Shown in pieces: positions 1 to 64,000 of a DNA stretch of 64,000 nucleotides. Both the position numbers and the translations under genes were made by a program. Source of the stretch: a virus (taxonomy: Duplodnaviria > Heunggongvirae > Uroviricota > Caudoviricetes > Ackermannviridae); IMG/VR virus record IMGVR_UViG_2974596396_000001, positions 24,254 through 88,253 of that record; one strand, given 5' to 3'. The notes under the pieces are model-generated. The model saw only the letters and a program-made list of their open reading frames with translations. It did no database searches and had not been told where the DNA came from. Numbering within the stretch: position 1 is the stretch's first letter; the number at the start of each line of letters is the position of its first letter.

Positions 1-33
1 AAAGTCCGTTACAGTAGTGCTCTTGGCAACCAT
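1..33 (-). CDS. 5' start of a gene running off the left edge, probably DNA topoisomerase II medium subunit (gp52-like)
   Basis: ATG at 33 gives MVAKSTTVTDF... open to the window edge, just downstream of the topo II large-subunit unit; identity inferred from synteny only. Confidence 0.4.
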   Translation of the reverse strand, partial: MVAKSTTVTDF

Positions 34-34
34 C

Positions 35-481
35 TTACCCACGATAACCTCCTACTTCATATGGATCGACAATGTAGTCCACAATCCAAGTCTCAAGTTT
101 TACCGCCAGAGGAGATTTGTCTTCTTCATCCAGGGTGTAGTATCTTTTGCCAGTACCCTTCAGTGGGTCATGTATGACAACTTTGTCGCCTCGGGTATCC
201 ATGATGATCTGATGCAATATCCCTGGCGTTGCCGGACTTGGTACGCAAAGCAGATAGACATAATCATGATAGATGGTGACGGTTTGGTTGATCCCCTTCC
301 CGTACAAGAACGGAATCCCCTCCATACAAAGAACATCCCCGATCGTGGTTTCCCAATTCGCGAAACTTTCATGCCACGTTTCGGCAATCTCGGCAACCGG
401 GCGATCAAGTAACATAGCCAGACACGTTGACATACACGTGTCAGCTGTTGGTTGTATCTGATGAGTTAGCGGGTATTCCAT
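35..481 (-). CDS. hypothetical protein, peptidase C39-like (Cys...His-Asp)
   Basis: 148 aa; Q-x4-TCMSTCLAMLL nucleophile-like motif, then LHQII and IHDP. Confidence 0.5.
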   Translation of the reverse strand: MEYPLTHQIQPTADTCMSTCLAMLLDRPVAEIAETWHESFANWETTIGDVLCMEGIPFLYGKGINQTVTIYHDYVYLLCVPSPATPGILHQIIMDTRGDKVVIHDPLKGTGKRYYTLDEEDKSPLAVKLETWIVDYIVDPYEVGGYRG

Positions 482-2391
482 TATTCATCCTCAGTTTCAA
501 ACAGGCAAACATCGCTAAACCAGGTTTTGCGGTAATCGGCGGCCTCATCACCGAAGCCGTTCTTCAACGCTTCTTTGTAGCCGTCGTCCAGCGTGACCGT
601 CGTAGTATACGCATCCAGGTTGTTTAGAATACGTTTGAAGTCCTCGGTGCTGTTACCACCCAGACCTTTCAGATATTTCTTCTTAGTGATCTTCTTGGCA
701 TCAGGGGTCTTCAGGAACTCCTCATACTCGGCGTTGTTCATGAACTCATGCATCACCTTACCGCACCACACGCGCATGTATGGTGTGCGCAGGAGTTTCA
801 GTCTACCCTGACGGACGTACTCCGGCCAATATGTGCAATACAGAGTAATCAACAAACCACGGATGTGAATGCCATCATCGTCCGCATCGGTTGCTACAAC
901 AGTCTGTGGATAGCGGGTGATATCAATCGACTGACCTGGGACTGCGCCTCCATGAATGGTGCAAAGATTCTTGAACTCCTCATTATTCATTACCTTTGAT
1001 CGCGGATTGTTTAAGCAATTGATGAATTTACCACGCAAAGGGAATAATCCGATCTTTTTAGTATCACGGGCGTTCAGGATAGGATTGGACGCGCTGTCAC
1101 CTTCAGTCAATAGCAGAGAGCACCCACTGCGATCACCACGGGCGGTCGCCGGATAATACTTCTCTATCTCACGATAATCCCGTTTGCTAATATCCTTCTT
1201 GGCCTTTTCAAATTCAGCATCATCTTGGTCGTTACGCAAGGCGGCTAATTCTTTACTCAGGCCAGCTGTGACAAACTCCAGAGCCTTCCGGATTAGTTTA
1301 TCGCTGGGCTTGTAGGCCGTACCAAACTGGCTAACAGGAGTCGTCATGCGCTCCTTGGTCTGGCTATCAAAACGAGGGTTGTTGATAGCCGCCGAAATGA
1401 AGAGCATCATATGGTTTTTAATCATAGAAGGCTTCAGATCAGTCTTAAACTTTTTCACCAATTGTGGGCGAATCGCATTCACGATCTGGTCAGCAACGTA
1501 ATCCACATGAGGACCACCGATATGGGTGGCAATGCTGTTCACATATGATGCATGAATAAACGTCCCTTGTGAAGGAGCAACAGCAACAGACCACTCCTCT
1601 GTTTCATCAACAGAAGAACCTTGGCAAAAGTAATCCACAAAATGGCCAAATCGGTCGATACGGATTTGTTTCCCGTTCAGAATGACTTTCAGGCGCGGGT
1701 TACAAGCAGCCACTTCAAATGCTCGGCGATAGATCATCAACAAGTTATTTTGATCAAGACCTTTGACACCCAGACGCGCATAATCAGGTATCCATGCAAT
1801 TGACGTCCCAGGGGCATTCAAATTACTGATCACCGGATTAGAACGTTTGCTCAAATTGTCTTCAAATGTTTGAGTGTAAGACTTCTTCCCGTCATTTGTC
1901 GTGACACGGAACCATTTTGAAAATACGTTGACCAGTGAAGCCCCTTCACCGTTCTGCCCGCCTGATTTTTTGTTATTGTATTCTTCATCGTCGTCGTTGA
2001 AGTTGCTACCCGCATAGAGGGAGCCAAATAACATTTCGGGGAGCCATTCTTTGGTCTCCCCGTGTTTAACAACCGGAATACCCCCATTGTCAGCCACGAT
2101 GATCTGACCATTCATAGGAGAAACGGTAATGGTGATTTCTGTGAGGCTTTTACCTTCTGGCGTTTTGCTATGATCTACAGAGTTGGTGATAATTTCATCA
2201 AACTGTTTAATCAATGCAGGAGAATATTCAAAATTATCCTTGAATATGACCTGATCTTTTATTGGATCATATATCCAAGTCGTTCCAACGGCTGAACGGA
2301 TACTGCCCAGATGACGCTCTGGGCGGAGAAGGATATGCTCTATGTGAGTGAGCTTTTTGTATTTTCGTTCAATATCAATCATATTAGACAT
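481..2391 (-). CDS. gp39/60: DNA topoisomerase II large subunit (T4 gp39+gp60 fused; GHKL ATPase + TOPRIM)
   Basis: 636 aa; EHILLRP, FDEIITNSVD, GGQNGEGASLVN, LTEGDSA, FPLRGK, TDADDDG, YLKGLG motifs. Confidence 0.95.
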   Translation of the reverse strand: MSNMIDIERKYKKLTHIEHILLRPERHLGSIRSAVGTTWIYDPIKDQVIFKDNFEYSPALIKQFDEIITNSVDHSKTPEGKSLTEITITVSPMNGQIIVADNGGIPVVKHGETKEWLPEMLFGSLYAGSNFNDDDEEYNNKKSGGQNGEGASLVNVFSKWFRVTTNDGKKSYTQTFEDNLSKRSNPVISNLNAPGTSIAWIPDYARLGVKGLDQNNLLMIYRRAFEVAACNPRLKVILNGKQIRIDRFGHFVDYFCQGSSVDETEEWSVAVAPSQGTFIHASYVNSIATHIGGPHVDYVADQIVNAIRPQLVKKFKTDLKPSMIKNHMMLFISAAINNPRFDSQTKERMTTPVSQFGTAYKPSDKLIRKALEFVTAGLSKELAALRNDQDDAEFEKAKKDISKRDYREIEKYYPATARGDRSGCSLLLTEGDSASNPILNARDTKKIGLFPLRGKFINCLNNPRSKVMNNEEFKNLCTIHGGAVPGQSIDITRYPQTVVATDADDDGIHIRGLLITLYCTYWPEYVRQGRLKLLRTPYMRVWCGKVMHEFMNNAEYEEFLKTPDAKKITKKKYLKGLGGNSTEDFKRILNNLDAYTTTVTLDDGYKEALKNGFGDEAADYRKTWFSDVCLFETEDE

Positions 2392-2438
2392 CGGCCTATC
2401 CCGTCAATGGTAAACACAAGATTATGTATGGGGTCGGC

Positions 2439-3020
2439 TTATAGACCAAATTTGGTACGCCACTTTTCAACTTTGTGTTCAATCGCGTGTTCTACTTTCA
2501 CTCGCGTGTCAGACTGAGACACAGAGTTGACGATGCCAACAGCGCAAGCCATTTTGGCCGTGAAGGTGATGATCCTGTCCACCAGGTACGCCAGGTCGTC
2601 TTCTGAACGGTATGGTTGGTTCAAAAGGCGGGTCGTTCTGCCCAGGTAGTGTGTAGCCAACGCCAGATGCTTCTCCGGCTCCAGATCACCCACGTGGAAC
2701 CAGTGGCTCTCCACATCTTTTGATTCTGTAGCCCCCAATTCTGCAAGACGGAAGATAACAGAATCGATCATTTCTTCCTTGTTCATGCACCCATTGACAT
2801 GATGTGGGTTGAACTCCACGACATAGAGCAAATCAATCGCGGAGATGATAACATCCGCGATTTCACCGTTCAGGGGTTCCGACGCTGCCAGGCCATGGTA
2901 GACATCAGACAACTCACACAATTCTTCGACTAGTTTGCTGTGGACGAACACAGGTGAGCGGTCAGGGCAATGCGCGGTGCAATCGTATGAGGTTCCAACG
3001 ATAATGTGTAGAAATTTCAT
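2439..3020 (-). CDS. hypothetical protein, MazG-like NTP pyrophosphohydrolase fold
   Basis: 193 aa; KLVEELCEL...GEIADVIISAIDL resembles the MazG EExxE...EIAD motif. Confidence 0.5.
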   Translation of the reverse strand: MKFLHIIVGTSYDCTAHCPDRSPVFVHSKLVEELCELSDVYHGLAASEPLNGEIADVIISAIDLLYVVEFNPHHVNGCMNKEEMIDSVIFRLAELGATESKDVESHWFHVGDLEPEKHLALATHYLGRTTRLLNQPYRSEDDLAYLVDRIITFTAKMACAVGIVNSVSQSDTRVKVEHAIEHKVEKWRTKFGL

Positions 3021-3517
3021 TTCAAATATCCTTCTAAGCGACAGCGGTTGATATGTTGTATGATAAAGTCCATAGAGTTTTGAAAACTATATTTCCCCTG
3101 ATGCTCATACGCATGGATAAGGGGGAGTCGGCTGTGGGCCAATTGGAATCGCAGTCTCGGGGGCATAGACAACAACTTGGCCGATGTCGCCGCAATAATA
3201 CGAGAACGCAACATGGGGGAATCTGAATCAACGAGAGGGATTTGTGTTTTACCCAAATCCAATCCATACTTCTTGGCTTCATAACCACTCAGATGCCGAA
3301 GAGCATCATCGCGATATTTTATCCAATACCAATAACCCTCGATAGAATCGAAGTGTCCGTCCAGGGTTTCAATTGGATGATGGGTAAAATGCGATAGGAA
3401 TTTTCCCAGATCAGTCCGGCTTTGGCTGTATATGTTATAATGATTGACACCCTCAGTTGTAGGCGTCATCGCTTTCTTTGAAACATTCAGTAATATAAGC
3501 ATGATATAGAGTCTCAA
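3017..3517 (-). CDS. NADAR-like protein
   Basis: 166 aa; LSHFTHHPIETLDGHFDSIEGYWY resembles the NADAR signature LSNF..P...dG..F.s.EhY. Confidence 0.5.
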   Translation of the reverse strand: MRLYIMLILLNVSKKAMTPTTEGVNHYNIYSQSRTDLGKFLSHFTHHPIETLDGHFDSIEGYWYWIKYRDDALRHLSGYEAKKYGLDLGKTQIPLVDSDSPMLRSRIIAATSAKLLSMPPRLRFQLAHSRLPLIHAYEHQGKYSFQNSMDFIIQHINRCRLEGYLK

Positions 3518-3532
3518 CTGTGTGTAATCAGT

Positions 3533-3724
3533 TCAAATCTTTTTATATGCTTTCAGGGCACAAATAATAGAGACGCCGCCAAATAGAACGAGCAATATGA
3601 ATCGTTCCATCCTAAAATCAGGAAGGGAAAGCAGTCCCACAAGGCTGTCTAAAGCAATCATGAACGTTACTCCAGTCAGCATCCCCAACTTAAAGGAGTT
3701 GGAACCTCTTTTGCAACGTAGCAT
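3533..3724 (-). CDS. small membrane protein
   Basis: 63 aa, two hydrophobic segments. Confidence 0.6.
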   Translation of the reverse strand: MLRCKRGSNSFKLGMLTGVTFMIALDSLVGLLSLPDFRMERFILLVLFGGVSIICALKAYKKI

Positions 3725-3771
3725 AAATCACCTCCGATTCAAATGGGGAGTTTCCTCCCCATGCAAATTAT

Positions 3772-4275
3772 CTAGCCCAGAAACACTACTAAAGTCAAAT
3801 TTGTAAAGCAAATGCGATTATCTTTTAACATTTGGTGGGCAGCGGAAAGGCGTTTAGCATCATGCAGAGTATCTGAAAACACGATGATATTGGCCTTGTC
3901 GATTTTGGTTCCCATAAAATTGGCTATGGTCGACGTTTTCTCTTTTCTATCAAATTTTTCATATTGCTCACCTGTGGTTACATTTTTCGATTGAGTGAAA
4001 AACATATCACGTTCACGAGCAGTGTGAAATACACCAAATACATCTATTTCATTTTCAATTTGGAATTTTTCGGAAAGGAGTTTCTTTAATGCCGCAGTGT
4101 GACCAGTCTGGCGAAGCATTCGATAGTAGAGCATGCTCCCACTGTCTGCGGGATCAAGGTCGTGACGAATCCGACGATCTTTTTGAATTTCATACGCATC
4201 TAGAACCAATTGTTGTAGCATTTCAATATGCGCATTAAGGGATACTTCTACTTTTCGTTTAACTAAAGATTTCAT
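3772..4275 (-). CDS. hypothetical protein
   Basis: 167-aa ORF with GAGGA SD, directly downstream of a TTCATT-N14-TATAAT promoter. Confidence 0.75.
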   Translation of the reverse strand: MKSLVKRKVEVSLNAHIEMLQQLVLDAYEIQKDRRIRHDLDPADSGSMLYYRMLRQTGHTAALKKLLSEKFQIENEIDVFGVFHTARERDMFFTQSKNVTTGEQYEKFDRKEKTSTIANFMGTKIDKANIIVFSDTLHDAKRLSAAHQMLKDNRICFTNLTLVVFLG

Positions 4276-4319
4276 TGTTGGATCCTCTAATTTACGTTCC
4301 GCTCATGGGGAACATAAAA

Positions 4320-4345
4320 ATTATACCCTTAGACACAACAATGAA
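4320..4345 (-). promoter_or_regulatory. phage promoter TTCATT-N14-TATAAT
   Basis: same 14-nt spacing as the other copies of this motif in the window. Confidence 0.7.
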
Positions 4346-4366
4346 AAAGAGGCCGAAGCCTCTTTA
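4343..4366 (-). terminator. intrinsic terminator
   Basis: GAGGC-TTCG-GCCTC followed by TTTTT on the minus strand. Confidence 0.75.
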
Positions 4367-4585
4367 ATCGTCATATTTGCCTGTCCTGAAATTCCATTTC
4401 CTCGCCTTGGATAGGTCAAGGTCTTTGAATATATTACCGAAGATCTTTTTAAACCCCGACTCTTCTTCAAGATCTTTGGGTTTCTTGACAGGTTCTTTAA
4501 CCATACCGCCTTCGGGTTTCCCCACATCGGCGGTAGTAGTTGCCGGAGCAGAAGAGTCTTCGAGGTAATCCTGGAAGCTCTTCAT
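4364..4585 (-). CDS. small putative internal head protein
   Basis: 73 aa; N-terminus MKSFQDYLE resembles T4 internal-protein capsid-targeting sequences. Confidence 0.55.
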   Translation of the reverse strand: MKSFQDYLEDSSAPATTTADVGKPEGGMVKEPVKKPKDLEEESGFKKIFGNIFKDLDLSKARKWNFRTGKYDD

Positions 4586-4588
4586 AAA

Positions 4589-5410
4589 TTACACCACAGC
4601 CATTTCACAACGGGTGGATGTTACAGAATGACCATCCGCATCAGAAACTACACACCAATATTCGCCTTCATCTGATGCTTCAACTGCGGTGATGACCAAA
4701 TTGGCAGTAGCAGCAGTCGTGTTGGCACTGGCATCAATCACCGCACCCGCGCCGCCAGGAACATCAGAGAAGTACCACACATAAGTGTAAGGGGTTGTCC
4801 CACCCGCAGCCACAACGCTAAAAGTGCCATCCTGAACAGCAGTAACATCTTTGGTGGCGGTGAGGTCAGTTGTCAAAGACAACAACCCTGCGACGGTAAT
4901 GACGGTAGAATCGGTGTGATTGCCTTCAACGGTAACGCCATAGACTGTAACAGAACCAGACTGAAGCAGTTTGAATTTACCACTGCCGATATGAATCGCC
5001 TTCGTCAGGTCGCCAGAATACCAGTTAACCCCTTGATATGTTGCGTTCGTAGGGGCAACAGTGGCCAGCAATTCAACGATTTGGCCTATTTCCCCGCTGG
5101 CAGTAGCCGGAGTAATGGTCAGACCCGTGGTCAGAACAGCAGTCGGATCATGGATTTCATAAGAAACCTGGAAACCTACTGGCTTTGTCGGATCAACTTT
5201 GGTGACACCGTCCGCTTGCAGATTGCTTTTGGTAAGCAACGCATCAAGACCTTTACATTCGGTCAAGATTTCATCAGGATCTTGGTTCAGGCTGGTTTTT
5301 TGCCAACCCTTTGCAACACCCGTCACGACATGATTGCGTTCGGTTTCCGGTTTGTTGCGTACAACTTCCGGCGCGACTAATACTGTGATTGTTGGCATGG
5401 TTTCCTCCAC
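4589..5410 (-). CDS. Ig-domain virion protein (Hoc-like/decoration; Big_2 + Ig)
   Basis: 273 aa; ATVAPTNATYQGVNWYS (Big_2) and YTYVWY...DEGEYWCVVSD (Ig fold). Confidence 0.8.
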   Translation of the reverse strand: MEETMPTITVLVAPEVVRNKPETERNHVVTGVAKGWQKTSLNQDPDEILTECKGLDALLTKSNLQADGVTKVDPTKPVGFQVSYEIHDPTAVLTTGLTITPATASGEIGQIVELLATVAPTNATYQGVNWYSGDLTKAIHIGSGKFKLLQSGSVTVYGVTVEGNHTDSTVITVAGLLSLTTDLTATKDVTAVQDGTFSVVAAGGTTPYTYVWYFSDVPGGAGAVIDASANTTAATANLVITAVEASDEGEYWCVVSDADGHSVTSTRCEMAVV

Positions 5411-5769
5411 TCATCCAAATCGTTGTTCAGAGCCATCATCAGCTCGTTATCTGGTTCGTATGAACCGGAACATAAATCATCTCTCCAAACTCCCAACGTC
5501 AACAGCGCTGCCTTTAGACGAGGATGTTGGTTCTTATCCGTTTTCAACACCAGCATTCGACACACAGCTTCAGTTTCGAAAGTATTGAAAAGAATAATCA
5601 ATTGATTGATAAGCACACGAGGACTTTTCCCAGGTACAAATCTCTTCAATGATTGATTAATTAGCGAAATTCGCTGAATGTCTACCATCAAATCATCCCG
5701 TGAGACACCAGCAGTGATATAGTGTCTCAGGGCATATTCCATCAAATTGCTTTCGTCAACGATAGCCAT
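5377..5769 (-). CDS. conserved T4-like hypothetical protein
   Basis: 130 aa; YALRHY...RVLINQLIILFNTF pattern recalled from T4-type phages. Confidence 0.6.
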   Translation of the reverse strand: MAIVDESNLMEYALRHYITAGVSRDDLMVDIQRISLINQSLKRFVPGKSPRVLINQLIILFNTFETEAVCRMLVLKTDKNQHPRLKAALLTLGVWRDDLCSGSYEPDNELMMALNNDLDEWRKPCQQSQY

Positions 5770-5801
5770 ATTGAATTATAATCAGCAGTTATACACTGGG
5801 A

Positions 5802-6215
5802 TTATTTAATCTGGAGTTTTTCAGTCAATTGAGCAATAATTTCATTCCGGTCGGTAGAAACAATCCCCAAAGGTTCGGCCAATGTTTTAAGATCATTGAT
5901 GTCGAGCAAAAGAAGGACTTCAACCGTAATATCGGTGGATACCACAGTGCCTGGTTTCATAGGCTTGCCAAATTTGTCCAGCCCGTAACGACGTAAAGTA
6001 CCCGCCAGCCCCGTAAGTTCCTCCAGAAGCTCCTTCGTGCCGTCTTTATATTCACAGACCCAACCGTAGTCACCAGCATAAACGACGCCACCGTCGCCAC
6101 CCTGAGGGATGTTATCCACCACACGCTGAAGATAACTTGGGAGTTTGTTTTCTTCCTGGGCGGTGATTTCCTGGGAAGTTTGGGTATTTTCAATTTTCTT
6201 TGGTGTCTTCGCCAT
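5802..6215 (-). CDS. hypothetical protein (start revised to MAKTPKK)
   Basis: AGGAGA SD precedes ATG at 6215; the longer ORF-track start overlaps the upstream gene. Confidence 0.65.
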   Translation of the reverse strand: MAKTPKKIENTQTSQEITAQEENKLPSYLQRVVDNIPQGGDGGVVYAGDYGWVCEYKDGTKELLEELTGLAGTLRRYGLDKFGKPMKPGTVVSTDITVEVLLLLDINDLKTLAEPLGIVSTDRNEIIAQLTEKLQIK

Positions 6216-6489
6216 GATCAGTTCTCCTATAGACTGTAATGTATTTACCACAGCAATTGCAGCAATAAACGTGCATGGAATATCCGTCGTCGTTAAAGTC
6301 ACAGCCGCCACAACGACAAAATAATTTCACGAACTGGTCACCACTGACTTCTCTTGGAGGAAAATTCTTAAACGAGTATTCTCTGAGTTCACCCTCAAAT
6401 TGGAATGAATCAACAAGGAATTTCGTTTTCCGGCGTAATGAACCAAATGCTTGTTGTTCATACACGAAGTAAACATCTCTAGTTTCCAT
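6190..6489 (-). CDS. Zn-ribbon hypothetical protein
   Basis: 99 aa; CRCGGC...CCNCC. Confidence 0.65.
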   Translation of the reverse strand: METRDVYFVYEQQAFGSLRRKTKFLVDSFQFEGELREYSFKNFPPREVSGDQFVKLFCRCGGCDFNDDGYSMHVYCCNCCGKYITVYRRTDHGEDTKEN

Positions 6490-6500
6490 ATCGACCTCAA

Positions 6501-6529
6501 AGAAAAGGAGGCCGAAGCCCCCTCTTTTA
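6501..6529 (-). terminator. intrinsic terminator after rIIB
   Basis: GC-rich stem with TTCG loop, then T-run on the minus strand. Confidence 0.6.
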
Positions 6530-6542
6530 TGTCAGTTCGCGG

Positions 6543-8126
6543 TTACTTGTATAGACCGTCAACATCAATAGATTTATGTTGGCGGTTGTATTCCGTAGTA
6601 TAGTCATCCAACACGAGATATTCACAGCAGCGGATTTTACTAGAACCGTAATCATCAGTGATAGACACGATGTCTTTCGGGTTCAGCTTACAACGCACAA
6701 CCCGCTGGCCCAGGCTACCGAAACATTGTTTCAGATACGCCAGAGAACAAACGTGAAGACCATAGGAGCACAGGTCTTTGTTGTTATCGTTCACAAATGA
6801 GCGAGCCATCCGAACAATGGTCCCAGGAGCATTACTAACTTTTCCTGTGCGCTTGTCCATATAATTTCCGCGAACGGATTTGTATAGAATAATGTCGCCA
6901 TCTTCATGAATCTCAATGTCTGAATATGCCATGAATTCATAGATTCGACCGGACTGAACCAGCGCAGCGCTCGGGTTTTGGAACATTTTGTCCAGGAAAC
7001 GACCCAAGCGTTCCAAGTTCGGATAATCGCCTTTTAATGCCAAAGCCAAAATGCGTTTGGCAACGGAAGTTCCGGTGATATCATAGCCACCCCAGCGAAC
7101 ACGATTGTCTGAAAGGTCAACCATGCCTGTGGTGAATTGTTTGATGGCTTCACGCGGTTTCATCAGAGTGTACGCCGTTTTGACGTCACGATTTTTAATC
7201 GCTTCAACGATACGGTCATACGCCTGGTGGCTTGTTGTGATCGTTTCCGGTTTACCGTCGACCACGATCACGATACTTTCCGGCAAAATCATGATCTGGT
7301 GTTCGTTCAGGAACACAGACAGATCTTTTTCATTAAATGAATTCTGAGTTTGCTTGTCGCCTGTTTCTCCAACAACTGCAACAGTCTTGACCACGAATAA
7401 TACGGATGACAATGCCAGACGAAGTGTACGCCCCAGAATTGCGTCAAAGTATCCCACACGCCGACGGGCATCAAGGGAACCGCGCATCGGGTATGTTTCG
7501 CCGTCATGTTGTACACTGATTACCACGCCATCATTGACTTTGGTAACGCCATCAACCAGTGCTGTCGCCAATTCGGCCAACGGCGAAATATTTTCTTCAT
7601 TGAAGCGGCTTGACCGAGTTTCTAACGGTTTCAGTTCTTCGCTTCTGAAAAGTTTGGCCTGAATAGCAGCAGAGCTATCGTAACGCATACAGATAAACAC
7701 TGTTTGGTTTTCCAGGAAACGGCCAACATACCATTCTTCGCCTTCAGAATCGACAGACACCGAACCTTCCAGAACTTCATAGGTGTCGGGGATTTTCCCT
7801 TCTTCAGTCAATTCTTTAATTGGCGAAATCACGACCACGTTATTAGATTCTTTGATGATACGAACCATCAGGGCGCGGGCAATTGTTTTGGCACTGACGC
7901 CATAAACTGATGCCAGAGAAGAATTGCTTTCACCTTTGCTGCTCTTGGTTTGTATTTCTTGAATCTGTTCAGTGGTCAGAGACTTAATCGAAGCCGGATC
8001 CACTCCCAGTTCTTTATCCGACACGCGTTGTATCATTGAGCGCGGTACGCCCAATTCACTGGCTATTGAACTTTGACTTCTGTTCTCATTCAACAGCTTG
8101 AGAATACGTTTTCTATAGCATTTCAT
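6543..8126 (-). CDS. rIIB: rIIB protein
   Basis: 527 aa; N-terminal HTH repeats; C-terminal DLCSYGLHVCSLAYL...DIVSITDDYGSSKIRCCEY; adjacent to rIIA. Confidence 0.9.
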   Translation of the reverse strand: MKCYRKRILKLLNENRSQSSIASELGVPRSMIQRVSDKELGVDPASIKSLTTEQIQEIQTKSSKGESNSSLASVYGVSAKTIARALMVRIIKESNNVVVISPIKELTEEGKIPDTYEVLEGSVSVDSEGEEWYVGRFLENQTVFICMRYDSSAAIQAKLFRSEELKPLETRSSRFNEENISPLAELATALVDGVTKVNDGVVISVQHDGETYPMRGSLDARRRVGYFDAILGRTLRLALSSVLFVVKTVAVVGETGDKQTQNSFNEKDLSVFLNEHQIMILPESIVIVVDGKPETITTSHQAYDRIVEAIKNRDVKTAYTLMKPREAIKQFTTGMVDLSDNRVRWGGYDITGTSVAKRILALALKGDYPNLERLGRFLDKMFQNPSAALVQSGRIYEFMAYSDIEIHEDGDIILYKSVRGNYMDKRTGKVSNAPGTIVRMARSFVNDNNKDLCSYGLHVCSLAYLKQCFGSLGQRVVRCKLNPKDIVSITDDYGSSKIRCCEYLVLDDYTTEYNRQHKSIDVDGLYK

Positions 8127-8157
8127 CTTGTAGTTCTCACTGTGGGGTAATGGGGCT

Positions 8158-8183
8158 ATTATGCCCCGAGAATACGTTTTGAA
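8158..8183 (-). promoter_or_regulatory. phage promoter TTCAAA-N14-CATAAT with -10 inside a GGGGC/GCCCC inverted repeat
   Basis: motif spacing conserved. Confidence 0.55.
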
Positions 8184-10900
8184 ATAGCCTTCACAAATCT
8201 AGTGGCATCTTCAATCGCGTTGTGTGCCGAAGGCTGATATTTTGACATCATGAACTTCACCAAACGATGACATTCAACTCGGTATCGGTTTTTGGCCTTT
8301 TGCTTTTGAGATATAGTGCTAGTGACCTTTATCTCATCAAATCCTTCAGCAGTTAATTTTTCATTCAATAAATCAACAACTTGAGTTAACTGGTTACAGG
8401 CGCGGAAAAATCTCGTAGTTGGGAAAGGCATTTCTATACGATAATGTAATTCCTCAACAGCCTTGCGGAAATAACCGTACCCCGATCCAGACGGGTTTCG
8501 TTTGGCCAGCATACGAACAATCTTCCATTCTTCTTCAGTGATTTGTTGTTTCGCATAACTGATGATTGCTTTTGCCCTGTGTTGATGATGGGCATAGCCA
8601 TCCGTAACTTTTCCATGGGAATCAATCAACAGCTTGGCACCATAATCAATGCGATGAGACATGATGTTTATGCCCTTGCGAAGTTTCAGGAGTTTCTTAG
8701 ATTCAAGCGCCTGAAATTCATCTTTATAATGCTCAAGCAACATATCAAACACTGCGTCAATGGGGATGAATACTTCTGGGAATTTCTTCATCATCGGAAC
8801 AGATTTACGACGCGCAAGAACGATTGTTGGATGTGCTCCCAGCAAATCAAACAGGTTTTCGTTTCCATTCTCGCCGAACTTCGTTCTTTCCATCGCTTCA
8901 CGCAAATGTCCAGCCGTGGATTGTCGTAAGGTAATACCATGAATTTTATGGATACCTTCTCGGCCAGATACTTCGATATATACGATCTTTTTGCCCGAAT
9001 CAATAATATCTGAAACGGTTTTTCCATCTAATTCATAAACGCTGTCGAAGTTAAATGAATTGTAATGGAAACTAAACATCCCAGGATCTTTTTCAACGGT
9101 CGGGCGAACATATTCCATTTCATGCATGAAATAAACTTCATCCGGATTGAATAAATCGCCAAAAACCTCGATCAGTTTATCGGCAAAGACCAGGTAGTCC
9201 GGTGTTGTTTCTTGTACACCGATCCATGATTCAAAATAAGACTTCAATTCCTCATGGTTGGTGAATGATTCTTTATGTGCCGCCAGCTGATTCCGATTAC
9301 TGAAATAATTTTCATTCGGCTTGACGACGATAACGACATTGAAGTTATTGCGTGCTGTTTGTATCTTCAGGTTTCGAGCACGATTCGAGTTATCAATAAT
9401 AACAGCAATTTTTGATTTAGATTTCAACCAATTTCCGACAGAGTTCACATAAATGCTGTCGTGTACTACACCGTCGTCGTGTACTTCAATTTCGTAAGGA
9501 CTACCAATAGACCGGAAAGGTGCATCCACAGAGTAATCGCGCACGACGTCCGGCGCTCCGATATAACGGAACGTGCCTTTGTAGAAACGGTTATCTGCAG
9601 GAAATTCTCGCTCCACTAATTTACGGAAACCACTACCGAACATATCGGTCAATTGAGCCTTCTTCATATACAGCATAAGAGGACCCATAGATTCGGCCTG
9701 GCGAAGTTCATACATCTTCGCCTGCATAATATTGTCAGCCACATATTTGAACACTCGGTTCAGGCTTTCACGGGTGAACTCGTCATATGACAAGTCTTCA
9801 CGTGATGGAGGAACATTCAATTCTCCAAGTTCAAAGAATGTATAGGAACTCGGGAATTTCTCCAGCACCGAACGTATTTCAGAATCCAATTGCTCAAGAT
9901 CTATCGGATAAGAAACCCCGCCCATAACAGCATAGTGGGTATTATCAGAATCAGACTTCGGCTGAATATACGTGTTGCCCACACGGTTTTCAAAATTGAT
10001 GTCCTGCCAGCGGAAAGAATAACTGGCATTTTCAACCTTCGGGCGCATTGATGGGCGCATAACTCGACCCAGACGGACCAGTTCTTGTTCAAATGCAGTA
10101 AATCGCTGATTCTTTACAGGCACTTTAACAGTCAGACCATTGAACTCATCAGTGTCTTCTGGTTTCGGATCACGGGTGTCCAAATCCTTGGTGATCAGGT
10201 CCACAGTAGGAATCCTGTCCGCATTCAGATACATAAGGAAGCGATACAGTTTACCTTCATAACGACTTTCTACAGTAAATGAGTCCGACACTGCAAATGG
10301 GGATTTAGAACCCAGCCCGAACGCGCCGATCTGCCCGTCGTCGTCCTCTTTGGTGCTGTGGAAGAGTGTGGTGTACAAACCAGGTCCGCGGATGATCTCG
10401 CCATCCTCAGCGCGGAATACCAACACCCCATTGTAATAACCAGGCGTCCCAATAACAGCAGTGCTGTCAGGGATTTCATCTTCCTTCACAACAATGTTGC
10501 CTTCGACAAGCACTTCATCTTCCCGCGCTGCGATAGGTTCCCCGATAATCATTTCTAACGGAAGGCCAATCCCATAATCCTTGATTTCCAACCATGGTTC
10601 CATAACATCAGGTAAATGGACCACAACGGGCGTCCCTTTGGGAGCAAGATGCTTGCTGTATCTTTGGGGCATAGGGGTAAGAGGGGCATAATGGGACGGC
10701 AACCAACGCTGTTGGCGATCACGCATATTATGCGAGTCTATACCGTTACATAACGTCTCACGCAAAGATGCGGCCTCTTTATATTTGTAGAGACTTGAAA
10801 ATAATGTTTCAAATAATTTATCCGTCATCTTGACATTAAATGTCTGTCCGACGATAGTGGAAGAAGAGCGCACGAAATGCTCAGACTTGCGCATTTTCAT
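8159..10900 (-). CDS. rIIA: rIIA protein (GHKL/HSP90-like N-terminal ATPase)
   Basis: 913 aa; LFSSLYKYKEAASLRETLCNGIDSH, DYGIGL, IGAFGLGSKSPFA. Confidence 0.92.
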   Translation of the reverse strand: MKMRKSEHFVRSSSTIVGQTFNVKMTDKLFETLFSSLYKYKEAASLRETLCNGIDSHNMRDRQQRWLPSHYAPLTPMPQRYSKHLAPKGTPVVVHLPDVMEPWLEIKDYGIGLPLEMIIGEPIAAREDEVLVEGNIVVKEDEIPDSTAVIGTPGYYNGVLVFRAEDGEIIRGPGLYTTLFHSTKEDDDGQIGAFGLGSKSPFAVSDSFTVESRYEGKLYRFLMYLNADRIPTVDLITKDLDTRDPKPEDTDEFNGLTVKVPVKNQRFTAFEQELVRLGRVMRPSMRPKVENASYSFRWQDINFENRVGNTYIQPKSDSDNTHYAVMGGVSYPIDLEQLDSEIRSVLEKFPSSYTFFELGELNVPPSREDLSYDEFTRESLNRVFKYVADNIMQAKMYELRQAESMGPLMLYMKKAQLTDMFGSGFRKLVEREFPADNRFYKGTFRYIGAPDVVRDYSVDAPFRSIGSPYEIEVHDDGVVHDSIYVNSVGNWLKSKSKIAVIIDNSNRARNLKIQTARNNFNVVIVVKPNENYFSNRNQLAAHKESFTNHEELKSYFESWIGVQETTPDYLVFADKLIEVFGDLFNPDEVYFMHEMEYVRPTVEKDPGMFSFHYNSFNFDSVYELDGKTVSDIIDSGKKIVYIEVSGREGIHKIHGITLRQSTAGHLREAMERTKFGENGNENLFDLLGAHPTIVLARRKSVPMMKKFPEVFIPIDAVFDMLLEHYKDEFQALESKKLLKLRKGINIMSHRIDYGAKLLIDSHGKVTDGYAHHQHRAKAIISYAKQQITEEEWKIVRMLAKRNPSGSGYGYFRKAVEELHYRIEMPFPTTRFFRACNQLTQVVDLLNEKLTAEGFDEIKVTSTISQKQKAKNRYRVECHRLVKFMMSKYQPSAHNAIEDATRFVKAISKRILGA

Positions 10901-10976
10901 AGTATAGAATTCCTATTCAGTTTCAAAGGGAACACATTATTGGGGTATGGGTATGATACTAGCGGGGGACTCAATA

Positions 10977-11000
10977 GAAAAAGCCTCCAAAAGGAGGCTT
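10977..11000 (-). terminator. intrinsic terminator
   Basis: AAGCCTCC-TTTT-GGAGGCTT followed by T-run. Confidence 0.7.
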
Positions 11001-11008
11001 AATCAGGT

Positions 11009-11362
11009 TTAACTCTGGTCGACATTTACAACGGCAGCGTTAAAGTTGAATGTCGGATGGGTAGCGCCTGGCTCTAACGTTTCTTCCAGATAACCCGCGA
11101 TATTCCGCACCACGGTTTTAGGCTCAGAACGTGAAGGCTTCGTTGCTCCAAGTTCAATGATACTGGAAGTAACTTGTTCGACTTGGGTGTGAGCCACAAC
11201 AAAATGGTAACGACTACCAAACGCCGCCACTTCAACTTCTGTAATTTCCAAACCACTCAATTCAGAGCTGCTCAACTGCTTCACATTCAGTTGTGAACGA
11301 AGGTGTTCCACAATGTTGCTGTAAACATATTGTGGCGTGATCAGCTGTTCAATAGAACTCAT
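11009..11362 (-). CDS. hypothetical protein
   Basis: 117 aa, GAGGA SD. Confidence 0.7.
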   Translation of the reverse strand: MSSIEQLITPQYVYSNIVEHLRSQLNVKQLSSSELSGLEITEVEVAAFGSRYHFVVAHTQVEQVTSSIIELGATKPSRSEPKTVVRNIAGYLEETLEPGATHPTFNFNAAVVNVDQS

Positions 11363-11649
11363 GACATATCCTCATTTCTTTGGGGGTTATTGTTACTTAA
11401 CCGGACGACCTCTGCTCGAAGGAAAAGGATTTCATCGGCCATTATCTTTCCCTCTTCAAACATCACATGGCAACGTGATAATCTGGGTTCGCCTTCAGAT
11501 AATGCGTGAAGACGATATTCAGGGATGACATCATTTACGGCGTTTCTTTTTGTTCTTTCCATGCGTCTTGGCCTTTTTATGACGACTAACGGAAGGACGG
11601 GCATGCCCAGGCTCCCCAGGGGTACAACCTTGGGCATAACGTTGGTCAT
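11359..11649 (-). CDS. hypothetical protein (start uncertain; overlaps next ORF)
   Basis: ATGA-type overlap with the downstream gene; the 5' part overlaps the 11531-11737 ORF. Confidence 0.4.
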   Translation of the reverse strand: MTNVMPKVVPLGSLGMPVLPLVVIKRPRRMERTKRNAVNDVIPEYRLHALSEGEPRLSRCHVMFEEGKIMADEILFLRAEVVRLSNNNPQRNEDMS

Positions 11650-11737
11650 CCCAGAGGCGTCCTTTGTGAGACATATCTTCAGCCATCGCGGACAAGGCGA
11701 GGGTTGCTACAGCCGCAGCAGATAATGGTTTAGACAT
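11531..11737 (-). CDS. small basic hypothetical protein (start revised to MSKPL)
   Basis: GGAGA SD; Lys/Arg-rich C-terminus. Confidence 0.6.
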   Translation of the reverse strand: MSKPLSAAAVATLALSAMAEDMSHKGRLWDDQRYAQGCTPGEPGHARPSVSRHKKAKTHGKNKKKRRK

Positions 11738-12176
11738 CTGTTTCTCCTTTTGCTGCATATGCCAGTGCTTTTACAATCATCACGGCCAATCCGATTGGGT
11801 CGCACGTACCTTCGAATTCTTGTTCTAAAATCTCACGTATTTCATCAGAAGATTGTACTTCGGAGCAGTTCTTGCTCTGTCGACGTTGTTCTTGCTCAAC
11901 GAGGTCTTTGAACAGAAGGTCTTTGAAAGAATACTCATCGAAGTTTTCCAGATACTGCTGGATACTTGGTTGTTTCGCATCCATCGTTCTACGCAGATTG
12001 CTGATAGTTGAACTCGCCTGTTCGCGGTGTTTGTTCATAACGGAAAAGTTCACGGGTTTCCCCCAAGCGTTCGTCACTGTGTTGGAACACACTTGTCCGA
12101 AGAGATCTTGGAAGGCGTCATCCAGATGAATCAGCGCGGCGGCCAGTTCATCATAAGTTGGTTTTTGAGCAGTCAT
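11730..12176 (-). CDS. hypothetical protein
   Basis: 148 aa, overlapping stop/start junctions. Confidence 0.7.
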   Translation of the reverse strand: MTAQKPTYDELAAALIHLDDAFQDLFGQVCSNTVTNAWGKPVNFSVMNKHREQASSTISNLRRTMDAKQPSIQQYLENFDEYSFKDLLFKDLVEQEQRRQSKNCSEVQSSDEIREILEQEFEGTCDPIGLAVMIVKALAYAAKGETDV

Positions 12177-12556
12177 TTTCGTTTATTCCTATTTTTAGAT
12201 TTCTTGGCTTGACGTTTATGCTGAGCGGCTCCATACAAGCGCGGAGGCTTTTGATAACGCTGTGAGGCAATTATATCCCTGTAGTCGGCTTCGGCTTCAC
12301 AGCAAGAAACATCCGTTCTTCGTAATTGCGCGACCGCTTGTGACACCAGCATTTTACGTTCGCTTTCTACCAGGTCATCACAAATTATCATGCGCTCGCC
12401 TGGTTCACAACGACGTTTGGGAATGTCGTCAACACTGATGCATTCCACCTCAACGCCTTTCAATTTTTCTTGAAGGATGATGGCCATAGTACGAGCGCCC
12501 ACCCCTCCTCCAATAATTGCAATCTTTCTTGGCTTGTCAGACATAATACATTCCAT
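12173..12556 (-). CDS. hypothetical protein with GxGxxG-like N-terminus and basic tail
   Basis: 127 aa; IAIIGGGVG; C-terminal KRQAKKSKNRNKRK. Confidence 0.65.
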   Translation of the reverse strand: MECIMSDKPRKIAIIGGGVGARTMAIILQEKLKGVEVECISVDDIPKRRCEPGERMIICDDLVESERKMLVSQAVAQLRRTDVSCCEAEADYRDIIASQRYQKPPRLYGAAQHKRQAKKSKNRNKRK

Positions 12557-12574
12557 AAAAAAGAGGATAGGGCA

Positions 12575-12600
12575 ATAATACCCTATCCCCCTTTATTGAA
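12575..12600 (-). promoter_or_regulatory. phage promoter TTCAAT-N14-TATTAT nested in a terminator-like hairpin
   Basis: GGATAGGG/CCCTATCC arms flank the -10 and are followed by a T-run. Confidence 0.75.
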
Positions 12601-12606
12601 GAACGA

Positions 12607-13032
12607 TTAGTCTTTGGATTCTACTTTATCACCGCGCAGATCCTGGACGGGTTTGCCATCCGGCGACATGATGTAGATGGTGTTAATTGTCTCAAACCAA
12701 GACAGTTCATCGACTCCTTCGGTGTATGGTGTTACCGGAACTGAAGTTTTGATATGACCACCATCGTTGTTTGGGGCACCATCAGGCGTCAGCACTGGCT
12801 CCAGAAAGGCGAAACGGCCATTTGGGTAAATCACCCCACCTTTAAACATGCGGATCTTCTTGCGAGGGTTGTTGGCCTCGCCAAGGCACACGACCAGATG
12901 ATGGATCATCTCAGGGCGGGTGAGCAACGTGTCGTCACGGATGATCCCCTGTTTGACAGCAGAGATCACCACTTCATCCAACAAAGCCTGTTGCTGTCCC
13001 AGAGTCAAAGATTCAGTAAGTTTCACGCTCAT
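12607..13032 (-). CDS. hypothetical protein
   Basis: 141-aa ORF. Confidence 0.7.
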   Translation of the reverse strand: MSVKLTESLTLGQQQALLDEVVISAVKQGIIRDDTLLTRPEMIHHLVVCLGEANNPRKKIRMFKGGVIYPNGRFAFLEPVLTPDGAPNNDGGHIKTSVPVTPYTEGVDELSWFETINTIYIMSPDGKPVQDLRGDKVESKD

Positions 13033-13035
13033 GAT

Positions 13036-13605
13036 CTAGCCTTTGAATTTGATCGGTGTCTGAACCCCAGAGTCGAACGCGGCCTGGGTACGGGTATCGC
13101 TCACCACCTGACAGGTCTTGTCAAGGTCGATGCGAGGGTATCCAAAGATGCCAGCAATAATAGATCCAGGGAACTGGCCGAGTTTGGTTTCATAGATAGC
13201 ACACGCGTCCAATTTCTTTGTCTGACTGATACGGAATTCATCACGTCCTGAACTGATGACCACCTGAATTTCTTTGTACAGGCTTGAATCAAACTGGATG
13301 TTCTGTTCCTGGATCCATTGCATAACCGCCTTTGAACCATCAGCACCATAACGACCCTGGAAAGTATCTTTGATCACTTCTTTCAGACCGTCTTTGTACA
13401 GGCCAGGTATCTGAGCCGTCTCTTGTACTTTGTTTGTATAGTTGCTCAGATGGTTTTCAGAATCTTTATTGAACTTTTTGACTTGCTGTTCAATACGATT
13501 GAAATCATTGAAATAACTGACGAAACTTCCTACACCAATTACAACAAAAGCCAGAATCGCCAATCCGATGATCCAACCAATTGAAATACCTTTACGCTGT
13601 GACAT
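13036..13605 (-). CDS. LemA-like membrane-anchored protein
   Basis: 189 aa; N-terminal TM, helical body, YETKLGQFPGSIIAGIFG matches the LemA Y....FP...A..FG motif. Confidence 0.65.
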   Translation of the reverse strand: MSQRKGISIGWIIGLAILAFVVIGVGSFVSYFNDFNRIEQQVKKFNKDSENHLSNYTNKVQETAQIPGLYKDGLKEVIKDTFQGRYGADGSKAVMQWIQEQNIQFDSSLYKEIQVVISSGRDEFRISQTKKLDACAIYETKLGQFPGSIIAGIFGYPRIDLDKTCQVVSDTRTQAAFDSGVQTPIKFKG

Positions 13606-13620
13606 CTTTACTTCCTCTTG

Positions 13621-14730
13621 TTAAAACAAACGTTTGTAAGTGCGACCATTGTACTGCATATGGCCTAATATGAAAATTACAGTAAACGGAACACAACCTA
13701 ATAAAACGACGATAACCACTTCCCATGTCTTGAGGTCACGCCATTTCAGATACTCCATTTCCTTCATTTCAACACGGTTATAGCCTTTGCTGATATTGAC
13801 TGCCACTTCTTGGAATACTGATATTCCCATGGGTTTACCAGTCAATGAAAGACCATTTCTTGAATGGAGTTCCATGTTGTTCATCCCATCAGCAAATGAC
13901 GTAGATTTACCCCAATTGATCTTCATATCCTTCGATATGTCAGTGACCACAATGACATCGTTCTTTTTACCACCAGACCATGCGTATAGCAATCCCTGAA
14001 AATATTCTACGGGCTGACCAGAAGTCACTACCCACACGATATTGACCTGACGTGATGCCCCCAATGTTTTCAAAGTGTTGTTCAGATAATCATTCCAGTA
14101 ATCAACAGGAATGTCCATCCCTGACATATTCAGAACACGAGTTACTCGGTAATAATCATACACCCTCGGATATGAAGGGATATGCTCTTTGAACTTCTCA
14201 GCGAATTGCTGGTCAGATTTAGAGAATAATGAATCTTTGTTGCCCAGCACATAATTCATATATGAATGTTCACGTGCCGCAGGTTCCCCGATTTTAACTT
14301 GTGCCCAACGCGGAGGCTCTGTAGTACCCTGACGATCAATACGGTCAATGCTCAGATCACCGACGGTTGTTAATACGTCCCAATCAACGTCATAAGAGTG
14401 CTCATAGCACGTGCTGCAATGACGCGTTTGTGTACAAGATCGGTTATTTCCTGAACCAGAGCAAGAAGTTGTGTAATAGCACATACATTCATAAGAATGG
14501 CTACAACCCACCTTATTTCGTTGCTTGTCAGTAACGTACCCATTTAAAATTTCAACATCTCCCGAACTACCCAGGGAAAATGCAGCGTATGCTCCCGCCT
14601 GGATAAGACAGGATAATACAACCACTATCGCAGTAGCAATTAGCGTTTCTTTTGGTTCATGGGTTTTGCGATGGTAAACCACGAACAATATGGCTAAAAT
14701 AATAGGGACCACAAACAGAAGGTAAATCAT
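13621..14730 (-). CDS. membrane protein with Cys-rich loop and TPM-like domain
   Basis: 369 aa; three TM segments, CSHSYECMC...CSTCYEH, VNIVWVV...KKNDVIVV. Confidence 0.65.
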   Translation of the reverse strand: MIYLLFVVPIILAILFVVYHRKTHEPKETLIATAIVVVLSCLIQAGAYAAFSLGSSGDVEILNGYVTDKQRNKVGCSHSYECMCYYTTSCSGSGNNRSCTQTRHCSTCYEHSYDVDWDVLTTVGDLSIDRIDRQGTTEPPRWAQVKIGEPAAREHSYMNYVLGNKDSLFSKSDQQFAEKFKEHIPSYPRVYDYYRVTRVLNMSGMDIPVDYWNDYLNNTLKTLGASRQVNIVWVVTSGQPVEYFQGLLYAWSGGKKNDVIVVTDISKDMKINWGKSTSFADGMNNMELHSRNGLSLTGKPMGISVFQEVAVNISKGYNRVEMKEMEYLKWRDLKTWEVVIVVLLGCVPFTVIFILGHMQYNGRTYKRLF

Positions 14731-15113
14731 AACACACCATCCACGAGTTGTTCCTTCGTCATACCAAGAAGTTGATTTTTATGATCTGATTTAGCTCCAT
14801 TTTTCAACAACAGATCCCAACGTTCTTCATGATACTGTGGAGCCATCGCATCGTCAAAAGAAACATGGTGGCGATGCATAATTGTTGCAACGGTATGAAG
14901 AACGATTGCTGTCGCTCTTTTTAAAGCACGTGTATCAGTGATATGGTCTTCATATTCGATACCCATCAAATCGAGTTCTTTCCGAATATATGCAATAGAC
15001 AAATCACCTTCAGAATGCAATTTAACAATAGTCGCTTTCTTAGGATGTAACACGCCGTCTGTTTCTTTCATGAACAGATCGTACAAATATTGTTTGTATT
15101 CGGACTGTGTCAT
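14727..15113 (-). CDS. hypothetical protein
   Basis: 128 aa, coupled junctions. Confidence 0.7.
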   Translation of the reverse strand: MTQSEYKQYLYDLFMKETDGVLHPKKATIVKLHSEGDLSIAYIRKELDLMGIEYEDHITDTRALKRATAIVLHTVATIMHRHHVSFDDAMAPQYHEERWDLLLKNGAKSDHKNQLLGMTKEQLVDGVL

Positions 15114-15322
15114 TTAGATTCTCCCATGACGATAACGGAAGCGCCATTACGGAAGCATCCATATTCAGGCGGAAGACCTTCGCGAACCTTCTGTGTGAAC
15201 GCTTCAGAAACTACCAGACGGCCAACTCGAGAGTCTTTTTGTTTCGGAGTGGACTCAAAGTAATCACCAAAAGTCGCTTCCATATCGAGCAGAGACATAT
15301 CTTCAATTCGTTGCATTGCCAT
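15110..15322 (-). CDS. hypothetical protein
   Basis: 70 aa, AGGA SD, downstream of a promoter. Confidence 0.65.
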   Translation of the reverse strand: MAMQRIEDMSLLDMEATFGDYFESTPKQKDSRVGRLVVSEAFTQKVREGLPPEYGCFRNGASVIVMGESK

Positions 15323-15359
15323 GATGTATTTCCTTGCAAAAAGAAAGGGGAACGGGCTA

Positions 15360-15385
15360 ATATTAACCCATTCCCCTTTATTGAA
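15360..15385 (-). promoter_or_regulatory. phage promoter TTCAAT-N14-TAATAT nested in a terminator-like hairpin
   Basis: AAAGGGGAA/TTCCCCTTT arms flank the -10; T-run follows. Confidence 0.75.
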
Positions 15386-15404
15386 GAACGCAATCGCAGT
15401 CAGA

Positions 15405-15572
15405 TTACTTTTTCTTCAGCTCTTCCAGCTTGGCTTCAATTTGGTCCAGAATCTCTTTACCTTTCTGGACGATGGCTTCACCGTCTTGCGCGTGTTTACG
15501 AAAAACCAGAGCGCCAGCTACGAAGCCGACAACAACGCCAGGAAGCGCATACACCAACAGATCTTGTAACAT
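15405..15572 (-). CDS. 55-aa membrane-anchored coiled-coil peptide (not in ORF track)
   Basis: GAGGA SD; MLQDLLVYALPGVVVGFVAGALVFRKHAQDGEAIVQKGKEILDQIEAKLEELKKK*. Confidence 0.7.
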   Translation of the reverse strand: MLQDLLVYALPGVVVGFVAGALVFRKHAQDGEAIVQKGKEILDQIEAKLEELKKK

Positions 15573-15610
15573 GATTTATTTCCTCACTTTTATAAGCAAG
15601 GATATTTATA

Positions 15611-16846
15611 TCATCGTTTCAACAAAGACATGAGGTTTACACTGGTCGACTTCGGATTGTCCTCTATCTTCCGGACGGGTATTTTCAGATTAGTGTAAAC
15701 CTCAGATGGTTCCCAACGCGTACCCTGCTGCAGGTGCCATATATGTAGAGGAACACCCGTCTCAAAGAACACAGGCATCTTCCACTTCTGGACGCCTGGA
15801 ACGTGCCCTGCAGGAGCCTTCTCACATAACAGGGTATCTGGTAGCCAGAGGGAACGGGCTTCCCATAATGCCTTACAGGAGTACTCAGGCCAGATGCGTT
15901 CCATGTAGTCGATCTCATCCCAAGTACGCTCGGCATCCCACCCGATGTAACGGGTATTCTTCAGACGGAAGAATTTCTTAAGCCAACAAGCACCGGAGGT
16001 CTCAAAGTTCAGACGATTGATGAACGTGATGTGGCCGAACTCTTCAACGCATTCCTGAAACGCTTTCTCAAGGTCGGTTTCGAGTATATCACATTCTTCA
16101 TCGGTGATAGGACAGCCGTTGATCTTTTTCTTCCCGTGCTTGGTCACCCAATCATCACGGTTGGATAAGAACGCCGCGCCGTTACGATTGGATTCACTGC
16201 CATCACGGTCACGCAACATGAAACCAGGGACGTCTATATCCCATATGTTACCGAAGACCATGTTCAGGGCTTCCAGGAAGTTCCATGCGCTCAGGCGACC
16301 GAAGTATTTCCATGACATCGCCGTATTCCACAGTTCGGTGAATTGGTCTTCCTTGGTAGTGCATTCCAACATCCAACGAAAAGAATCCATTTGGGTTTTA
16401 CCACCCAACCAATCGATATAGGACTGAACGCACGGAATCATCTTCGACTTACGATAACGACAATCTGTATCGAAGCGCATACGATCAAAGTTCAGGTTAT
16501 ACCAATCAGAAAATCGCTGAAACTCTTTCGGAGATTGTGGGGGTACAGGAAATTCACTGTAAATTGTCCATGGTCCAATCCCATTATAGCAACAACCCCA
16601 CAAAAAGGCCATCCAAATCTTGCGCTCGATCTTCTCGAGCTGTGTGATTCCTTCTGTAACCTCGATGGCATAATCCATCAGACGGACTTGCTGGTTATGC
16701 TCTTCAGTGTAGGATAGCGCCTCCACCCATGCCTTGAGCAGGTACATGCGATTTTCTGGCTTACGATAATCTACTGCCAGATCAATCGGGTATTTCCATT
16801 TTTCAGGGGCTTTATATCCCTGCGGCATTTTAGAAATGTGTATCAT
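15611..16846 (-). CDS. amino acid:DNA transferase (aGPT-PPlase2 family), thymidine hypermodification
   Basis: 411 aa; HhH-glycosylase-like core, FDTDCRYRK, KYFGRLSAWNFLE, ETSGACWLKK, RYIGW. Confidence 0.75.
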   Translation of the reverse strand: MIHISKMPQGYKAPEKWKYPIDLAVDYRKPENRMYLLKAWVEALSYTEEHNQQVRLMDYAIEVTEGITQLEKIERKIWMAFLWGCCYNGIGPWTIYSEFPVPPQSPKEFQRFSDWYNLNFDRMRFDTDCRYRKSKMIPCVQSYIDWLGGKTQMDSFRWMLECTTKEDQFTELWNTAMSWKYFGRLSAWNFLEALNMVFGNIWDIDVPGFMLRDRDGSESNRNGAAFLSNRDDWVTKHGKKKINGCPITDEECDILETDLEKAFQECVEEFGHITFINRLNFETSGACWLKKFFRLKNTRYIGWDAERTWDEIDYMERIWPEYSCKALWEARSLWLPDTLLCEKAPAGHVPGVQKWKMPVFFETGVPLHIWHLQQGTRWEPSEVYTNLKIPVRKIEDNPKSTSVNLMSLLKR

Positions 16847-17028
16847 CCGATTTTACTCCCGAGTTCAACACGGAACGCCAGATAGAAGAAAGTGGTGATC
16901 GATACAGGACAGATCACCAAGAATGGGCGCTGTTGCACCCCTTCTGTGACCATGACGCCGACCAGCGAAACCGTAAAGATAACGAACATCAACATCATGA
17001 AGATAAAATCAACCTGCTTGATTTTCAT
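16843..17028 (-). CDS. small two-TM membrane protein
   Basis: 61 aa, hydrophobic. Confidence 0.6.
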   Translation of the reverse strand: MKIKQVDFIFMMLMFVIFTVSLVGVMVTEGVQQRPFLVICPVSITTFFYLAFRVELGSKIG

Positions 17029-17395
17029 CTTTCGCTTCCTCTACAGGAGAAACAACTTCAGGCTCAGCTTCGGGAGCCAGCTGAATTTCTTCGGGGCTTA
17101 CTACGGGCTGTCCCAGAGACCAGATAGGCAGGAAACGACGATCATTCGTCACCAACCAAATTTGCTTGGCGGTTTTCGTCTTTTCGGAAATAAAATGCTG
17201 GGCATTGACCTGAGTCCGTGCAAGCCCAATTTGCCGCCATGCGCCGAAATCTTTAGAAGATGGATTGGTGTTTAGCTGGAATTGAGGAATGATTTTATTC
17301 TGTTCCGGATAATATCGGACAGCGTTAATCATATTGGCATCACCACGATAGTCAACGGCAATGGCCACAGCATTGCGAGGGATAAGGATTTTCAT
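17009..17395 (-). CDS. hypothetical protein
   Basis: 128 aa, AGGA SD. Confidence 0.7.
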   Translation of the reverse strand: MKILIPRNAVAIAVDYRGDANMINAVRYYPEQNKIIPQFQLNTNPSSKDFGAWRQIGLARTQVNAQHFISEKTKTAKQIWLVTNDRRFLPIWSLGQPVVSPEEIQLAPEAEPEVVSPVEEAKDENQAG

Positions 17396-17396
17396 T

Positions 17397-17600
17397 TTAA
17401 TTCCTTTTGAAACTTTGAATTATGTTGTAAACGAAAGGTGTCAACAAAGAAACACCACCCGAATAATATAACGCATAAACGTTCAATGTTTCTTTTGAGT
17501 CTAATTCAATGATGCCCAAATATTTCATGGCACCGATGATCATAGCTGAAAGGCACATTACCAGACCGACAAACACAAAATATTTAGACATCTTTTTCAT
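17397..17600 (-). CDS. small two-TM membrane protein
   Basis: 67 aa, hydrophobic. Confidence 0.6.
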   Translation of the reverse strand: MKKMSKYFVFVGLVMCLSAMIIGAMKYLGIIELDSKETLNVYALYYSGGVSLLTPFVYNIIQSFKRN

Positions 17601-17603
17601 TAT

Positions 17604-18506
17604 CTACGCCTTACGCATTAGCCCCAGAAGGGACACGGATGAGGTCTTTGGTTCTTCCTTGGCGCTGGCCTTCATTTTAGTTTTGGATGCCTTCTGCGGC
17701 TTCTCAGGCACTCTGTGAGCCAAAGGATCCTGACCGCCGACTTCACGTGTCATCGGTTTGGTTTCACAATAACCGTAGAAGTCTTTGATGTCGAGATCGA
17801 TCGCACCAATATCCATCTGGTATGCGATGGCAACACCAACAACCCAAAGAGGAGCATCAAACGGCATAACCGCTATTTCGCTGCGGTGGTCCATGTCATA
17901 CACATTTTCATTAGGCTTCATGTATACGACATCTTGCCCACTGTAATCATCCACGGCAACAGTCCAGCCAAGCGCCAGCATTTCTGCTTTCGACTTCTCG
18001 AACTCCTTGGAGTAGGATTCGTTGCGTGACCAGCCGGAGTCCCCCGCTTCTTTACCAGAGCGCCCACGGATGCGGGCATCGTACTGATAGCGGTCTGGAT
18101 ATGCAAAGTACAGCAGCGCCAGAGATTCAATCGGATAGTTCTTGAACATCCATTCAGGACGCCACTTGTCCGACAGCATCAGGGGTTCTCCCTCACACAC
18201 GAGAGTATATCCCTGAGCCAGCCAACCCTTGACGAGGTCGCGAGCAATATCTCCAGAGCCTGTGGCAGCATGAATGGCGTCCATAGAGGTCCAAGACGCC
18301 AGGCCGGATTTATTGGACACAGTGTATTGGCCGACGAAGATTAATTTCAGCTCTTCAAATTTCAGGCCGAAAGGGCGCGTCTTATCCCCAACGGTGTACG
18401 ACAATTCAGTCGGCTCCAGCTTAGTGCGGAGCCATTCGATGAACTGGACGACACGAGTCCCCTTGCCACTACCACTTGTTCCTTTGATTACGATGATCTT
18501 TGCCAT
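17604..18506 (-). CDS. P-loop kinase, putative 5-hydroxymethyluracil DNA kinase
   Basis: 300 aa; IVIKGTSGSGKGT Walker A, LVCEGE; close to the aGPT-PPlase2 gene. Confidence 0.7.
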   Translation of the reverse strand: MAKIIVIKGTSGSGKGTRVVQFIEWLRTKLEPTELSYTVGDKTRPFGLKFEELKLIFVGQYTVSNKSGLASWTSMDAIHAATGSGDIARDLVKGWLAQGYTLVCEGEPLMLSDKWRPEWMFKNYPIESLALLYFAYPDRYQYDARIRGRSGKEAGDSGWSRNESYSKEFEKSKAEMLALGWTVAVDDYSGQDVVYMKPNENVYDMDHRSEIAVMPFDAPLWVVGVAIAYQMDIGAIDLDIKDFYGYCETKPMTREVGGQDPLAHRVPEKPQKASKTKMKASAKEEPKTSSVSLLGLMRKA

Positions 18507-18811
18507 TATACAGCATCCTCAATACGCCAACTCACCCCACCCAACCAAGGTGCCCAAAACACGGCAACTTGCGGATGACCATTTTCTTCAAACTTCACTT
18601 TATACTGGTCGTCAAAGTTATAGAAAATTTCGTCATCATCAGGTGCCATACCGTTTTCGATCAGAACTCGTTTTAATTCCAACGCCGCACCAACGGAAGT
18701 TGGAGGATTCTGATTACGGATGAAGTTATTCACATGGATAATGATGCCATCCATATCACTGTCACCGGAACGCTTGTCAGGGCTTTCTACAACTTTATTT
18801 TGTTCTTGCAC
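18506..18811 (-). CDS. hypothetical protein
   Basis: 101 aa, GTG start with GGAG SD. Confidence 0.65.
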   Translation of the reverse strand: MQEQNKVVESPDKRSGDSDMDGIIIHVNNFIRNQNPPTSVGAALELKRVLIENGMAPDDDEIFYNFDDQYKVKFEENGHPQVAVFWAPWLGGVSWRIEDAV

Positions 18812-18820
18812 GATGTGCTC

Positions 18821-19603
18821 CTATCGGACATATTGATAATGAGAAACCAGGCGATTCACCACTTCATCGAGGTTACGGTTTAAGAAGTCAAAGTGGTTTT
18901 GGCCTTCTACATGCTTAATATAAAGCATATCCTCGCAATCCGAAAGATCCAGTTTTTCATAATTGCCCTGAGGGACAAAGATAACGAAGATGTTATTCAG
19001 AGCACAAGGTTCAACATACTTCGGATTATCGTCGATCAGGACATCACCAGCAAGCAGATGCTTTTCATCGGTGCTGACGAACCCATTAATCAAAGATTCA
19101 AAGTGATGATAGATGAACTGACGCTTGCTGCGTTCGTGTTCCGGTTCGCATTTTGTAACTGCCACCATTTCCACTTGCTCAAACTTCTGAAGGAGAGCGG
19201 CCTTTAAATTCGTCAGGAATTGAACCGCACCTGGCAGTGGTGACATTCTGGAATACAGATCAGGCATGCGCCACCAATCCATCGGATCACGTCCTGTTGG
19301 CGAATCCATCCACTGACCAGCAACGAATACACGGCGCGTTAACCAGGCCGGATGCGCACGTTCACGCATGAGGATGGCCAAATCACCTGCGTGTGACATA
19401 TAACACTCTTTGGTGATTGGCTGAAATTCGGCCGGATAATCGTGGCATCCCATATTTTCCGCAGCGGCTTTAGAATTAGAGATATTGAACCATTCAACCC
19501 ACGGAGAAAGGGAATCAACCAGAGTCAGATCCACATCCACCAGAACGCGATATAACCCGCCGATTTTAGAACATGCATTATACAGACCAACGTGATTATT
19601 CAT
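18821..19603 (-). CDS. 5'(3')-deoxyribonucleotidase (HAD/NT5C family); start revised to MNNHVG
   Basis: VLVDVDLTLVD (DxDxT) and GDVLIDDNP motifs. Confidence 0.85.
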   Translation of the reverse strand: MNNHVGLYNACSKIGGLYRVLVDVDLTLVDSLSPWVEWFNISNSKAAAENMGCHDYPAEFQPITKECYMSHAGDLAILMRERAHPAWLTRRVFVAGQWMDSPTGRDPMDWWRMPDLYSRMSPLPGAVQFLTNLKAALLQKFEQVEMVAVTKCEPEHERSKRQFIYHHFESLINGFVSTDEKHLLAGDVLIDDNPKYVEPCALNNIFVIFVPQGNYEKLDLSDCEDMLYIKHVEGQNHFDFLNRNLDEVVNRLVSHYQYVR

Positions 19604-19940
19604 CAGATTTCTCCACATTGTCATAACCCGTTGCGGTGCATTGCTCTTCGGTGCAATCAGCATACAGAACTACAGAAGATTCCTTCACGTAAGTGGTGCA
19701 GTGATAGGTTTCATCTTCCTGGATGGAATCATCATAATTGCAAACAGTTTGCAACGGACCAGGAGTCGTGTTGTCCAAAGCTGCATGTGCCTTGATGGTG
19801 TCTTCCATCTTATTCACCGCTTGGTGATTGGTGAACGTCGGCGCATCGAGGTCAACAGTAGACGCAACGTCCAGAAGGGTAGAGCATGCAGTGGTAGAGA
19901 AAGCCAGAGCACACACCAGAAGAATCTTATTGAGTTTCAT
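19596..19940 (-). CDS. lipoprotein
   Basis: MKLNKILLVCALAFSTTA-C signal peptide with lipobox. Confidence 0.75.
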   Translation of the reverse strand: MKLNKILLVCALAFSTTACSTLLDVASTVDLDAPTFTNHQAVNKMEDTIKAHAALDNTTPGPLQTVCNYDDSIQEDETYHCTTYVKESSVVLYADCTEEQCTATGYDNVEKSDE

Positions 19941-19974
19941 AACAATACCTGTTGTCAAAGGGATAACAGGGGGA

Positions 19975-20000
19975 ATTATATCCCCCTTTGTTTTATTGAA
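19975..20000 (-). promoter_or_regulatory. phage promoter TTCAAT-N14-TATAAT
   Basis: perfect match; -10 lies in the loop of GGGGA/TCCCC. Confidence 0.8.
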
Positions 20001-22997
20001 TCAACCTTTCTTGCCCATCATGGACAACAGATTAACTCGACGTTTGTGAGACCAACCAACCACGTCTAGAATAGACTGAATCGGCTCTATGAAGGTCTTT
20101 TCAAACGTGGTGTGGTAATCTACCCACTTATCCAGCCCCAACTCCGGAGGGAGGAAGTCAGGGAAGGCTATGCGGTCGTTCCCCACAGGGTTCCCAGGTT
20201 TCAGGTTAATGATTTTAACCTTATCGCCAGATTCTATCGGCGGGAGACCGAGGTCTTCATGCTTGTCTATCAGCTTGTTGTACATAATACAAGCCTTGGC
20301 AGCAAAGTGTGTGCCACTGATATAATTTCCGTTGCCGTCTAACCACTTCTCAATATCACTAACGCCAGAGGCTTGAGCAATATCATCCACGGTTAATTCC
20401 ATATATTCCTTCTTATAACCCGCGATCAATTCCTGAACTTCAGCCTCCGTCCCCAGCAGAACTTTCTCATAGCATTTAACCAGACGCTCACGACACCATT
20501 CCGGCGTTGTAGATTTACGCGCTTCCAGACCTTTGAATTTGATCTTTGGTTTCTCATACTTGATGCCTTCGCTATCGTATACTGCCATACAATACATCTT
20601 CTTGGCTCGCCATACAGCAGACGATGCGATGACCTCACGTTCCCAGACCATGCGCTGCTCAAACCCGTTCATGGTATTACACAACAACTGCGCCCATTCA
20701 CTGGTTTTTGGCTGGTAATTCTCTTTGATCCATTGGTCGATGTTATCAACAAGTTTATGATGATCCTTTTCATCAGGCCATAATTGCTTGACCAGGCGTT
20801 CAATGCAAATGTAGTTGGAGTCAGTATCACCCGCGATAACAAAATCCTGACCAGTAGTACCACAAAGTTTGTTCAGATAATCATCAGTGTGGCGTTTGTT
20901 CCATTTGTTGATCAGCTGGCCGGAAGTGGTAATTGCTTCAGCGATGTTGTTGTTGAAGTATTCTTTAAACCAGACGTTAGAAATTGCGCCATATCCTGCG
21001 TTCATCAAGATCTTCAGACCTTGTTGTAACGTATCTTGGGCAACTCCCAAATCTTCCCACTTATGCATGACTTCAGTCAGGTGATCAAGGTCGATATGCT
21101 TGTGTTCTTCATACCATTCAGGATCGTAGAAACGAGACTTCATGGCGGATTCAAGGTGGAAATCACCTTTAGACATTTCCTTACACCAACCAGCCCATTG
21201 CTCATACTTCAGGCCAGTTGCTTTCTCTCCTTTACGGTCAGCGTATATGCCTCGCATAATTTCGGAAAGGAAGGACATCTTCTCATTACTGAAGAACTGA
21301 ACGTTCGGGGTAAACGAAACGTTATATCGGCGTAGTGTTTCAAAATGGAATTCGCCCAGCGCGACCAATTCATCAACAACTTGTATGCGTTCATCAATAG
21401 CACGCTGCAACTTGTCGTGAAGATTTTTGAGATGACGACGTTTATTCATCGGCGTTGTCATATCATTCATCGCTTTGGTCAATTCCTCACACATGGCCTC
21501 AATAATATCACGGCGTGTGTGCTTGTCAGAAACGATAGTCTCTGGACCAAGGTTGTATTGCTGTATGATGTGGGGATACAGGGAGTTTAAGTCCTCAGAG
21601 AAGACCCAGAAATATATCCCTGGTGCAACCTCCATGACATATGCGCCTTCAAAATCTGTTGGTCCATCATAGACGCGCTGGATTTTCGGGACAATCCCCT
21701 TCTCATAAAGACGATAATAGCACATCGCCAGCCACGGTGCTACAGTGCCGAGGCCGTCTTCATAGTTGGATTTAGTGCGATAAGCCAATACAAACATCAG
21801 CTGTATCAAACGCAGTTTTTGTTCTAAGCGCCACACCAGCTTGACGTCTTTGATACCATATCGCGTATGCTTGCAATAATCATTGAAATAAAGGTCATAC
21901 AATGATTTGCTTTCACTATAATCCAACTTTTTCTCACCGAGTTCACAATAAGCGATCCAGTCCAGTGAGTATTTTTCGCGGGTGGTGTAAGTGTGTTTCT
22001 TGTACACTTGCATGTAGTCCATCATTGGACAACCCACAAACTGATAAGACGTGACGTCGCCTTTACGGTCTTTGATGAAACGTTTCTTCAGTTTACCCCA
22101 AGGACTGAGACGCTGGGCTTCGGATTCACCAAGAACCTGCGTAATTCGTTCAACCAAATAGGGGCTATCGAACGTTTCAATGTTCCACCCCGTCCAACCG
22201 TCAAATTGACGCTGCGACCAGTAGTTAAGGAATGAACGCAGCAGATCCTGCTCGGTGACGAACTCCATATACTCAACCTGAAGCCCACCGATTTCAGGAT
22301 CGTTCTCATCATACCTGAACTTCGCGCGATCCTTGGAACACGGCATGCCCCAGACATAGAATTTATTGGTATTCATATCTTGGAGCTGTATCAGCGTAAT
22401 AGGGAACGCCGCATTCATGTTCTGTGTGATTTTACCGTTACTGTCAATTATAGGGAATTGGTCAGTCACGTTGTTGGAAATAAAGGAACCAGGGAAATGC
22501 TCCCGAACGAAATCATGGTTGGCCAGTACTTGCTTATGGAAACGACGAACCCGCGCCTCGCTCCCCTTAAACGTGTGGGATTCAATCGTCGCGTGAGGAA
22601 ATGGGCCTTTAGTCATTTCTCCATCGCGCCACCCAGCCGAGAAAACTTCGATATCCACGTTGGCGATGTGAATATTTGAGTAATCGGGGGTAATCATCCC
22701 AGGAAAACTATGCGCTATGAATTGATATGCATAATCCGTTTGTCCGTAAACGGCAGCGCCTTCGACCTCCTTGTACTCCTCAAGATAGTTGTCGGCGTCA
22801 CGCATTGACGCAAATTTTTTAGACACCAACGGTTCATTGAGGAGGCCAATCTTTTCAACTTTGGAATAATCGGCTGTGGGTAAATACAAGGTGGGTTCGA
22901 ATTTCTTACGCAACATTCGGCGATTGCCGTTGTCGTCTGCAATACGAATCAGAAGGTCGTTACCCTGTCGGGCAACGTTCGTATAGAAAACAGTCAT
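20001..22997 (-). CDS. gp43: family B DNA polymerase; start revised to MTVFYTNV
   Basis: DIEV exo I, GWNIETFD exo II, EDLNSLYPHII, KILMNAGYG, IAGDTDSNY; no intein seen. Confidence 0.97.
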   Translation of the reverse strand: MTVFYTNVARQGNDLLIRIADDNGNRRMLRKKFEPTLYLPTADYSKVEKIGLLNEPLVSKKFASMRDADNYLEEYKEVEGAAVYGQTDYAYQFIAHSFPGMITPDYSNIHIANVDIEVFSAGWRDGEMTKGPFPHATIESHTFKGSEARVRRFHKQVLANHDFVREHFPGSFISNNVTDQFPIIDSNGKITQNMNAAFPITLIQLQDMNTNKFYVWGMPCSKDRAKFRYDENDPEIGGLQVEYMEFVTEQDLLRSFLNYWSQRQFDGWTGWNIETFDSPYLVERITQVLGESEAQRLSPWGKLKKRFIKDRKGDVTSYQFVGCPMMDYMQVYKKHTYTTREKYSLDWIAYCELGEKKLDYSESKSLYDLYFNDYCKHTRYGIKDVKLVWRLEQKLRLIQLMFVLAYRTKSNYEDGLGTVAPWLAMCYYRLYEKGIVPKIQRVYDGPTDFEGAYVMEVAPGIYFWVFSEDLNSLYPHIIQQYNLGPETIVSDKHTRRDIIEAMCEELTKAMNDMTTPMNKRRHLKNLHDKLQRAIDERIQVVDELVALGEFHFETLRRYNVSFTPNVQFFSNEKMSFLSEIMRGIYADRKGEKATGLKYEQWAGWCKEMSKGDFHLESAMKSRFYDPEWYEEHKHIDLDHLTEVMHKWEDLGVAQDTLQQGLKILMNAGYGAISNVWFKEYFNNNIAEAITTSGQLINKWNKRHTDDYLNKLCGTTGQDFVIAGDTDSNYICIERLVKQLWPDEKDHHKLVDNIDQWIKENYQPKTSEWAQLLCNTMNGFEQRMVWEREVIASSAVWRAKKMYCMAVYDSEGIKYEKPKIKFKGLEARKSTTPEWCRERLVKCYEKVLLGTEAEVQELIAGYKKEYMELTVDDIAQASGVSDIEKWLDGNGNYISGTHFAAKACIMYNKLIDKHEDLGLPPIESGDKVKIINLKPGNPVGNDRIAFPDFLPPELGLDKWVDYHTTFEKTFIEPIQSILDVVGWSHKRRVNLLSMMGKKG

Positions 22998-23058
22998 TGT
23001 TTGTCTCCGGTTAACCGTGCCGTCAGCACGTCCCCGTAATTTAACCGAGGAACGTTCA

Positions 23059-23649
23059 ATGACCAAGGAGTTTAAAATGGCAATCCCCTTTGTGAGCATG
23101 ATTCCAGGGGCGCTAAAGCAACTCTGGAATCTTGGGACTGATTTGGTGCAATATAAGCGGGAAATTGTTCAGGCTAAACACGATGTTAAACTGGAGGCAA
23201 TAAAGTCTTCTTCAGAATGGGAACTTTCTAAGATTACCGAAGTCGGCGGTTCTTGGAAAGATGAATTCTGGACAATCGTTTTGGCTGTTCCCGCTATCCT
23301 TGTTATGATCGCTCCGGTTGTGGAACTTCTAATGTTCCCCACCGAGTATCATAAAGGGGATTTCATCAAAGCAGTAATTGATGGTATGCAAGCCCTTGAA
23401 ACAGCACCTGATTGGTATACTGCTTCGTTATTGACAGCGATTAGTGCATCATTCGGCATTAAAGGATACAATCACTACAAAAGCAACAGCCGGAAGGCGC
23501 AAGCTGTGGATGCTCTCAAACAGTTTGGGGTCAAAGTGGTTAACAAAGATCCCACTGTTGTTACTCAGTCGGGTTCTCCCGATCTTGAGTCTGCTCCCCC
23601 AGCTGGGTCTACTGCGACCTCTGGTGCGTGGCCTGATCTGAAGAAATAA
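23059..23649 (+). CDS. putative holin (3TM holin-like) with two in-frame starts (23059, 23077)
   Basis: WKDEFWTIVLAVPAILVM...PDWYTASLLTAISASFGIK resembles the 3TM holin family. Confidence 0.55.
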   Translation: MTKEFKMAIPFVSMIPGALKQLWNLGTDLVQYKREIVQAKHDVKLEAIKSSSEWELSKITEVGGSWKDEFWTIVLAVPAILVMIAPVVELLMFPTEYHKGDFIKAVIDGMQALETAPDWYTASLLTAISASFGIKGYNHYKSNSRKAQAVDALKQFGVKVVNKDPTVVTQSGSPDLESAPPAGSTATSGAWPDLKK

Positions 23650-23654
23650 GTTCA

Positions 23655-23680
23655 AGGGGAGGAAACTCCCCTTTCTTTTG
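23655..23680 (+). terminator. intrinsic terminator
   Basis: GGGGAG-GAAA-CTCCCC followed by TTTCTTTT. Confidence 0.75.
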
Positions 23681-23690
23681 GTGTTAGGGA

Positions 23691-23903
23691 ATGAAAGTGG
23701 TAAACAAGAGATTGCTCGTTACCCAAGGCGGGGCGACGATAGTACGCGGAAGGATATATGAACAAACACAGCTGGGTGATCATAAGACTCGTCTGACGGT
23801 TAAAGCACCCGACGGTGGTTGGCCAACAAAGGTGATTGTCCCAGACGGCCTCATAGAACGAGGGACGGCGACGTATAAAGGAGCAGAGTTCAAAATTTAT
23901 TAA
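23691..23903 (+). CDS. hypothetical protein
   Basis: 70 aa, AGGGA SD. Confidence 0.6.
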   Translation: MKVVNKRLLVTQGGATIVRGRIYEQTQLGDHKTRLTVKAPDGGWPTKVIVPDGLIERGTATYKGAEFKIY

Positions 23904-23920
23904 AATATTTATTGAATAAA

Positions 23921-23949
23921 GTTTACTTCTTCAATAACTGGCGTATACT
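23921..23949 (+). promoter_or_regulatory. sigma70-like early promoter GTTTAC-N17-TATACT
   Basis: T4-early-like -35 with 17-nt spacer; a TTCAAT box overlaps it. Confidence 0.65.
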
Positions 23950-23998
23950 TCTAATTGTAGTACGAACAAACAACAATCTGAAGAGAAGGAAATACATC

Positions 23999-24556
23999 AT
24001 GGCAATCGAAATTATCGCTCAATCAAAATCAGGCAAAACAGTTCTGTTCGGAACCGAAGAAGGTCGTGCAATCACCACCCTGGGTACGGTTGACGGCAGC
24101 AATCCAGTAAAAGGCGGTCGCTTTCTGGTTGAATACGGTTCTCGTGTTGTAATGATAAGCAAAATCGATGGTCGTGAAATCACTGCTCCTCGCCAAGAGT
24201 TCTTTGATTCACGTTCCGCTGCCATGCAGTTCTTTTTCTTCCAGAAACGTCATGAACTGTTCGTTGAAGCGAAAGACGCAGGTCTGGACGACGCGACGGC
24301 TGAACTGATTGCCGAAGGTAAAATGACTCTTGAGGCTGCTCTCGGAGACATGGATTGCGAAGCCGAAGCACATTATATTGAATATTCCGCATATCAGAAC
24401 GAATGTGAAGATGATCCGGAAGATGACGGCTTCGACCCTGACCTCCACGGCGGTGAAGACGATAACACCCCTTCCCTAGAAGTTCTGATGGCTGGCGGTC
24501 AGGCCGCTTGGGAATGGCAGAACGAGAAGAACGCCTGGCTGGATTCCCGTATCTAA
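23999..24556 (+). CDS. acidic hypothetical protein (start revised to MAIEII)
   Basis: AAGGA SD; Asp/Glu-rich C-terminus. Confidence 0.7.
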   Translation: MAIEIIAQSKSGKTVLFGTEEGRAITTLGTVDGSNPVKGGRFLVEYGSRVVMISKIDGREITAPRQEFFDSRSAAMQFFFFQKRHELFVEAKDAGLDDATAELIAEGKMTLEAALGDMDCEAEAHYIEYSAYQNECEDDPEDDGFDPDLHGGEDDNTPSLEVLMAGGQAAWEWQNEKNAWLDSRI

Positions 24557-24604
24557 TTGATTGAAACCCCTTCGGGGGCTTACTTTGAACTGAAGGACTA
24601 TATC

Positions 24605-25150
24605 ATGAGCAACCCAAAAACTCCTGTCCGTATTGCCGTCGAGCCTCTACTGGTTGATGCTGAGAATGCTGCTGAGCAGTACGCGAACAAAGTCATCAAG
24701 AATATAATGGACGATCTGGCCTCCAACGGCTGGGACGTCGAGAAGTGCGCTCCGTGGCCGTCTTCGGTTGGCGTCAAGTTTGGTGATCCAGATTACCAAC
24801 GAATGAAATCAAAACACGCGCTCTACCGTTCTTTGACCCAGGCAGTGAATCCTTCTTACATACCTGGGAAGCCGGATATTGTCAAAGCTGATCCTGAGCG
24901 CCATGCTCTGTTTGTCAAAGAAGCACGTCGAAACGCTGCGATGCAATATGAGTCTTTCATTTGTAAACTGGAAAACAAAATTGGTGGTCATAGCGCGGCT
25001 GTACTGAACGGTTCCCATGTATGGGGTTATTCAATCCTGACCGTGACTACACCAGAGGGGATTCAGCGCTGGAAGACTCAGACGATTATCAATATGTCCA
25101 AGTTGGGCAAACTCTTTAACCAATATCCAACCAGGAAGGTGAAGGAGTAA
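24605..25150 (+). CDS. hypothetical protein (start revised to MSNPKT)
   Basis: AAGGA SD before ATG at 24605. Confidence 0.7.
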   Translation: MSNPKTPVRIAVEPLLVDAENAAEQYANKVIKNIMDDLASNGWDVEKCAPWPSSVGVKFGDPDYQRMKSKHALYRSLTQAVNPSYIPGKPDIVKADPERHALFVKEARRNAAMQYESFICKLENKIGGHSAAVLNGSHVWGYSILTVTTPEGIQRWKTQTIINMSKLGKLFNQYPTRKVKE

Positions 25151-25159
25151 AATTAGAAC

Positions 25160-25190
25160 AACAAAGGGGCATTAAGCCCCTTTGTTTATT
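25160..25190. terminator. bidirectional terminator between convergent genes
   Basis: AACAAAGGGGC-ATTAA-GCCCCTTTGTT. Confidence 0.75.
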
Positions 25191-25644
25191 TCCCATCCCA
25201 AAAGTCGTCTTCATCGTCGTCTTTATCAAACGCAGAATCCAATTCTTCGTCAGAGTACTCTGGAAGGCGACCATTCTGTTTCAGATATTCAATCTCGTCA
25301 TCTTCCAATTGAAGATCCGTTGCTATAAACAGCGCTCCAGTCTCTTCATCATGTTCAATGCTATAAGACGTATATTCAGAACCTTGAACTGTAATGATGA
25401 TAGATGTCGGATCTTCTGGATCCACGTGGGCTTCAAACGGGATACCGTCAATCGGAGCGTCTTCTAAGAATGTTGCAAGGGCTACGGCAGCGCGGACAAC
25501 ATCCGTACCCTGTACCGATGCATAAATTTCTTCTGCGCCCGTTTCCCCGCGCTCAAAGAATTCAATCGTTGTCCCGTCTTGAACCCCAGTCCAGATAGGC
25601 ATATCGGCTGGCGTATCGGCTTCAAATAATTTTGAAATTGGCAT
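25186..25644 (-). CDS. acidic late hypothetical protein
   Basis: 152 aa; preceded by CTAAATA at 25676-25682. Confidence 0.7.
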   Translation of the reverse strand: MPISKLFEADTPADMPIWTGVQDGTTIEFFERGETGAEEIYASVQGTDVVRAAVALATFLEDAPIDGIPFEAHVDPEDPTSIIITVQGSEYTSYSIEHDEETGALFIATDLQLEDDEIEYLKQNGRLPEYSDEELDSAFDKDDDEDDFWDGK

Positions 25645-25678
25645 GTTCGTTTCCTCTTGGATAAACCTTATGGGATAT

Positions 25679-26128
25679 TTAGGCTTCTCTCTTTGCCAGC
25701 CCTGGTTTGAATACCACCATTTCTTCTACGTTATTGGCGCTCATAGAGGCTATGGAATCGAATCCTTTATTGATAAGTTCCTTCACATTATCGTGAATCT
25801 TACCAGGTTCTATTCCCAACTCATGCATTTTGTTTTCCCAAACAGAAACGTTATTAGAATCTATTACCAGAGTCTTCTTGGCCTTAACACGAAATGCCAT
25901 GACAACAGGTTCACCAGATTGACGATAGCGAACGGCGTTTTCTGCGTAGATCTGCGCTTTTTCTGGATCCCCTGTCAAGTAAAATCCAGCACCCATCGTA
26001 CCAGAGTCAGTCTGGCCAAATTTTTCAAAGTCAAAGACGTCGAATTCAACATTCGATCCATGATATAAAACAATATCCGTAAAATCGGGTAATGTTGATT
26101 CACGATAGAATTCTAGAAAGGTTTTCAT
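25679..26128 (-). CDS. ADP-ribosyltransferase-like protein with T4 internal-protein-like N-terminus
   Basis: 149 aa; YHGS...GFYLT...AQIYA...EEMVVF; starts MKTFLEFYRE. Confidence 0.65.
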   Translation of the reverse strand: MKTFLEFYRESTLPDFTDIVLYHGSNVEFDVFDFEKFGQTDSGTMGAGFYLTGDPEKAQIYAENAVRYRQSGEPVVMAFRVKAKKTLVIDSNNVSVWENKMHELGIEPGKIHDNVKELINKGFDSIASMSANNVEEMVVFKPGLAKREA

Positions 26129-26162
26129 AGATACCCCACACTTGCTGTATGGGGTATTTAGG
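26128..26162 (-). promoter_or_regulatory. late promoter CTAAATA overlapping an RBS-sequestering hairpin
   Basis: ATACCCCATA/TGTGGGGTAT arms; SD in the 3' arm. Confidence 0.7.
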
Positions 26163-26167
26163 AGGGA

Positions 26168-27493
26168 TCAATCAGGGGTAAACTCGTTCACAGGAACTTG
26201 TTCCGGCATAGACAATTCGGGGCATGCTGCCTTCATTGACTCAATATACGGCTTGCTACCAACAATCCAGAACAGAGTATTTTCGTTGAGCAGTTCTGGC
26301 TTATGCTGTTGGATCCAGGTCATGACCTTGCCTTCATAGCGAGGATGCAACTCAATATCGCCCCACTGGTAATCCATCAGGTCATTATAGCGAACCCAAT
26401 TCGTTGTATGCAAATCCCAATGGTGTACTGCAAAGCGTGGGAGCGTTATCTCCGGCTCTCCCTTCTCGCGGATACCCATCAGGAGGCCAGCCAGCGAAAC
26501 GCTCTTAGAGGCATGCTGAAGATCCTTCTTGCCGTACACATAATCTGGGTTGTCGTGGTAGCAACGAGTGAAATCCGTTATGTGTGGAAGATTAGCTTGT
26601 TTTCCAATAACACGCAAACGGCTTTCAATAAAGTCCAGACGGTTGGGACCAATCCCGATCAGATATACATTTTTCAGATTCGGTTTCGGGTGCATAGCCA
26701 GCCCTGTCAAAATGCTGGTACAAGAATTACATGACCCCGCAGGAATGATCAGATCTGTGATATGGTCCGGAATGTTAGCAACCTGCTCGCCGCCCAGCAT
26801 ATGGAATCCTGCAATTCGCTCTGGAGAATGCAACGTATGATCCAAAGTGATCCCATATTCTAGATAATATGCTTTTGGATTCTGCTGCTCAATCAATTTC
26901 TTGCAGCGCGGTTGGATAGTGCTGTTGTAACCCGAACCGACGAAGTTGAATTCGCTGCCGAACCATGCACTCATCTTAACCATATCGTGGTTCATACAGG
27001 TGGTTGGTTTGGTCGCGCCCAGGACTGTAGTTGTCTTGCCGCCAAAATGCCGAGAGACTGCCGTCGCCATAGGGGACTGCGGACTACCAACAACAGTGCC
27101 ATGGATAAGGTCGGGGGAGCCTCCGACCTTGAGGTGCTCAACCATCAGCCAGATGGCCTGACGCAATTTACTACCATTGATCCCCTGCTTACCATTCATA
27201 TAACAAGACAGCGGCGCGAAGTAATCTTCACGTTTGAACCAGACCTGCTGATTGGTTTCGGGGTTGGCAACGAGTTCGCACGGGGTGTGTTTGTAGAGGT
27301 AGTCTTCCCAGTGAATGATATTTCTATCAAGTGAGAGAGCATTGAAGATTGTTTTACGCCCTGCCATAAGGGCGTCAGGGGTATATGGGGCAAAGATGAT
27401 ACCTTCTTTCGCCATCTCTTCTTTTAGAGTAGTGGCCAAGAGTTCTTCCACTTCTTCACCGTGTAAAATTTCTTGTTCGGATGTAGGCTTCAT
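26168..27493 (-). CDS. PLP-dependent enzyme (fold II), putative decarboxylase of the thymidine hypermodification pathway
   Basis: 441 aa; VWFKREDY, INGSKLRQ (PLP lysine), IPAGSCNS. Confidence 0.75.
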   Translation of the reverse strand: MKPTSEQEILHGEEVEELLATTLKEEMAKEGIIFAPYTPDALMAGRKTIFNALSLDRNIIHWEDYLYKHTPCELVANPETNQQVWFKREDYFAPLSCYMNGKQGINGSKLRQAIWLMVEHLKVGGSPDLIHGTVVGSPQSPMATAVSRHFGGKTTTVLGATKPTTCMNHDMVKMSAWFGSEFNFVGSGYNSTIQPRCKKLIEQQNPKAYYLEYGITLDHTLHSPERIAGFHMLGGEQVANIPDHITDLIIPAGSCNSCTSILTGLAMHPKPNLKNVYLIGIGPNRLDFIESRLRVIGKQANLPHITDFTRCYHDNPDYVYGKKDLQHASKSVSLAGLLMGIREKGEPEITLPRFAVHHWDLHTTNWVRYNDLMDYQWGDIELHPRYEGKVMTWIQQHKPELLNENTLFWIVGSKPYIESMKAACPELSMPEQVPVNEFTPD

Positions 27494-27562
27494 TCTATTT
27501 CTCCTGTAGACATTGGCTTATCATAGCGTATCTACAGGAGTATAGAAAAGGAGAATCTGAGA

Positions 27563-28240
27563 TTACTTGGTCAGAAAATCCATCAGGCGGCGGAAAAACG
27601 ATTTGCGTTCTACTGGTTTCTTAGATTCAGGGACCGGAATAGAACTATCATATTTAACAACCGGAGCACCCTGATCGTTCAGAACACGACTGGCTGGTGG
27701 AGTCGGTGGAGTCGGCTTCAAAGATTTGATCGCCTGATTCAGATCGGAATTGTCCACAACACTCGCTTCTTCAGCCACAGAAACACACGGCTTGATTAAA
27801 ACAGATTTCTTGGACTGCTCATACTGATGAGCGATATCTAGATATTTCTTGCGCTCAGCGTAGAAATCTACGTTCTTAACTTTACGGCGGCGAGCAGTAG
27901 AACTCTCTTCACCATAAAAGTCATATCCATTTTTGAACATCCAATTCACTGCTTGCTCAAATGAATTGAATACCATATACAGGCCGCGCCGCCCGTTGAC
28001 CATATCGTCTTCGCTGGAATAACCGATGAACACCGCTTGGCCTTTCTTGTTCAGATCAAATGGGGTGCAGACGCCCGTATCATCTAGGGAACGCGGTGCG
28101 AGGTGCCCGTCTCTGTAAATGTAAGCCGGATACAAGAACTCATTCAGAGTGCGCTTGTTGCCTTTATATGTGTACAGACGAGCAAATGGAGGCAGATCAC
28201 AAACAACATCATTGTAATCCCAAATTGTTACATTGCGCAT
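27563..28240 (-). CDS. hypothetical protein
   Basis: 225 aa, GAGGA SD, downstream of a promoter. Confidence 0.75.
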   Translation of the reverse strand: MRNVTIWDYNDVVCDLPPFARLYTYKGNKRTLNEFLYPAYIYRDGHLAPRSLDDTGVCTPFDLNKKGQAVFIGYSSEDDMVNGRRGLYMVFNSFEQAVNWMFKNGYDFYGEESSTARRRKVKNVDFYAERKKYLDIAHQYEQSKKSVLIKPCVSVAEEASVVDNSDLNQAIKSLKPTPPTPPASRVLNDQGAPVVKYDSSIPVPESKKPVERKSFFRRLMDFLTK

Positions 28241-28281
28241 GGTGTTTCCTCAAATCAATGAAGGGGTTTATAAACGGTTAA

Positions 28282-28307
28282 ATTTTAAACCCCTTATTGT
28301 CATTGAA
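28282..28307 (-). promoter_or_regulatory. phage promoter TTCAAT-N14-TAAAAT
   Basis: 14-nt spacer; flanked by AAGGGGTTTA/TAAACCCCTT inverted repeat. Confidence 0.65.
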
Positions 28308-28311
28308 CAAA

Positions 28312-28827
28312 TCAAATACTGGTCATATAGAGTGGGACAACCTGCTCAGCGATGAAGATGGCTTCCGTAATGGTAAAATCATTTCCATAAGATCTGGCAA
28401 TAATTTGACTACCGTTTGTTGCTAAATTACCGTCCTTGTCCACACTGAAGAATGTAGGAAATGACAAGATATCTTGTCCCGTTAACGCAGCGTCTCGACT
28501 TTTCGTTAATTGGTTCCCCGCAGACCCAACAAAATTCAGTTCTAATGTTCGGTTATTGGTGGATCCTTGCCATGCGCCTATCAAATTTATTTTCAGCGTT
28601 ACAGTTGAGTCATTATTAAAAACTTTGAATTTATTAGTTGCTAAATCAAAGAATGGTGTCATCGCCGTAGAACCAGCGACAGGAGTTTTATCAACAAACA
28701 ACGACAATAAATCTACGCCAGTTGCACCAGTAGGAATATTGAGAGACAATCCGGAAAATCTGACTTCTGTTTTGATGCGATGGGTCTGAAGCATATTCCC
28801 CAAATAGGGAGATGTCAAAATGGCCAT
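28312..28827 (-). CDS. putative virion structural protein (beta-rich)
   Basis: 171 aa; GGAGG-type SD; TAAATA upstream of the unit. Confidence 0.6.
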   Translation of the reverse strand: MAILTSPYLGNMLQTHRIKTEVRFSGLSLNIPTGATGVDLLSLFVDKTPVAGSTAMTPFFDLATNKFKVFNNDSTVTLKINLIGAWQGSTNNRTLELNFVGSAGNQLTKSRDAALTGQDILSFPTFFSVDKDGNLATNGSQIIARSYGNDFTITEAIFIAEQVVPLYMTSI

Positions 28828-28836
28828 ACTCCCTCC

Positions 28837-29070
28837 TTAAGAAACGATAACCGTCGCATCAGAATTAATTGCCTTAACCCATCCCACCGTCGGCGGGGTT
28901 AAAACGACCATATTTCCTTGATATATGATATGCGCGTTGTTACCCGTTGGAGTGCTGGGGCTATCACACAGATACACAGAACCGTGAGTCACTTGAAGAG
29001 TTTTCAAAGATGTGCCGTCTGAGACTTGCGTCCATGTACTTGCGTTTGGTGTGATCTTAGCAGTTGCCAT
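28837..29070 (-). CDS. small putative virion protein
   Basis: 77 aa, GGAGG SD. Confidence 0.65.
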   Translation of the reverse strand: MATAKITPNASTWTQVSDGTSLKTLQVTHGSVYLCDSPSTPTGNNAHIIYQGNMVVLTPPTVGWVKAINSDATVIVS

Positions 29071-29110
29071 AATAGACCTCCTTTACAAGTCAGATCTATT
29101 TATTACAGAC

Positions 29111-29140
29111 AAAAAGAAACCCGATCATCCTGATCGGGCT
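29111..29140 (-). terminator. terminator closing the RNA cluster
   Basis: CCCGATCA/TGATCGGG stem followed by TTTCTTTTT on the minus strand. Confidence 0.75.
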
Positions 29141-29197
29141 ATGTTAAACCATCGTGGGGATGGAAAGACTACTCACAGCAATTTCTGATAATGGGCG

Positions 29198-29353
29198 TTG
29201 GGAGAGTGCGTCGGGAATCGAACCCGAAATCGTCAGGACGCTGAAAGCTATTTGCATTTCACTTGCATATCCTGCGACTTTCTTAACTTCCTTAACCCCA
29301 GATTGTTATGAAGTCGGCATGCACACCTTCTTCATCTTCAGGAAGTCACACTC
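29198..29353 (-). ncRNA. expanded tRNA-like RNA (~155 nt)
   Basis: acceptor GAGTGTG/CGCACTC, T arm TCGGG-TTCGATT-CCCGA, ACTTCC/GGAAGT and CAGGA/TCCTG arms enclosing insertions. Confidence 0.65.
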
Positions 29354-29392
29354 ATAATTTGATTTGCGATGATGAACCCATTTCATCTGGGG

Positions 29393-29456
29393 TTGGGTGA
29401 GTGGGAGTTGAACCCACAACGCTTGGCTCGCTTTCCCTACCATTCAGGCCACCCAA
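29393..29456 (-). ncRNA. compact tRNA-like RNA lacking an anticodon arm (64 nt)
   Basis: TTGGGTGG/TCACCCAA, D arm CCT-GAATGGT-AGG, T arm GTGGG-TTCAACT-CCCAC. Confidence 0.6.
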
Positions 29457-29553
29457 TTCCAGGAGGTAGAGCACCTTTGCCGTCGGTGCCCATATGCCAG
29501 TCTTCCGCCCTGGCCTCCACTCGCGTCTGGGATTTCCGCGATGATCGCAAATT

Positions 29554-29637
29554 TGGTGTGAGTGGATGGATTTGAACCACCGCGCTGTTACGGGGAGATT
29601 TACAGTCTCCTGCATTCGACCGCTCTGCCACACTCAC
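29554..29637 (-). tRNA. tRNA-Tyr(GUA), copy 1
   Basis: GTGAGTG/CACTCAC-ACCA; GGAGA-CT-GTA-AA-TCTCC; long variable arm. Confidence 0.93.
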
Positions 29638-29643
29638 GTTGTT

Positions 29644-29729
29644 TGGTGCTCGTTAGAGGATTTGAACCCCAGCTCTCTGGTGATCAACCCAGAGAGTCGC
29701 GCCTCATCCATTTGTTAGCCTAAACGAGT
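29644..29729 (-). ncRNA. tRNA-like RNA with a single 8-bp arm in place of the anticodon/variable arms
   Basis: CTCGTT/AACGAG-C-ACCA, CTCTCTGG-GTTGATCA-CCAGAGAG, TTCAAAT T loop. Confidence 0.6.
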
Positions 29730-29734
29730 CTTGC

Positions 29735-29960
29735 AAAACCCGCACCGACCGTCTACAAACAGACTGCTTGACCGAGCGTAATGTGGACGGGCTTCACACC
29801 CGATTGAGCATTTGATCTGCCGTAGCCCAACTCCCCGCGCTTCACAGCGCCGATTGGTTAACTGGCGACCAGTGCCTTCTGGTTCGATCTCCTGGAACTT
29901 TACAGGCTTTGCGCCCGACCATTTCTGGGAGTTGGGGCATCGTTTCCGATGTGGAGTCAC
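29735..29960 (-). ncRNA. structured ncRNA of unknown class (~225 nt)
   Basis: 10-bp CCCAACTCCC/GGGAGTTGGG, CATCG-GAAA-CGATG, two TGTGAAG-type hairpin loops; no credible ORF. Confidence 0.5.
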
Positions 29961-29999
29961 CCCATTTTATACACAGCTGGCTGCAACGCTTACTGTGTT

Positions 30000-30081
30000 T
30001 GGTGTGAGTGGATGGATTCGAACCACCGCGTGGGATACCTGATTTACAGTCAGGCGCATTCGACCGCTCTGCCACACTCAC
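30000..30081 (-). tRNA. tRNA-Tyr(GUA), copy 2
   Basis: same acceptor/D/T arms as copy 1; CCTGA-CT-GTA-AA-TCAGG; CCA encoded. Confidence 0.93.
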
Positions 30082-30087
30082 ATTTAG

Positions 30088-30159
30088 TCTACCGCCGCGT
30101 GCTGGGCCACGCTTGAGGACATCGGCCATCCTTCCTCAGCTAATCCACGCGGCGGTAGA
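30088..30159. repeat. 14-bp perfect inverted repeat (long hairpin RNA)
   Basis: TCTACCGCCGCGTG (30088-30101) / CACGCGGCGGTAGA (30146-30159), inner TGAGGA/TCCTCA stem. Confidence 0.85.
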
Positions 30160-30227
30160 TTTGGATCAGAGTGTACGGTGTAGCATTCCGCAGGGGTGCA
30201 CCTACTGTAGCCCTTCCACTCTGAAAT

Positions 30228-30334
30228 TGGTGGGTGTTACTTCCGTCGGGTTCAGATTCCGTTCGGCTATTGGACTTCGCTTCAAGAGCTTGTCGTTCGC
30301 GTACTTCGTGCTTACTTGCTTTCGTTCACACCCA
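30228..30334 (-). ncRNA. acceptor-stem + CCA RNA with unstructured purine-rich interior
   Basis: GGGTGT/ACACCC-ACCA; interior has many GAA/GNRA words and no T arm. Confidence 0.5.
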
Positions 30335-30339
30335 TTGTT

Positions 30340-30470
30340 TGTCGTCGGGTGGGGGATTCAAACCCCAATCTTTAGTTTGCGTTTCTTCAAAGCTATCATA
30401 TGTTCACTTTGAATAATAAACTCCCCTGGACATCATAACAGGATCTCTATTTCATCCTGCAAGACCCGAC
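30340..30470 (-). ncRNA. expanded tRNA-like RNA (~130 nt)
   Basis: GTCGGGT/ACCCGAC, GGGG-TTTGAAT-CCCC, CAGGAT/ATCCTG, TTCAAAG/CTTTGAA. Confidence 0.6.
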
Positions 30471-30476
30471 ATAATA

Positions 30477-30552
30477 TGGCGACGATGACAGGACTTGAAC
30501 CTGCGACATATGGATTAACAGTCCACCGTTCTACCGACTGAACTACATCGTC
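30477..30552 (-). tRNA. tRNA-Asn(GUU)
   Basis: 76-nt cloverleaf; GTGGA-CT-GTT-AA-TCCAT; GCCA end. Confidence 0.95.
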
Positions 30553-30694
30553 AAATTTTGTGAAGACCAAACGCCGGATCGTAACGGTCGTATGTCTTCG
30601 GGTGGCTGTCGTTCTTGATGCTTACCATGCGCAGATCATAAGACTGATTCTGCAGGACATACACCAACCACAGCTGTTTTATAAATTCCATCAT
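30551..30694 (-). CDS. 47-aa peptide (not in ORF track)
   Basis: GAGGT SD; MMEFIKQLWLVYVLQNQSYDLRMVSIKNDSHPKTYDRYDPAFGLHKI*; stop overlaps tRNA-Asn 5' end. Confidence 0.5.
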   Translation of the reverse strand: MMEFIKQLWLVYVLQNQSYDLRMVSIKNDSHPKTYDRYDPAFGLHKI

Positions 30695-30695
30695 A

Positions 30696-30721
30696 AAGAT
30701 ACCTCACCAAATTTTATTGAA
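30696..30721 (-). promoter_or_regulatory. phage promoter TTCAAT-N14-TATCTT (plus CTAAATA at 30731-30737)
   Basis: 14-nt spacer; internal to the RNA cluster. Confidence 0.55.
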
Positions 30722-30737
30722 CAACTGGTTTATTTAG

Positions 30738-30813
30738 TGGTGACCCTGGCTGGACTTGAACCAGCGACCAATGAATTATGAGTTCACTGCTCTAACCACT
30801 GAGCTACGGGGCC
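30738..30813 (-). tRNA. tRNA with CAU anticodon, Ile2-like (lysidine type) or Met
   Basis: 76 nt; GGCCCCG...CT-CAT-AA...; body resembles enterobacterial tRNA-Ile2. Confidence 0.88.
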
Positions 30814-30818
30814 AAAAT

Positions 30819-30919
30819 TGGCGGGGTCTGAGGCTTTTCACCTCACCTGCTGGATTGGCCTCCAGCTGTTCTCTCTGGGGATTCACCTTCCGGACGGCTA
30901 TCCCTTAAACTATCACCCC
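30819..30919 (-). ncRNA. degenerate tRNA-like RNA (~100 nt)
   Basis: GGGGT/ACCCC-GCCA, TGAGG-TGAAAAG-CCTCA arm at the T position, GCTGGA/TCCAGC arm. Confidence 0.45.
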
Positions 30920-30924
30920 ATATT

Positions 30925-31012
30925 CAATAGCACCAGAGCATAATTACCGCTATACGACCACCCTCTCGGGCAGGTTGGTTCTGACCCAACGTCTCTCTGA
31001 TGCGTTTTATTG
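30925..31012 (-). ncRNA. circularly permuted tRNA-fold RNA (YrlA/Y RNA-like domain)
   Basis: order: outer stem, GTTGG-GTCAGAA-CCAAC (T), CTGCCC-GAGA-GGGTGG (closed acceptor), TC, GTAT-AGCGGTAATT-ATGC (D), outer stem GCATCAGA/TCTGGTGC. Confidence 0.65.
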
Positions 31013-31216
31013 TGTGCCCAATCAAGGACTGTCAACCTTTTATCCCGTTTGTGCATGATCAGTTCATGCATGCCTCTTTGTGCGCCTCACGGCAACGCGC
31101 TTCTGTAGGTCATTGACTTGCACCGTAGTCTCACCACAGGCGTTTATTTTTCCAGGGCTTTCCACTTACAAGTCTTAACCAGATCGGGATACGGGCTTGT
31201 AAGATCGGATTGGACA

Positions 31217-31294
31217 CAACTTTGATGGCTCTAGGACTAAAGATCCCGCGTCACCCATAGACTTGGTTTATAAAATCTAGAGCCATCAAAGTTG
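31217..31294. repeat. 18-bp perfect inverted repeat
   Basis: CAACTTTGATGGCTCTAG / CTAGAGCCATCAAAGTTG, 42-nt loop. Confidence 0.9.
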
Positions 31295-31674
31295 CAACCA
31301 ATGTCGCAACTCGCACTTCAGCGTCTTCGTCTCGCTTCAGCACTTGTCCTCTACGTTCGGACCAAACGAGGCTGGCCGACAGAAACATAACACCACTCAT
31401 CACTAGAGCGAGGATGTGGTTGATAGCCACGATGTTACGTCTCTGTCGTAGAGTGATCACACTTGTCAGGATGATCACTGTTTTGCGAACTTGAAAATAC
31501 TGCGCCTGTCTCGGGTTTCCCCTTAGTTCGGCCTCTCATTGTTCGTCTGGTCAGGGAGCTACCCTTGATGACCAGCTTATTTTGAGATCTTCGCCAGCGC
31601 CCACCAGTGTCTAGAATGTGTAGGCGTCGAGGTCTGCAAGGCATTGCCCTATTTCATACAACGCTCTCTCAAGT

Positions 31675-31810
31675 ACGCAAATCGAAGTTCTCTGGGCTTA
31701 ACAGGTTCGACCCAACATGTTGTATATCGCCTAACTTACTCATGGGACGGCCACTTCTGTGTACAGACCTTGAGGGTTAAAAGATATACCCAGAGAACTT
31801 CGATTTGCGT
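31675..31810. repeat. 22-bp perfect inverted repeat enclosing 92 nt
   Basis: ACGCAAATCGAAGTTCTCTGGG (31675-31696) / CCCAGAGAACTTCGATTTGCGT (31789-31810). Confidence 0.9.
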
Positions 31811-31855
31811 TGCCCTTCACTTGCCAGAGATCAGGGCAATTGGTAAGACTTCGCT

Positions 31856-31944
31856 CACATCTTAGAGGACACTGCACGGGACTCGAACCCGCCACGAACA
31901 TTTGGCGCCAAATGCTTCCACCTGTCAATGTCCTCTAAGATGTG
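31856..31944 (-). ncRNA. tRNA mimic with ~19-bp acceptor helix and palindromic anticodon arm
   Basis: CACATCTTAGAGGACATTG/CAGTGTCCTCTAAGATGTG; GCGGG-TTCGAGT-CCCGT; CATTTGGCGCCAAATG. Confidence 0.65.
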
Positions 31945-32068
31945 GAGCCGTTTTAGGGAGTCGAACCCAAATGCTTGGCCAGCGCTGACCTTACATCCCA
32001 TCTGACTTAGGCAACCCACCTCTGCTTACTCAGGAGCTTATCCCCTTTGGACAGTCAGATATAACGGC
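31943..32068 (-). ncRNA. expanded tRNA-like RNA (~126 nt) with CCA end
   Basis: GCCGTT/AACGGC-TCCA; GGG-TTCGACT-CCC; ATCTGAC/GTCAGAT; GGTCAGCGCTGGCC. Confidence 0.6.
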
Positions 32069-32124
32069 ATCGTCGACGGGAGATTATTAATCACACCCTC
32101 CCGTCTATTTTAGTGCGCCGAATT

Positions 32125-32338
32125 TGGTGATGAGGAATCGGAAGACCTCACTGGTGTATGGCTGTTAAGCTACTGCCAGGAACGTGTTATCGTTTGCATT
32201 TATCTTTGTGGTCAGTTTCTAAAAACCCGCAAAGTCGCATCCAACGAGAACGAAAACCTGTTTGAGTCCTAAACCTACCTGTCTTGGTCTCACATCGCTA
32301 TGAGTGGCCAGGACTCAAACAGCTTGCCGTTCAGTGAG
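32125..32338 (-). ncRNA. tmRNA-like RNA: tag reading frame ANDNTFLAVA* (32165-32197), CCA end, no canonical tRNA-like domain
   Basis: GATAAAT-GCA resume context; stop codon in an H5-like hairpin loop; own promoter; 13-bp 5' stem. Confidence 0.6.
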
Positions 32339-32341
32339 TTA

Positions 32342-32367
32342 ACTATACTTTGTAACCCGTTATTGAT
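32342..32367 (-). promoter_or_regulatory. phage promoter ATCAAT-N14-TATAGT driving the tmRNA-like RNA
   Basis: exact 14-nt spacer, as in the other copies. Confidence 0.6.
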
Positions 32368-32386
32368 AAAACCTTTTATTTTTTGT

Positions 32387-32454
32387 TGGCGAGGGTGTGG
32401 AATCGAACCACACTTCTGAGCGCTACCCCGTGTCACCAATGCACCACCTCACCA
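32387..32454 (-). ncRNA. compact tRNA-like RNA with stunted anticodon arm (68 nt)
   Basis: GGTGAGG/CCTCGCC, GTG-CATTGGTGA-CAC, GTGTGG-TTCGATT-CCACAC. Confidence 0.65.
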
Positions 32455-32616
32455 TCGATTTGCCGGAACTTACGCATCCGGCCTCGTCCTGTCGGTGTTC
32501 TTCTGAATCCGGGAAGATCAGCAGGAACTATGAATCAAGTTAATTCAACCAACAGGAATCCTCGTGTTGCCCTTTGACGCAACATTATGAACCCTCTATG
32601 AAGACTCATAATGTTG

Positions 32617-32708
32617 TCGGCGTGATGGAGATTAGCGCCCCCGACCCCCCCTTATATGTTGGTGTCGACTTGCCAACAGGGTGCTCTCTGATTCTGAGCT
32701 AATCACGC
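32617..32708 (-). ncRNA. tRNA-like RNA with a hairpin inserted in the anticodon loop and non-canonical T loop
   Basis: GCGTGAT/ATCACGC, TA-GCTC...GAGC, CCCT/AGGG enclosing GTTGG-CAAGTCGACA-CCAAC. Confidence 0.6.
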
Positions 32709-32911
32709 TACAACAGGGAGTTTCGTTCTCCGACGGTCAAGTGCGTCCACTGACACCAGCGAGGTGGCTATTACGCCTCTATTCACACAAGCCCCTGAGA
32801 CTAGGGGTTAACTGGTTTTGGGCTGCAAACCCGACTCCCACTGTGTTATTTCCCTCATGTTTAATACTTTACCGCAGCCCAGCTAATTTGAAAAGTCCTC
32901 TCCCCTTTGAG

Positions 32912-33058
32912 CTACACTGCCCACAGCAGTGCGGACGAACCTTCACTCAAAACCGGATGCGCCGAAGTGGGCAACTGTTTACCGGACTGATCGGGTAGAC
33001 CCAGGAGAGAGCAGGTAATCCCGATCAGGAGGATGAGGAGTAACATCATGTAAAACAT
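32912..33058 (-). CDS. 48-aa peptide with hydrophobic N-terminus (not in ORF track)
   Basis: GGAGG SD; MFYMMLLLILLIGITCSLLGLPDQSGKQLPTSAHPVLSEGSSALLWAV*. Confidence 0.55.
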   Translation of the reverse strand: MFYMMLLLILLIGITCSLLGLPDQSGKQLPTSAHPVLSEGSSALLWAV

Positions 33059-33115
33059 AGTGTTCCCTCCCTTCCATGCAACTAACTTTACTACAATTAT
33101 TTATTGAATAAAGCG

Positions 33116-33685
33116 TTATTTTAACACTTCTAACTTCACAACACGACGCAGAAGGTAAACATATTCGCCAGCAGCTTCATGCGTCATATAATGGGTAGAA
33201 GGTGTGGAATGATTGTTCTGGGTTTCTTTTAATCCAACACGTTCTGCCCAACCATTAATAGAGTTCCCATAGAAACCGATAATCGCGCCAAAATAAATGC
33301 GCTGGCTTTCTGGCTCTAAAACATAGTTGACGGTAAAGCAAATATCAGAACGAATAGACTCCAGTTTCATACCAACACGACCTTCGGAGAATTCGTTACG
33401 AACATATAAATGACGGAAACGATCGCGCCGCGCTTGTGATGATTCTTCCAATTCTTGTCGAAGTGAAGAAGTTACGTCAATATTAAATGAAAATGTTGGA
33501 TTTTGTAAATCAGAACGGGCCAACTCTAACGCAGATTCAACAACGCGACGGAAATTGATACTTTTACCCGTCAGGCGTTTCACTTCATCTGTGATTGTTC
33601 CAAAAGGGATTTTCGTGGCACGTTCCCCTTCGTATTTTGCCAATAAAGGAATAATGTGTTTCATGATTGCTGTGTTAATGTGCAT
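33116..33685 (-). CDS. hypothetical protein
   Basis: 189 aa, GAGG SD, downstream of a perfect promoter. Confidence 0.75.
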   Translation of the reverse strand: MHINTAIMKHIIPLLAKYEGERATKIPFGTITDEVKRLTGKSINFRRVVESALELARSDLQNPTFSFNIDVTSSLRQELEESSQARRDRFRHLYVRNEFSEGRVGMKLESIRSDICFTVNYVLEPESQRIYFGAIIGFYGNSINGWAERVGLKETQNNHSTPSTHYMTHEAAGEYVYLLRRVVKLEVLK

Positions 33686-33721
33686 TCCGGAGCCTCACCG
33701 AATTGATTAAATGTCTCCATT

Positions 33722-33747
33722 ATTATATTGGAGATACGTTTATTGAA
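33722..33747 (-). promoter_or_regulatory. phage promoter TTCAAT-N14-TATAAT
   Basis: perfect match; -10 within TCTCCA/TGGAGA inverted repeat. Confidence 0.8.
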
Positions 33748-34048
33748 TATAAACACAGGAATGGCCAATAAAATAATGACAGTGATTATTAATAGGTAAA
33801 AACTACTTTTCTACAACATCAAGAAACTGTATCTTAACGCGGTGCCCTTCGAGTTGTGAGTGTTAACGAACAACGAGAAGCAGCCTCCATGGCTGCGGAA
33901 TGGGACTGCCTGTCAAGGCGGTGTTACGAGCGAGGGCGTCAGCCCCCTCGCGAGTATATTCGAATAAATTAAACGCGCGCGAGCGTTTTGATTCCCGTTG
34001 GCTAAATATCTTCAACACCATATTCAAACTCAGGTGATGGAGATTATC

Positions 34049-35830
34049 ATGGCCACGCAAACAGTTCCTTCACTCGACGTCAGAGCATTTGAATACATTA
34101 TTAAACAGCGAATGAAAGCTGATCCCACCTTTAAAGATTATGACTTTGAAGGTTCTGGTCTTAGTGCGATTATTCGTTTGTTGGCATCTGACGCGAACGC
34201 CATAGCCTTTATGCAAAACATGCTTAATGGTGAAGGCCATTTGAAGACAGCAAATCAACGTTCAAACGTCGGTTTATCTGCTGCATTTCTTTCCTACACG
34301 CCTGACAACTATCGGGCAGCATACATGTATGTCAACATCAAAGTTACGCCTTATGACGCCAGCACAGCCCCCAATGAGATCATCATGGATCGGCGCGTAA
34401 TGTTCGTTGGGGCAAAAGACGGCAGTTCCTACAACTTTACTGTTGAGAAACCAGTGTCGGCAACGTTGACTGCAGACGGTTATTACATGTTCAACAATGT
34501 AAAGTTGATACAGGGGAATTGGTTGTACAAGACATATGATGTTGAAGGAAGCGCGATTTCAACATATACGATTCCTTCTGGGAATGTCGATATCAATCAT
34601 ATGGTCGTGCAAGTACAAGAATCAGAGTCTTCCGACGTTTCGACGACATATCAACGTTACAACAGTCCATTTGATCTGAGCCAATATGCTTACCTGTATT
34701 TCGTAGAATTGGGTATTGATGGTCTGTATGTGTTTGAATTCGGAGATGGTTATCTTTCGCGTCGAGTAGAAGATGGGAACGTCATATTCCTTCAATACTT
34801 GGAAACTTCTGGTGCTGATGGGAATGATATCACAAGCCTGTCATCAGCGTCATCCATAGGCGGGTTTAACCAGGTCGATGTAGAATTGGTTTCCGAACGT
34901 AGCGCAGGTGGAGACGATCCGGAATCTATCGAGGACACTAAACGGCTGGCTCCTTTAGCTTATCAGGCTGATGGTGCTGCGGTTACAGAAACAGATTATG
35001 GTGTATTGACTGAAAGGTTATTCTCCAACGTCTCCCGAGCTAAATCATATGGTGGTGACACGCTGTCTCCTCCTGATTCTGGCTATGTTTACATCGCTGT
35101 TATACCTTCTGTTGGTGAGACACTTTCGGACGCTGAGAAGGCCGATATCGTTGCTGCTCTGGACAAGTATAATGTGGGATCTATTACCCCCAAAGTGGTA
35201 GACTCCGAGATCACATATATCCAAGTCTCAACGACTATATTTTGGGATCCTACTTCTACAGTCTACGTTGAAGAACAGATGAAAGTTGTTGTTGGAAACA
35301 GTATCGTTAAATGGGGTGAAAATAATCTCGGCGGATTTGATCAATTGTTTGACAAAGAAATATTACAGGAAGCAATTACAAAAATGGAGCGTTCTATTAA
35401 CTCGAATATTACTTCGGTTGGTTATAAACGCCATTTCAAACCCGATTATGGAGTCTTAGACAGTTTTACATTCAGTTATGGAAGAAGTATCAAACCTGGT
35501 TCTGTGAAAATAACGGGGTTCAAACCGCTTCCTGCCGAGGTGGATTTCACTTACTACATGCGCGACAATAATGGCGATCTGAACATGTATAAAGTGAATA
35601 ACAATGACACGACAAAAGAGTTTTTAGTTCAAAAAACAGGGGTTGTAGATTATGCAAATGGGGTTGTAGACCTTCAGCAGATCACGGTCTCTAACTATAA
35701 CCCTGAAGGGGTGACCATAGTCGTGTTACCGGATGGACTGAACCAGAACATACAGGCTACACAAAACCAAGTATTCAAGATTGGTGATGTGGTTGTTACG
35801 CCAGAGGTGCGCTATGTCCAAAGATCTTAA
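34049..35830 (+). CDS. gp6: baseplate wedge subunit; start revised to MATQTVP
   Basis: FKDYDFEGSGLSAIIRLLA, GGDDPESIE, AVTETDY: T4 gp6 hallmarks. Confidence 0.9.
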   Translation: MATQTVPSLDVRAFEYIIKQRMKADPTFKDYDFEGSGLSAIIRLLASDANAIAFMQNMLNGEGHLKTANQRSNVGLSAAFLSYTPDNYRAAYMYVNIKVTPYDASTAPNEIIMDRRVMFVGAKDGSSYNFTVEKPVSATLTADGYYMFNNVKLIQGNWLYKTYDVEGSAISTYTIPSGNVDINHMVVQVQESESSDVSTTYQRYNSPFDLSQYAYLYFVELGIDGLYVFEFGDGYLSRRVEDGNVIFLQYLETSGADGNDITSLSSASSIGGFNQVDVELVSERSAGGDDPESIEDTKRLAPLAYQADGAAVTETDYGVLTERLFSNVSRAKSYGGDTLSPPDSGYVYIAVIPSVGETLSDAEKADIVAALDKYNVGSITPKVVDSEITYIQVSTTIFWDPTSTVYVEEQMKVVVGNSIVKWGENNLGGFDQLFDKEILQEAITKMERSINSNITSVGYKRHFKPDYGVLDSFTFSYGRSIKPGSVKITGFKPLPAEVDFTYYMRDNNGDLNMYKVNNNDTTKEFLVQKTGVVDYANGVVDLQQITVSNYNPEGVTIVVLPDGLNQNIQATQNQVFKIGDVVVTPEVRYVQRS

Positions 35831-36668
35831 TAATGGACACAACGGGGTTAAGTATGAAACTCCGTTGTTCTACCAGAATGATTTCCCTCTGTTCATAGAA
35901 TTTATGGACACGTTCTTCAATTGGTTGTATAGACAGCAGGGGTTCACTCAAGAAGAGATCTTGGCATATCTGGCAGATACGTCTAGTTGGATGAATCCTG
36001 AGAGTGAAGATTCTCCAGTTAAGCAGCTGATTGATTTAAAGGCTGACAAGACTCCAGGCTCAGAGGCCAAGGATTATTTGTCTGATAAATTCTTGGTTCG
36101 TACCTTTGAGAACATGATGGCTCTGGATGCCGAAGAACTTTTAGATGCCGACGGAAGACCGCTATTGTCAATAGAAGATAAGAACAAACAGATAGATGAC
36201 TGGTATAATGATTTTGGTTTCCAACGAACTGTTGATAAATCATTTCAGGAATTTGGTCATTTTATCCCAGTTGGTTCGGATTCTTTGCTGACAGCAACGG
36301 GAGACAGGTTCTCAGTTTACATTGAAGGAACGAAACGGAGAACGCTAGATCATCCACGTTGGCTGAAATTATTGAAACACATCTATAAAATACGTGGAAC
36401 CAAGAAAGCAATTGAATTGTTCTTTTGGATATATTTCGGTTGTCCAGTCAGCGTCTATTTTACGAAAGAAGACATAGGCGGTCTGGACGGAAATTTTGAA
36501 TGTGACGGCACGACAGGGATGCGTGATGATTACTATTATGATGAATACACTTATGTTATAGGAGTCCCAGGCGACGTATCTGATTTTGAAGGTGTGTTTG
36601 AGCGCGTCTTCCGTCAGCATTTCCATCCTGCTGGATTTACTGTATTCCTAGAAAGCACAAGGAGCTAA
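35814..36668 (+). CDS. baseplate wedge subunit (gp7-like); start revised to MSKDLN
   Basis: YKIRGTKKAIELFF...HPAGF motif; follows gp6. Confidence 0.7.
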   Translation: MSKDLNNGHNGVKYETPLFYQNDFPLFIEFMDTFFNWLYRQQGFTQEEILAYLADTSSWMNPESEDSPVKQLIDLKADKTPGSEAKDYLSDKFLVRTFENMMALDAEELLDADGRPLLSIEDKNKQIDDWYNDFGFQRTVDKSFQEFGHFIPVGSDSLLTATGDRFSVYIEGTKRRTLDHPRWLKLLKHIYKIRGTKKAIELFFWIYFGCPVSVYFTKEDIGGLDGNFECDGTTGMRDDYYYDEYTYVIGVPGDVSDFEGVFERVFRQHFHPAGFTVFLESTRS

Positions 36669-36670
36669 AA

Positions 36671-37861
36671 ATGGCCGATTTCCTGAGTCAATATACAGGT
36701 CAGCAGATAGATCAGATATTGGGTTCTGTTGACGACAAAGTAAGTAAAAATGACGTTATTAACGATTTTGAAGTTAACGACCCATTATTTCCACCATCTG
36801 CTCGCCTGACATATGAGTTGAAAAGATCTGTTGACACAATCAATGATACTTTGGCCAACAAAGTTATTCGTACAGATAGTGGTGAACAAACAATCAATGG
36901 CAAAAAGACTTTCAATGCGTTGTTGGTGACCAATGGGGGCATACAAGTTCCCGCCGGAAAATCCGTTTCAATCACAGATGAACCAACGAACTCGACAGAT
37001 GGTGTTAACCTGAGCATGTTGAGAAAGCATGGCGTCAGTGAAGACACTACCCCGCCTGGTTCTGGTTTGGCTGGGGAGTTGTTGACATCCGGATATTACA
37101 AATTCAATTTGGATTTCACCAGATTGTCTGCGTATACCGGACCAACATTGCCGACTTCAGTTCCAGTGCAAACAGATTCTGGAGCGCGTTATTGGACAAT
37201 GACTGCATTTTTTGATGCGTTGTTTGCAGACAACCGATTTAATGGATATGTGACAACGACAGCGTATGACGCAGATATGCTGAGTCTAGAGTCTCAAATT
37301 AATAACATCAACACGTCGTTGAACGGGAAAGTCAACACCTCGACTTACAACACTAAGATGGCGTCGTTGGATTTGAGTATCTCCAATATCAACACGTCTC
37401 TGGGTAATAAAGTCGAGGTCAGCACATATAATACGAAGATGACTTCCTTGGACGGCAGTATCAGTTCTCTCACGACTGGTAAGGTCGATGTATCAACGTA
37501 TAATGCCAAAATGACCACAATTGATAACAGTTTAGGGAACGCAGTTTATCGCACAAAAACAAACTTGTCGTCATACACAGTTTCGGCTTCTGGAACGACG
37601 GCTCTTCCAGATTTTGATTTGGTGAACCTTTGTCAAATACTGGTAACTGCGCAATGGGGGGCAGGTAACGTTGTTGACACATATCGAGTAACCATAACTC
37701 GTGACGGAACGATCAAATCAGAGTTGTTGGTTCAGAAAAGTACGAGTGGTACAGTGACGTTCACAGGGGCTGTGGTGGGTGGTAAATTGAGAATTTCCGT
37801 TGTTAATGCGAATACAACAACTGCTTGTTCGGTCGATTATTCTATTGCAGCTTCTTTCTAA
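36671..37861 (+). CDS. tail fibre/baseplate-associated protein with coiled-coil repeats
   Basis: 396 aa; three V.xSTYNxKMxxxD repeats. Confidence 0.75.
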   Translation: MADFLSQYTGQQIDQILGSVDDKVSKNDVINDFEVNDPLFPPSARLTYELKRSVDTINDTLANKVIRTDSGEQTINGKKTFNALLVTNGGIQVPAGKSVSITDEPTNSTDGVNLSMLRKHGVSEDTTPPGSGLAGELLTSGYYKFNLDFTRLSAYTGPTLPTSVPVQTDSGARYWTMTAFFDALFADNRFNGYVTTTAYDADMLSLESQINNINTSLNGKVNTSTYNTKMASLDLSISNINTSLGNKVEVSTYNTKMTSLDGSISSLTTGKVDVSTYNAKMTTIDNSLGNAVYRTKTNLSSYTVSASGTTALPDFDLVNLCQILVTAQWGAGNVVDTYRVTITRDGTIKSELLVQKSTSGTVTFTGAVVGGKLRISVVNANTTTACSVDYSIAASF

Positions 37862-37863
37862 AA

Positions 37864-37903
37864 CTAAATACCCCTAGATGACATGAATACATTTAGGGGT
37901 ATT
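37864..37903 (+). promoter_or_regulatory. late promoter CTAAATA + RBS-sequestering hairpin before tsp4
   Basis: AATACCCCTA/TAGGGGTATT. Confidence 0.75.
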
Positions 37904-37907
37904 ACAA

Positions 37908-40900
37908 ATGGCCAACAAACCAACACAGCCTCTTTTCCCTTTGGGTTTAGAAACTTCTGAGTCTTCGAACATAAAAGGCTTCAACAACTCCGGCACTATT
38001 GAGCATTCCCCTGGTGCCGTAATGACATTTCCTGAAGATACTGAAGTTACAGGTCTTCCATCTTCTGTGCGTTACAATCCTGATAGTGATGAATTTGAAG
38101 GTTATTACGAAAACGGTGGTTGGTTGTCTTTGGGGGGCGGTGGAATACGCTGGGAAACGCTCCCTTACGCTCCCTCTAGCAATTTGTTAGAAGGTCGTAG
38201 CTATCTCATTAATAATACCACAGGGGCATCTACAGTGGTTCTCCCTTCCCCTACGCGTATTGGGGATTCCGTTACTATTTGTGATGCTTATGGGAAATTT
38301 GCCACTTACCCATTGACCGTGTCTCCTTCTGGAAATAATTTGTATGGCTCCACTGAAGACATGGCTATAACAACTGATAATGTTTCAGCAACGTTCACTT
38401 GGTCTGGACCTGAACAAGGTTGGGTTATCACATCCGGCGTCGGTCTTGGTCAAGGCCGTGTCTACAGTCGTGAAATCTTTACGCAAATTTTGGCGTCTGA
38501 AACAAGTGCTGTTACTCTCAATACTCCACCAACAATCGTGGACGTGTATGCTGACGGAAAACGTCTTGCGGAATCCAAATATTCACTAGATGGAAATGTA
38601 ATCACTTTCAGTCCTTCTTTGCCAGCCAGCACAGAACTTCAGGTGATTGAATATACTCCTATTCAATTGGGTAATGGCGGTGGTTCTGGTTCTTCTACAA
38701 TTACCTGGGTCTATAATGGGGGTTCAGCGATTGGCGGTGAAACCGAAATCACGTTAGACATCGTTGTTGATGATGTTCCGGCCATTGATATAAACGGAAG
38801 TCGCCAGTATAAAAATCTGGGGTTCACATTCGATCCATTAACCAGTAAAATCACTCTTGCGCAAGAACTGGATGCAGAGGATGAAGTTGTTGTAATTATC
38901 AATGGAACGCCAAACATCTATAATCAAATTGATTATACTTTGCGGGAAGTGGCTCGTGTAACCAATGTTAAAGATACAGAGGTCATTTATTTTAGTGTTG
39001 GTGCTGTGTTAAGTGGATATAAAGTTATCTATGATAAAGTAACACAGAGATCATATTTTATTCCAGAGCTACCGACTGGAACCACGGCAGTCAGCCTTAG
39101 TTCTTCGGCTGTACTTGTGCATTCTGCTGGTAGTGTTGATCTGGGCGCATTAGCTGTATCTCGTGAAGAATATGTTACATTGTCTGGTTCATTTGATTCT
39201 GGTGCTGTCATCAATGTTAAAAATGAATTACTTACTCATACAGATGGTAAGTATCGTTGGGATGGGGCATTACCTAAAACTGTCGATGCTGGATCAACGC
39301 CTGCATCAACTGGTGGCATCGGCGTAGGGAAGTGGTTAAGCGTTGGCGATGCGGCATTACGAACTAATTTAGCTTCTTATAATGGTTTTTCCCTGATTGG
39401 TGTGTGTCCTGATGTAATCACGTTGCGAACGCTTTCCGTACCAATTGGTAAGAAAGTATTGTTGCTCGGATATCATTCAGATCATCCTGGCACTGGCGGC
39501 GGAACCCTTTACGCCTCAAGTGATACATCACTAGCTGATGATGGTGTACGTGTTTTTGTCACATCAGATGGAACCCGTTTGGTAAGAGAGACTAATGGGG
39601 AGTTATATGCCTCATGGGCAGGTGCTGTTGGTGACTGGAACGGAACTACTGGCACAGATAATAAGGAAGCAATAGAACGGCTTATCACAGCATCAGGGAC
39701 TGAATTTAAATGGGTTATTGATTTAACGAATATTGGCGTAAGTTCTGTCGTTATTGATAACAAAAATAACTGGAATGGGCATATAAACGGCAGTGTAATC
39801 AATATTTCAGCTAAGCCAGCTGCCGGTGCCGTAGACAGAAAAGATCAGGATGGTGGATTGCTACCAACCATTAAAATTACAAACTCTGATGGCTGGAAAT
39901 TAACAGGTTCTTTTGTCGACAATCGTTATCGTGAGGCTTTCTATGTAGAATACTGCGATAACTTTGAACTAGGCTGCGCAAACCTTGGTAGTGGAATTAA
40001 CAATAATCTTGCGGCTAACCATTTCAGATACTGTAACCATTTTAAGTTAAATGGATGGAAGGTTGAAAAGTCGGGGGTTATTCCACTTGCAGGTTATTAC
40101 GATTGGGTTCAAGCTATAAGGATGTGGGACTGCTCTGGATTTATCATTGATGGATTAACATCACACATGAATGCAGGTAATGGTATTTATATCGCCAGTA
40201 ACTGCAAAGACTATGTTGTTACTAACTTTGACATAACAGAAAACGCCATGTCAGGAATACAGCTCGCTTGGTCAGGTTTTGGTGTAATGCCAATTAGAGG
40301 TGTTATCTCTAACGGAACCATCACTGGAAACAGGGCTGACAGTATAGACGTTAACAATACCAGCGGTATCAAAGCGAGACTTGATCTGATAATTTCCGGT
40401 GTTATAAATGCAAACAATGGTTACAACTCTGACGGAACGGTAACTGCCGACGGTTCTGGTTTGGGTACATTTATTAATGTTTCCCATTTCATAGTTGACG
40501 AGTGCTCTTCAACATCGCCAGCCCGCTCTGGAGTAGCTATAAGTAACTGCTCCAATTTCAGAGTAAAAGGTATTATAAAAAAAGACCAGCCATCTAATAG
40601 TGATGGACATGGGGTATACATTGAAAACAGCGCTGATGGTGAAATAGACGTTGACTGTATTACTGACTCTGCTAACGCAAACATGTACTCCATACGAACT
40701 TACGGGGCGCTTGAAAACATACACCTTTCAGGCAAATATGTTGGATATACCTTGTTTGGAGATGATGCAACTTATGTTAACTGCTCTCTTGATAAAGCGT
40801 CAATAATTTCCCCGACTACAGTCGCAAATCGTTTCCCATGGGAAAATGTGAACGTAGTTGTTTCTGGTTCAAATGCTGTTGATATCAAATCAACAGTGAA

Positions 40901-41237
40901 TAGTTGCCGATTTGTTTCTAACAATGGTCATGGGGGTGTGTTGTCTTCAGGTAACAACGATATTTCTGACTCAGAATTCTATGGAACAGATGGTGGACTT
41001 TACTGTGCTGACAACATTGGTCAGGTTAGGGTTAGAGGTGGTGTAGCCCAGGGTGGCTCAGCAGCAGGACTACGAATTAGTGGTGGTGAAAAGCATATCA
41101 TTGAAGGGTTAACCACAAAATCAACATCAGGCAACTCCTGTGTTATCACCAATGCTTCCAAAGTGATATACATTGGAAATGATGACTCTGCTAACCCAAC
41201 AAACTTTACAGGAACAACATTTACACTTCAGAACTAA
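37908..41237 (+). CDS. tsp4: tailspike TSP4 (baseplate anchor, XD branching domains, TD1-2, beta-helix)
   Basis: 1109 aa; MANKPTQPLFPLG N-terminus as in kuttervirus TSP4; YRWDGALPK TD motif; beta-helix-like C-terminus. Confidence 0.88.
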   Translation: MANKPTQPLFPLGLETSESSNIKGFNNSGTIEHSPGAVMTFPEDTEVTGLPSSVRYNPDSDEFEGYYENGGWLSLGGGGIRWETLPYAPSSNLLEGRSYLINNTTGASTVVLPSPTRIGDSVTICDAYGKFATYPLTVSPSGNNLYGSTEDMAITTDNVSATFTWSGPEQGWVITSGVGLGQGRVYSREIFTQILASETSAVTLNTPPTIVDVYADGKRLAESKYSLDGNVITFSPSLPASTELQVIEYTPIQLGNGGGSGSSTITWVYNGGSAIGGETEITLDIVVDDVPAIDINGSRQYKNLGFTFDPLTSKITLAQELDAEDEVVVIINGTPNIYNQIDYTLREVARVTNVKDTEVIYFSVGAVLSGYKVIYDKVTQRSYFIPELPTGTTAVSLSSSAVLVHSAGSVDLGALAVSREEYVTLSGSFDSGAVINVKNELLTHTDGKYRWDGALPKTVDAGSTPASTGGIGVGKWLSVGDAALRTNLASYNGFSLIGVCPDVITLRTLSVPIGKKVLLLGYHSDHPGTGGGTLYASSDTSLADDGVRVFVTSDGTRLVRETNGELYASWAGAVGDWNGTTGTDNKEAIERLITASGTEFKWVIDLTNIGVSSVVIDNKNNWNGHINGSVINISAKPAAGAVDRKDQDGGLLPTIKITNSDGWKLTGSFVDNRYREAFYVEYCDNFELGCANLGSGINNNLAANHFRYCNHFKLNGWKVEKSGVIPLAGYYDWVQAIRMWDCSGFIIDGLTSHMNAGNGIYIASNCKDYVVTNFDITENAMSGIQLAWSGFGVMPIRGVISNGTITGNRADSIDVNNTSGIKARLDLIISGVINANNGYNSDGTVTADGSGLGTFINVSHFIVDECSSTSPARSGVAISNCSNFRVKGIIKKDQPSNSDGHGVYIENSADGEIDVDCITDSANANMYSIRTYGALENIHLSGKYVGYTLFGDDATYVNCSLDKASIISPTTVANRFPWENVNVVVSGSNAVDIKSTVNSCRFVSNNGHGGVLSSGNNDISDSEFYGTDGGLYCADNIGQVRVRGGVAQGGSAAGLRISGGEKHIIEGLTTKSTSGNSCVITNASKVIYIGNDDSANPTNFTGTTFTLQN

Positions 41238-41332
41238 ATAAAACGGGACGTTAGCTTTTTATTTTGAGGCAGGTTCCCTTAAAGTTTTGTATAAAAGACC
41301 AGACGGAACATATAATAGAGTAAATATAGGTT

Positions 41333-41431
41333 AAAAACCCCGCTTTGGCGGGGTTCTTATTATACCTTTGTTCATATTTGATTAGTTCAGACTAAATACC
41401 CCATATTGGTCATCCTTTATGGGGTATTATC
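41333..41431 (+). repeat. inter-tsp conserved cassette copy 1 (terminator + late promoter + RBS hairpin)
   Basis: near-identical to 43541-43644. Confidence 0.9.
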
Positions 41432-43528
41432 ATGATTTCTCAATTCAATCAACCACGCGGCTCCACTTCCGTAGAAGTTAACAAACAATCTATCGCTCGA
41501 AATTTCGGTGTCAAAGAAGACGAAGTCATTTATTTCACTGTCGGTATTGATCTCAGCGGATTTAAAGTAATTTATGATGAGTCTACCCAACGGGCTTATT
41601 CTCTTCCTTCGGGTATTGTTTCAGGAACGACTGCGATAAGTCTGAACGAACAAGCCATCCTCACTCATTCCGCTGGCTCTGTTGACCTTGGGGAATTAGC
41701 AGTAAGCCGCGAAGAATATGTGACTTTACCTGGTTCTTTTAATTTCGGCCATACCATTAATGTGAAAAATGAACTTCTTGTTCACGATGATAAAAAATAT
41801 CGATGGGATGGTTCACTTCCTAGAACTGTCTATGCTGGCTCAACACCTGAAACATCTGGTGGCGTTGGTTTAGGTGCATGGTTGAGTGTTGGTGACGCAG
41901 CATTTAGACAGGAAGCCAACAAAAAATTCAAATATTCAGTAAAGTTATCTGATTATTCTACATTACAGGATGCAGCGACAGCAGCCGTAGATGGATTGCT
42001 TATTGATGTTGACTACACTTTTACTGCAGATGAGAGTGTAGATTTTAGCGGTAAAGTTTTAATCATTGAATGCAAAGGAAAATTCATTGGCGATGGTATG
42101 TTGGTTTGGAATGGTTTGGGTGAGGGTTCAGTAATTAAGAAACCGCACATGCATACTAAAACTACGCCGTATACTGTTTACCGATTCGATGCAAACGGTA
42201 ATTGGGTTACAGACCCAACACAAGTTCTGGCATCTGTTCAGCAGCGTTTGGATGTTGGATATAAGCCAAATATTAACGATTTAGATATTTGGGACGACCT
42301 TCCTGATAATGTAAAAAATCAGGTTGCTGGTGCTACTTTGCGAATAATGAGCGGCGATAATATCATCGTAGAGAACCCAGAAGCTACATTTGGTGGTTAT
42401 CTATTTACTTTATGTAATAGGATTCTTGTTAAGAATCCACGCAATTTTATTGCTTTGGAATCGGGTATTACATTTGAGAACCATCATACAACTGCATGGG
42501 GTACTGGCAACTGGGTTGTTGGGGGTGAGATTAAATATGGCTCTGGTTCCGCTGTACTGTTCATTCGCAATGATGGTGGTACAGACCATGATGGTGGAGT
42601 AAGAGATTTAATCTCATACCGTGTTGGAGAATCAGGTATTAAAACCTATCAGAACGAAATTGGAGGTCGTTCAGCCAGGAACTACCGTTTAGTGTTCGAC
42701 AATATAACTACAATCCAGTGTTACTATGATGGTATTGATGTTAATGCTGACACAGGGTCGCCAACTGAACGTGTGGATGACTACTCACTCGCAGAGTATC
42801 CATGGTTCCACCTACCTACTCAACATATCATCCGTAATATTATTACTCGTGATTGTATGGGGATTGGTGCTTGGTGGGATGGTCAGAAAAATATTATTGA
42901 TAATGTTGTTACTTATGAGGCCCATAAGGAAGGCGTCTTCGATAGGGGTACTAACAATGATATTACTAACATTACTGTAGTAGGTGCGAATAAGGATTTA
43001 ACTAACTTAAATCAGCTTACCTGTGAGGGAGGTAGTAGACTTCGTGGTATTAACATCCATGCATATACTACACAAGGTTACGCTATATACGCTCCGTCTT
43101 CAGAAGTAAGTAATGTTTCCTGTGCTGGTTCCGGTACTAAGAAATTACTATGTACCTATATAAGCGATATTCAGGGAGGTAATATCAATGTTCAGCATAG
43201 TGCCAACCAAATGACACTTGCAATGCAACCTGCTATGGGTGGTACTACAAACCCATCTTTGCTTATGACGGCAGATTGCCAGGTTGCTACACCAGGGGGT
43301 GAGGCAAGTATTGTCAAGCTTTCGGCAATTCAGGAGGGTGTACGTGTAGGTGAGTTTCAGCTTAACCGCTTAGGCTTTAAGCATATGAGTATACCTGCTG
43401 CCCCTTTACAATTACCAGAGAGCGCTCTGGAACATAATTCATCTATAGGATTCTTCTTCGGAAGTGACGGAGCATTGAGGTTGCTTGCTAAAAAACCAGA
43501 TGGAAGTTATGTAACATACACACTTTAA
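41432..43528 (+). CDS. tsp3: tailspike TSP3, P22/Det7-like endorhamnosidase
   Basis: 698 aa; KYSVKLSDYSTLQDAATAAVDGLLID and DGIDVNADTG as in P22-type tailspikes. Confidence 0.88.
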   Translation: MISQFNQPRGSTSVEVNKQSIARNFGVKEDEVIYFTVGIDLSGFKVIYDESTQRAYSLPSGIVSGTTAISLNEQAILTHSAGSVDLGELAVSREEYVTLPGSFNFGHTINVKNELLVHDDKKYRWDGSLPRTVYAGSTPETSGGVGLGAWLSVGDAAFRQEANKKFKYSVKLSDYSTLQDAATAAVDGLLIDVDYTFTADESVDFSGKVLIIECKGKFIGDGMLVWNGLGEGSVIKKPHMHTKTTPYTVYRFDANGNWVTDPTQVLASVQQRLDVGYKPNINDLDIWDDLPDNVKNQVAGATLRIMSGDNIIVENPEATFGGYLFTLCNRILVKNPRNFIALESGITFENHHTTAWGTGNWVVGGEIKYGSGSAVLFIRNDGGTDHDGGVRDLISYRVGESGIKTYQNEIGGRSARNYRLVFDNITTIQCYYDGIDVNADTGSPTERVDDYSLAEYPWFHLPTQHIIRNIITRDCMGIGAWWDGQKNIIDNVVTYEAHKEGVFDRGTNNDITNITVVGANKDLTNLNQLTCEGGSRLRGINIHAYTTQGYAIYAPSSEVSNVSCAGSGTKKLLCTYISDIQGGNINVQHSANQMTLAMQPAMGGTTNPSLLMTADCQVATPGGEASIVKLSAIQEGVRVGEFQLNRLGFKHMSIPAAPLQLPESALEHNSSIGFFFGSDGALRLLAKKPDGSYVTYTL

Positions 43529-43540
43529 TTTATCTTGAGC

Positions 43541-43644
43541 AAAAACCCCGCTTTGGCGGGGTTCTTATTATACCTTTGTTCATAAATTTTATTAGTTCAG
43601 ACTAAATACCCCATATTGGCAAATCCTTTATGGGGTATTTTCAA
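43541..43644 (+). repeat. inter-tsp conserved cassette copy 2
   Basis: AAAAACCCCGCTTTGGCGGGGTTCTTATTATACC...CTAAATACCCCATA...TATGGGGTATT. Confidence 0.9.
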
Positions 43645-45873
43645 ATGACCAGAAATGTAGAAGAATTATTCGGCGGCGTAATCACAGCTCCCCACCAGAT
43701 TCCTTTCACGTATAAATCAAATGTCGGTGGAGAAACTTTTCTTTCCTTGCCGTTCTATCCCGTCACTGGTGTTATCACAATCAACGGTGGTATGCAAGTT
43801 CCGTTAGACAACTTTGAAATCGAAGGAAATACGTTGAATCTCGGACGCGCATTGTCCAAAGGCGATGTTGTGTATTGCTTATTCGATAAAATTCTTTCAC
43901 CAGAAGATACAGCCAAAGGTATCCGCATATACAAATTTCAGGCCGTAGGAGGGGAAACCGAGTTTACTCCTGATTTCACATCTTATGGAGTCCAATCTCT
44001 TTATATTGGTGGCGAGTACAAAACACCCGAAATTGAATATTCCTATAACAGCACGACAGGGAAAGTGTCTTTGCAAACTGCACTGACTGCAGGCGTTTGG
44101 GTAGTCGCTGAAATGTCTGTTAAACAACCGAATATCAGTCCGGCGTTTGACCGAAGTATTCAAGAAATCGCCCGTTCTGCTAATGTGAAAGACTCTGAAG
44201 TCATCGTTAGTACGGACACCATATCTTTGTTGGATGGGAAGAAAGTTGTTTATGACATAGCGACGCAAACCAGTTATGGTTTACCAACCATTCCTGATGG
44301 TTCTGTCATTTCTACGATCTCAGACGGGAAATTGAATTACAACCCAGGTGATGTGCAGGTTGATCTCTTACCATTACCAGATTCTTCTCAGGCGGTTAAA
44401 TTATTCTATTTACAACCAAGCGGCGCAGAAAATATTAAAGTTTCCAGTGGAGACACAGTACAAGATATTCTGAATAATATCAATAAACACCGTGTCGTTG
44501 GTAGTATGGCAGAACTTTTGAATGTGTCTCCAACTGAAACGACCTTCGTGTTTGTGACTTCTTTCCACCCATCAACCAATTATGGTGGTGGTTTCTTCCG
44601 TTGGGATCCTTCTGGGAACAAGGCTGCTCACAACGGCGGCACGATCATCGATCCTGGTAAAACGTTCCCGACTTGGGACAGCGCAGGGAAGACTTCTTGG
44701 TTTACCGCAAGCGGGACAGGTACTGGAGTTTGGCGTCGTCAAGACGTGATGGGTCATTACCGCGCTGAAGACTTTGGTGCGCTTCCTTGGAACGTCGGGG
44801 ACGCGCATGACAGTACCAAAGAATTCCAACAAGTGGCCAACGTGGCATATCGGGGTGGTTGCTGGAGATGGACAGGTCGCCATCGCATTACGAGTTATAT
44901 TGATATTCCCAATAAACAGACTTTTGGTTCATACGCCCAAATGACTTCTGTTTATTCTGAACTATTCCAGCCCAGCAATTTCCAGGGGGTGCACGTTATT
45001 TCTGATCCTTCTTTAGCGCGTTCTGTACAAAATGCTGTCTTCTTTGATGCTGCGACTGGAGAAGCATTCCGTTGTGGTGAAGGTGCATCACCAACAGATT
45101 GTTTGGTGTACGGAAGAGGGTTTACAACTACTGGGATGGATTTGGCGACATCATTACCTTCGGCGGCTTCGTATTGTGACACCCAAGCATTCCGTCATGG
45201 AAAGGCCATTAACGTGCGAAATGTTACTGTGGCGCTTATGAAGTACGCGTTGGATTCTAATCCATGGGATGCCAGCAAAGGTGATTATTATTCCACTACG
45301 GATCATATGACGATTCTGTATTGTTATTGTATTAGTCGTGTTCCATCCGGACAGGATATAACATTCAATACCAAGCATATCAATATGCGTGCTTATGTAA
45401 ACCAGATTGGCGATTATGGATTGGCGGTTCGAAATGTGGTGTTCATCGGCGGTTCGATCGAAGGGTATAACACTTCAACATACTTACGTTCCAGTACTCA
45501 ACTTTCTTTCAAAGGGACATATTTTGAAACGGGAGATACAGCATTCAATGGTACTGTATTCAGTCTTGTTGGTTGGTGTACTTTGAACTTTGAAGAATGT
45601 CTCGTTTATTTGAATAATACCAAAAACTTCGTGTCTTCGGGTGGTTCAGGACAGTCTGCTGGCGTCTTAGGTTTAACAATTAAATCTCAAGGTAATGTGT
45701 GGCGCAAAACTGACGTGGGAACAACTACGGTGTTTGCAGTTGATCCGGTCACTAATAAGCAAGCCTTGCTTGGATCCGAAATATTGAATGCTGTGAGTGG
45801 GGCAACTATCGCATATTGGGCTGGTGCCGTCCCACCTGGCACATACACAGCTCCAATCAGTGTTGCATTTTAA
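43645..45873 (+). CDS. tsp2: tailspike TSP2 (XD domains + receptor-binding domain); start revised to MTRNVEE
   Basis: kuttervirus TSP2-type N-terminus; GGGFFRWD, AEDFGA pre-beta-helix motifs. Confidence 0.82.
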   Translation: MTRNVEELFGGVITAPHQIPFTYKSNVGGETFLSLPFYPVTGVITINGGMQVPLDNFEIEGNTLNLGRALSKGDVVYCLFDKILSPEDTAKGIRIYKFQAVGGETEFTPDFTSYGVQSLYIGGEYKTPEIEYSYNSTTGKVSLQTALTAGVWVVAEMSVKQPNISPAFDRSIQEIARSANVKDSEVIVSTDTISLLDGKKVVYDIATQTSYGLPTIPDGSVISTISDGKLNYNPGDVQVDLLPLPDSSQAVKLFYLQPSGAENIKVSSGDTVQDILNNINKHRVVGSMAELLNVSPTETTFVFVTSFHPSTNYGGGFFRWDPSGNKAAHNGGTIIDPGKTFPTWDSAGKTSWFTASGTGTGVWRRQDVMGHYRAEDFGALPWNVGDAHDSTKEFQQVANVAYRGGCWRWTGRHRITSYIDIPNKQTFGSYAQMTSVYSELFQPSNFQGVHVISDPSLARSVQNAVFFDAATGEAFRCGEGASPTDCLVYGRGFTTTGMDLATSLPSAASYCDTQAFRHGKAINVRNVTVALMKYALDSNPWDASKGDYYSTTDHMTILYCYCISRVPSGQDITFNTKHINMRAYVNQIGDYGLAVRNVVFIGGSIEGYNTSTYLRSSTQLSFKGTYFETGDTAFNGTVFSLVGWCTLNFEECLVYLNNTKNFVSSGGSGQSAGVLGLTIKSQGNVWRKTDVGTTTVFAVDPVTNKQALLGSEILNAVSGATIAYWAGAVPPGTYTAPISVAF

Positions 45874-45920
45874 TTTCCCCCTCCTTCGGGAGGGTTTATT
45901 AGAAAAACAGGAGATTCATC

Positions 45921-47192
45921 ATGAATCCGCAATTTGCTCAACCAAAAGGTTCTACTTCAAAAGAATCGAACAAAGATAGTATTGCCCGTAAATTTGGGTG
46001 TAAAAAGTCGGAAGTCGTTTATGCCAAAGCGGGACAGTCATTGTCTGGTTATAAAGTGATCTACGATAAGTTGTCTCAACGTGCCTACGCTCTCCCTTCT
46101 AACATTGGTGCTGTAACAGTCACCAGTTTGGTCGACGGCATCCTCACACACTCTGGAGGCACTGTAGACCTTGGGAAATTAGCCGTATCCCGAGAAGAAT
46201 ACGTCACATTATCTGGGTCCTTTTCTTCTGGTGTTACGCTTAATGTTAAAAATGAATTACTTACCCATACTAATGGTAAATATCGTTGGGACGGTGCGCT
46301 CCCTAAAACTGTAGCCCCTGGTTCAACGCCAGCAACAACTGGTGGGATTGGCTTGGGTGCTTGGGTTAGTGTTGGTGACGCAGCTTTGCGTAGCGATTTG
46401 ACTGATTTAATCAGTTTTGTTCCTGATAATCCTCATGAAAAATTAAACAGTGCTTATGACGACAATAATACATTGTCTGTCAGTACATGGAATATTCAAA
46501 GCTATCAAGTTATTTCATCTAGATATGGTAGAAATATAACTTCACCGAAACGTTTTTTTGACTTAAGCAACTTCATAACTCAAACAGCGCCGCAAATCGT
46601 AGGTATGCAAGAAGCATATGACGGGCCATCAGCGCATATGAGTAATCTCGCGGTTGAGCCGTATGTAGATGAATCTTTTGGCTACGGAAGCGTAAATACA
46701 GATACAATCAATCTGATGGTTGGGTATCGCGCTGGTAATTCAACCTTGTCAGCATATCCACTAAGCGAGAATAAGGTTATCAGAGTGACAGATGAGGGAA
46801 CATATATCAGACTTGCTTCTCGAGATACGTTAAATCACCCGATTATTGGTAAAATAGCCATCTATAACGTTCATGGTAGTTGGTTTGAAGCAGCAGCCAT
46901 GCAGCTATACTCAGATATTATTTCTGATTACAAGACACTTGGCGTAACAAAAGTAATCGTAATTGGTGATTTCAACCACGACACCACAGAGCCTTGGTTT
47001 TCAGCTTTTACTGATGATGGATTTACTATAGTCAATAACATGAATTATGACACACGTAATGATGGTTCGGGGAGTTGGTATATAGATAACATCATAATCA
47101 AAGGATTTACCGTGCAGGATGTGCAGGTTTCAGCGCCTGACCCATCACTTTCAGACCACAAAATGTTAACCGCTATTCTCAAGGTGGCATGA
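45921..47192 (+). CDS. TSP1-position protein: tailspike attachment module fused to an endonuclease/exonuclease/phosphatase (EEP) domain
   Basis: MNPQFAQPKGS TSP1 N-terminus and TD motif; then STWNI, GMQEA, NVHG, IGDFNH, IDNI, LSDHKM. Confidence 0.8.
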   Translation: MNPQFAQPKGSTSKESNKDSIARKFGCKKSEVVYAKAGQSLSGYKVIYDKLSQRAYALPSNIGAVTVTSLVDGILTHSGGTVDLGKLAVSREEYVTLSGSFSSGVTLNVKNELLTHTNGKYRWDGALPKTVAPGSTPATTGGIGLGAWVSVGDAALRSDLTDLISFVPDNPHEKLNSAYDDNNTLSVSTWNIQSYQVISSRYGRNITSPKRFFDLSNFITQTAPQIVGMQEAYDGPSAHMSNLAVEPYVDESFGYGSVNTDTINLMVGYRAGNSTLSAYPLSENKVIRVTDEGTYIRLASRDTLNHPIIGKIAIYNVHGSWFEAAAMQLYSDIISDYKTLGVTKVIVIGDFNHDTTEPWFSAFTDDGFTIVNNMNYDTRNDGSGSWYIDNIIIKGFTVQDVQVSAPDPSLSDHKMLTAILKVA

Positions 47193-47193
47193 T

Positions 47194-48000
47194 ATGTATA
47201 ATACAATCGATGGCGATGTAATGCTTTCCGGTGGAAAATCCGCCGATGTGATGCTGAGAGCTATTCTGGCATCAGTAAAAACACTATCAGACAATAAAAC
47301 CATCCCCGTAATTACCGATCTTTCAGATATAGGGATGAGCAGAGAGACTAATACCCTATCTGAAATAGCTCAGCATATGCCTGTTGGTGCAATTGCCGTT
47401 ATTGGTGTGTCAGGTTCTGGCGCTTACGCCTCTACTCTTCCTATGCCTACTTTGTCTAATGGAGGATCGGCGGCATATACGTCAGGTCAGATTATCGCAT
47501 TCAAAGATTTAGGTGACTGGAATAAGGTGTATTTCTGGTATGCGGGTGGCGCTGATTTTACCGCTACGGCTATGTATAACGGAAATTTAGGAACGCCGTG
47601 GAGCGGATGGAAATTCCCCCAAAGCGCCCCCCTGATCGTAAAACCAGTGCCAGCAGAATTTAATAATTTAATGTCGAACATCTGGGTTTCCGGGGACTAC
47701 TACTTTTCTGGAACGCAGGTGGCCGCATTTACTGACCGCCCGCCTAATGCTGGCGCTGGGTATCTAAAGGTTATAAATGCAACTGGTCGTCAGGATTCAG
47801 ATAAACTATTGGAATTCACTGAAAATGGACCAACTACTAAAGCTTGGCGCAGAGTTTCATATTCAACCCAGTGGGTTTCAGTGCCATCAGTTAATTTAAC
47901 CGCTGTATCTGATTCATCATTAAGGATTGGAGACATGAAAGTAAATTCATCAGGAAATTTAATGATAAGAACAAATTCAAATACAGTTAAGGAAATTTAA
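47194..48000 (+). CDS. tail-fibre knob-like (pyocin knob/gp53-like) protein
   Basis: 268 aa; FNNL...SGDYYF...AGAGYLKVI...LLEFTE...KAWRR. Confidence 0.55.
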   Translation: MYNTIDGDVMLSGGKSADVMLRAILASVKTLSDNKTIPVITDLSDIGMSRETNTLSEIAQHMPVGAIAVIGVSGSGAYASTLPMPTLSNGGSAAYTSGQIIAFKDLGDWNKVYFWYAGGADFTATAMYNGNLGTPWSGWKFPQSAPLIVKPVPAEFNNLMSNIWVSGDYYFSGTQVAAFTDRPPNAGAGYLKVINATGRQDSDKLLEFTENGPTTKAWRRVSYSTQWVSVPSVNLTAVSDSSLRIGDMKVNSSGNLMIRTNSNTVKEI

Positions 48001-48010
48001 TAATCAAACA

Positions 48011-48040
48011 AAAACCCCGCTTCGGCGGGGTTTTTATTTC
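48011..48040 (+). terminator. intrinsic terminator
   Basis: AAAACCCCGC-TTCG-GCGGGGTTTTT. Confidence 0.85.
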
Positions 48041-48101
48041 TATCTGTTTGTTGGATGTATACTAAATATCTCTATAAAATGGCACTCGATGGAGCATCAA
48101 A

Positions 48102-51100
48102 ATGCAATCTACAAATTTAAACCGTCGCCCGTATTGGGATGACTGGAATCCTGGGAAACGTTTTTCACGGATTCTTTTTCGTCCGATGCCTATCAAGGTT
48201 CAGACTCGCGAACTGAACCAGATGCAGACTATTCTTCAGGATCAAATTGAAAAACTGGGCAACCATTTGTTCAAAGATGGTTCTATGGTTATCCCTGGCG
48301 GTCTGACGATCACCAATGCCGCAGTCTCTTTGAAATTCACTTTGGCGGGTGGTACTGAATTCACCGATCTGGAAGGTATTTCTGAACTCTACGTTTTGGG
48401 GAAAGACAATAACGCCAAAGCGCGTGTGTTGTCTCTTGAACGTGATCTGTCTGCTCCTGATACGATGCTGGCTATCCTTGAGATGACTGAAGCGGGTAAT
48501 GCTGACGGATTCCATGTTAACGATAATCTGTATTTCCAGACTTACGACGTGAATGATAATTTCATTCGTATTGGTTATGGTATCGCGGCTGCTGTGACTG
48601 GTTCTATCGTTGCTCGTATGACGAAAGGCGTTTACTTCATTCGTGGGATGTTCCTAGACGTTGATGACGCAACTCTTATCGTTGATAAAACTTCGAACAC
48701 GTCTTCCCATCGCGTCGGATTTAAAGTCACTGAAACCATCGTGACTGAATCTGAAGACGAATCCCTTTATTCAAATGCTCAGGGAACGATTAACTCTAAA
48801 GCGCCAGGCGCTCATCGTCTTCGAATAGATCTGGTCTTATCTCGATTTGATTATGATGCTGTGGTTGAAGACTTTGTTGAACTGGCCAAAGTTCGTGATG
48901 GTAAAATCCAGTCTATGGTGACTCAGTCTACCTATAATATTCTGGAAGACACGTTGGCCCAACGGACTTATGAAACCAACGGCGATTATAACGTTTCGAC
49001 TCATCAGATCGATATTCGTGAACACCTGAAAGTCAATAACAATGGCGGGGTATTCAATGCTGCTGATGGCGGTGACGAGAGCAAATTTGTTTCTGTGATG
49101 AAACCAGGCATCTCCTATGTTCGCGGTCGCCGTATCGAAAACGTCGGGGAAGAGTTGGTGATCGTTGATAAGGCGCGGGATACCGATGTCCTGAACAACA
49201 CCCCTGTTGCGGTGGCCACAGGCAATTATCTGGTCACTAAGAATTCTAAAGGTGTGCCAGTGATATCCCGCACCGTTCGATACAAATTACTGAATGCTTC
49301 AGGCGTTACCCAGGCTACAGCACTTTGTATATCAGCTGAACGTAATTCAACAGAATTTCGTCTATATATGCGCGACCTGGTCGTTACTGGCGATGCATCC
49401 ACTATCACCAAAGTGTCTTACGAAGAAAGCGGTATCACCATGTTCTCTGCTGAACTTGAATCCAATCAGTTTAACCAGAGTTCTATGATAGATCTGATCT
49501 TCTCTCTTCCGGTATTCGGTGTCAAGACTTTAGCACCAACTGGCTCCGTGGATATCAACTACACTGTTCTCAGAACGTATAAAGTGACGTTGGACAACAG
49601 CGGCGCGGGTTCTATTTCTGCTCCATTGGGATATAGTTTTTCCCCAGAATTTTCGTTGTACTCTGCAGCGAAATCAGATGGTTCAGAAGCGCAGTTCGAT
49701 ATCTCTGGTTCTTTGTCTTTGACTGGTTCTCCGGTCGGTTCGGCGCTGCAGATTTCTCTGGGCAGTGGTAATGCTAACCAGTCAATCAATTTGCTGGCGC
49801 TGATGATTCGTACCACGGCCACAATTAAAACGAAGACCATCACTGAAACAACTGAAACAGTGACGTTCACCTCGCAGACTAGCCGTCCTTTGGCGAATCA
49901 CGATGGTTGGAAATTGGTATCGGTCAAAAACGATACTGGCGCAGACGTGACCTCCAGCTTCGTCCTAGATGGCGGACAGCGTGATGCAGGGTATTACAAG
50001 TCTAACTTGTTATCCAGCGCTGGAGCAATCTCAGGGACGTATACAGTGGTGTATCAATACTTCGCCCACAGTTCCGGTGATTTCTTCTCTGCTGATTCGT
50101 ATACTTCGATGGATTATAAAGATATCCCGAATTATACATCTTCTACATCAGGCGCGGTGTACGGTCTGGCAGATAGTTTGGATTTCCGTCCGAAAATTAC
50201 CAACGGAACTTCTGACACAGATATGGTTCGTCCAAACACTGCAGTTATTCTGGACACAGAATATTATCTGCCGCGTATCGACGCGATTTATCTGGCAGAC
50301 AACGGTGTGTTTGGTGTGGCTCGAGGCATCAGTTCTAATAATCTGGCTTCTCCAGCAATCCCAGCGAACGCCATGCGTTTGTATGAATTGTTGATCCCGC
50401 CGTATACACCGAATATTGATGATATCCAAATTCGAACTATTGATAATCGTCGTTATACAATGCGCGATATCGGTAAACTGGAAACCCGTATTTCTAATGT
50501 TGAATACTATACCTCTCTGTCACAGCTGGAATCTTCAGCGATGACACAGCAAGTGTTCGACCCCATCACGGGCAATCCCCGTTTCAAAAATGGTATTGCA
50601 GCTGATCCGTTCAAAGACTTCCGGTTGATTGATGACTTGTCTGAAGATTGGATGGGTTCTATCGATACCGAAAACGGACGTCTGCGCCCGTTTGTACAAC
50701 AAAACGTTGTTGACATGACTCCGGTTGGCTGGAACAAAGTGATGGATGGGATGGTGGTTTGTAATTACACGCCTGAAATCTCGGTGAACCAAGAATATGC
50801 GACGACGACGATCAACGTTAACCCGTATGCTGTATTCAATTGGGAAGGTTTCTTGAAGATTAACCCGACCACAGACTACTGGTTCGAAAACTATTATGTT
50901 GCGCCGCGTATTATCAATGAAACGATCAACACCCGTGGTACTGTACAAGAAGGTTCAGTGTACGGAACATGGCGTACTGTTTCTGTTTCTGATCGTGTTT
51001 GGGAACCGCATGGTGCTGGTGGTGTGTGGTGGGGATATCGTTACCGCACGACTGTTTCTGCCCGTGATGTCACCACATATACATACACGGACAAAACAAC

Positions 51101-52940
51101 CACGACCATGACTGGTGAACAGATTGTGGAGACGCAAGTTATCCCATACATGCGCGAGATCGATATTTCTTTCGACGCATCTGGGCTGCGACCTTTCACT
51201 CGTATGTATGCGTTCTTCTCTGGTCGTGACGTCAATCTGTATTGCAAACCGAATGGCGGTAATTTCGGTGACCCAATCACCACTGATGCCAATGGTGCTG
51301 TTAAAGGTGTATTCCGCGTTCCACAGAACGATACAATCAAGTTCAACACAGGCGACAACGTGTTCCGCTTAACGGATAGCCCTGTTGACAGTAAATCTGC
51401 GGATGACACACTGACCAATGCAGAAATTGTTCATAAATCTTTCGGTAAGAAACAAGGTATTCAAAAGACCTTTGTCAACACTCGTGTCCTGGGTTACACT
51501 GCCAGTACTCGCACCGAAACCAGCACTTCTGAAGTTGTGGTCGACCAATGGCGTGATCCGATTGCCCAATCGTTTATGGTGGCGACTAAGAATGGCGGCG
51601 AGTATATCGAAGGCGTGGAAGTGTTCTTCTCTACCAAGTCACGTGATGTTCCGATCACTCTGGAAATTCGCGAGATGGAGAATGGCTTACCTTCTCATAC
51701 AGTCATTACTCGTAAAACTTTGAACCCGTCTGAAGTGACGATCTCTACAGACTCTTCCGGCGGTACGAAGTTCACCTTTGATTATCCGGTGTATCTGCAA
51801 GCAACGACTGAGTTTGCTATCGTTTTGTTGGCGAATACTCAGGATTACAACGCGTATATCGCGGAAATGGGCAAGAAAAACCTTCTGTCCAACGAATATA
51901 TCGCCAAACAACCGTATACAGGGGTGTTCTTCACTTCTTCAAACGGTTCTACATGGTCTCCGAACCAAATGGCCGATATGAAATTCCGCATATATCGTTG
52001 CAACTTTGCGGCTGGACAGAACGTTGTAACATTTGATCCGAAGCTCGGGCCAAAACAACGTCCGTTGGGATTGAATACTCTGAACTGCGTGAGTGGGTCT
52101 TCTGTTGTGACTGTGTTTGCACCTGGTCATGGTTTGGTTGCTGGGAACAATGTTACTCTTTCTGAATTGACAGGCGGTTGTGGCTTTACTCCTGAACAAC
52201 TTAACAAAACGTTTACTGTGACAGATGCGAGCTATACTTCATTCAAGATTGACGTCGGTACGGCAGCAGAGAGCAATGGACAAATCGGTGGAGATAATGC
52301 TTCTTTCTTGGGCAATTATCTGGTTGATATGTTCTATGCCAGCGTTACCAATTCGGCTCTGGAAGGTTCAATTCTGAAATTGGAATACCGTTATCGCGAT
52401 GCCACTTCAAATTCTATGTCTGATTGGGCTGAGTTTGAAACTGACACTGACGTGGCATTGCCGACTGAAGGTATCTATCGTCAGGTCGGGGATTTCCAAA
52501 TCCGAGCCACCATGACGCGTAGTGAAAACAACGTGTACACTGCTCCAATGATTGATGGCGATGACCTGAGCGTAATCTTCAACTCATACGGTGTGGATCC
52601 ATTTGAAGATGTCTTCAAATACGTGACAAAGGACATCGGATTTGATAATCCGTGTTCTACTGTGAAGTTGTTCTTTGGTGCAATGCTCCCATCTCAGTCT
52701 TCGATGAAGGTGCAGGTGAAACTTCTACGAGCAGGGCAAGAGATGGATAGTGTGGCTTGGGAAGACGTCACCCCAACTTCGCCTCTGGTTAACGACGGTT
52801 CCACATTCTTTGAATATGAGTATGACAAGACTGTGGCGAGCAATAACCCGTTTGTTGGCCTGAAAGTCCGAGCGCTTGTACGGGGGAACCGCGTTGCTCC
52901 TCCTTCATTCAAAGACTTCCGTCTTATTGCTCTGGCATAA
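48102..52940 (+). CDS. VriC/VrlC-like large baseplate-associated virion protein
   Basis: 1612 aa; PYWDDW...ILFRP...QTRELNQMQ N-terminus, RYTMRDIGKLETRI, DPIAQSF; CTAAATA at 48062-48068. Confidence 0.85.
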   Translation: MQSTNLNRRPYWDDWNPGKRFSRILFRPMPIKVQTRELNQMQTILQDQIEKLGNHLFKDGSMVIPGGLTITNAAVSLKFTLAGGTEFTDLEGISELYVLGKDNNAKARVLSLERDLSAPDTMLAILEMTEAGNADGFHVNDNLYFQTYDVNDNFIRIGYGIAAAVTGSIVARMTKGVYFIRGMFLDVDDATLIVDKTSNTSSHRVGFKVTETIVTESEDESLYSNAQGTINSKAPGAHRLRIDLVLSRFDYDAVVEDFVELAKVRDGKIQSMVTQSTYNILEDTLAQRTYETNGDYNVSTHQIDIREHLKVNNNGGVFNAADGGDESKFVSVMKPGISYVRGRRIENVGEELVIVDKARDTDVLNNTPVAVATGNYLVTKNSKGVPVISRTVRYKLLNASGVTQATALCISAERNSTEFRLYMRDLVVTGDASTITKVSYEESGITMFSAELESNQFNQSSMIDLIFSLPVFGVKTLAPTGSVDINYTVLRTYKVTLDNSGAGSISAPLGYSFSPEFSLYSAAKSDGSEAQFDISGSLSLTGSPVGSALQISLGSGNANQSINLLALMIRTTATIKTKTITETTETVTFTSQTSRPLANHDGWKLVSVKNDTGADVTSSFVLDGGQRDAGYYKSNLLSSAGAISGTYTVVYQYFAHSSGDFFSADSYTSMDYKDIPNYTSSTSGAVYGLADSLDFRPKITNGTSDTDMVRPNTAVILDTEYYLPRIDAIYLADNGVFGVARGISSNNLASPAIPANAMRLYELLIPPYTPNIDDIQIRTIDNRRYTMRDIGKLETRISNVEYYTSLSQLESSAMTQQVFDPITGNPRFKNGIAADPFKDFRLIDDLSEDWMGSIDTENGRLRPFVQQNVVDMTPVGWNKVMDGMVVCNYTPEISVNQEYATTTINVNPYAVFNWEGFLKINPTTDYWFENYYVAPRIINETINTRGTVQEGSVYGTWRTVSVSDRVWEPHGAGGVWWGYRYRTTVSARDVTTYTYTDKTTTTMTGEQIVETQVIPYMREIDISFDASGLRPFTRMYAFFSGRDVNLYCKPNGGNFGDPITTDANGAVKGVFRVPQNDTIKFNTGDNVFRLTDSPVDSKSADDTLTNAEIVHKSFGKKQGIQKTFVNTRVLGYTASTRTETSTSEVVVDQWRDPIAQSFMVATKNGGEYIEGVEVFFSTKSRDVPITLEIREMENGLPSHTVITRKTLNPSEVTISTDSSGGTKFTFDYPVYLQATTEFAIVLLANTQDYNAYIAEMGKKNLLSNEYIAKQPYTGVFFTSSNGSTWSPNQMADMKFRIYRCNFAAGQNVVTFDPKLGPKQRPLGLNTLNCVSGSSVVTVFAPGHGLVAGNNVTLSELTGGCGFTPEQLNKTFTVTDASYTSFKIDVGTAAESNGQIGGDNASFLGNYLVDMFYASVTNSALEGSILKLEYRYRDATSNSMSDWAEFETDTDVALPTEGIYRQVGDFQIRATMTRSENNVYTAPMIDGDDLSVIFNSYGVDPFEDVFKYVTKDIGFDNPCSTVKLFFGAMLPSQSSMKVQVKLLRAGQEMDSVAWEDVTPTSPLVNDGSTFFEYEYDKTVASNNPFVGLKVRALVRGNRVAPPSFKDFRLIALA

Positions 52941-52992
52941 ATAATGTTGAAAGGTGGGCGTAAAGCCCACCAAACCAATAGAGGATAAAGAT

Positions 52993-53241
52993 ATGCGTGG
53001 AGTGAAAGTACAGGGGCACGCATCCATGTTGAGAAGCAGTTCTTGCCCTGGCGCGATTATTTACACCGATCACGCCGCTGGCATGGCTGCATTGCAAGCC
53101 CGTCAACGCAATGAAACTCGTGAAGCCACCATTGTTGAACAATCAAACCAGATATCTAATCTGGAGGCGACAATCAAAATGATGGCCGAAAAGTTGGGGA
53201 TCGAAATCCCCGAAGGAGGCCAGAATGGCGACGCAAGCTGA
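52993..53241 (+). CDS. small coiled-coil hypothetical protein (start revised to MRGVKV)
   Basis: GAGGA SD. Confidence 0.65.
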   Translation: MRGVKVQGHASMLRSSSCPGAIIYTDHAAGMAALQARQRNETREATIVEQSNQISNLEATIKMMAEKLGIEIPEGGQNGDAS

Positions 53242-53566
53242 AAGAACGGGGCTTGACATCCGTGGTATCTTAACTGCCGTCGTGGCTTCTGCATTGGTCT
53301 CGGCAGCATCGTTCCTTTGGTTCATGGGTGGGATGGAAACGCGCGTGAATGTATTGGAACGAGATTCCAACAAGATGGATCAAGTTCTTCAGAAAGTGAA
53401 TGACATGAGTGAACGTATGGCGATCATGAATACTGACCTCGCATATGTCAAACAAAACATGGCTGAGTTAAAACTCAATAGCAGCAGTCTTTCAGATGAT
53501 GTTCGCACACTGCGGATTACTGTATCTGATTTGCAGCAAAAGGGGAATAACAATGGCCGTCAATAA
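53225..53566 (+). CDS. membrane-anchored coiled-coil protein
   Basis: 113 aa; one TM followed by heptads. Confidence 0.65.
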   Translation: MATQAERTGLDIRGILTAVVASALVSAASFLWFMGGMETRVNVLERDSNKMDQVLQKVNDMSERMAIMNTDLAYVKQNMAELKLNSSSLSDDVRTLRITVSDLQQKGNNNGRQ

Positions 53567-54305
53567 GATTCGAGACAAAAAATCTTTTATGAATTATGTC
53601 TTGCGTAAATTGGGCGCTCCCGTGATCCAAATTAACCTTGACAGTTCACAAGTCGAAGATGCAGTCGATGATGCTCTGCAGAAATTTTGGGAATATCATC
53701 GTGATGGTAGCCAAGATGCGTTCTTCCTGTACCAAGTTAAACAAGAAGATATCGACAAGGGATATATAGAATTTCCCGATGATATTGACGATGTGATTGA
53801 AGTTATCCCTGGACCTCCTATTGAGTCAATCGGAAACTGGGCAACTCCTCAATGGCAAATGGCTCAAGCAATGCTTGTCCCCAAAGCAGCGCTGGTTTCT
53901 ATTCGTCTCATTGATTATGTTTCCATGCAACAACGCCTGTCGGATATCACAAGCGTCTTAAATGTTCGCCGTAATTTTGTGTACAAGAAGTTCCAGCGAC
54001 GCCTTTACCCGCAGTTTGCTGCCATTGTTGATGAAACTCTGGCTTTTCGTTGTTATCAAAATATCGACCCCGAATCGGAAGAAAACGCTGAAGCATGGAA
54101 TGATATGTGGTTGAAAGCGTATGCGACTGCATTGGTCAAGCGCCGTTGGGCAGAGGTGCTTAAGAAGGCAAGAGGCATCCGTCTCCCTGGTGGTATCGAA
54201 CTGGATGGTGATAGTATGTTCAGTGAGGCCGAGACCGAGATAGAGCGGTTGGAGGAAGAATTGCGTACTGGTCAGCAATACCCTATCGATTTTATGATGG
54301 GATAA
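53553..54305 (+). CDS. gp13: neck protein; start revised to MAVNKIRD
   Basis: LRKLGAPVIQIN...QVEDAVDDALQKFWEYHRDG; LPGGIELDG. Confidence 0.92.
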   Translation: MAVNKIRDKKSFMNYVLRKLGAPVIQINLDSSQVEDAVDDALQKFWEYHRDGSQDAFFLYQVKQEDIDKGYIEFPDDIDDVIEVIPGPPIESIGNWATPQWQMAQAMLVPKAALVSIRLIDYVSMQQRLSDITSVLNVRRNFVYKKFQRRLYPQFAAIVDETLAFRCYQNIDPESEENAEAWNDMWLKAYATALVKRRWAEVLKKARGIRLPGGIELDGDSMFSEAETEIERLEEELRTGQQYPIDFMMG

Positions 54306-54337
54306 GAGAAGGCGGGATAACCCGCCTTTCTTTTTAT
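54305..54337. terminator. terminator between convergent genes
   Basis: AAGGCGGG-ATAA-CCCGCCTTTCTTTTT. Confidence 0.75.
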
Positions 54338-54546
54338 AACTTGATGTCGCGTCCGGAAGGATCTGAATTTGCTAGAATATAACCATCAACCACGTTCTTT
54401 TCGTCCCACCATTCAATAAAATCATTTCCCTTTTCGCCTTTGATAAGACCCACAATGTTATATGAACCATCGGCGATTTTAGCATCTACACAGATAATTC
54501 TCACACGCCTTCCGTCACGAGTTTCTTTAATATCTTCAACCTTCAT
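54334..54546 (-). CDS. hypothetical protein
   Basis: 70 aa, GAGGA SD. Confidence 0.6.
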   Translation of the reverse strand: MKVEDIKETRDGRRVRIICVDAKIADGSYNIVGLIKGEKGNDFIEWWDEKNVVDGYILANSDPSGRDIKL

Positions 54547-54577
54547 TTATCAATTCCTCAAAAGAATTAATGATTGA

Positions 54578-55507
54578 CTAAATACCTTCAAAGGTATTTC
54601 TGATAAATTCGATAATTCTACTTTCATGTTTAAACCATTCAGTCGCACCGTCAAATCCCTTGTAACCCATACTAATTGACATCGCATGAGCCTTTCTTTC
54701 CATTTCTAACACGAATTGCCCATCATTTGACTTAAAAACTTCCAGGACATTGAATTCAAATGGAGTTGATCTTCTTAAAGATTTAAATCTATTATTTGGT
54801 GAATTGGATATCCCGATTTTCATACAGCCTTCTTCGCTGGACAATATGTACAAATAACCGACTTTAAAAGGATTGTATCCAGAAGTCGCGCAGTAGGGGC
54901 ACCAACTTTTACTATTCACCAAATTACCGTATCTTGACTCCCAACGATGTCCTTCTGAACATTCCATGAGGCAAACTGTCACATTATCTTTATACTTTCC
55001 ACCAATAAATTCTATGAATTTACCACCGTTGGTTTCAGCATGATCGGTTATTCTCTTTTTAGCTTCTAGCTGAGTATTTCTCTTGTTACCATTACATGTT
55101 GGACACCAAGAATTCTTATTGGTCAGGTTAGCAAAGGAAGCTGTTTCCCAGATATGCCCTAACCCACATTTCATTATACACTTCGTATCGTTGTTTCTAT
55201 AATCACCAAGAAATCCTAAAAATTCACCACCTTTATTTTTCGCGGCAGTTTCTATTAATTCTTTAGCTCTTTCTGGTGTATTTCTCATTTTTGTGGATAT
55301 AATTTCTTTGTTACAAGTTGGGCACCAACGCCCGCTCATAGCATTAGAATATTCCGTTTCCCAAGTATGTCCAGCCCCACATACTATCAAACAACGAGTT
55401 CGATTACCCACAAATTCCCCATTCAAGAAATCATTGAAAACGCCACCCTTTCCTTGGCAATAGTTAATAATATTGTTAACAGCAACTTCTCTAAGTAATT
55501 TCGGCAT
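54578..55507 (-). mobile_element. free-standing homing endonuclease (three Zn-ribbon repeats + GIY-YIG/T5orf172-like C-terminus)
   Basis: C.xGH.WE...WCPxC x3; GYLYIL...MKIGIS...ER...GATEWF; antisense to the late operon. Confidence 0.75.
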
Positions 55508-55543
55508 AATGAATACTAAATACCTTTAAATGGAGGATTCCAG

Positions 55544-56185
55544 ATGGGCACTTCTAAATACTTTAATTATACTAACCACCAAGGGACTCAAAAATTAATT
55601 GATGACTTGGTGGTCGAGATGATACAATTGCGTGGGATTGACGTCAAGTATATCCCACGTTCTATTGTTGAAAAATACCCAATTTTAAACGAGGCCGAAC
55701 ACAAATTCGACCAAGCGTTTGACATCGAAGTGTACATGCAGGATTATCAAGGCTTCAACACACAGATGTGGGAAAAGTTCGGCGGTATCCAATTACAAGA
55801 TGAAGTGACCTTCACTATTGCTCGTCGTCGTTTTTCAGAAGTTATTGGTAATGGTCCAGGCCTTGAACAAATGCCTCAAGAAGGTGATTTGATATATCTG
55901 CCTATGGCTAACAAAATATTTAAAGTGAATAACCCGAATAACGATGAAGAATTCATGCAATTTGGGAAATGGTACACATATTCCCTACCATGTACGTTGT
56001 TCCAATACGGTAACGAAGATTTCGATACAGGTGTATCTGAAATAGACGATATCGATAAACGTTTGCAGGATCTGGAAGGAGACGGTGTGTACAAAGACGC
56101 CAGCCTGCAAACGGATAACCAATTTGCGGACGAAATAGAGAAAGATCTTTCGCCCAATAAAATGAAGATAGACTTCGGGGAATAA
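55544..56185 (+). CDS. gp14: neck protein
   Basis: DVKYIPR, KFGGIQLQDE, PQEGDLIYLP; CTAAATA at 55516-55522. Confidence 0.92.
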   Translation: MGTSKYFNYTNHQGTQKLIDDLVVEMIQLRGIDVKYIPRSIVEKYPILNEAEHKFDQAFDIEVYMQDYQGFNTQMWEKFGGIQLQDEVTFTIARRRFSEVIGNGPGLEQMPQEGDLIYLPMANKIFKVNNPNNDEEFMQFGKWYTYSLPCTLFQYGNEDFDTGVSEIDDIDKRLQDLEGDGVYKDASLQTDNQFADEIEKDLSPNKMKIDFGE

Positions 56186-56187
56186 TC

Positions 56188-56886
56188 ATGGCCAGACCAT
56201 TTGAAAAATATTTCTATCATGAATCATTGTTGAAATACATACATGTGTTCAACGCTATCATGTCAGATTTAAAAGTCAAAACCGAACGTGGCTTGATGGA
56301 AATCCCGCTGCATATGGCCATTGGCCGCCGTAATGACCTCAACAGGAACGTGCCAGCCAATATGCTGCCATTTGCAACAATGTCCTTTGGTCAGTTCGAA
56401 ATCAATAAACAGGTGACGAAGTCATACCACAACCAAATATCGACCGCTACGGCACGGTCCAAACAACGCATTCCGATCATTATAGATTTTGAATACAATA
56501 TCAGAACTAAAAAATTGGTCGAAATGTTGCAAGTATTAGAACAAATTTATTCTGTGTTCACTCCTTCTGTTGACTGTCAGATAAAGGACAACGACACTTT
56601 ATCTCAAGATCAGAACGTGAAGATAATGTTGGTAAATCACACGATTTCTGACAACTGGGAAGGAGACGCAACAGAATCACCACACATAGATTGTTCATTC
56701 AATTTTCAATTACATGGTCACATCTATGGAGAAGATTATTGGGTTGATGATGGTTCGGGCGGTGGGGATCCAAACGTCATCAAAGAGATAATTATTGAAA
56801 TGTCTAATGATTTGAACATGCCATGGTCGGAACTTCCTGAGTGGTTCCGAGTTGATAAAGACGGCATACATCATCCGGAGGATTGA
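56188..56886 (+). CDS. gp15: tail sheath stabiliser/terminator
   Basis: YFYHESLLKYIHVF; position between gp14 and gp16. Confidence 0.85.
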   Translation: MARPFEKYFYHESLLKYIHVFNAIMSDLKVKTERGLMEIPLHMAIGRRNDLNRNVPANMLPFATMSFGQFEINKQVTKSYHNQISTATARSKQRIPIIIDFEYNIRTKKLVEMLQVLEQIYSVFTPSVDCQIKDNDTLSQDQNVKIMLVNHTISDNWEGDATESPHIDCSFNFQLHGHIYGEDYWVDDGSGGGDPNVIKEIIIEMSNDLNMPWSELPEWFRVDKDGIHHPED

Positions 56887-56888
56887 TC

Positions 56889-57557
56889 ATGAGCAATATG
56901 TCAGAAAGGTTACTCGCCACGCTTGATGCAGTGACCGCCCGAGACGAAGTTGGGAAGGAGGCGATGGAGGCTGTCGCCCCTCGTCCAGGTGAAAATACAG
57001 GTGAATGGTTTGGTGAACGTCCGGAATGGTATCAGCCGATTCCTGAACCGCCTTCATTGGAGGATATTGCTTCCAAGGAATCCAAAGTACCTGAGTTTGC
57101 GGACACCGATGCTACAACGGATTACAAACGGATACGCGACACAACATATGCCATGCAAGAAGCCACAATGTTCATGATGGGACAAGCCGCTAAATTGGCT
57201 GCATCCACAGAAGCTCCGCGAGCATTTTCTGTTTTCCGTGAATTGGGTGAACTCATGCGCGGCCTGAACAAAGACTTGATGGAAAACCAGAAAACCATCA
57301 AGGCAGTAACAGGTGATAAAGAACCACCTGTTGATGACACGACAGTGGATGTTACAACTTCACCAGACGGAACAACAACAGTATCGGTTGGGAAAAAGGC
57401 GCGATCTTCTCGCGATTTATTGAAGACGATCGAAGATGCACGCCGCCGCGCTGAAGAAAGAGCACAAGCAAAGGCCGCACAACAACCAGAAGATGAAATC
57501 ATTGATGGTGAAACAGTTGATGTGAAGGAAGAAGACGATGGCGTATCAGAAGCGTGA
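56889..57557 (+). CDS. gp16: terminase small subunit
   Basis: DYKRIRD...APRAFSVFRELG; precedes gp17. Confidence 0.85.
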   Translation: MSNMSERLLATLDAVTARDEVGKEAMEAVAPRPGENTGEWFGERPEWYQPIPEPPSLEDIASKESKVPEFADTDATTDYKRIRDTTYAMQEATMFMMGQAAKLAASTEAPRAFSVFRELGELMRGLNKDLMENQKTIKAVTGDKEPPVDDTTVDVTTSPDGTTTVSVGKKARSSRDLLKTIEDARRRAEERAQAKAAQQPEDEIIDGETVDVKEEDDGVSEA

Positions 57558-59748
57558 TATAGAATATGCCCCAATTAAAACGGGGTTCAAAATAGACGAT
57601 GTGAAATTGCGTATGGACCAAACGTTCATGCGCAAACCTTCTGTGCGTGCTCCTCGAGTCGAGTTAATGCTGACAGATGAACAAGAAGACGAATTCGTTG
57701 AATGTTCTATGGATGCACACTACTTCGCCGCCAACTATTACAAGATAACCACGATCGATAAGGGCTTTATCCTTTTCGATATGCATGATTATCAGAAGCA
57801 GTTGTTCCACGACTTTCAGGACTATCGATTTAATGCGGTCGTCCAGGCTCGTCAGTCCGGTAAATGCGTCCGTGGTGATACTCTTGTTTATGTCTATGAT
57901 ACAATCAGTCAACAAGAGTTGCATCTCACCATAGAAGAGCTTCACAAGCGCTTCGAAGGACCGAACCATGCTGTGCCACTGAATACCATTGGCAACCACA
58001 ATAAGTTTGTAGACAGCCGTTTCGGGAAACGATATTTTGTTGAGTCCGACACTGGCTGGGTCCCGGTTATTGCCGCTCATAAAACGAAAGAATACGCTGA
58101 ATACGTTGTCAGGACTGAAACCGGACGCACAATTCATGTCGCAGATGAGCACATGTTCTTCAATGAATATGGGCGCGAAGTATTTGCTAAAGACATGGAG
58201 GCCGGAGATGCCATAATGACCCAGGAGGGAATAGAATTCATCTCTGAGATCTGGGAGACTGGTGAGTACCACCACATGTATGACTTGCAAGTCAAGTCCA
58301 GCGATCAACGTTATTACACGAATGGGTTCCTCAGCCATAATACCACGGTCGTGGCTGCGTTTCTTCTTTGGTATGCGATGTTCCACTCAGACAAAGAAAT
58401 CGCGGTACTGGCAAACAAAGAGAAACAAGCGATAGAAATTCTTGACCGTATCAGAAAGGCATACCAAGACCTTCCATTCTTCCTTCAGCAGGGTTGTGAG
58501 AAGTTTGGTTCTACCCTGATAGAGTTTGAGAATGGTTCTAAGATATACGCTTATGCCACGTCTTCGGACTCCATCCGTGGTCGTTCTGTATCGCTCTTGT
58601 ACGTTGACGAAGTCGCGTTTATCGAAAACGACTTTGAATTTTGGGAATCAACTTTCCCAGCCATTGCATCTGCCGATACATCACGCTGTATTTTGACAAG
58701 TACTCCGAAAGGCCAGCGAGGGTTGTTCTATGATATTGTCACCAAAGCAGATCCACGCCATCCACAATACAACGACTTCCACCTAACTGAAGTCCCATGG
58801 TATAAGGTTCCGGCATATACCAAAGATCCAGATTGGGAAACCAAACAACGTGCCCGTCTGGGGGATGCTCGTTTCGATCAAGAATTTGGCATTAAGTTCC
58901 GTGGTTCCGTGGGTTCATTGATTCCGGCCAAATGCTTAGATAAAATGACGTCCAAGTTGTATCGGGAACCTAATGAATTCACCAAGATTTATAAGGAATA
59001 CGACCCACAACGTCTCTACTTTGGGATTGCGGACACTGGGAAGGGGGTGGAAGGAGATTATTCCGTCTTAACAATTCTGGATATAACTGAATATCCGCAT
59101 GTCATAGCAGCCAAGTACAGGAATAACACGATACCTCCTATGATGTATGCATACACGATAGCTGATATGTGCACCGAATACGGGGAATGTCCTGTCCTTG
59201 TTGAAACAAACAACGACGTCGGCGGTCAGGTTATTACAATTCTTTATCAAGAGATAGAATATCCAGAAATCATATTCACATCAACAGATAACAAAGGGAC
59301 GGGGAAACGGATTGGTGGACGTAAACCGGAACCTGGTATCAATACCAACAGAAAAGTCCGATCTATCGGTTGTGCTAACCTGAAAGCGCTCATTGAGAAA
59401 GAAATGTTGGTGATAGAAGACCAGGACACGATAGATGAACTCAGTACATTTGTGTTCAAAGGTGCTCGGTATGAAGCCGATGACGGTTGTCACGATGACT
59501 GTGTCATGCCGTTGGTCTTATATTCATGGGCGGTAAAACAAGAATGGTTCAGTGATTTGACATCTACAAGTATTTCTCAGGACATGAGAAACCGAATGTC
59601 TTCAACTGAATCTCAGCAGGTATTCCCATTTGGTGGTTTAGTCGTTGGAGACACCCCATCCGAAACTGAGCATTTGCCTGGTTTCGGGGGCATTCAAGTT
59701 TTCAACGAAATGTCAGGGATGACCATGGATGAGTGGTTTAAGAATTGA
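57538..59748 (+). CDS. gp17: terminase large subunit, intein-containing
   Basis: ARQSGK|TT Walker A, LLYVDEVAF Walker B, FGIADTGKG, HDDCVM. Confidence 0.95.
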   Translation: MAYQKRDIEYAPIKTGFKIDDVKLRMDQTFMRKPSVRAPRVELMLTDEQEDEFVECSMDAHYFAANYYKITTIDKGFILFDMHDYQKQLFHDFQDYRFNAVVQARQSGKCVRGDTLVYVYDTISQQELHLTIEELHKRFEGPNHAVPLNTIGNHNKFVDSRFGKRYFVESDTGWVPVIAAHKTKEYAEYVVRTETGRTIHVADEHMFFNEYGREVFAKDMEAGDAIMTQEGIEFISEIWETGEYHHMYDLQVKSSDQRYYTNGFLSHNTTVVAAFLLWYAMFHSDKEIAVLANKEKQAIEILDRIRKAYQDLPFFLQQGCEKFGSTLIEFENGSKIYAYATSSDSIRGRSVSLLYVDEVAFIENDFEFWESTFPAIASADTSRCILTSTPKGQRGLFYDIVTKADPRHPQYNDFHLTEVPWYKVPAYTKDPDWETKQRARLGDARFDQEFGIKFRGSVGSLIPAKCLDKMTSKLYREPNEFTKIYKEYDPQRLYFGIADTGKGVEGDYSVLTILDITEYPHVIAAKYRNNTIPPMMYAYTIADMCTEYGECPVLVETNNDVGGQVITILYQEIEYPEIIFTSTDNKGTGKRIGGRKPEPGINTNRKVRSIGCANLKALIEKEMLVIEDQDTIDELSTFVFKGARYEADDGCHDDCVMPLVLYSWAVKQEWFSDLTSTSISQDMRNRMSSTESQQVFPFGGLVVGDTPSETEHLPGFGGIQVFNEMSGMTMDEWFKN
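57865..58341 (+). mobile_element. mini-intein (159 aa, no endonuclease)
   Basis: CVRGDT...VADEHMF...MYDLQV...YYTNGFLSHN, +1 Thr, inserted in Walker A GK|T. Confidence 0.93.
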
Positions 59749-59800
59749 TCACTAAATATCTTTCAAATTGAGCGAAACTCTACCGAGAAGGAATGATATT

Positions 59801-61696
59801 ATGGCAACTCAAAGCTTCAGCGTTGCGCCGTCCGTTCAGTGGACTGAGCGTGATGCCACGCTTCAGACGTCTCCGTCCGTTGTTGTTCAGGGCGCGACCG
59901 TCGGCAAATTTCAATGGGGTGAAGTTGAACTTCCAGTGCTGGTGACTGGTGGTGAGACAGGTTTGGTGAAGAAATTCTTCAAACCCAACGACAGTACTGC
60001 GACCGATTTTCTCGTAATCGCGGACTTTTTGTCTTACAGCTCTATGGCATGGGTGACCCGTGTTGTTGGCCCTCTGGCCAAGAACTCTGTTACCAAAGGT
60101 CAGACAGCGATTGCGATCAAAAACAAACTGGATTTTGAAACAGCAAGTCCTTCGGCGTCCATCACTTGGACTGGTCGTTATCCAGGTTCCCTGGGTAATG
60201 ATATTGCTATCAATGTTTGTGATGCTGCTGGATTCTCAACTTGGGAATTCCGTAATAACTTTGCATACGCACCTCAGTCTGGTGAATTCCATGTAGTTGT
60301 CGTAGACAAAGTTGGTCGCATTACCGACTCTGCTGGCGCGGTCGGTCAGGTTGACCGTATCTCCGTTTCTGGTACGGCTACTGCTGCTGGCACCATCAGT
60401 GTGGCAGGTGAAGATATCGCATATCTGGATACTGATACCCCAGCCACTTTGGCAACCAAAATCGGTACAGCACTAACTTCCCTGACAAGTGTTTATTCTT
60501 CTGTTGTCGTGAAGTCCAACACTGTCATCGTGACCCATAAAGCTATTGGTCCCCAGACAGTTACTGCTATTGTTCCAGATGATAAGGGGCTGACTGCAAC
60601 CGCCGTGATTACCACTGTTGGCGCATCTGGTTCTATTATCGAAAAATACGAACTCATGCAGAACACACAGGGTTCCAAAAAGTCCGATGGCGCGAATGCG
60701 TACTTCAAAGACGTGATCAACGATACTTCAAATTGGGTGTATACCTTCGCGAGCGAACTGGTTGCAGGTGTCGTTGAATTAGAAGGCGGCGTAGACGATT
60801 ATAACATCAACCGCGTGGCAGCTATCCAAGTCTTGAACAATGCTGAAGCATATGATGCGAAGCCAGTATTTGCGTACTGTGAAGAACTGATTGAGCAACA
60901 AGCATTGATCGACTTATCTACTGAGCGAAAAGATACGGTATCTTTCGTATCCCCGCTCCGTGATACGGTTGTTGGCAACCGTGGTCGTGAAATGGATGAT
61001 GTCGTTGCTTGGCGTGAAAGCCTTGTTCGCGACTCTTCTTATTTCTTCATGGATGATAACTGGGCATATGTGTACGACAAGTACAACGACAAAATGCGTT
61101 GGATTCCGGCTTGTGGTGGCACCGCAGGTGTTTGGGCGCGAAGCATTGAAATCGCGGGTATCTACAAATCTCCGGCGTTCCACAACCGTGGTAAATACAA
61201 CAACTATAATCGAATGGCGTGGTCTGCGTCTTCTGATGAACGTGCTGTGTTGTACCGCAACCAGATCAACAGCATCGTAACCTTCTCCAATGAAGGCATC
61301 GTCCTGTATGGTGACAAAACTGGCCTGACCCGCCCGTCGGCGTTTGACCGTATCAACGTTCGTGGCCTGTTCATCATGGCTGAGCAGAACATCGCCGCAA
61401 TCGCCAAATACTATCTTGGTGAGAACAATGACGCGTTTACGCGTGGTCTGTTCAGCAATGCGGTGCGTCCTTATATTCGCCAACTGGCAAATATGGGTGC
61501 GATCTACGATGGTAAAGTCAAGTGTGACGAAGATAACAACACTGCTGATGTTATTGCAGCAAACCAATTAGTCATGGGCGTGTGGTTAAAGCCAGAGTAC
61601 AGCATAAACTGGGTGTACTTGGATTTCGCCGCCGTTCGTCCAGATATGGAGTTCTCCGAAATCGAATCTGGTGGTGGTATCGTGGCAGCATCATAA
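59801..61696 (+). CDS. gp18: tail sheath protein; start revised to MATQSFS
   Basis: APSVQWTERD, GKFQWG, AFDRINVRGLF; CTAAATA at 59752-59758. Confidence 0.95.
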   Translation: MATQSFSVAPSVQWTERDATLQTSPSVVVQGATVGKFQWGEVELPVLVTGGETGLVKKFFKPNDSTATDFLVIADFLSYSSMAWVTRVVGPLAKNSVTKGQTAIAIKNKLDFETASPSASITWTGRYPGSLGNDIAINVCDAAGFSTWEFRNNFAYAPQSGEFHVVVVDKVGRITDSAGAVGQVDRISVSGTATAAGTISVAGEDIAYLDTDTPATLATKIGTALTSLTSVYSSVVVKSNTVIVTHKAIGPQTVTAIVPDDKGLTATAVITTVGASGSIIEKYELMQNTQGSKKSDGANAYFKDVINDTSNWVYTFASELVAGVVELEGGVDDYNINRVAAIQVLNNAEAYDAKPVFAYCEELIEQQALIDLSTERKDTVSFVSPLRDTVVGNRGREMDDVVAWRESLVRDSSYFFMDDNWAYVYDKYNDKMRWIPACGGTAGVWARSIEIAGIYKSPAFHNRGKYNNYNRMAWSASSDERAVLYRNQINSIVTFSNEGIVLYGDKTGLTRPSAFDRINVRGLFIMAEQNIAAIAKYYLGENNDAFTRGLFSNAVRPYIRQLANMGAIYDGKVKCDEDNNTADVIAANQLVMGVWLKPEYSINWVYLDFAAVRPDMEFSEIESGGGIVAAS

Positions 61697-61699
61697 AAG

Positions 61700-61730
61700 T
61701 AAACCCCCGCTTCGGCGGGGGTTTTATTTC
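61700..61730. terminator. terminator
   Basis: AAACCCCCGC-TTCG-GCGGGGGTTTT. Confidence 0.85.
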
Positions 61731-62518
61731 CTCTCTATTTTCCAACCAGTGGTGTTGGTTCTCTTATCAGATGATTTTCTATACGGCTTCGGCACTGGGT
61801 TGTCTTTCCTCCCAGCCAACACCATGTTAAATGTTTCTATACACAATCCATTCTGTTCACAAAATCTTATGAGATTCTTTACTTCTTGTGAGCGCCCATC
61901 TGGTGTGGTCAAAATAAACAAACCACCCAAAGACTTGTTGATCTTTTCCTGAAACATAGGATTGGATCTGACTTTATCCATAGCGCGGCGAAGATTTTCT
62001 TTGTGTATCGGATCTTGATATGCGTTTTTCAAAGTTTCCGAATGAGATAATCTTTTTTCTTCAGACCAAGCGATAGCCTGTGATTCCACCATTTTCTTTC
62101 TGGTGTCTTCAGATAATTTCCTTCCCTTCATTATGTGTACAAATGACACATTCCAACCAGGATCTGAAACAAGCCTCATCCCGACAAATTCTTTGGTGTC
62201 GATATCGTAAGCCGCCGCCATCCCCGATATGTCTATTTGACCTCCCTTGAGAATATTCAAACCCCCTTTAGAAAAATGTGCCTCTAGGGAGTCAATATAA
62301 AAGATCTCTCGGTCGTTTAAATACTCTACGGGACATTCTTCTAGAATTTCATATGTGACCGACTCTTCGCCATATTTCCTTATGGCATTGTATAGATATG
62401 TCTTGTTGCCTCGGCGGGCTTCCGACAAATGTTCACTGAGTCTTTGTTGAAACGATTTTCTGGTCTGTCCCACGTATGGCTGACCGTTGACTCTCAGCAG
62501 ATAGATAATACCGTTCAT
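61724..62518 (-). mobile_element. GIY-YIG (Seg-like) homing endonuclease
   Basis: 264 aa; GIIY...YVGQT...RLSEH...LYNAIRKYG...NDREIFYI...GLN; NUMOD3-like repeats. Confidence 0.88.
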
Positions 62519-62596
62519 ATCGTCCTCCTGTTGATAGTTTAACGTGGTTTTGTTCTACAACTAAATACCGAATAAAGTTCAATAGGAGATATAAAA

Positions 62597-63130
62597 ATGG
62601 CGACAGTCAACGAATTTCGCGCAGCCATGTCACGAGGGGGCGGCGTACAACGCCAACACCGCTGGCGTGTGACTGTAAACTTTCCTTCTTTTGTTGCTGG
62701 TTCCGACACAATTCGTGACGTGTCCTTGCTGGCTGTAACCACCAACACGCCAACAGGTCAGCTGGGCGAAATTCTGGTTCCTTGGGGTGGACGTGAACTT
62801 CCGTTCCCAGGGGATCGTCGTTTCGAAGCGCTTCCTGTGACGTTCATTAACGTGGTGAACAACGCTCCATACAATGCTTTTGAAGTGTGGCAGCAATTCA
62901 TCAACGGTAGTGAAAACAACCGCGCCAGCGCGAATCCAGATGATTATTTCCGTGATATCATCATGGAACTTCTGGACGCGAATGACAACGTGACTAAGAC
63001 ATGGACTTTACAGGGCGGCTGGCCTCAAAACCTCGGCCAACTGGAACTCGATATGTCGGCAATGGACTCTTACACACAGTTCACTGTCGACTTGCGTTAT
63101 TTCCAAGCCGTTTCTGACAAGTCATTGTAA
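62597..63130 (+). CDS. gp19: tail tube protein
   Basis: VPWGGRELPFPGDRRF, WTLQGGWP; CTAAATA at 62561-62567. Confidence 0.93.
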   Translation: MATVNEFRAAMSRGGGVQRQHRWRVTVNFPSFVAGSDTIRDVSLLAVTTNTPTGQLGEILVPWGGRELPFPGDRRFEALPVTFINVVNNAPYNAFEVWQQFINGSENNRASANPDDYFRDIIMELLDANDNVTKTWTLQGGWPQNLGQLELDMSAMDSYTQFTVDLRYFQAVSDKSL

Positions 63131-63197
63131 TGTCCTCGGTGCTGGGGGAATGTTATTCCCCCTCACTAATTACAAGAAAATGTTGAGGACTTAGATC

Positions 63198-64000
63198 ATG
63201 GCTGGATACGGCAGAGGGTTCTTCGGTTTGTTTGGCGGCGGCGGTTTAGTCAATGCCAAAGTCGACACCGATAAGTTAGCCCAAAAACAAGATGAATTGT
63301 TGCTCACCAAGGCGACAGTTGTTGCTCTGGACGATGCTCAAGACGGTTCTATAATCCTTCAGGGTGGTGCGAACACCTACAACTATGTTGGCGTTGAAAG
63401 TGAACTTCTCAGCGTTAAAACAGTTGTGGAAGAATATCAGTCCATGGCTCAACAGCCTGAAATTCGCAAAGCGGTGGACATTATTGTCAATGATGTTGTC
63501 ACCTGTGAGGAAGATGAAACTCCAGTGACAGTAAACCTTGACAAAGTTGAAGGGATATCTGATACTGTTAAAGAATCTATCACCGAATGCTTCAAAGAAG
63601 TTATGCACTTGATGGACTTTGACAATACAGCATATCAGAAGATCCGGAAATGGTATGTTGACGGTCGACAAGCATATCATGTCATCGTTGATCCCACGAA
63701 TAAAAAAGGCGGGATCAAGAAATTGGTTATGCTTGATTCTCGTTGCATTCGTCCTGTCTATATCGTTGAGAAGGCGATGCGTGAAGGCGGTATTGAAGCA
63801 ATAGAATCTGTAACATTGAAGTATTATTACAACCCGAATTATAATCGAAACCAATTTACTGGCCAATCTGGTACTTCCCAGAACTTCCAGCCTTCACAGC
63901 AAGAACTCGTATTCGATGACGAAAGCATTGTTTACATCGATAGTGGTGAAGAGCCATTGGCCAATGGTATTGTCCCAGGCCTTTTAAATCCTGCTATCCG
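63198..64000 (+). CDS. gp20: portal vertex protein, 5' partial
   Basis: open to the edge; YQSMAQQPEIRKAVDIIVND, KWYVDGR; follows gp19. Confidence 0.92.
   Translation, partial: MAGYGRGFFGLFGGGGLVNAKVDTDKLAQKQDELLLTKATVVALDDAQDGSIILQGGANTYNYVGVESELLSVKTVVEEYQSMAQQPEIRKAVDIIVNDVVTCEEDETPVTVNLDKVEGISDTVKESITECFKEVMHLMDFDNTAYQKIRKWYVDGRQAYHVIVDPTNKKGGIKKLVMLDSRCIRPVYIVEKAMREGGIEAIESVTLKYYYNPNYNRNQFTGQSGTSQNFQPSQQELVFDDESIVYIDSGEEPLANGIVPGLLNPAI

Follow-up and report, generated by a model that had tools for sequence, protein, structure and literature searches.

The nearest published relatives of the RNA units described here are the stable RNAs C and D of phage T4 (species 1 and 2; rnaC and rnaD). 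These are non-decoding RNAs of 139 and 119 nt, located on the same strand as the T4 tRNAs, at the cluster's distal end, and neither is known to have a function. Bacterial YrlA/Y RNAs are likewise non-decoding, mimic the acceptor, D and T arms of tRNA, and are handled by tRNA enzymes (PMC4201824); they are bound by Ro60. Phage tRNAs that decode but have altered loops are known counter-defences: T5 tRNA-Lys counters PARIS (PMC11464382), and tRNA-Tyr counters retron-Eco7/PtuAB and Septu (PMC11555353, PMC13096335). In a census of tmRNA (SsrA, RF00023), the only phage ssrA genes were those of mycobacteriophages and of Bacillus phage G, with DS6A as a further case that contains the tRNA-like domain only (PMC4131195).

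The locus was analysed in a window of 64,000 nt (the whole stretch of DNA considered) from the 160.4-kb genome of a Vi01/CBA120-type (Kuttervirus) phage. A 3.8-kb "gene desert" in this window carries a conserved series of genes for folded RNAs on the minus strand, which extends from about 32925 down to a terminator ending at 29118 and consists of four tRNAs, seven non-decoding tRNA look-alikes, long hairpin cassettes and a tmRNA-like module (Table 1). Annotation covers almost none of these RNA genes, and no conserved ORF was found in the RNA blocks. The position of the island, between a baseplate-wedge gene and a tail-needle-knob gene, is constant in Kuttervirus, Taipeivirus, Agtrevirus and Limestonevirus. 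A sequence-only reading had proposed an array of tRNA mimics and structured RNAs at 29150–33060, closed by a terminator. Conservation and covariation confirm the array as conserved structured RNA, and the terminator is annotated in relatives; the start of the array, however, is placed at about 32925, since 33058–32912 encodes a small protein whose amino-acid sequence is conserved.

Table 1. Features of the RNA island and its upstream border, in the order of minus-strand reading.
Coordinates	Strand	Feature	Evidence
32912..33058	-	Protein gene, 48 aa, one hydrophobic helix, strong ribosome-binding site	phrog_8415 match
32455..32925	-	Block A, structured RNA of ~470 nt: long-range closing helix, invariant 18-bp hairpin	Alignment A4
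32387..32453	-	Mini tRNA-like RNA, 67 nt	Sequence and fold
32342..32369	-	Sigma-70-like promoter TTATCA-16 nt-TATAGT, upstream of tmRNA-like module	Promoter scan
32248..32332	-	~20-bp hairpin; 3' strand includes antisense arm	Inverted repeat I3
32075..32258	-	Headless tmRNA	Covariance model R1, 180.6 bits, single copy
32233..32258	-	Headless tmRNA, arm	
32165..32197	-	Headless tmRNA, tag ORF	Tag ANDNTFLAVA, stop
32151..32179	-	Headless tmRNA, helix 5	
32118..32150	-	Headless tmRNA, pseudoknot a	
32075..32117	-	Headless tmRNA, pseudoknot b	
31943..32068	-	Expanded cloverleaf RNA, 126 nt	Fold
31856..31944	-	Cassette: 19-bp closing stem, T arm, palindromic hairpin	Inverted repeat, fold
31200..31815	-	Block B, hairpin chain	Alignment A3
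30925..31011	-	Candidate circularly permuted tRNA-like fold	Minimum-energy fold
30738..30813	-	tRNA-Met (CAT)	ARAGORN, Rfam
30551..30694	-	Possible ORF, 47 aa, tRNA-Met/tRNA-Asn gap	phrog_6110 match; 58%-identical copy, one relative
30477..30552	-	tRNA-Asn (GTT)	ARAGORN, Rfam
30344..30470	-	Expanded cloverleaf RNA, 127 nt: 7-bp closing stem, two hairpins, T arm	Fold
30228..30333	-	Acceptor-like-stem-only RNA, purine-rich interior, A-CCA end	Sequence and fold
30088..30159	-	Hairpin cassette, perfect 14-bp stem	Inverted repeat, fold z -4.7
30000..30081	-	tRNA-Tyr (GTA), copy 1	ARAGORN, Rfam
29644..29730	-	Degenerate class-II-like look-alike: long variable-arm hairpin, T arm, A-CCA 3' end	Fold
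29554..29637	-	tRNA-Tyr (GTA), copy 2	ARAGORN, Rfam
29388..29456	-	Second mini tRNA-like RNA, without anticodon arm	Fold
29199..29353	-	Expanded cloverleaf RNA, 155 nt, final unit before terminator	Alignment A5
29118..29140	-	Intrinsic terminator, closes island	10-bp stem then T run; annotated terminator in relatives

Only four canonical tRNAs had been claimed, and ARAGORN and Rfam scans agree: Met, Asn and two Tyr are the only tRNAs on the genome, all of them in the island. The two tRNA-Tyr copies differ in anticodon stem and variable arm. Between 29214 and 32409, the minus strand has 11 copies of the T-loop motif GGTTCRANTCC, always in one orientation (20 occurrences in the window, compared with 9.0 ± 3.05 expected; 0/100 shuffles reached 20). 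Since four of these T-loops belong to tRNAs, seven extra units are present, each closed by an acceptor-like stem and bearing a canonical T-loop, and none with an anticodon arm. The earlier estimate of about nine acceptor-plus-T-arm RNAs is thus reduced to seven, plus one acceptor-only unit ending in CCA. A permissive Rfam scan gave tRNA, tmRNA and chance-level matches only.

The look-alikes reappear as look-alikes in 27–230 phage records, are conserved across genera with compensatory base changes, and are better conserved than their flanks. The 67-nt RNA (7-bp acceptor stem, D-like hairpin and T arm; no anticodon arm or encoded CCA) is found in 157 records, with a tRNA-Ala annotation in two of them, and its cassette is missing or substituted in several relatives. 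The 126-nt cloverleaf (6-bp acceptor stem, two long arms, T arm and U-CCA 3' end) occurs in 194 records, 186 of them at an identity of at least 95%, with divergent flanks. The cassette that follows it retains its stem in relatives, with the cargo lost or exchanged. A Dickeya phage has a 90%-identical copy of the 127-nt cloverleaf whose T stem carries a compensatory change, and contigs of relatives show an exact gap at 30339–30476. The class-II-like unit is 85–90% identical in Klebsiella and Dickeya phages, with compensatory changes and no ARAGORN call in either set of copies. The second mini RNA is present in 27 records (97–99% in Agtrevirus; 87.5% in an unrelated 76-kb Kosakonia phage), and the 155-nt cloverleaf in 230, with invariant loop sequences. 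The near-invariant 126-nt and second mini units are without covariation and reflect conservation or recent spread. The permuted tRNA noted earlier does have the minimum-energy fold described; with one near-identical relative among the loci compared and an exact gap in one relative's contig, it stands as a fold candidate only.

The closing stem, two long hairpin arms and canonical T arm of T4 rnaC match the architecture of the 126–155-nt expanded cloverleaves, although sequence similarity of rnaC and rnaD to the island units is limited to the T-loop. T4 contains two such RNAs, whereas the island contains at least seven units as well as large structured blocks and a tmRNA-like gene, for which the covariance model has no match on the T4 locus.

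Base pairing was evaluated in alignments, of which those of Ackermannviridae contain 9–12 sequences from about three to four clades. Standard pairs make up 99.4% for the 121 pairs of Block B (34–45% when slid) and 97.9% for the 105 pairs of Block A (39–46% with partners slid), and 96.9% of cells are paired in the tmRNA-like module (34–48% slid). Compensatory changes were found at 30 of 121 pairs in Block B (0–8 slid), 17 of 105 in Block A (0–2 slid) and 11 of 36 in the 155-nt cloverleaf (acceptor stem, T arm and both long arms), and at 10 of 19 pairs in the tmRNA-like module (alignment A2; 64 cells with both sides changed, equalled in 0/500 shuffles), the covariation counts being inflated to some degree because the Ackermannviridae alignments sample few clades and also supplied the tested structures. 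The paired columns contain 383 G-U but only 10 A-C cells, which identifies the minus strand as the RNA; the minus-strand folds of the large blocks are also the more stable.

The tmRNA-like RNA reported earlier is real, as judged by its covariance model, covariation and codon pattern. It resembles tmRNA in its resume context (ATAAAT followed by GCA; A-U-A occupies -6 to -4), in a tag that lacks a start codon and follows the pattern AN[DE]xxx[LM]A[AV]A, in the placement of a stop codon within the helix 5 loop, and in pseudoknots downstream. The 10-codon tag frame is kept in 134 distinct sequences, none of which has a start codon ahead of it: Ala is invariant at codons 1 and 10 (by way of three different codons at the latter) and Asn at codon 2, with TAA, TGA and TAG all used as stops. 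Unlike tmRNA, the module has no tRNA-like domain (no acceptor stem, T arm or G3:U70), has two pseudoknots only, and bears an antisense arm against host tmRNA; it is the opposite half to that carried by DS6A. ARAGORN makes no tmRNA call, Rfam scores on the module are below threshold (10–22 bits), and the module's own model matches the host tmRNA message region weakly (9–10 bits, E 0.1–0.2).

The 5' arm has 8–11 nt perfectly complementary to tmRNA nt 97–107 in 11 of 12 phage clades, and this target does not vary among about 120 host species. The arm is short. Duplex energies of the arm with whole tmRNA are no better than those of shuffled arms (z -2.0 to +1.3), and in the Ackermannviridae-type module the arm is sequestered within the 20-bp hairpin (20 pairs; 2 compensatory, 6 one-sided, 2 cells non-standard). 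No SmpB or Ro60 (TROVE) gene is present in the phage genome as a candidate partner, which distinguishes the island from the Ro60-bound YrlA/Y RNAs. Its features suggest that ribosome rescue, not a tRNA-cleaving defence, is what the module would interfere with.

Block A is free of conserved ORFs on both strands. Block B includes a 22-bp stem (31810–31675) and a 19–26-bp stem (31302–31209). The long stems noted earlier are present, with matches of 22/22 bp, 14/14 bp, 95% over 19 nt, 88% over 26 nt and 87% over 23 nt. As in the RNase III stems of rRNA operons and T7 early RNA, cargo-flanking sequences form conserved long stems while the cargo varies; here, in contrast, cleavage is putative, perfect pairing extends over 22 bp in some stems, and stem sequences are shared by phages of different families. 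The sole repeat_region annotation in relatives corresponds to one arm (21 nt) of the 22-bp stem. The region is mosaic, with tRNAs Ser, Trp, Ile and Gln and HNH endonucleases in relatives. Cassettes show clean presence or absence, cargo is exchanged within retained stems, and individual phages can do without given cassettes. Of the internal promoters proposed earlier, a single one (32369–32342) is supported. It is kept in every relative aligned, including those that have lost sequence upstream of it, and unrelated phages have strong promoters at the equivalent spot ahead of the module. The single RNA-labelled run gave an 18-kb whole-phage contig in which island depth equals that of the flanking genes.

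The probable explanation, in which we have moderate confidence, is a family-conserved island of RNA genes with exchangeable cassettes, whose payloads appear to be directed at the host translation apparatus. From these sequence features we infer its transcription, processing, stability and functions as follows. The island would be read leftward, most likely as one or a few long precursors that start upstream or at the internal promoter and all stop at the single strong terminator. Release from such precursors fits that terminator and the tRNA-like form of the unit ends, with their acceptor stem, their T arm and, in many cases, an encoded CCA: tRNA-shaped ends would recruit host RNase P and 3' trimming, the 14–22-bp stems would serve as RNase III-type cut or protection sites, and each cassette would be freed as a small stable RNA. 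The four decoding tRNAs may add to or substitute host tRNAs. The headless tmRNA would use its arm to base-pair with host tmRNA, over the resume region and the first codons of the latter, and would present its own start-less tag template. The look-alikes, which retain only the tRNA parts read by acceptor-stem- or elbow-binding proteins, are probably stable competitive ligands of these proteins.

An unlikely but tenable alternative is that the tRNA-shaped units and long stems are punctuation or stability handles only, without a trans-acting function of their own, and provide the payloads (the tRNAs, headless tmRNA and large blocks) with protected ends and with sites for RNase P, RNase Z and RNase III. 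Units do directly adjoin other modules; the 126-nt cloverleaf, for example, follows the tmRNA-like module, and other phages have real tRNAs or long-stem cassettes in its place. Retention of stems around exchanged cargo and the loss of individual units in some relatives agree with this. However, unit interiors are conserved as well as ends, as in the 126-nt unit and the invariant loops of the 155-nt unit, whole cassettes move between phage families, and arms of 60–100 nt would be superfluous for a simple handle.

It is doubtful that, as the sequence-only reading supposed, the look-alikes soak up tRNA-targeting defence nucleases or toxins as decoys and in this way shield host and phage tRNAs. 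The interpretation in that reading holds in part, in that the units are not decaying pseudogenes and their ends fit release from a long precursor. The four real tRNAs, and the two tRNA-Tyr variants with their different variable arms above all, fit the class of known counter-defence tRNAs, and cassette turnover beside homing endonucleases in relatives would suit an arms race. In contrast, the look-alikes lack both the anticodon stem-loop and the tRNA-Tyr variable loop targeted by known nucleases, and are therefore likely to serve poorly as decoys, both for anticodon nucleases (PrrC, RloC, PARIS AriB) and for enzymes that cleave the tRNA-Tyr variable loop; competition for proteins that recognise the acceptor/T-arm elbow is the most that they could offer. 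No signature specific to a defence was detected, and the sequences are very stable in hundreds of phages, unlike fast-evolving counter-defence genes.

A graveyard of decaying tRNA pseudogenes and homing-endonuclease scars is strongly disfavoured: the mosaic region, the other tRNAs and HNH endonucleases of relatives and the resemblance of 29644–29730 to a degraded class II tRNA are outweighed by conservation above that of the flanks, compensatory changes that maintain pairing, and zero alignments of the units to intact tRNAs of 14 relatives. Action of the inverted repeats as DNA, whether as an origin, as a site of packaging or recombination, or as cassettes of an attC-like or MITE-like kind, is hardly credible, because the perfect 14–22-bp repeats, gain and loss of cassettes at stems and opening of genomes in the region are set against a G-U excess indicating pairing selected on one strand only, uniform T-loop orientation, stems that outlast cargo changes, more stable minus-strand folds and a repeat_region annotation that is only one arm of a stem.

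Many deposited genomes are opened within the island region. The small protein encoded upstream of Block A shares 48% amino-acid identity with Taipeivirus loci over residues 13–41, and its hydrophobic N-terminal segment and an AH.VLS.GS motif are retained across genera. A second small ORF may lie between tRNA-Met and tRNA-Asn.

The island has matches in 391 phage records, with the best conservation in Kuttervirus (Vi01/CBA120-like Ackermannviridae). It is bordered on one side by a 189-aa ORF adjoining a baseplate-wedge gene and on the other by a small ORF and a tail-needle-knob gene, a synteny common to Kuttervirus, Taipeivirus, Agtrevirus-like phages and Limestonevirus. All features of interest in the island are on the minus strand. 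ARAGORN and Rfam concur with the sequence-only reading that the island holds four tRNAs only (Met, Asn and two Tyr), with no others in the complete 160.4-kb genome. With a tRNA defined by a cloverleaf, a 7-nt anticodon loop and either at least 29 bits against RF00005 or an ARAGORN call, these genes score 57–75 bits (RF00005). The T-loop motif GGTTCRANTCC occurs 20 times in the whole window (9.0 ± 3.05 expected; 20 reached in 0 of 100 shuffles). Eleven minus-strand copies lie between 29214 and 32409, four of them in the tRNAs, so that seven T-arm units are additional. The extra acceptor and T-arm units proposed earlier are thus real, but the T-loop scan and the folds give seven rather than about nine. 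The long stems were also recovered (22/22, 14/14, 19, 26 and 23 nt), as was the closing terminator, a single strong minus-strand terminator at 29140–29118. Internal promoters had been suggested, but only one was found, a sigma-70-like promoter (32369–32342) kept in all aligned relatives.

The array had been thought to begin at 33060. Its start is instead at ~32925, because 33058–32912 is a conserved small protein gene, a 48-aa ORF. The protein is conserved across Ackermannviridae genera (48% amino-acid identity over residues 13–41 in Taipeivirus, where the hydrophobic N-terminal segment and the C-terminal motif are retained). A 47-aa ORF between tRNA-Met and tRNA-Asn may also be a real gene; its C-terminal half shows 58% identity in one relative. 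No conserved ORF was found on either strand elsewhere in the island.

Small ORFs and tRNA look-alikes of the island, in window coordinates
Feature	Position	Strand	Basis or remarks
48-aa ORF	33058-32912	-	strong ribosome-binding site, one hydrophobic helix; match to phrog_8415
Mini-tRNA 1, without anticodon arm	32453-32387	-	sequence, fold
Expanded cloverleaf, 126 nt	32068-31943	-	fold
Unit with 19-bp closing stem	31944-31856	-	fold
47-aa ORF between tRNA-Met and tRNA-Asn	30694-30551	-	phrog_6110
Expanded cloverleaf	30470-30344	-	fold; the three expanded cloverleaves span 126-155 nt
Degenerate class-II-like unit	29730-29644	-	fold
Mini-tRNA 2, without anticodon arm	29456-29388	-	fold
Expanded cloverleaf, 155 nt	29353-29199	-	fold, covariation

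None of the seven look-alikes was called by ARAGORN, and their best Rfam scores were 17–18 bits, to tRNA-Sec (E 6–9). Three units, including an acceptor-only RNA at 30333–30228, end in N-CCA like the four tRNA genes, and two further units end in N-CCCA. Decay of former tRNA genes, the explanation that the sequence-only reading had set against itself, is not borne out: in the 14 relatives examined, which contain extra Ser, Trp, Ile and Gln tRNAs, none of the seven units overlaps an ARAGORN tRNA or shows homology to an intact one, and compensatory changes keep the pairing. The look-alikes recur in relatives as look-alikes. The 155-nt unit is found in 230 phage records, the 126-nt unit in 194 (186 at ≥95% identity), mini-tRNA 1 in 157 and mini-tRNA 2 in 27, with Agtrevirus copies of the latter at 97–99% identity. 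Compensatory change affects 11 of 36 pairs in the four-way fold of the 155-nt unit, spread over its acceptor stem, T arm and two long arms. In the deposited relatives SeKF_19 and Bullseye_ER20, 11–16 short 'hypothetical protein' CDS cover the RNA genes and two look-alikes are labelled tRNA-Ala, tRNA-Leu or tRNA-OTHER; both kinds of entry are probably faulty annotation.

The two tRNA-free blocks are structured RNA. Block 31815–31200 has 121 consensus pairs, of which 99.4% are standard (34–45% when pairing partners are slid) and 30 compensatory (0–8 slid), and block 32925–32455 has 105 pairs, 97.9% standard and 17 compensatory (0–2 slid); these figures are generous, since each alignment holds 12 sequences from few clades and the structures were derived from the same alignments. 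The paired columns contain 383 G-U and 10 A-C cells, so pairing is selected on the minus strand and thus in RNA rather than in DNA cruciforms. Weak Rfam matches (plant and animal miRNA precursors, Plastid-ycf2, snoRNAs) were dismissed as long hairpins or tRNA antisense, and a 'repeat_region' annotated in relatives is not a terminal repeat; it is the 21-nt arm of the 22-bp stem.

The tmRNA-like RNA noticed earlier is real, and occupies ~32258–32075 (minus strand) with a tag frame, helix 5 and pseudoknots. The frame was analyzed in 134 distinct sequences. Variants of the tag number 13. Codon 1 is Ala (GCA or GCT), codon 2 Asn (AAC or AAT) and codon 10 Ala (via three codons) in all 134; codon 11 is always a stop (114 TAA, 17 TGA and 3 TAG), and the frame has no in-frame start codon ahead of it. 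Fixed residues with synonymous codons in a start-less frame are the signature of a translated tmRNA-style tag. The module has a resume codon and a degron-like ...LAA-type tail, and helix 5 holds the stop codon, followed by two pseudoknots, not three. In the module alignment (A2), covariation supports helix 5 together with three pseudoknot helices: 96.9% of cells are paired, and compensatory change occurs in 10 of 19 pairs and in 64 cells, a level reached in 0 of 500 shuffles; the fourth helix was seen by eye. The tRNA-like domain of tmRNA (RF00023) consists of an acceptor stem with G3:U70, a T arm and a 3′ ACCA. No such domain was detected: ARAGORN called no tmRNA in 21 phage contexts, and the Rfam scores of the module were below threshold; no partner covarying with the 5′ end of the module was found, and none was seen on reading the flanks. 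An SmpB gene was not found in the phage.

Modules with 72–86% identity are present in Webervirus, a lambdoid phage, Felixounavirus, phiEa21-4, P1/P7-like phages, podophages of 70–75 kb (FSL SP-076, vB_EcoP_PE007) and a Vibrio phage. Same-strand tRNA genes adjoin the module in three of the four other phages whose surroundings were examined; in the fourth, lambdoid HK633, it is placed between pR′ and the lysis genes. A pattern scan of IMG/VR returned at least 119 contigs. Complete E. coli genomes also contain relatives: 584 of 5,426 carry them, at 150 sites on chromosomes and 472 on plasmids, where, among the matches listed, they are unannotated except for an occasional 'hypothetical protein'. 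The covariance model of the module (R1) finds one copy here at 180.6 bits, gives just 9–10 bits for host tmRNA and has no match in T4. In several lambdoid or sipho-type loci (L016:1-2547, L020, L023, L026 and L093), the headless tmRNA sits within a chain of cassettes that share a ~13–20-bp closing stem, roughly CAACAGGTAAGRGCATTG ... CAGTGCTCTTTCCGTTG, around variable cargo, some of it with T arms; the HK633 chain occupies the interval between pR′ and the lysis genes.

The 5′ arm of the module is antisense to tmRNA. Its invariant GTTTTCG(TC) block is perfectly complementary, over 8–11 nt, to tmRNA nucleotides 97–107 in 11 of 12 clades, and the GACGAAAAC target in tmRNA is invariant across ~120 host species. 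A second block, GCGAY-T, appears by eye to match AGUCGC at the resume site. The duplex energy of the 55-nt arm against whole tmRNA was no better than that of shuffled arms, and only the short perfect blocks of the arm are informative. In Ackermannviridae a 20-bp hairpin (32248–32332, minus strand) holds the arm paired; this could mask the arm or provide an RNase III site that frees it. The opposite strand of this hairpin resembles the tmRNA target. In ~120 proteobacterial tmRNAs with the ANDENYALAA tag (L142–L261), codons 3–5 read GAC GAA AAC almost without exception and show no synonymous variation, which hints at an RNA-level constraint on this stretch of host tmRNA.

Relatives vary by clean gain, loss or replacement of entire units. 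Mini-tRNA 1 is absent from four loci and replaced in four more; the 19-bp-stem unit retains its stem while its cargo is deleted or swapped; inserts are located in hairpin loops; and contigs of related phages omit exactly 30339–30476 and 30920–31012. Mini-tRNA 2 also occurs in the unrelated 76-kb Kosakonia phage Kc283 (69125–69204, 87.5% identity; matches H193/H194), and single cassettes evidently cross phage families. Some relatives carry homing endonucleases inside the island. HNH homing-endonuclease genes, absent here, abut tRNA-Met in Marshall (L002:2638-3051) and in a Klebsiella relative (L003:2798-3211), which fits with cassette turnover. In a single RNA-labelled run (Logan contigs, uninformative on transcripts, ends or strand), the contigs spanned the whole phage, and their depth matched that of the flanking genes. 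A literature search on Ackermannviridae transcriptomes returned nothing specific.

The closest parallels are T4 rnaC and rnaD, which occupy the distal end of the T4 tRNA cluster and share its strand; the island units are likewise within a tRNA cluster and on its strand. T4 rnaC combines a closing stem, two arms and a T arm, as do the expanded cloverleaves, but sequence homology to rnaC or rnaD was not found, the matches being T-loop matches of 11–18 nt only. T4 rnaD was rejected as a relative of the tag module; R1 has no T4 match. Stems of at least ~20 bp flanking a cargo, as in RNase III processing stems, are present in the island (22, 19, 19–26 and 20 bp). YrlA and Y RNAs carry a GNCGAAN0-1G motif near the 5′ end (PMC4201824); the island RNAs fall outside this group, because no Ro60 (TROVE) gene was matched in the complete 160.4-kb genome. 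In a tmRNA census (PMC4131195), the phage ssrA genes listed come from mycobacteriophages and Bacillus phage G alone, with the further case of DS6A, where just the tRNA-like domain is present; the module described here is the complementary half. A literature search for phage tmRNA-like RNAs yielded nothing specific.

The island is most likely a polycistronic RNA operon, whose transcription, processing and functions we infer throughout. The tRNA-shaped ends and long stems would serve as processing and stability signals, and the payloads would act on the translation apparatus of the host: the decoding tRNAs, the headless tmRNA directed at its host counterpart, and the look-alikes, which do not decode. 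The latter are unlikely to be decoys for anticodon nucleases, since they do not have the parts those enzymes cut. They could bind only proteins that read the acceptor stem or the elbow, and are possible decoys for such binders. More tentatively, and with considerable doubt, the island may be a kit that seizes host ribosome rescue and tRNA handling together, by headless-tmRNA re-tagging plus look-alike sponges. In this scheme the arm would dock with the invariant GACGAAAAC/AGUCGC segment in host tmRNA; stalled ribosomes that the host tRNA-like domain has entered would resume on the phage template, and a tag ending in ...LAVA would replace ...ALAA. Mini-tRNAs and expanded cloverleaves would be stable sponges that take up host factors binding the elbow or acceptor, in the way that RNAs consisting only of the tRNA-like domain inhibit tmRNA.

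Phages of the Vi01/CBA120 type are widely sequenced and used in biocontrol, yet some fifteen conserved folded RNAs, which make up ~2.5% of the genome, are either unmarked in databases or placed under spurious "hypothetical proteins"; phage annotation would improve accordingly. T4 RNAs C and D, a puzzle for fifty years, become part of a broad, comparable and testable family. The tmRNA-derived module, common to hundreds of unrelated enterobacterial phages, could reveal a new viral way to manipulate ribosome rescue and protein tagging.

The literature on counter-defence tRNAs (PMC11464382, PMC11555353, PMC13096335) is relevant to the four real tRNAs only. Septu/PtuAB cuts tRNA-Tyr in the variable-arm region (PMC13096335, PMC11555353). 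The two tRNA-Tyr(GTA) copies (29554–29637 and 30000–30081, minus strand) are ~85% identical, differ mainly in the anticodon stem and variable arm, and may be nuclease-resistant variants.

Follow-up and report, generated by a model that had tools for sequence, protein, structure and literature searches.

A conserved RNA gene of enterobacterial phages, very probably a headless tmRNA derivative, with an arm complementary to host tmRNA

Introduction

What could a phage RNA do with an ssrA-type tag frame and no tRNA-like head to go with it? The question is raised by a locus in the tRNA cluster of a phage of the family Ackermannviridae, where a first, sequence-only reading had proposed a minimal tmRNA-like RNA with a tag comparable to the E. 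coli ssrA tag. The E. coli tag carries the ClpX determinant in its C-terminal LAA and binds SspB through its AANDENY part. Here, we describe the boundaries, reading frame, fold and relatives of this RNA, and a 5′ arm that is complementary to the tmRNA of the host. The heart of the initial proposal, a tag frame without a tRNA-like domain, withstood the analysis, whereas its CCA end, its lack of pseudoknots and its pk1-like segment did not. Throughout, the window is the whole stretch of DNA that was analysed (64,000 nucleotides, positions 24,254 to 88,253 of IMG/VR record IMGVR_UViG_2974596396_000001), and coordinates refer to it unless another locus is named.

Results

Setting and boundaries of the RNA gene

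The window region is 99.6% identical to Salmonella phage SeSz-1 and near other Kuttervirus genomes (Ackermannviridae), and the source assembly is a complete virus record of 160.4 kb with terminal repeats. The RNA gene lies on the minus strand of an ORF-poor stretch that also holds four ordinary tRNAs and several tRNA-like cassettes. Its features are listed in Table 1.

Table 1. Features of the phage RNA gene in window coordinates
Feature	Coordinates	Strand	Description	Basis
Promoter-like site	32342–32369	−	TTATCA 32369–32364, 16-nt spacer, TATAGT 32347–32342	Consensus scan
5′ hairpin	32258–32322	−	13-bp stem; specific to Ackermannviridae copies	
5′ arm, putatively antisense to host tmRNA nt 68–106	32220–32257	−		Local antisense alignment
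Single-stranded linker leading to resume context GATAAAT	32198–32219	−		Sequence; cmscan alignment to tmRNA consensus
Tag frame ANDNTFLAVA + TAA	32165–32197	−	10 codons, without start codon	
Helix-5-like hairpin	32151–32179	−	Stop codon in loop	Covariation
Pseudoknot A	32118–32150	−	Stem TGAGG 32150–32146 / CCTCA 32135–32131; loop CCGA 32141–32138 / TCGG 32121–32118	
Pseudoknot B	32072–32117	−	CGCAC 32117–32113 / GTGTG 32096–32092, the latter inside the last hairpin loop	

As had been proposed, the RNA appears to have a promoter of its own. The promoter-like site upstream is conserved in other Ackermannviridae, where Taipeivirus and Agtrevirus relatives keep it as TTGTCA...TATAGT, and transcription would be expected to start near 32335. 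Four RNA runs, all of them made up of contigs, were examined; a transcriptomic run among them contains a 235-nt contig over 32198–32433 at a depth of 3.7, an assembled contig that carries neither strand nor end information nor proof of transcription.

The pk1-like paired segment of the sequence-only reading turns out to be the 13-bp 5′ hairpin, which occurs only in Ackermannviridae copies. Its stem shows compensatory changes in IME250, Menlow, ChubbyThor, KpS110 and MK-13, and the hairpin was not found in Felixounavirus, P1 or lambdoid copies. The suggested 3′ end, a CCA closing an RNA of ~210 nt, also had to be given up. The copies in HK633, wV8, P1, Menlow and ChubbyThor do not conserve this CCA (32127–32125), which falls between the strands of pseudoknot A and, judged by this comparison, is a chance feature. 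The conserved module extends instead to ~32072, through two pseudoknots, and there the Ackermannviridae homology stops.

Elsewhere in the cluster, a conserved structured stretch with a hairpin (AACATTATGA...TCATAATGTT) lies upstream of a tRNA-like cassette (32540–32660, minus strand) and is common to Kuttervirus, Agtrevirus and Taipeivirus.

A tag frame without a start codon is conserved at the peptide level

The start-less, tmRNA-type tag is present where it had been read, directly after GATAAAT (GCA AAC GAT AAC ACG TTC CTG GCA GTA GCT TAA, 32197–32165 on the minus strand). An in-frame TAG lies upstream at 32221–32219, and between this TAG and the GCA of the tag frame there is no ATG, GTG, TTG or Shine-Dalgarno sequence. 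The resume context has U at −5 and A at −4, matching U85 and A86 of E. coli tmRNA. The linker upstream of the resume codon is CA-rich and, together with the resume context, nearly invariant in Ackermannviridae. cmscan places the resume and tag stretch, below threshold, on the corresponding part of the permuted and beta-proteobacterial tmRNA models, and Rfam scores stay below gathering (22.3 vs 47 bits for RF04321, 14.6 vs 84 for RF01850 and 9–10 vs 47 for RF00023).

Conservation of the amino acids, whose absence would have counted against the sequence-only reading, is borne out by 24 distinct DNA variants of the ten codons, all of which follow the pattern A-N-[DE]-[DENT]-x-[YFMV]-[LM]-[AVM]-[VA]-A-stop. 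The family tags include ANDNTFLAVA, ANDNVFLAVA, ANDEQFLAVA, ANDDQFLAVA, ANEEMYLAVA, ANDTQYLAVA, ANDDLMMVAA, ANDDLMLAAA, ANDNAYLAVA and ANDDVVLMAA. Synonymous codons are used for the last alanine (GCC, GCT or GCG), the stop is TAA, TAG or TGA, and pN/pS is lowest in the tag frame (0.64, vs 1.47 and 0.87 in the other two frames). The IMG/VR family set was gathered by a pattern that fixes codons 1–3 and a TGG, and the free evidence on the tag is that of BLAST-derived relatives and codons 4–10 only. On this comparison of variants, the tag is constrained at the level of the peptide. Peptide-level conservation of the frame implies in turn that the frame must be translated.

Translation could in principle belong to an ordinary small protein gene with a non-canonical or overlapping start, and an ATG that overlaps the resume codon (AAATGCAA) does open a 9-codon frame in the window. 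However, this ATG frame is 5 codons long in P1, is conserved among subfamilies in neither sequence nor length, and is the frame with a pN/pS of 1.47; the tag frame itself has no start signal after the upstream TAG. We give the small-protein reading almost no weight.

The module recurs in unrelated enterobacterial phages

A 261-nt blastn query matched 766 phage records, which belong to unrelated groups. A module of ~190 nt is carried by Ackermannviridae, Felixounavirus, P1, lambdoid phages and siphophages of Klebsiella and Cronobacter; the Ackermannviridae copies are full length, whereas the unrelated phages keep a core of ~130–190 nt. The HK633-type variant is present in 135 of 5426 complete E. 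coli genomes, and a pattern scan of IMG/VR added more than 100 further loci. Recurrence in 766 phage records, combined with a tag kept at the peptide level, is far beyond chance.

The genomic contexts are varied. In the Felixounavirus wV8, the copy lies inside a tRNA array behind a TTGACA-17-TATAGT promoter. The copy in the lambdoid phage HK633 occupies a late-gene leader, between the Q-dependent promoter and the holin gene. In P1 it forms part of the ban-operon leader, right after the 'dicF-like region' and ahead of tRNA-Asn and tRNA-Thr. The 'dicF-like region' was considered as the same element and rejected, as that feature ends where the module begins.

Lambdoid and P1 copies are bracketed by units that start with CACAACAGGTAAGAGCA and end with GTGCTCTTTCC (L003 2650–2760; L002 2678–2700 and 3117–3130). 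These units form an extended closing stem, which often encloses a T arm, and may serve as tRNA-like processing punctuation. CACAACA, noted for these bracketing units, is the GcvB R1 target consensus (PMC4104026).

Helix 5 and two pseudoknots are supported by covariation

The fold was evaluated on an alignment of 36 diverse copies (A3) at 21 pairs. In the proposed structure 88% of cells pair, compared with 36–43% when the partner strand is slid, and 13 of the 21 pairs change on both sides; none of 500 shuffles reached the observed values, and the covariation counts are inflated by related sequences.

The placement of the stop codon in the loop of a helix-5-like hairpin, part of the initial proposal, is supported by this covariation. 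Its outer pairs CTGG/CCAG become CTGA/TCAG in KpS110 and MK-13, one compensatory pair type. Helices 1 and 2 of the hairpin are paired in 86–97%, and the inner 3-bp helix is weaker at 67%.

The RNA had been thought to lack pk2–4, but two pseudoknots with covariation support follow the tag. The hairpin of pseudoknot A, written GTGAGG/CCTCAT in the family alignment, pairs through its loop with a downstream TCGG. All four loop-to-downstream pairs have two-sided changes, in 7–17 sequences each, as do three of the five stem pairs. Stem 1 of pseudoknot B is paired in 92% and is rich in compensation, with CGTAC/GTATG in wV8, CGCAT/ATGTG in L028, CGCAG/CTGTG in P1 and CAGACT/AGTCTG in L016. Its last hairpin, formed by GACGGGAG (32105–32098) and CTCCCGTC (32082–32075), has a stem whose sequence differs by subfamily while complementarity is kept in every one, and the rest of its loop, ATTAATAAT, is conserved. 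A competing pseudoknot, in which ACACC downstream of the stop would pair with GGTGT of the last loop, was rejected: no compensating change is seen in KpS110 or MK-13, and GTGTG pairs with CGCAC.

These data bear on the view that the RNA is some other regulatory small RNA acting on host or phage mRNAs, or a decaying phage tmRNA relic without function. The CA-rich linker and the sub-threshold Rfam scores would be in keeping with either, and the lambdoid copies lie in the region of clustered prophage small RNAs that follows the late promoter (PMC4104026). Identity with the prophage anti-sRNAs AgvB or AsxR was considered and rejected, those being RNAs of 51–60 nt with their own terminators. A relic, for its part, would not keep covarying pseudoknots, a promoter and a peptide pattern across hundreds of phages from unrelated families. 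Taken together, we regard a regulatory RNA of another kind or a relic as distinctly unlikely.

No tRNA-like head is encoded with the tag

The absence of a tRNA-like domain holds across a large family. ARAGORN finds neither a tmRNA nor an alanine tRNA-like domain in the window, and no tmRNA in 107 of 110 family loci. Over the whole 160.4-kb phage genome, no tmRNA passes the threshold and no SmpB was found, and a custom scan of the RNA cluster in the window found no element that combines G3:U70, A73 and CCA. PK1 and helix 2 are missing as well, the region upstream of the tag consisting of the antisense arm and the linker, with no conserved internal pairing.

The head might nevertheless be supplied by a neighbour, as the sequence-only reading had also considered, which would make the RNA the coding piece of a true split tmRNA with a phage tRNA-like RNA as its head. 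One candidate is the upstream tRNA-like cassette at 32384–32453 (minus strand), which has both a D arm and a T arm, a linker of 16 nt and no anticodon arm. It is annotated as tRNA-Ala in SeKF_19, and 212 nt separate its T arm from the resume codon downstream, close to the 221–227 nt found in true permuted phage tmRNAs. However, its acceptor strands, GGTGAGG/CCTCGCC, pair with each other and close the cassette on itself; the third pair is U3-G70 rather than G3-U70, and the cassette ends in ACA. It is also dispensable: Menlow and MK-13 have no such cassette, and other cassettes take its place in KpS110 and IME250. No other RNA of the cluster has the alanine identity set, and in HK633 and many other copies there is no T arm at all within −700 to +900 nt.

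A second candidate head, a 'T arm + CGGCTCCA' at +230, is an inserted cassette beside the closing stem of the following module. A giant one-piece tmRNA, running from GGGGTCG at ~32648 to this T arm and CGGCTCCA at ~31968–31945, was rejected since the T-arm insertion is absent from Taipeivirus. CGGCTCCA was likewise rejected as a tmRNA 3′ end, as it is part of the 17-bp stem that closes the next module. A tRNA-like RNA lies at 31855–31950 (minus strand), with acceptor GACATTG/CAGTGTC, a T arm and a short hairpin replacing the anticodon arm; the ~17-bp stem that encloses it shows compensatory changes in Menlow and KpS110.

A further candidate belongs to the Felixounavirus lineage. Most copies there are followed, ~70 nt downstream, by an unannotated tRNA-like RNA (in wV8, L004 2665–2745, plus strand), which has a 7-bp acceptor CGGGGCG/CGCCTCG, G3:U70, A73, an encoded CCA and a T arm, and lacks a D arm. 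ARAGORN makes no call on this RNA, and by its identity elements it could be an alanine-accepting head in that lineage. For the family as a whole, completion by a neighbouring tRNA-like RNA is highly improbable.

The nearest relatives in the resume and tag region are two-piece tmRNAs

ARAGORN called complete permuted (two-piece) tmRNA genes on three viral IMG/VR contigs (L044 11249–11673, L076 5694–6103 and L078 392–782), with the tags ANDNVYMVRAAA, ANEKFALVA and ANDNAPMDFALAA, respectively. Each includes a proper acceptor piece and a GGGGCTG 5′ strand, and its resume motif is that of the headless family. The covariance model of the headless family (R1) scores L044 and L076 at 24–29 bits, L078 at 13 bits and E. 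coli tmRNA at 14 bits. Because of these scores and the common resume motif, the headless family most likely descends from a phage two-piece tmRNA. No GGGGCTG-type strand was found within 400 nt upstream of the headless copies.

The 5′ arm is complementary to host tmRNA

Opposite the arm blocks GTTTTCG, GCGAC, TTTGCGG and TTTTTA lie the 3′ strand of PK1, the linker, the resume codon and codons 1–5 of the tag in host tmRNA. Compared with E. coli tmRNA (sequence taken from L124), GTTTTCGT is the reverse complement of ACGAAAAC in codons 3–5, GCGAC that of GUCGC in the −3 to +2 region, which includes the resume codon, and TTTGCGG that of CCGCAAA in the PK1 3′ strand; TTTTTA stands against UAAAAA. 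GTTTTCGT matches the host codons exactly, whereas the phage element's own codons vary, and GCGAC and TTTGCGG have no pairing partner within the phage element. The GCGG/CCGC part of the complementarity may be a legacy of the PK1 5′ strand.

The 5′ homology of the family starts exactly at (A)GTTTTCG, whether a promoter, a terminator, a tRNA-like module or the Ackermannviridae hairpin precedes it. There are two types of arm, whose complementarity to this one target rests on partly different blocks. In the Felixounavirus type, CTATTTT is retained opposite host AAAAUAG, a block left out by the other type. One P1-type copy with the tag ANDDLMMVAA (L024 2306–2507, plus strand) lacks the arm, an unrelated GC-rich sequence standing in its place.

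To score the arms, each was aligned to tmRNA 68–106 with a blastn-like score and compared with 2000 dinucleotide shuffles of itself. The observed score was reached by 31 of the 2000 shuffles for the window arm, by none for the ANDEQF-type arm, and by 9, 12 and 54 for the arms of wV8, P1 and HK633. Two weak subfamilies gave 82 (L012) and 177 (L016). By the same measure, two phage tmRNAs that bear a tRNA-like domain have no antisense arm (985/2000 and 649/2000). Random phage segments reached the observed score in 0 of 2000 cases for the window arm and in 0–3 of 2000 across the five stronger arms. Two other statistics had too high a shuffled background and were both replaced by the stricter score used here: for headless arms, RNAduplex energies gave z values of about +0.3 to −3.1, and a more lenient alignment score gave about −0.1 to 3.9.

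When 121 host loci of 8 kb were searched on either strand with seven arms, five of these had their best antisense site at ssrA nt 40–125 in 55–80% of the loci, and sites of equal score also occur elsewhere in 1.8 Mb of enterobacterial DNA. The isolated duplex of arm and tmRNA has a computed energy of −36.9 kcal/mol, and the duplex is present in the cofold dimer with a ddG of −16.6 kcal/mol, a calculation that ignores pseudoknots. The complementarity is AU-rich and broken by three gaps. All told, the alignments and shuffles lend real but moderate support to an arm that is antisense to host tmRNA.

Across 121 enterobacterial and Pasteurellaceae loci, the part of tmRNA that the arm would target hardly varies, and because of this near-invariance across Enterobacterales, covariation between phage and host lacks power. 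Among genomes from the family around Yersinia, model R1 matched 1 of 151, and among those of Pasteurellaceae it matched 0 of 151. The single match has the ordinary arm type in a host with an ordinary tmRNA, and hence has no power for covariation either.

Discussion

A possible route to retagging by host tmRNA

The conserved RNA gene described here is, with high confidence, a functional headless derivative of tmRNA. As for its function, our best explanation is that the phage RNA docks on the tmRNA–SmpB complex of the host, where it would either supply its own tag template or block that of the host. Docking with retagging is the mechanism that we put forward, tentatively, from these sequence comparisons. 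The conserved frame has neither a start codon nor a head of its own, and host tmRNA is the only partner to which the sequence points.

As a tmRNA descendant, the RNA has kept the message half, comprising the resume context, a 10-codon degradation-type tag, helix 5 and two pseudoknots, and has lost the tRNA-like domain, helix 2 and PK1, in whose place stands an arm complementary to the host sequence from the PK1 3′ strand to tag codon 5. In the proposed mechanism, the arm would anneal to host tmRNA in the infected cell, beginning on the exposed tag codons and proceeding into PK1, and would thereby mask the host resume codon. Annealing would also tether the phage message to the alanine-charged, SmpB-bound head of the host, much like the coding piece of a two-piece tmRNA, with the phage linker and resume codon, ~22 nt past the duplex, placed beside that head. 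Rescued ribosomes might then resume on the phage frame and add (A)ANDNTFLAVA in place of (A)ANDENYALAA. The AND motif at the N-terminus would be retained and the C-terminal LAA changed, and the fate of rescued proteins during infection would probably change as well. Given that LAA is the ClpX determinant, tags of the LAVA type may therefore lead to altered handling of rescued proteins. To our knowledge, there is no precedent for translation that resumes on a message given in trans to a one-piece tmRNA. The idea of a rescue RNA with a differently degradable tag, raised in the sequence-only reading, is in this sense the best one available, but only with host tmRNA as the head.

The main rival is an antisense blocker or sponge. 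By pairing with host tmRNA, or by titrating SmpB, S1 or RNase R, it would only stop or redirect trans-translation, and its own tag would never be translated. It relies on the same arm complementarity, and an inhibitory partial tmRNA has a precedent in a molecule similar to the head-only tmRNA of mycobacteriophage DS6A (PMC4131195; PMC11915505). A blocker has no need of a reading frame, yet the length of the frame, its peptide pattern, its synonymous alanine codons and its stop are all kept, as are the UA resume context and helix 5. The decoy or blocker role, itself among the early suggestions, is possible and leaves the frame unexplained; we consider it rather unlikely.

The proposed docking on host tmRNA can be extended to the whole family. 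Many unrelated enterobacterial phages would then carry a parasitic coding piece that forms a hybrid two-piece tmRNA with the host molecule and places a phage tag on every rescued protein. We hold this broader claim to be possible and somewhat doubtful.

Significance

The RNA is matched in hundreds of enterobacterial phage records, among them the model phage P1, relatives of Felix O1 and lambdoid prophages of E. coli. tmRNA finders need the tRNA-like head, and because of this requirement a message-only form is invisible to them. No description of a message-only form came up in full-text literature searches on phage RNAs that resemble tmRNA. The phage forms in the tmRNA database papers are head-bearing or, in DS6A, head-only (PMC4131195; PMC11915505), and a published Kuttervirus genome lists 0 tmRNAs (PMC10112204).

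If docking is true, it would be a new viral route to the control of host protein quality control, would mean that tmRNA is able to take a message in trans, and would provide a natural tool to change the tag of ribosome rescue. If the reading as a parasitic coding piece holds, this would be the first supply of a message in trans to tmRNA and the first viral rewriting of a degradation signal. Phage tRNA clusters are thought to counter tRNA-cutting defences, and docking would link these clusters to the handling of the stalled ribosomes that such defences create. Even if the RNA only blocks tmRNA, it would be a widespread, undescribed phage RNA aimed at a central RNA of the host.

Comparison with known systems

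The canonical enterobacterial tmRNA has three pseudoknots downstream of its tag. The phage RNA resembles such one-piece tmRNAs (RF00023) in its GCA resume codon with U at −5 and A at −4, its start-less tag of ~10 codons that opens with AND and closes on small hydrophobic residues, a stop codon within the helix 5 loop and the string of pseudoknots after the tag. It differs in having no acceptor stem, T arm, CCA, helix 2 or PK1, two pseudoknots instead of three, an arm antisense to tmRNA itself and sub-threshold Rfam scores, and its tags end in LAVA, MVAA or LMAA rather than ALAA.

The two-piece tmRNAs (RF01849, RF01850, RF04321 and those of phage contigs L044, L076 and L078) are the nearest sequence relatives of the resume and tag region. 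They have the TAAATGCAAACGA motif in common with the phage RNA, and both carry the message on an RNA apart from the CCA end, so that the message piece would need base pairing to a head. However, a true two-piece coding piece carries the 5′ acceptor strand GGGGCTG, with the acceptor piece encoded upstream, both of which are absent here. The partner of a two-piece tmRNA is its cognate piece, whereas the partner proposed here is the complete tmRNA of the host.

AgvB and AsxR (PMC4104026) are phage RNAs that pair with a host non-coding RNA and alter its function, as is proposed for the RNA described here, and lambdoid copies of the module occupy the same region downstream of the late promoter. Unlike the phage RNA, they are 51–60 nt long and Hfq-bound, have a terminator and no reading frame, and show no sequence relation to it.

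Finally, mycobacteriophage DS6A encodes a tmRNA that consists of the tRNA-like domain only, and a TLD-only molecule similar to it strongly inhibited tmRNA (PMC4131195; PMC11915505). Like the RNA described here, the DS6A tmRNA is a phage-borne partial tmRNA thought to interfere with host trans-translation. The two are nonetheless mirror images: DS6A has the tRNA-like head and no tag, and the phage RNA described here has only the message half.

Follow-up and report, generated by a model that had tools for sequence, protein, structure and literature searches.

A TSP1-slot tailspike gene with a C-terminal EEP phosphoesterase domain and an adjoining partner gene in an Ackermannviridae phage: a candidate enzyme for phosphate-bridged O-antigens

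The TSP1 slot and the exchanged block

In the Kuttervirus-type Ackermannviridae genome IMGVR_UViG_2974596396_000001, analysed here over a stretch of 64,000 nucleotides (the window), the tailspike genes stand in the order TSP4-TSP3-TSP2-TSP1, and the last of the row, P0001, has both the anchor and the position of an Ackermannviridae TSP1. The gene starts with ATG, and the + strand is the only open strand across it. A preliminary description had read P0001 as a TSP1 attachment module carrying an EEP phosphoesterase in the place of a beta-helix. The extent given there for the ORF was right, but the unit continues into the next ORF, which lies in the same transferred block. The features of the locus are collected in Table 1.

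Table 1. Features of the TSP1-slot locus (positions in the window)
Feature	Position	Strand	Basis
TSP1-slot gene, P0001, 423 aa, TSP1 anchor and C-terminal EEP phosphoesterase domain	45921..47192	+	ORF list, translation, Pfam
Anchor module, aa 1-~164 (CBA120 TSP1 N-terminal domains)	45921..46412	+	Comparisons with 4oj5, Salmonella-phage TSP1 and SeSz-1
Left recombination junction, inside Tail_spike_N	46281..46364		blastn
Exchanged block: end of Tail_spike_N, EEP domain and partner gene	46365..48002	+	blastn borders, composition
EEP catalytic domain, aa 181-422	46461..47186	+	Pfam, 40-sequence alignment, fold matches
Shine-Dalgarno-like AAGGTGG, within the end of the EEP gene	47181..47187	+	Sequence reading
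Partner gene, P0013, 268 aa, no Pfam family	47194..48000	+	Conserved adjacency, structure model
Intrinsic-terminator-like hairpin, CCCCGC-TTCG-GCGGGG then T run	48015..48039	+	Sequence reading

The attachment module proposed for the N-terminus was confirmed by several comparisons. Tail_spike_N was detected by Pfam at aa 88-153 (E 1.4e-24), residues 1-176 matched residues 1-180 of CBA120 TSP1 (orf210, 4oj5) with an E value of 7e-63, and the anchor is 83% identical to TSP1 of the Salmonella phages Chennai and PM10. At the DNA level, the anchor is 95% identical to phage SeSz-1 (blastn). Since the anchor is retained, mounting on the branched tailspike complex is expected, and P0001 should dock into this complex, judging from the sequence. 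In gene position and N-terminal anchor P0001 is thus like the TSP1s of CBA120 and of kutterviruses. However, the ordinary TSP1 of kutterviruses is a single polypeptide of ~600-780 aa whose body is a beta-helix glycosidase (770 aa in SeSz-1, a typical case), whereas the locus described here encodes a 260-aa EEP domain and a separate 268-aa protein. The beta-helix body of TSP1 is absent from P0001, in which nothing but the EEP domain was found past aa ~165, and the protein is, as had been pointed out, far shorter than the remaining three tailspikes of the window (1109, 698, and 747 aa). A TSP1-like N-terminus was found in 926 records of the phage collection, none of which spans at least 80% of P0001.

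The borders of the exchanged block were located by blastn. Homology to SeSz-1 ends at 46364 and homology to prophage L002 (78%) begins at 46281, and the stretch between these positions aligns with the cassette of the E. coli prophage as well as with the Kuttervirus backbone; the Kuttervirus backbone homology is back at 48003. The block, which takes the place of the last ~600 aa of the usual Kuttervirus TSP1, has a G+C content of 41.1% against 44.7% for the window, and no near match to it was present in the phage collection. The terminator-like hairpin lies in the resumed Kuttervirus backbone and is predicted to close the tailspike transcription unit.

The EEP domain and the partner protein

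The EEP domain was detected by Pfam as Exo_endo_phos (PF03372) at aa 189-413, over profile positions 2-225 of 225 (E 2.8e-12), with a score of 47.3 bits against a cut-off of 24.5, and it ends one residue ahead of the stop codon. Every motif of the catalytic set listed in the preliminary description (WN, QE, H, GDFN, D, SDH) could be assigned, namely W190-N191, Q230-E231, H318, G349-D350-F351-N352, D389, and S411-D412-H413, and the catalytic and metal-binding residues that mark EEP membership (N191, E231, H318, D350, N352, D389, D412, and H413) are complete. An alignment of 40 relatives, with identities of 22-92%, revealed no variation at N191, Q230, E231, H318, N352, D389, D412, and H413 and almost none at D350, which is replaced by tyrosine in one relative, P0011. 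Because these residues are invariant over such a range of identities, catalysis can be argued to be under selection. The catalytic set is intact, and phosphoesterase activity is predicted from it.

The fold assignment was examined by structure comparison, which had been put forward as a check. The full-length model of P0001 is of low confidence (pLDDT 60.6); Foldseek matches of the EEP domain were EEP structures, including 3mpr, 3g6s, TDP2, and nocturnin (E 3e-10 to 1e-8), and the ESM Atlas model of the EEP protein gave TM scores of 0.73-0.80 to ten EEP clusters. In profile comparisons the top solved relative was the uncharacterised protein 3teb, followed by partial matches to sphingomyelinase C (7cne, E 2.6e-8, positions 5-188 of 242) and beta-hemolysin (3k55, E 1.8e-6, positions 45-184 of 242). 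The match to a Bacteroides glycan mannosyl-6-phosphatase (4c1r) had an E value of 3e-4, and those to DNase I and ExoIII were marginal (E 0.0016 to 0.5). Sphingomyelinase C, beta-hemolysin, and the mannosyl-6-phosphatase share the EEP fold and the catalytic residues with P0001, but these cellular enzymes, which act on lipid and glycan phosphoesters, are secreted or periplasmic proteins of low similarity without a phage anchor. The subfamily to which the domain of P0001 belongs counts no more than 70 representatives in a set of 1.84 billion proteins and is confined to phage tail proteins, in which the EEP domain is almost always at the extreme C-terminus, preceded by anchors of the Phage_T7_tail, Tail_spike_N, Phage_tail_fib, or P22 head-binding type.

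The partner gene, P0013, follows closely. The EEP gene stops with TGA at 47190-47192, the ATG of the partner lies one base on, and this layout, together with the Shine-Dalgarno-like motif within the end of the EEP gene, suggests translational coupling of the two genes. In its structure model (pLDDT 75.7), P0013 opens with a short helix, continues with a pair of knob-like beta domains in tandem (aa ~36-142 and 143-232), and closes with a small domain at the C-terminus. VIA-align matched the model to residues 444-645 of the P68 tail fibre (Z 12.4, rmsd 3.2 A, 176 residues) and to residues 436-636 of phi11 Gp45 (Z 11.4, 181 residues), both values lying far over the unrelated rows. The C-terminal tower or knob of phi11 Gp45 (5efv), P68 (6iab), the 80alpha receptor-binding protein (RBP; 6v8i), and pyocin knobs (6cl5) superposes on residues 36-231 of P0013, one knob of this comparison set giving a Z of 9.8, and an ESM Atlas feature score of 0.92 was obtained against 'pyocin knob domain' clusters. 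With 12-15% identity, a relationship of the Staphylococcus aureus RBPs and the pyocin to P0013 is undetectable in sequence. The architecture differs as well, in that the S. aureus RBPs carry the tower on the same chain as a stem and a beta-propeller platform, whereas P0013 is a separate gene product after the EEP protein. P0013 has no curated family in Pfam or NCBIfam, and its sole PHROG is phrog_22156, of unknown function. Peptide-pattern scans of genome and viral contig collections, which are of low informativeness, yielded no P0013 relative with the patterns used. Based on the modelled fold, P0013 is probably a distal fibre tip. The corresponding protein of phage CR8, gp17.01, was reported as a putative tailspike (PMC4038870).

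Distribution of the cassette and O-antigens of its hosts

The EEP part matched 13 records of the phage collection, with no Ackermannviridae among them. Considered together with the TSP1-like records above, no other Ackermannviridae record in the collection has such a head, in agreement with the earlier statement that no receptor-binding enzyme of this kind was known in the family. The pairing of EEP and partner was found in E. coli and Providencia prophages, in one metagenomic prophage, and in the phages CR8, CR44b, CrRp3, Cronobacter B1, BEK2/3, and W22; at all nine locus types examined the partner ORF comes right after the EEP gene. Three draft E. coli assemblies (GCA_024713505.1, GCA_039577605.1, and GCA_011604855.1) are among the carriers of the cassette. 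The more the EEP domain has diverged, the more the partner tends to have diverged as well (Spearman 0.58; the 36 pairs compared are not mutually independent). Cassette order and adjacency in CR8 and CR44b (gp17 and gp17.01), CrRp3, B1, BEK2/3, W22, and PM 116 are like those in the window, with identities of ~27-30% for the EEP domain and 26-35% for the partner in the CR8 group, the partner of PM 116 being related to P0013 by structure only. The phages of this group differ in their anchors (the T7 gp17 N-terminus and others), belong to other families, and carry only the annotations 'tail fiber' or 'virion protein'. Overall, Autographiviridae, Drexlerviridae, Stephanstirmvirinae, and temperate phages possess the cassette, under no other label than 'tail fiber protein', and their hosts lie within Enterobacterales (E. 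coli, Citrobacter, Cronobacter, Providencia, Morganella, and Proteus). The EEP cassette is thus new for Ackermannviridae and not unique among phages. No description of an EEP-type tail fibre or tailspike, or of the cassette as such, was found in the literature outside subscription journals. In the GenBank notes on CR8, both gp17 (the EEP fibre) and gp17.01 (the partner) are recorded with 'matches in mass spectrometry analysis'.

Several of the hosts point to the O-antigen. Six of the 13 EEP-module records are from Citrobacter rodentium phages (CR8, CR44b, and CrRp3), which represent two Autographiviridae subfamilies, CR8 and CR44b on the one hand and CrRp3 on the other. The O-antigen of C. rodentium is O152-like (PMC12501221), and O152 includes alpha-GlcNAc-(1-P-6)-alpha-Glc (PMC3989065). 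Sugar-P-sugar bridges occur in 6 of 182 E. coli O-groups, O152 and O173 among them (PMC9912281). A search of 5,426 complete E. coli genomes at the DNA level, which used two variants of the query and may have let diverged copies escape, recovered the cassette in a single strain, 1919D3, as a prophage remnant. This strain is also one of only five of the 5,426 genomes with an O173-family wzy (chance expectation 5/5426), and a Stealth CR2/CR3 protein, a phosphotransferase, is among the products of its O173-family O-antigen cluster. The cassette is absent from the other four O173-family genomes, which is expected for a prophage trait and adds no support. In the prophages L004 and L013 the cassette is adjoined by the O-antigen glucosylation genes gtrA, gtrB, and gtr, which are typical of phages with an O-antigen receptor.

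These host links amount to few independent events, namely the C. rodentium phages and one E. coli prophage remnant, and they favour, circumstantially, phosphate-linked O-antigen among the three substrates proposed earlier. The EEP domain of the window is 48% identical to that of 1919D3 and about 30% to that of CR8, and its substrate may therefore differ from theirs. Two further observations were set aside. The K-12 host of BEK2/3 was considered as counter-evidence to an O-antigen target and was counted neither way, the cassette of these Drexlerviridae being a side fibre; phages can do without side fibres on rough laboratory strains. The LPS-core receptor data of C. rodentium phage Eifel2 are irrelevant here, this phage being a Felixounavirus without the cassette.

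Proposed function and its alternatives

Non-glycosidase heads on this anchor have been met before. G7C gp63.1 (4qnl) has an anchor of this family (E 1e-47 over aa 1-162 of P0001) and an enzymatic head that is not a glycosidase; together with gp66 it forms a two-protein receptor-binding complex. The head of G7C is an SGNH deacetylase and the second protein a full tailspike, whereas in the window an EEP head is accompanied by a small knob-domain protein. Closer in chemistry are two GDPD (PF03009) tailspikes of enterobacterial phages, P0175 and P0120 (439-502 aa, close to P0001 in size), in which the same Tail_spike_N anchor bears a C-terminal phosphodiesterase head; the GDPD fold is a TIM-barrel unrelated to EEP, and these tailspikes are likewise uncharacterised. 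Because GDPD also occurs there, phosphodiester-cutting heads on the Tail_spike_N anchor are not a one-off. An ORF of ~260 aa without a family lies directly downstream of the GDPD tailspikes; when tried as a relative of P0013, it was not detectably related (hhalign probability 0.1).

We consider it somewhat probable that P0001 is a virion phosphodiesterase of the EEP type which cuts phosphate-bridged O-antigen of the O152/O173 type with the help of a fibre-tip partner. The TSP1 position would be filled by a two-component receptor-binding device that came in a single block from temperate phages of the E. coli type. Its first protein would be held on the branched tailspike complex by the TSP1 anchor and present a metal-dependent EEP phosphoesterase at its end; the second, a short trimeric-fibre-like piece with knob domains, would dock on the EEP module and, as the distal tip, may aid receptor recognition. 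The enzyme would most likely hydrolyse the sugar-1-phosphate bridge in the backbone of an O152/O173-type O-antigen, acting as an O-antigen depolymerase through a phosphodiesterase mechanism and not as a glycosidase or lyase, and depolymerisation would open a path to the outer membrane for the phage.

The enzyme might instead act on another surface phosphoester. Its targets might be phospho-substituents (phosphoethanolamine, side groups of glycerol or ribitol phosphate, or the phosphates of core and lipid A), the removal of which would modify the receptor, or it might cut the lipid-anchor phosphodiester of enterobacterial common antigen or capsule in the manner of sphingomyelinase or phospholipase C. 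This we regard as unlikely. Sphingomyelinase C and beta-hemolysin are the best solved profile relatives after 3teb, with 4c1r also listed, although the sphingomyelinase matches are weak and partial. The SGNH esterase G7C gp63.1 is an earlier case of a receptor-modifying tailspike with this anchor, which SGNH-type relatives (P0131 and P0141) share. The spread of the cassette across Enterobacterales counts in the same direction, but its rarity in E. coli suits a rare serotype-specific receptor over a universal lipid anchor or core phosphate, and the O152/O173 association indicates backbone phosphodiesters. Action of the EEP domain as a virion-borne nuclease, opening access to cells by degrading the extracellular DNA of biofilms, seems highly improbable. 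The EEP superfamily includes DNase I, ExoIII/APE1, and TDP2, and Foldseek returned TDP2 and nocturnin; however, DNase I and ExoIII score below sphingomyelinases and uncharacterised bacterial EEPs in the profile comparisons, and the fibre-tip partner, the serotype-linked hosts, and the gtr neighbours suit a specific cell-surface receptor and not DNA. The acidity of the domain (pI 4.7) is a weak argument to the same effect.

A different kind of alternative dispenses with the enzyme. The EEP domain may be a platform or adaptor for the partner, which would be the real receptor binder, catalysis being dispensable or vestigial. The partner has the fold of distal domains of receptor-binding proteins and always accompanies the EEP module, the S. 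aureus RBPs have a globular platform ahead of a like tower (alignments with 5efv and 6iab), and D350 is replaced by tyrosine in one relative. In a pure scaffold, however, the invariance of the eight other catalytic residues and the near-invariance of D350 in 40 sequences down to 22% identity would be unexpected, and we hold the platform role to be rather less likely than action on another surface phosphoester.

Returning to the phosphodiesterase that cuts O-antigen, a wider proposal can be put forward tentatively: EEP endo-phosphodiesterases may form a new class of depolymerases for O-antigens of the O152/O173 type, and possibly for other phosphate-bridged O- or K-antigens, which would need the knob tip, the cassette moving between at least five phage lineages through recombination in Tail_spike_N. 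The enzymes of tailspikes are, to our knowledge, glycosidases, lyases, and deacetylases, and we know of no phage enzyme against phosphate-bridged O-antigens or capsules. The presence of related copies in phages and prophages of hosts with phosphate-bridged O-antigens suggests that the EEP tailspike and its partner are an undescribed kind of receptor-destroying enzyme. If this is true, a phosphodiesterase head would extend the known chemistry by which phages strip polymers from the bacterial surface, and it would account for host recognition by all three sequenced podophages of C. rodentium, a mouse-model pathogen. Host range would be better predicted from tailspike sequences now labelled only 'tail fiber', and a compact exchangeable module of about 260 + 268 aa would become available for work on chimeric tailspikes.

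The TSP1-slot gene and its EEP domain

The window belongs to a Kuttervirus-type genome, the IMG/VR record of which is complete (160.4-kb, with terminal repeats), and its flanks match SeSz-1, SP1 and similar Salmonella phages at 95-98% identity. The preliminary description had placed an EEP phosphoesterase in the TSP1 slot of this genome, and the assignment was borne out by the open reading frame (ATG start, no open frame on the opposite strand), by two Pfam domains (see the table) and by the solved TSP1 of phage CBA120, which aligns to residues 1-176 of the product, P0001, at E 7e-63. Among Salmonella kutterviruses, the identity of TSP1 to this anchor reaches 83%. P0001 is TSP1 by position and anchor only, not by a beta-helix, and belongs to the EEP superfamily on every criterion testable in this analysis.

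Features of the tailspike region (nucleotide positions in the window unless stated)
Feature	Position	Description
TSP4	37908-41237	First in tailspike row
TSP3	41432-43528	Second in row; P22-tailspike family
TSP2	43630-45873	Third in row
EEP gene (product P0001)	45921-47192 (+)	TSP1 slot, after TSP2; 423 aa
Tail_spike_N	P0001 aa 88-153	Pfam, E 1.4e-24
Exo_endo_phos	P0001 aa 189-413	Pfam, full-length (profile positions 2-225 of 225), 47.3 bits vs cut-off 24.5
Partner ORF (product P0013)	47194-48000 (+)	268 aa
Two-gene cassette	45921-48000	Predicted functional unit
Hairpin	48015-48039	Terminator-like, of the Kuttervirus backbone, 3' of exchanged block
1612-aa protein	48102-52940	phrog_358 and phrog_877, function not known

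Two other proteins of the region were also noted. TSP3 gave a full-length match to the P22-tailspike family (PF09251, E 2.9e-106) on a Tail_spike_N anchor; tailspikes of this family are endorhamnosidases acting on Salmonella O-antigen, a hint that the hosts of this phage include Salmonella. The 1612-aa protein after the tailspike row, whose counterparts in related phages are annotated as "VrlC" or "tail fiber", is conserved among kutterviruses and lies outside the cassette.

Only 70 relatives of the EEP domain came up at E<=1e-3 among 1.84 billion representative proteins. When 40 of them (22-92% identity) were aligned, N191, Q230, E231, H318, N352, D389, D412 and H413 were invariant and D350 nearly so, and every catalytic motif named in the preliminary description was found in P0001. 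The domain ends 0-3 residues ahead of the stop codon in almost all relatives, and the anchors ahead of it include the T7 gp17 N-terminus, Tail_spike_N, a tail-collar fibre N-terminus and the P22 head-binding domain. The domain is intact, and its subfamily is confined to phages. The EEP fold, proposed beforehand as a test, was recovered by Foldseek matches on a low-confidence model of P0001 and independently by an ESM Atlas model (TM 0.73-0.80 to EEP clusters).

The partner gene and the exchanged block

The preliminary description was right in recognizing an EEP tailspike, and its interpretation is supported in part; its extent was too short, as the unit also takes in the partner gene. The partner ORF starts one base past the TGA of the EEP gene, with its ribosome site (AAGGTGG) inside the 3' end of that gene, and a partner homolog lies directly 3' of the EEP gene at all loci examined: E. 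coli prophages (L002, L025, L026 and L013, the last in strain 1919D3), a metagenomic prophage (L004), Providencia prophages (L006, L007), and phages CR8, CR44b, CrRp3, Cronobacter B1, BEK2/3 and W22. In Proteus phage PM 116, an overlapping ORF of 214 aa follows the EEP gene, and a PM 116 protein of the same length resembles the partner model at the structural level only. EEP and partner divergence were correlated over nine loci (Spearman 0.58 for 36 pairs, which are not independent), with EEP/partner identities of, for example, 89/73%, 79/69%, 53/46%, 48/49% and 30/35%. No fusion of the two in one chain was seen among the EEP-domain relatives. The two genes form one cassette.

Kuttervirus homology ends at 46364, within Tail_spike_N, and returns at 48003, and positions 46281-47992 are 78% identical to an E. 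coli prophage cassette (both by blastn); SeSz-1 has one TSP1 of 770 aa in the same slot. The G+C content of the exchanged block (41.1%) is lower than that of the window (44.7%). Among the closest cassette relatives of the window (79-93% identity) are E. coli proteins and sequences from metagenomes. A longer variant, with a partner of 402-411 aa, is common to W22 (Justusliebigvirus; L001:8809-11043) and BEK2 (Drexlerviridae; L012:3245-5981); their EEP domains are 56% and their partners 59% identical on unrelated phage backbones, a further case of the pair moving together.

P0013 has no Pfam or NCBIfam family. Its model, built from ten homologs (pLDDT 75.7), has two knob domains between a flexible N-terminus (aa 1-35, modelled at low confidence) and a small C-terminal domain. 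The model matches the P68 tail fibre at residues 444-645 (Z 12.4; rmsd 3.2 A for 176 residues) and phi11 Gp45 at residues 436-636 (Z 11.4), which form the C-terminal "tower" in these receptor-binding proteins of S. aureus phages. Further matches are to single knob domains, in R-type pyocin fibres (Z 9.8), T4 gp34 and a protein of phage K, and the Atlas points to "pyocin knob domain" clusters. P0013 therefore resembles a short distal segment of a fibre and would dock on the EEP module to make the fibre tip. In the CR8 GenBank record, gp17 (the EEP fibre) and gp17.01 (the partner) each carry the note "matches in mass spectrometry analysis"; the CR8 genome announcement termed the partner a putative tailspike and predicted its fold to be like that of the PRD1 adsorption protein (PMC4038870).

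Candidate substrates

Several observations bear on the substrate. Of the 13 phage records with the EEP module, six are of phages that infect C. rodentium; these six represent three phages, CR8 and CR44b from one Autographiviridae subfamily and CrRp3 from another. The O-antigen of C. rodentium is E. coli O152-like (PMC12501221), and alpha-GlcNAc-(1-P-6)-alpha-Glc, a linkage that a Stealth-family transferase is predicted to form, is part of the O152 backbone (PMC3989065). Sugars are joined via phosphodiester in only 6 of 182 E. coli O-groups, including O152 and O173 (PMC9912281). DNA-level searches of 5,426 complete E. coli genomes with two cassette variants found the cassette in exactly one, strain 1919D3, whose O-antigen cluster carries O173-family wzx and wzy (RefSeq annotation) and also encodes a Stealth CR2/CR3 protein, confirmed in this analysis. 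Since this wzy occurs in only 5 of the 5,426 genomes, the chance expectation of finding both in one genome is about 0.001. The 1919D3 cassette is in a prophage remnant, adjoining gtrABC and an integrase, and O-antigen glucosylation (gtr) genes adjoin the cassette in two prophage types. Such gtr genes are typical of phages with O-antigen as receptor.

At the 1919D3 locus (L013/L017, NZ_CP046006.1 1400060-1408970) and in the metagenomic prophage (L004:8001-14154), the cassette lies directly beside gtrA/gtrB/gtr and an integrase at a tRNA-Arg/yfdC site; in the 1919D3 remnant an IS3 element cuts a TipJ-family tail gene and the ORFs of the cassette are intact. E. coli SE11 (L020, NC_011415.1 2355500-2366979) has the same cluster of O173-family wzx/wzy, Stealth and GDP-fucose genes, and its wzy shares 99.1% identity with that in 1919D3. 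SE11 is usually listed as O152:H28, so its genotype may conflict, or cross-react, with the published serotype; the O-antigens of both groups are phosphate-bridged.

In 72-kb enterobacterial phages, the Tail_spike_N anchor also bears GDPD, a phosphodiesterase fold unrelated to EEP. Tailspikes of this type (L015:5001-7301, from a metagenomic phage of this size; proteins P0175, P0120 and P0197) have a GDPD (PF03009) glycerophosphodiesterase head, and the 261-aa ORF that comes next has no family and no detectable relationship to P0013. These may be a second, independent type of phosphodiesterase tailspike in enterobacterial phages.

The C. rodentium phages, the O173-family cluster of 1919D3, the gtr genes and the GDPD heads on the same anchor make a phosphate-linked O-antigen, which belongs to the first of the three options in the preliminary description, the favored candidate substrate, on circumstantial grounds and from few independent events. 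It is less favored that the EEP domain strips phospho-substituents, cuts lipid anchors or degrades DNA. In profile comparisons the nearest solved structure was an uncharacterised EEP protein (3teb, E 1e-12), followed by sphingomyelinase C (E 2.6e-8), beta-hemolysin (E 1.8e-6), a Bacteroides mannosyl-6-phosphatase (E 3e-4) and DNase I/ExoIII (E 0.0016 to 0.5). That the EEP tailspike acts as a glycan phosphodiesterase is a well-motivated and moderately probable hypothesis.

Relation to known receptor-binding systems

As a device, the EEP tailspike with its partner is most similar to other two-protein or non-glycosidase receptor-binding systems that use this anchor, G7C gp63.1/gp66 among them, and staphylococcal receptor-binding proteins have a layout (anchor, globular head, tower) similar to that of the EEP tailspike with its partner. 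Homologous cassettes are already in GenBank under generic names. The literature search found no paper that recognizes the cassette, a tail fibre with an EEP domain or such a phosphodiesterase depolymerase, and a survey of Ackermannviridae tailspike subtypes mentions neither "phosphatase" nor "endonuclease" (PMC8432352). What appears to be new here is the catalytic fold of a putative receptor-binding enzyme, together with its seemingly obligate partner.
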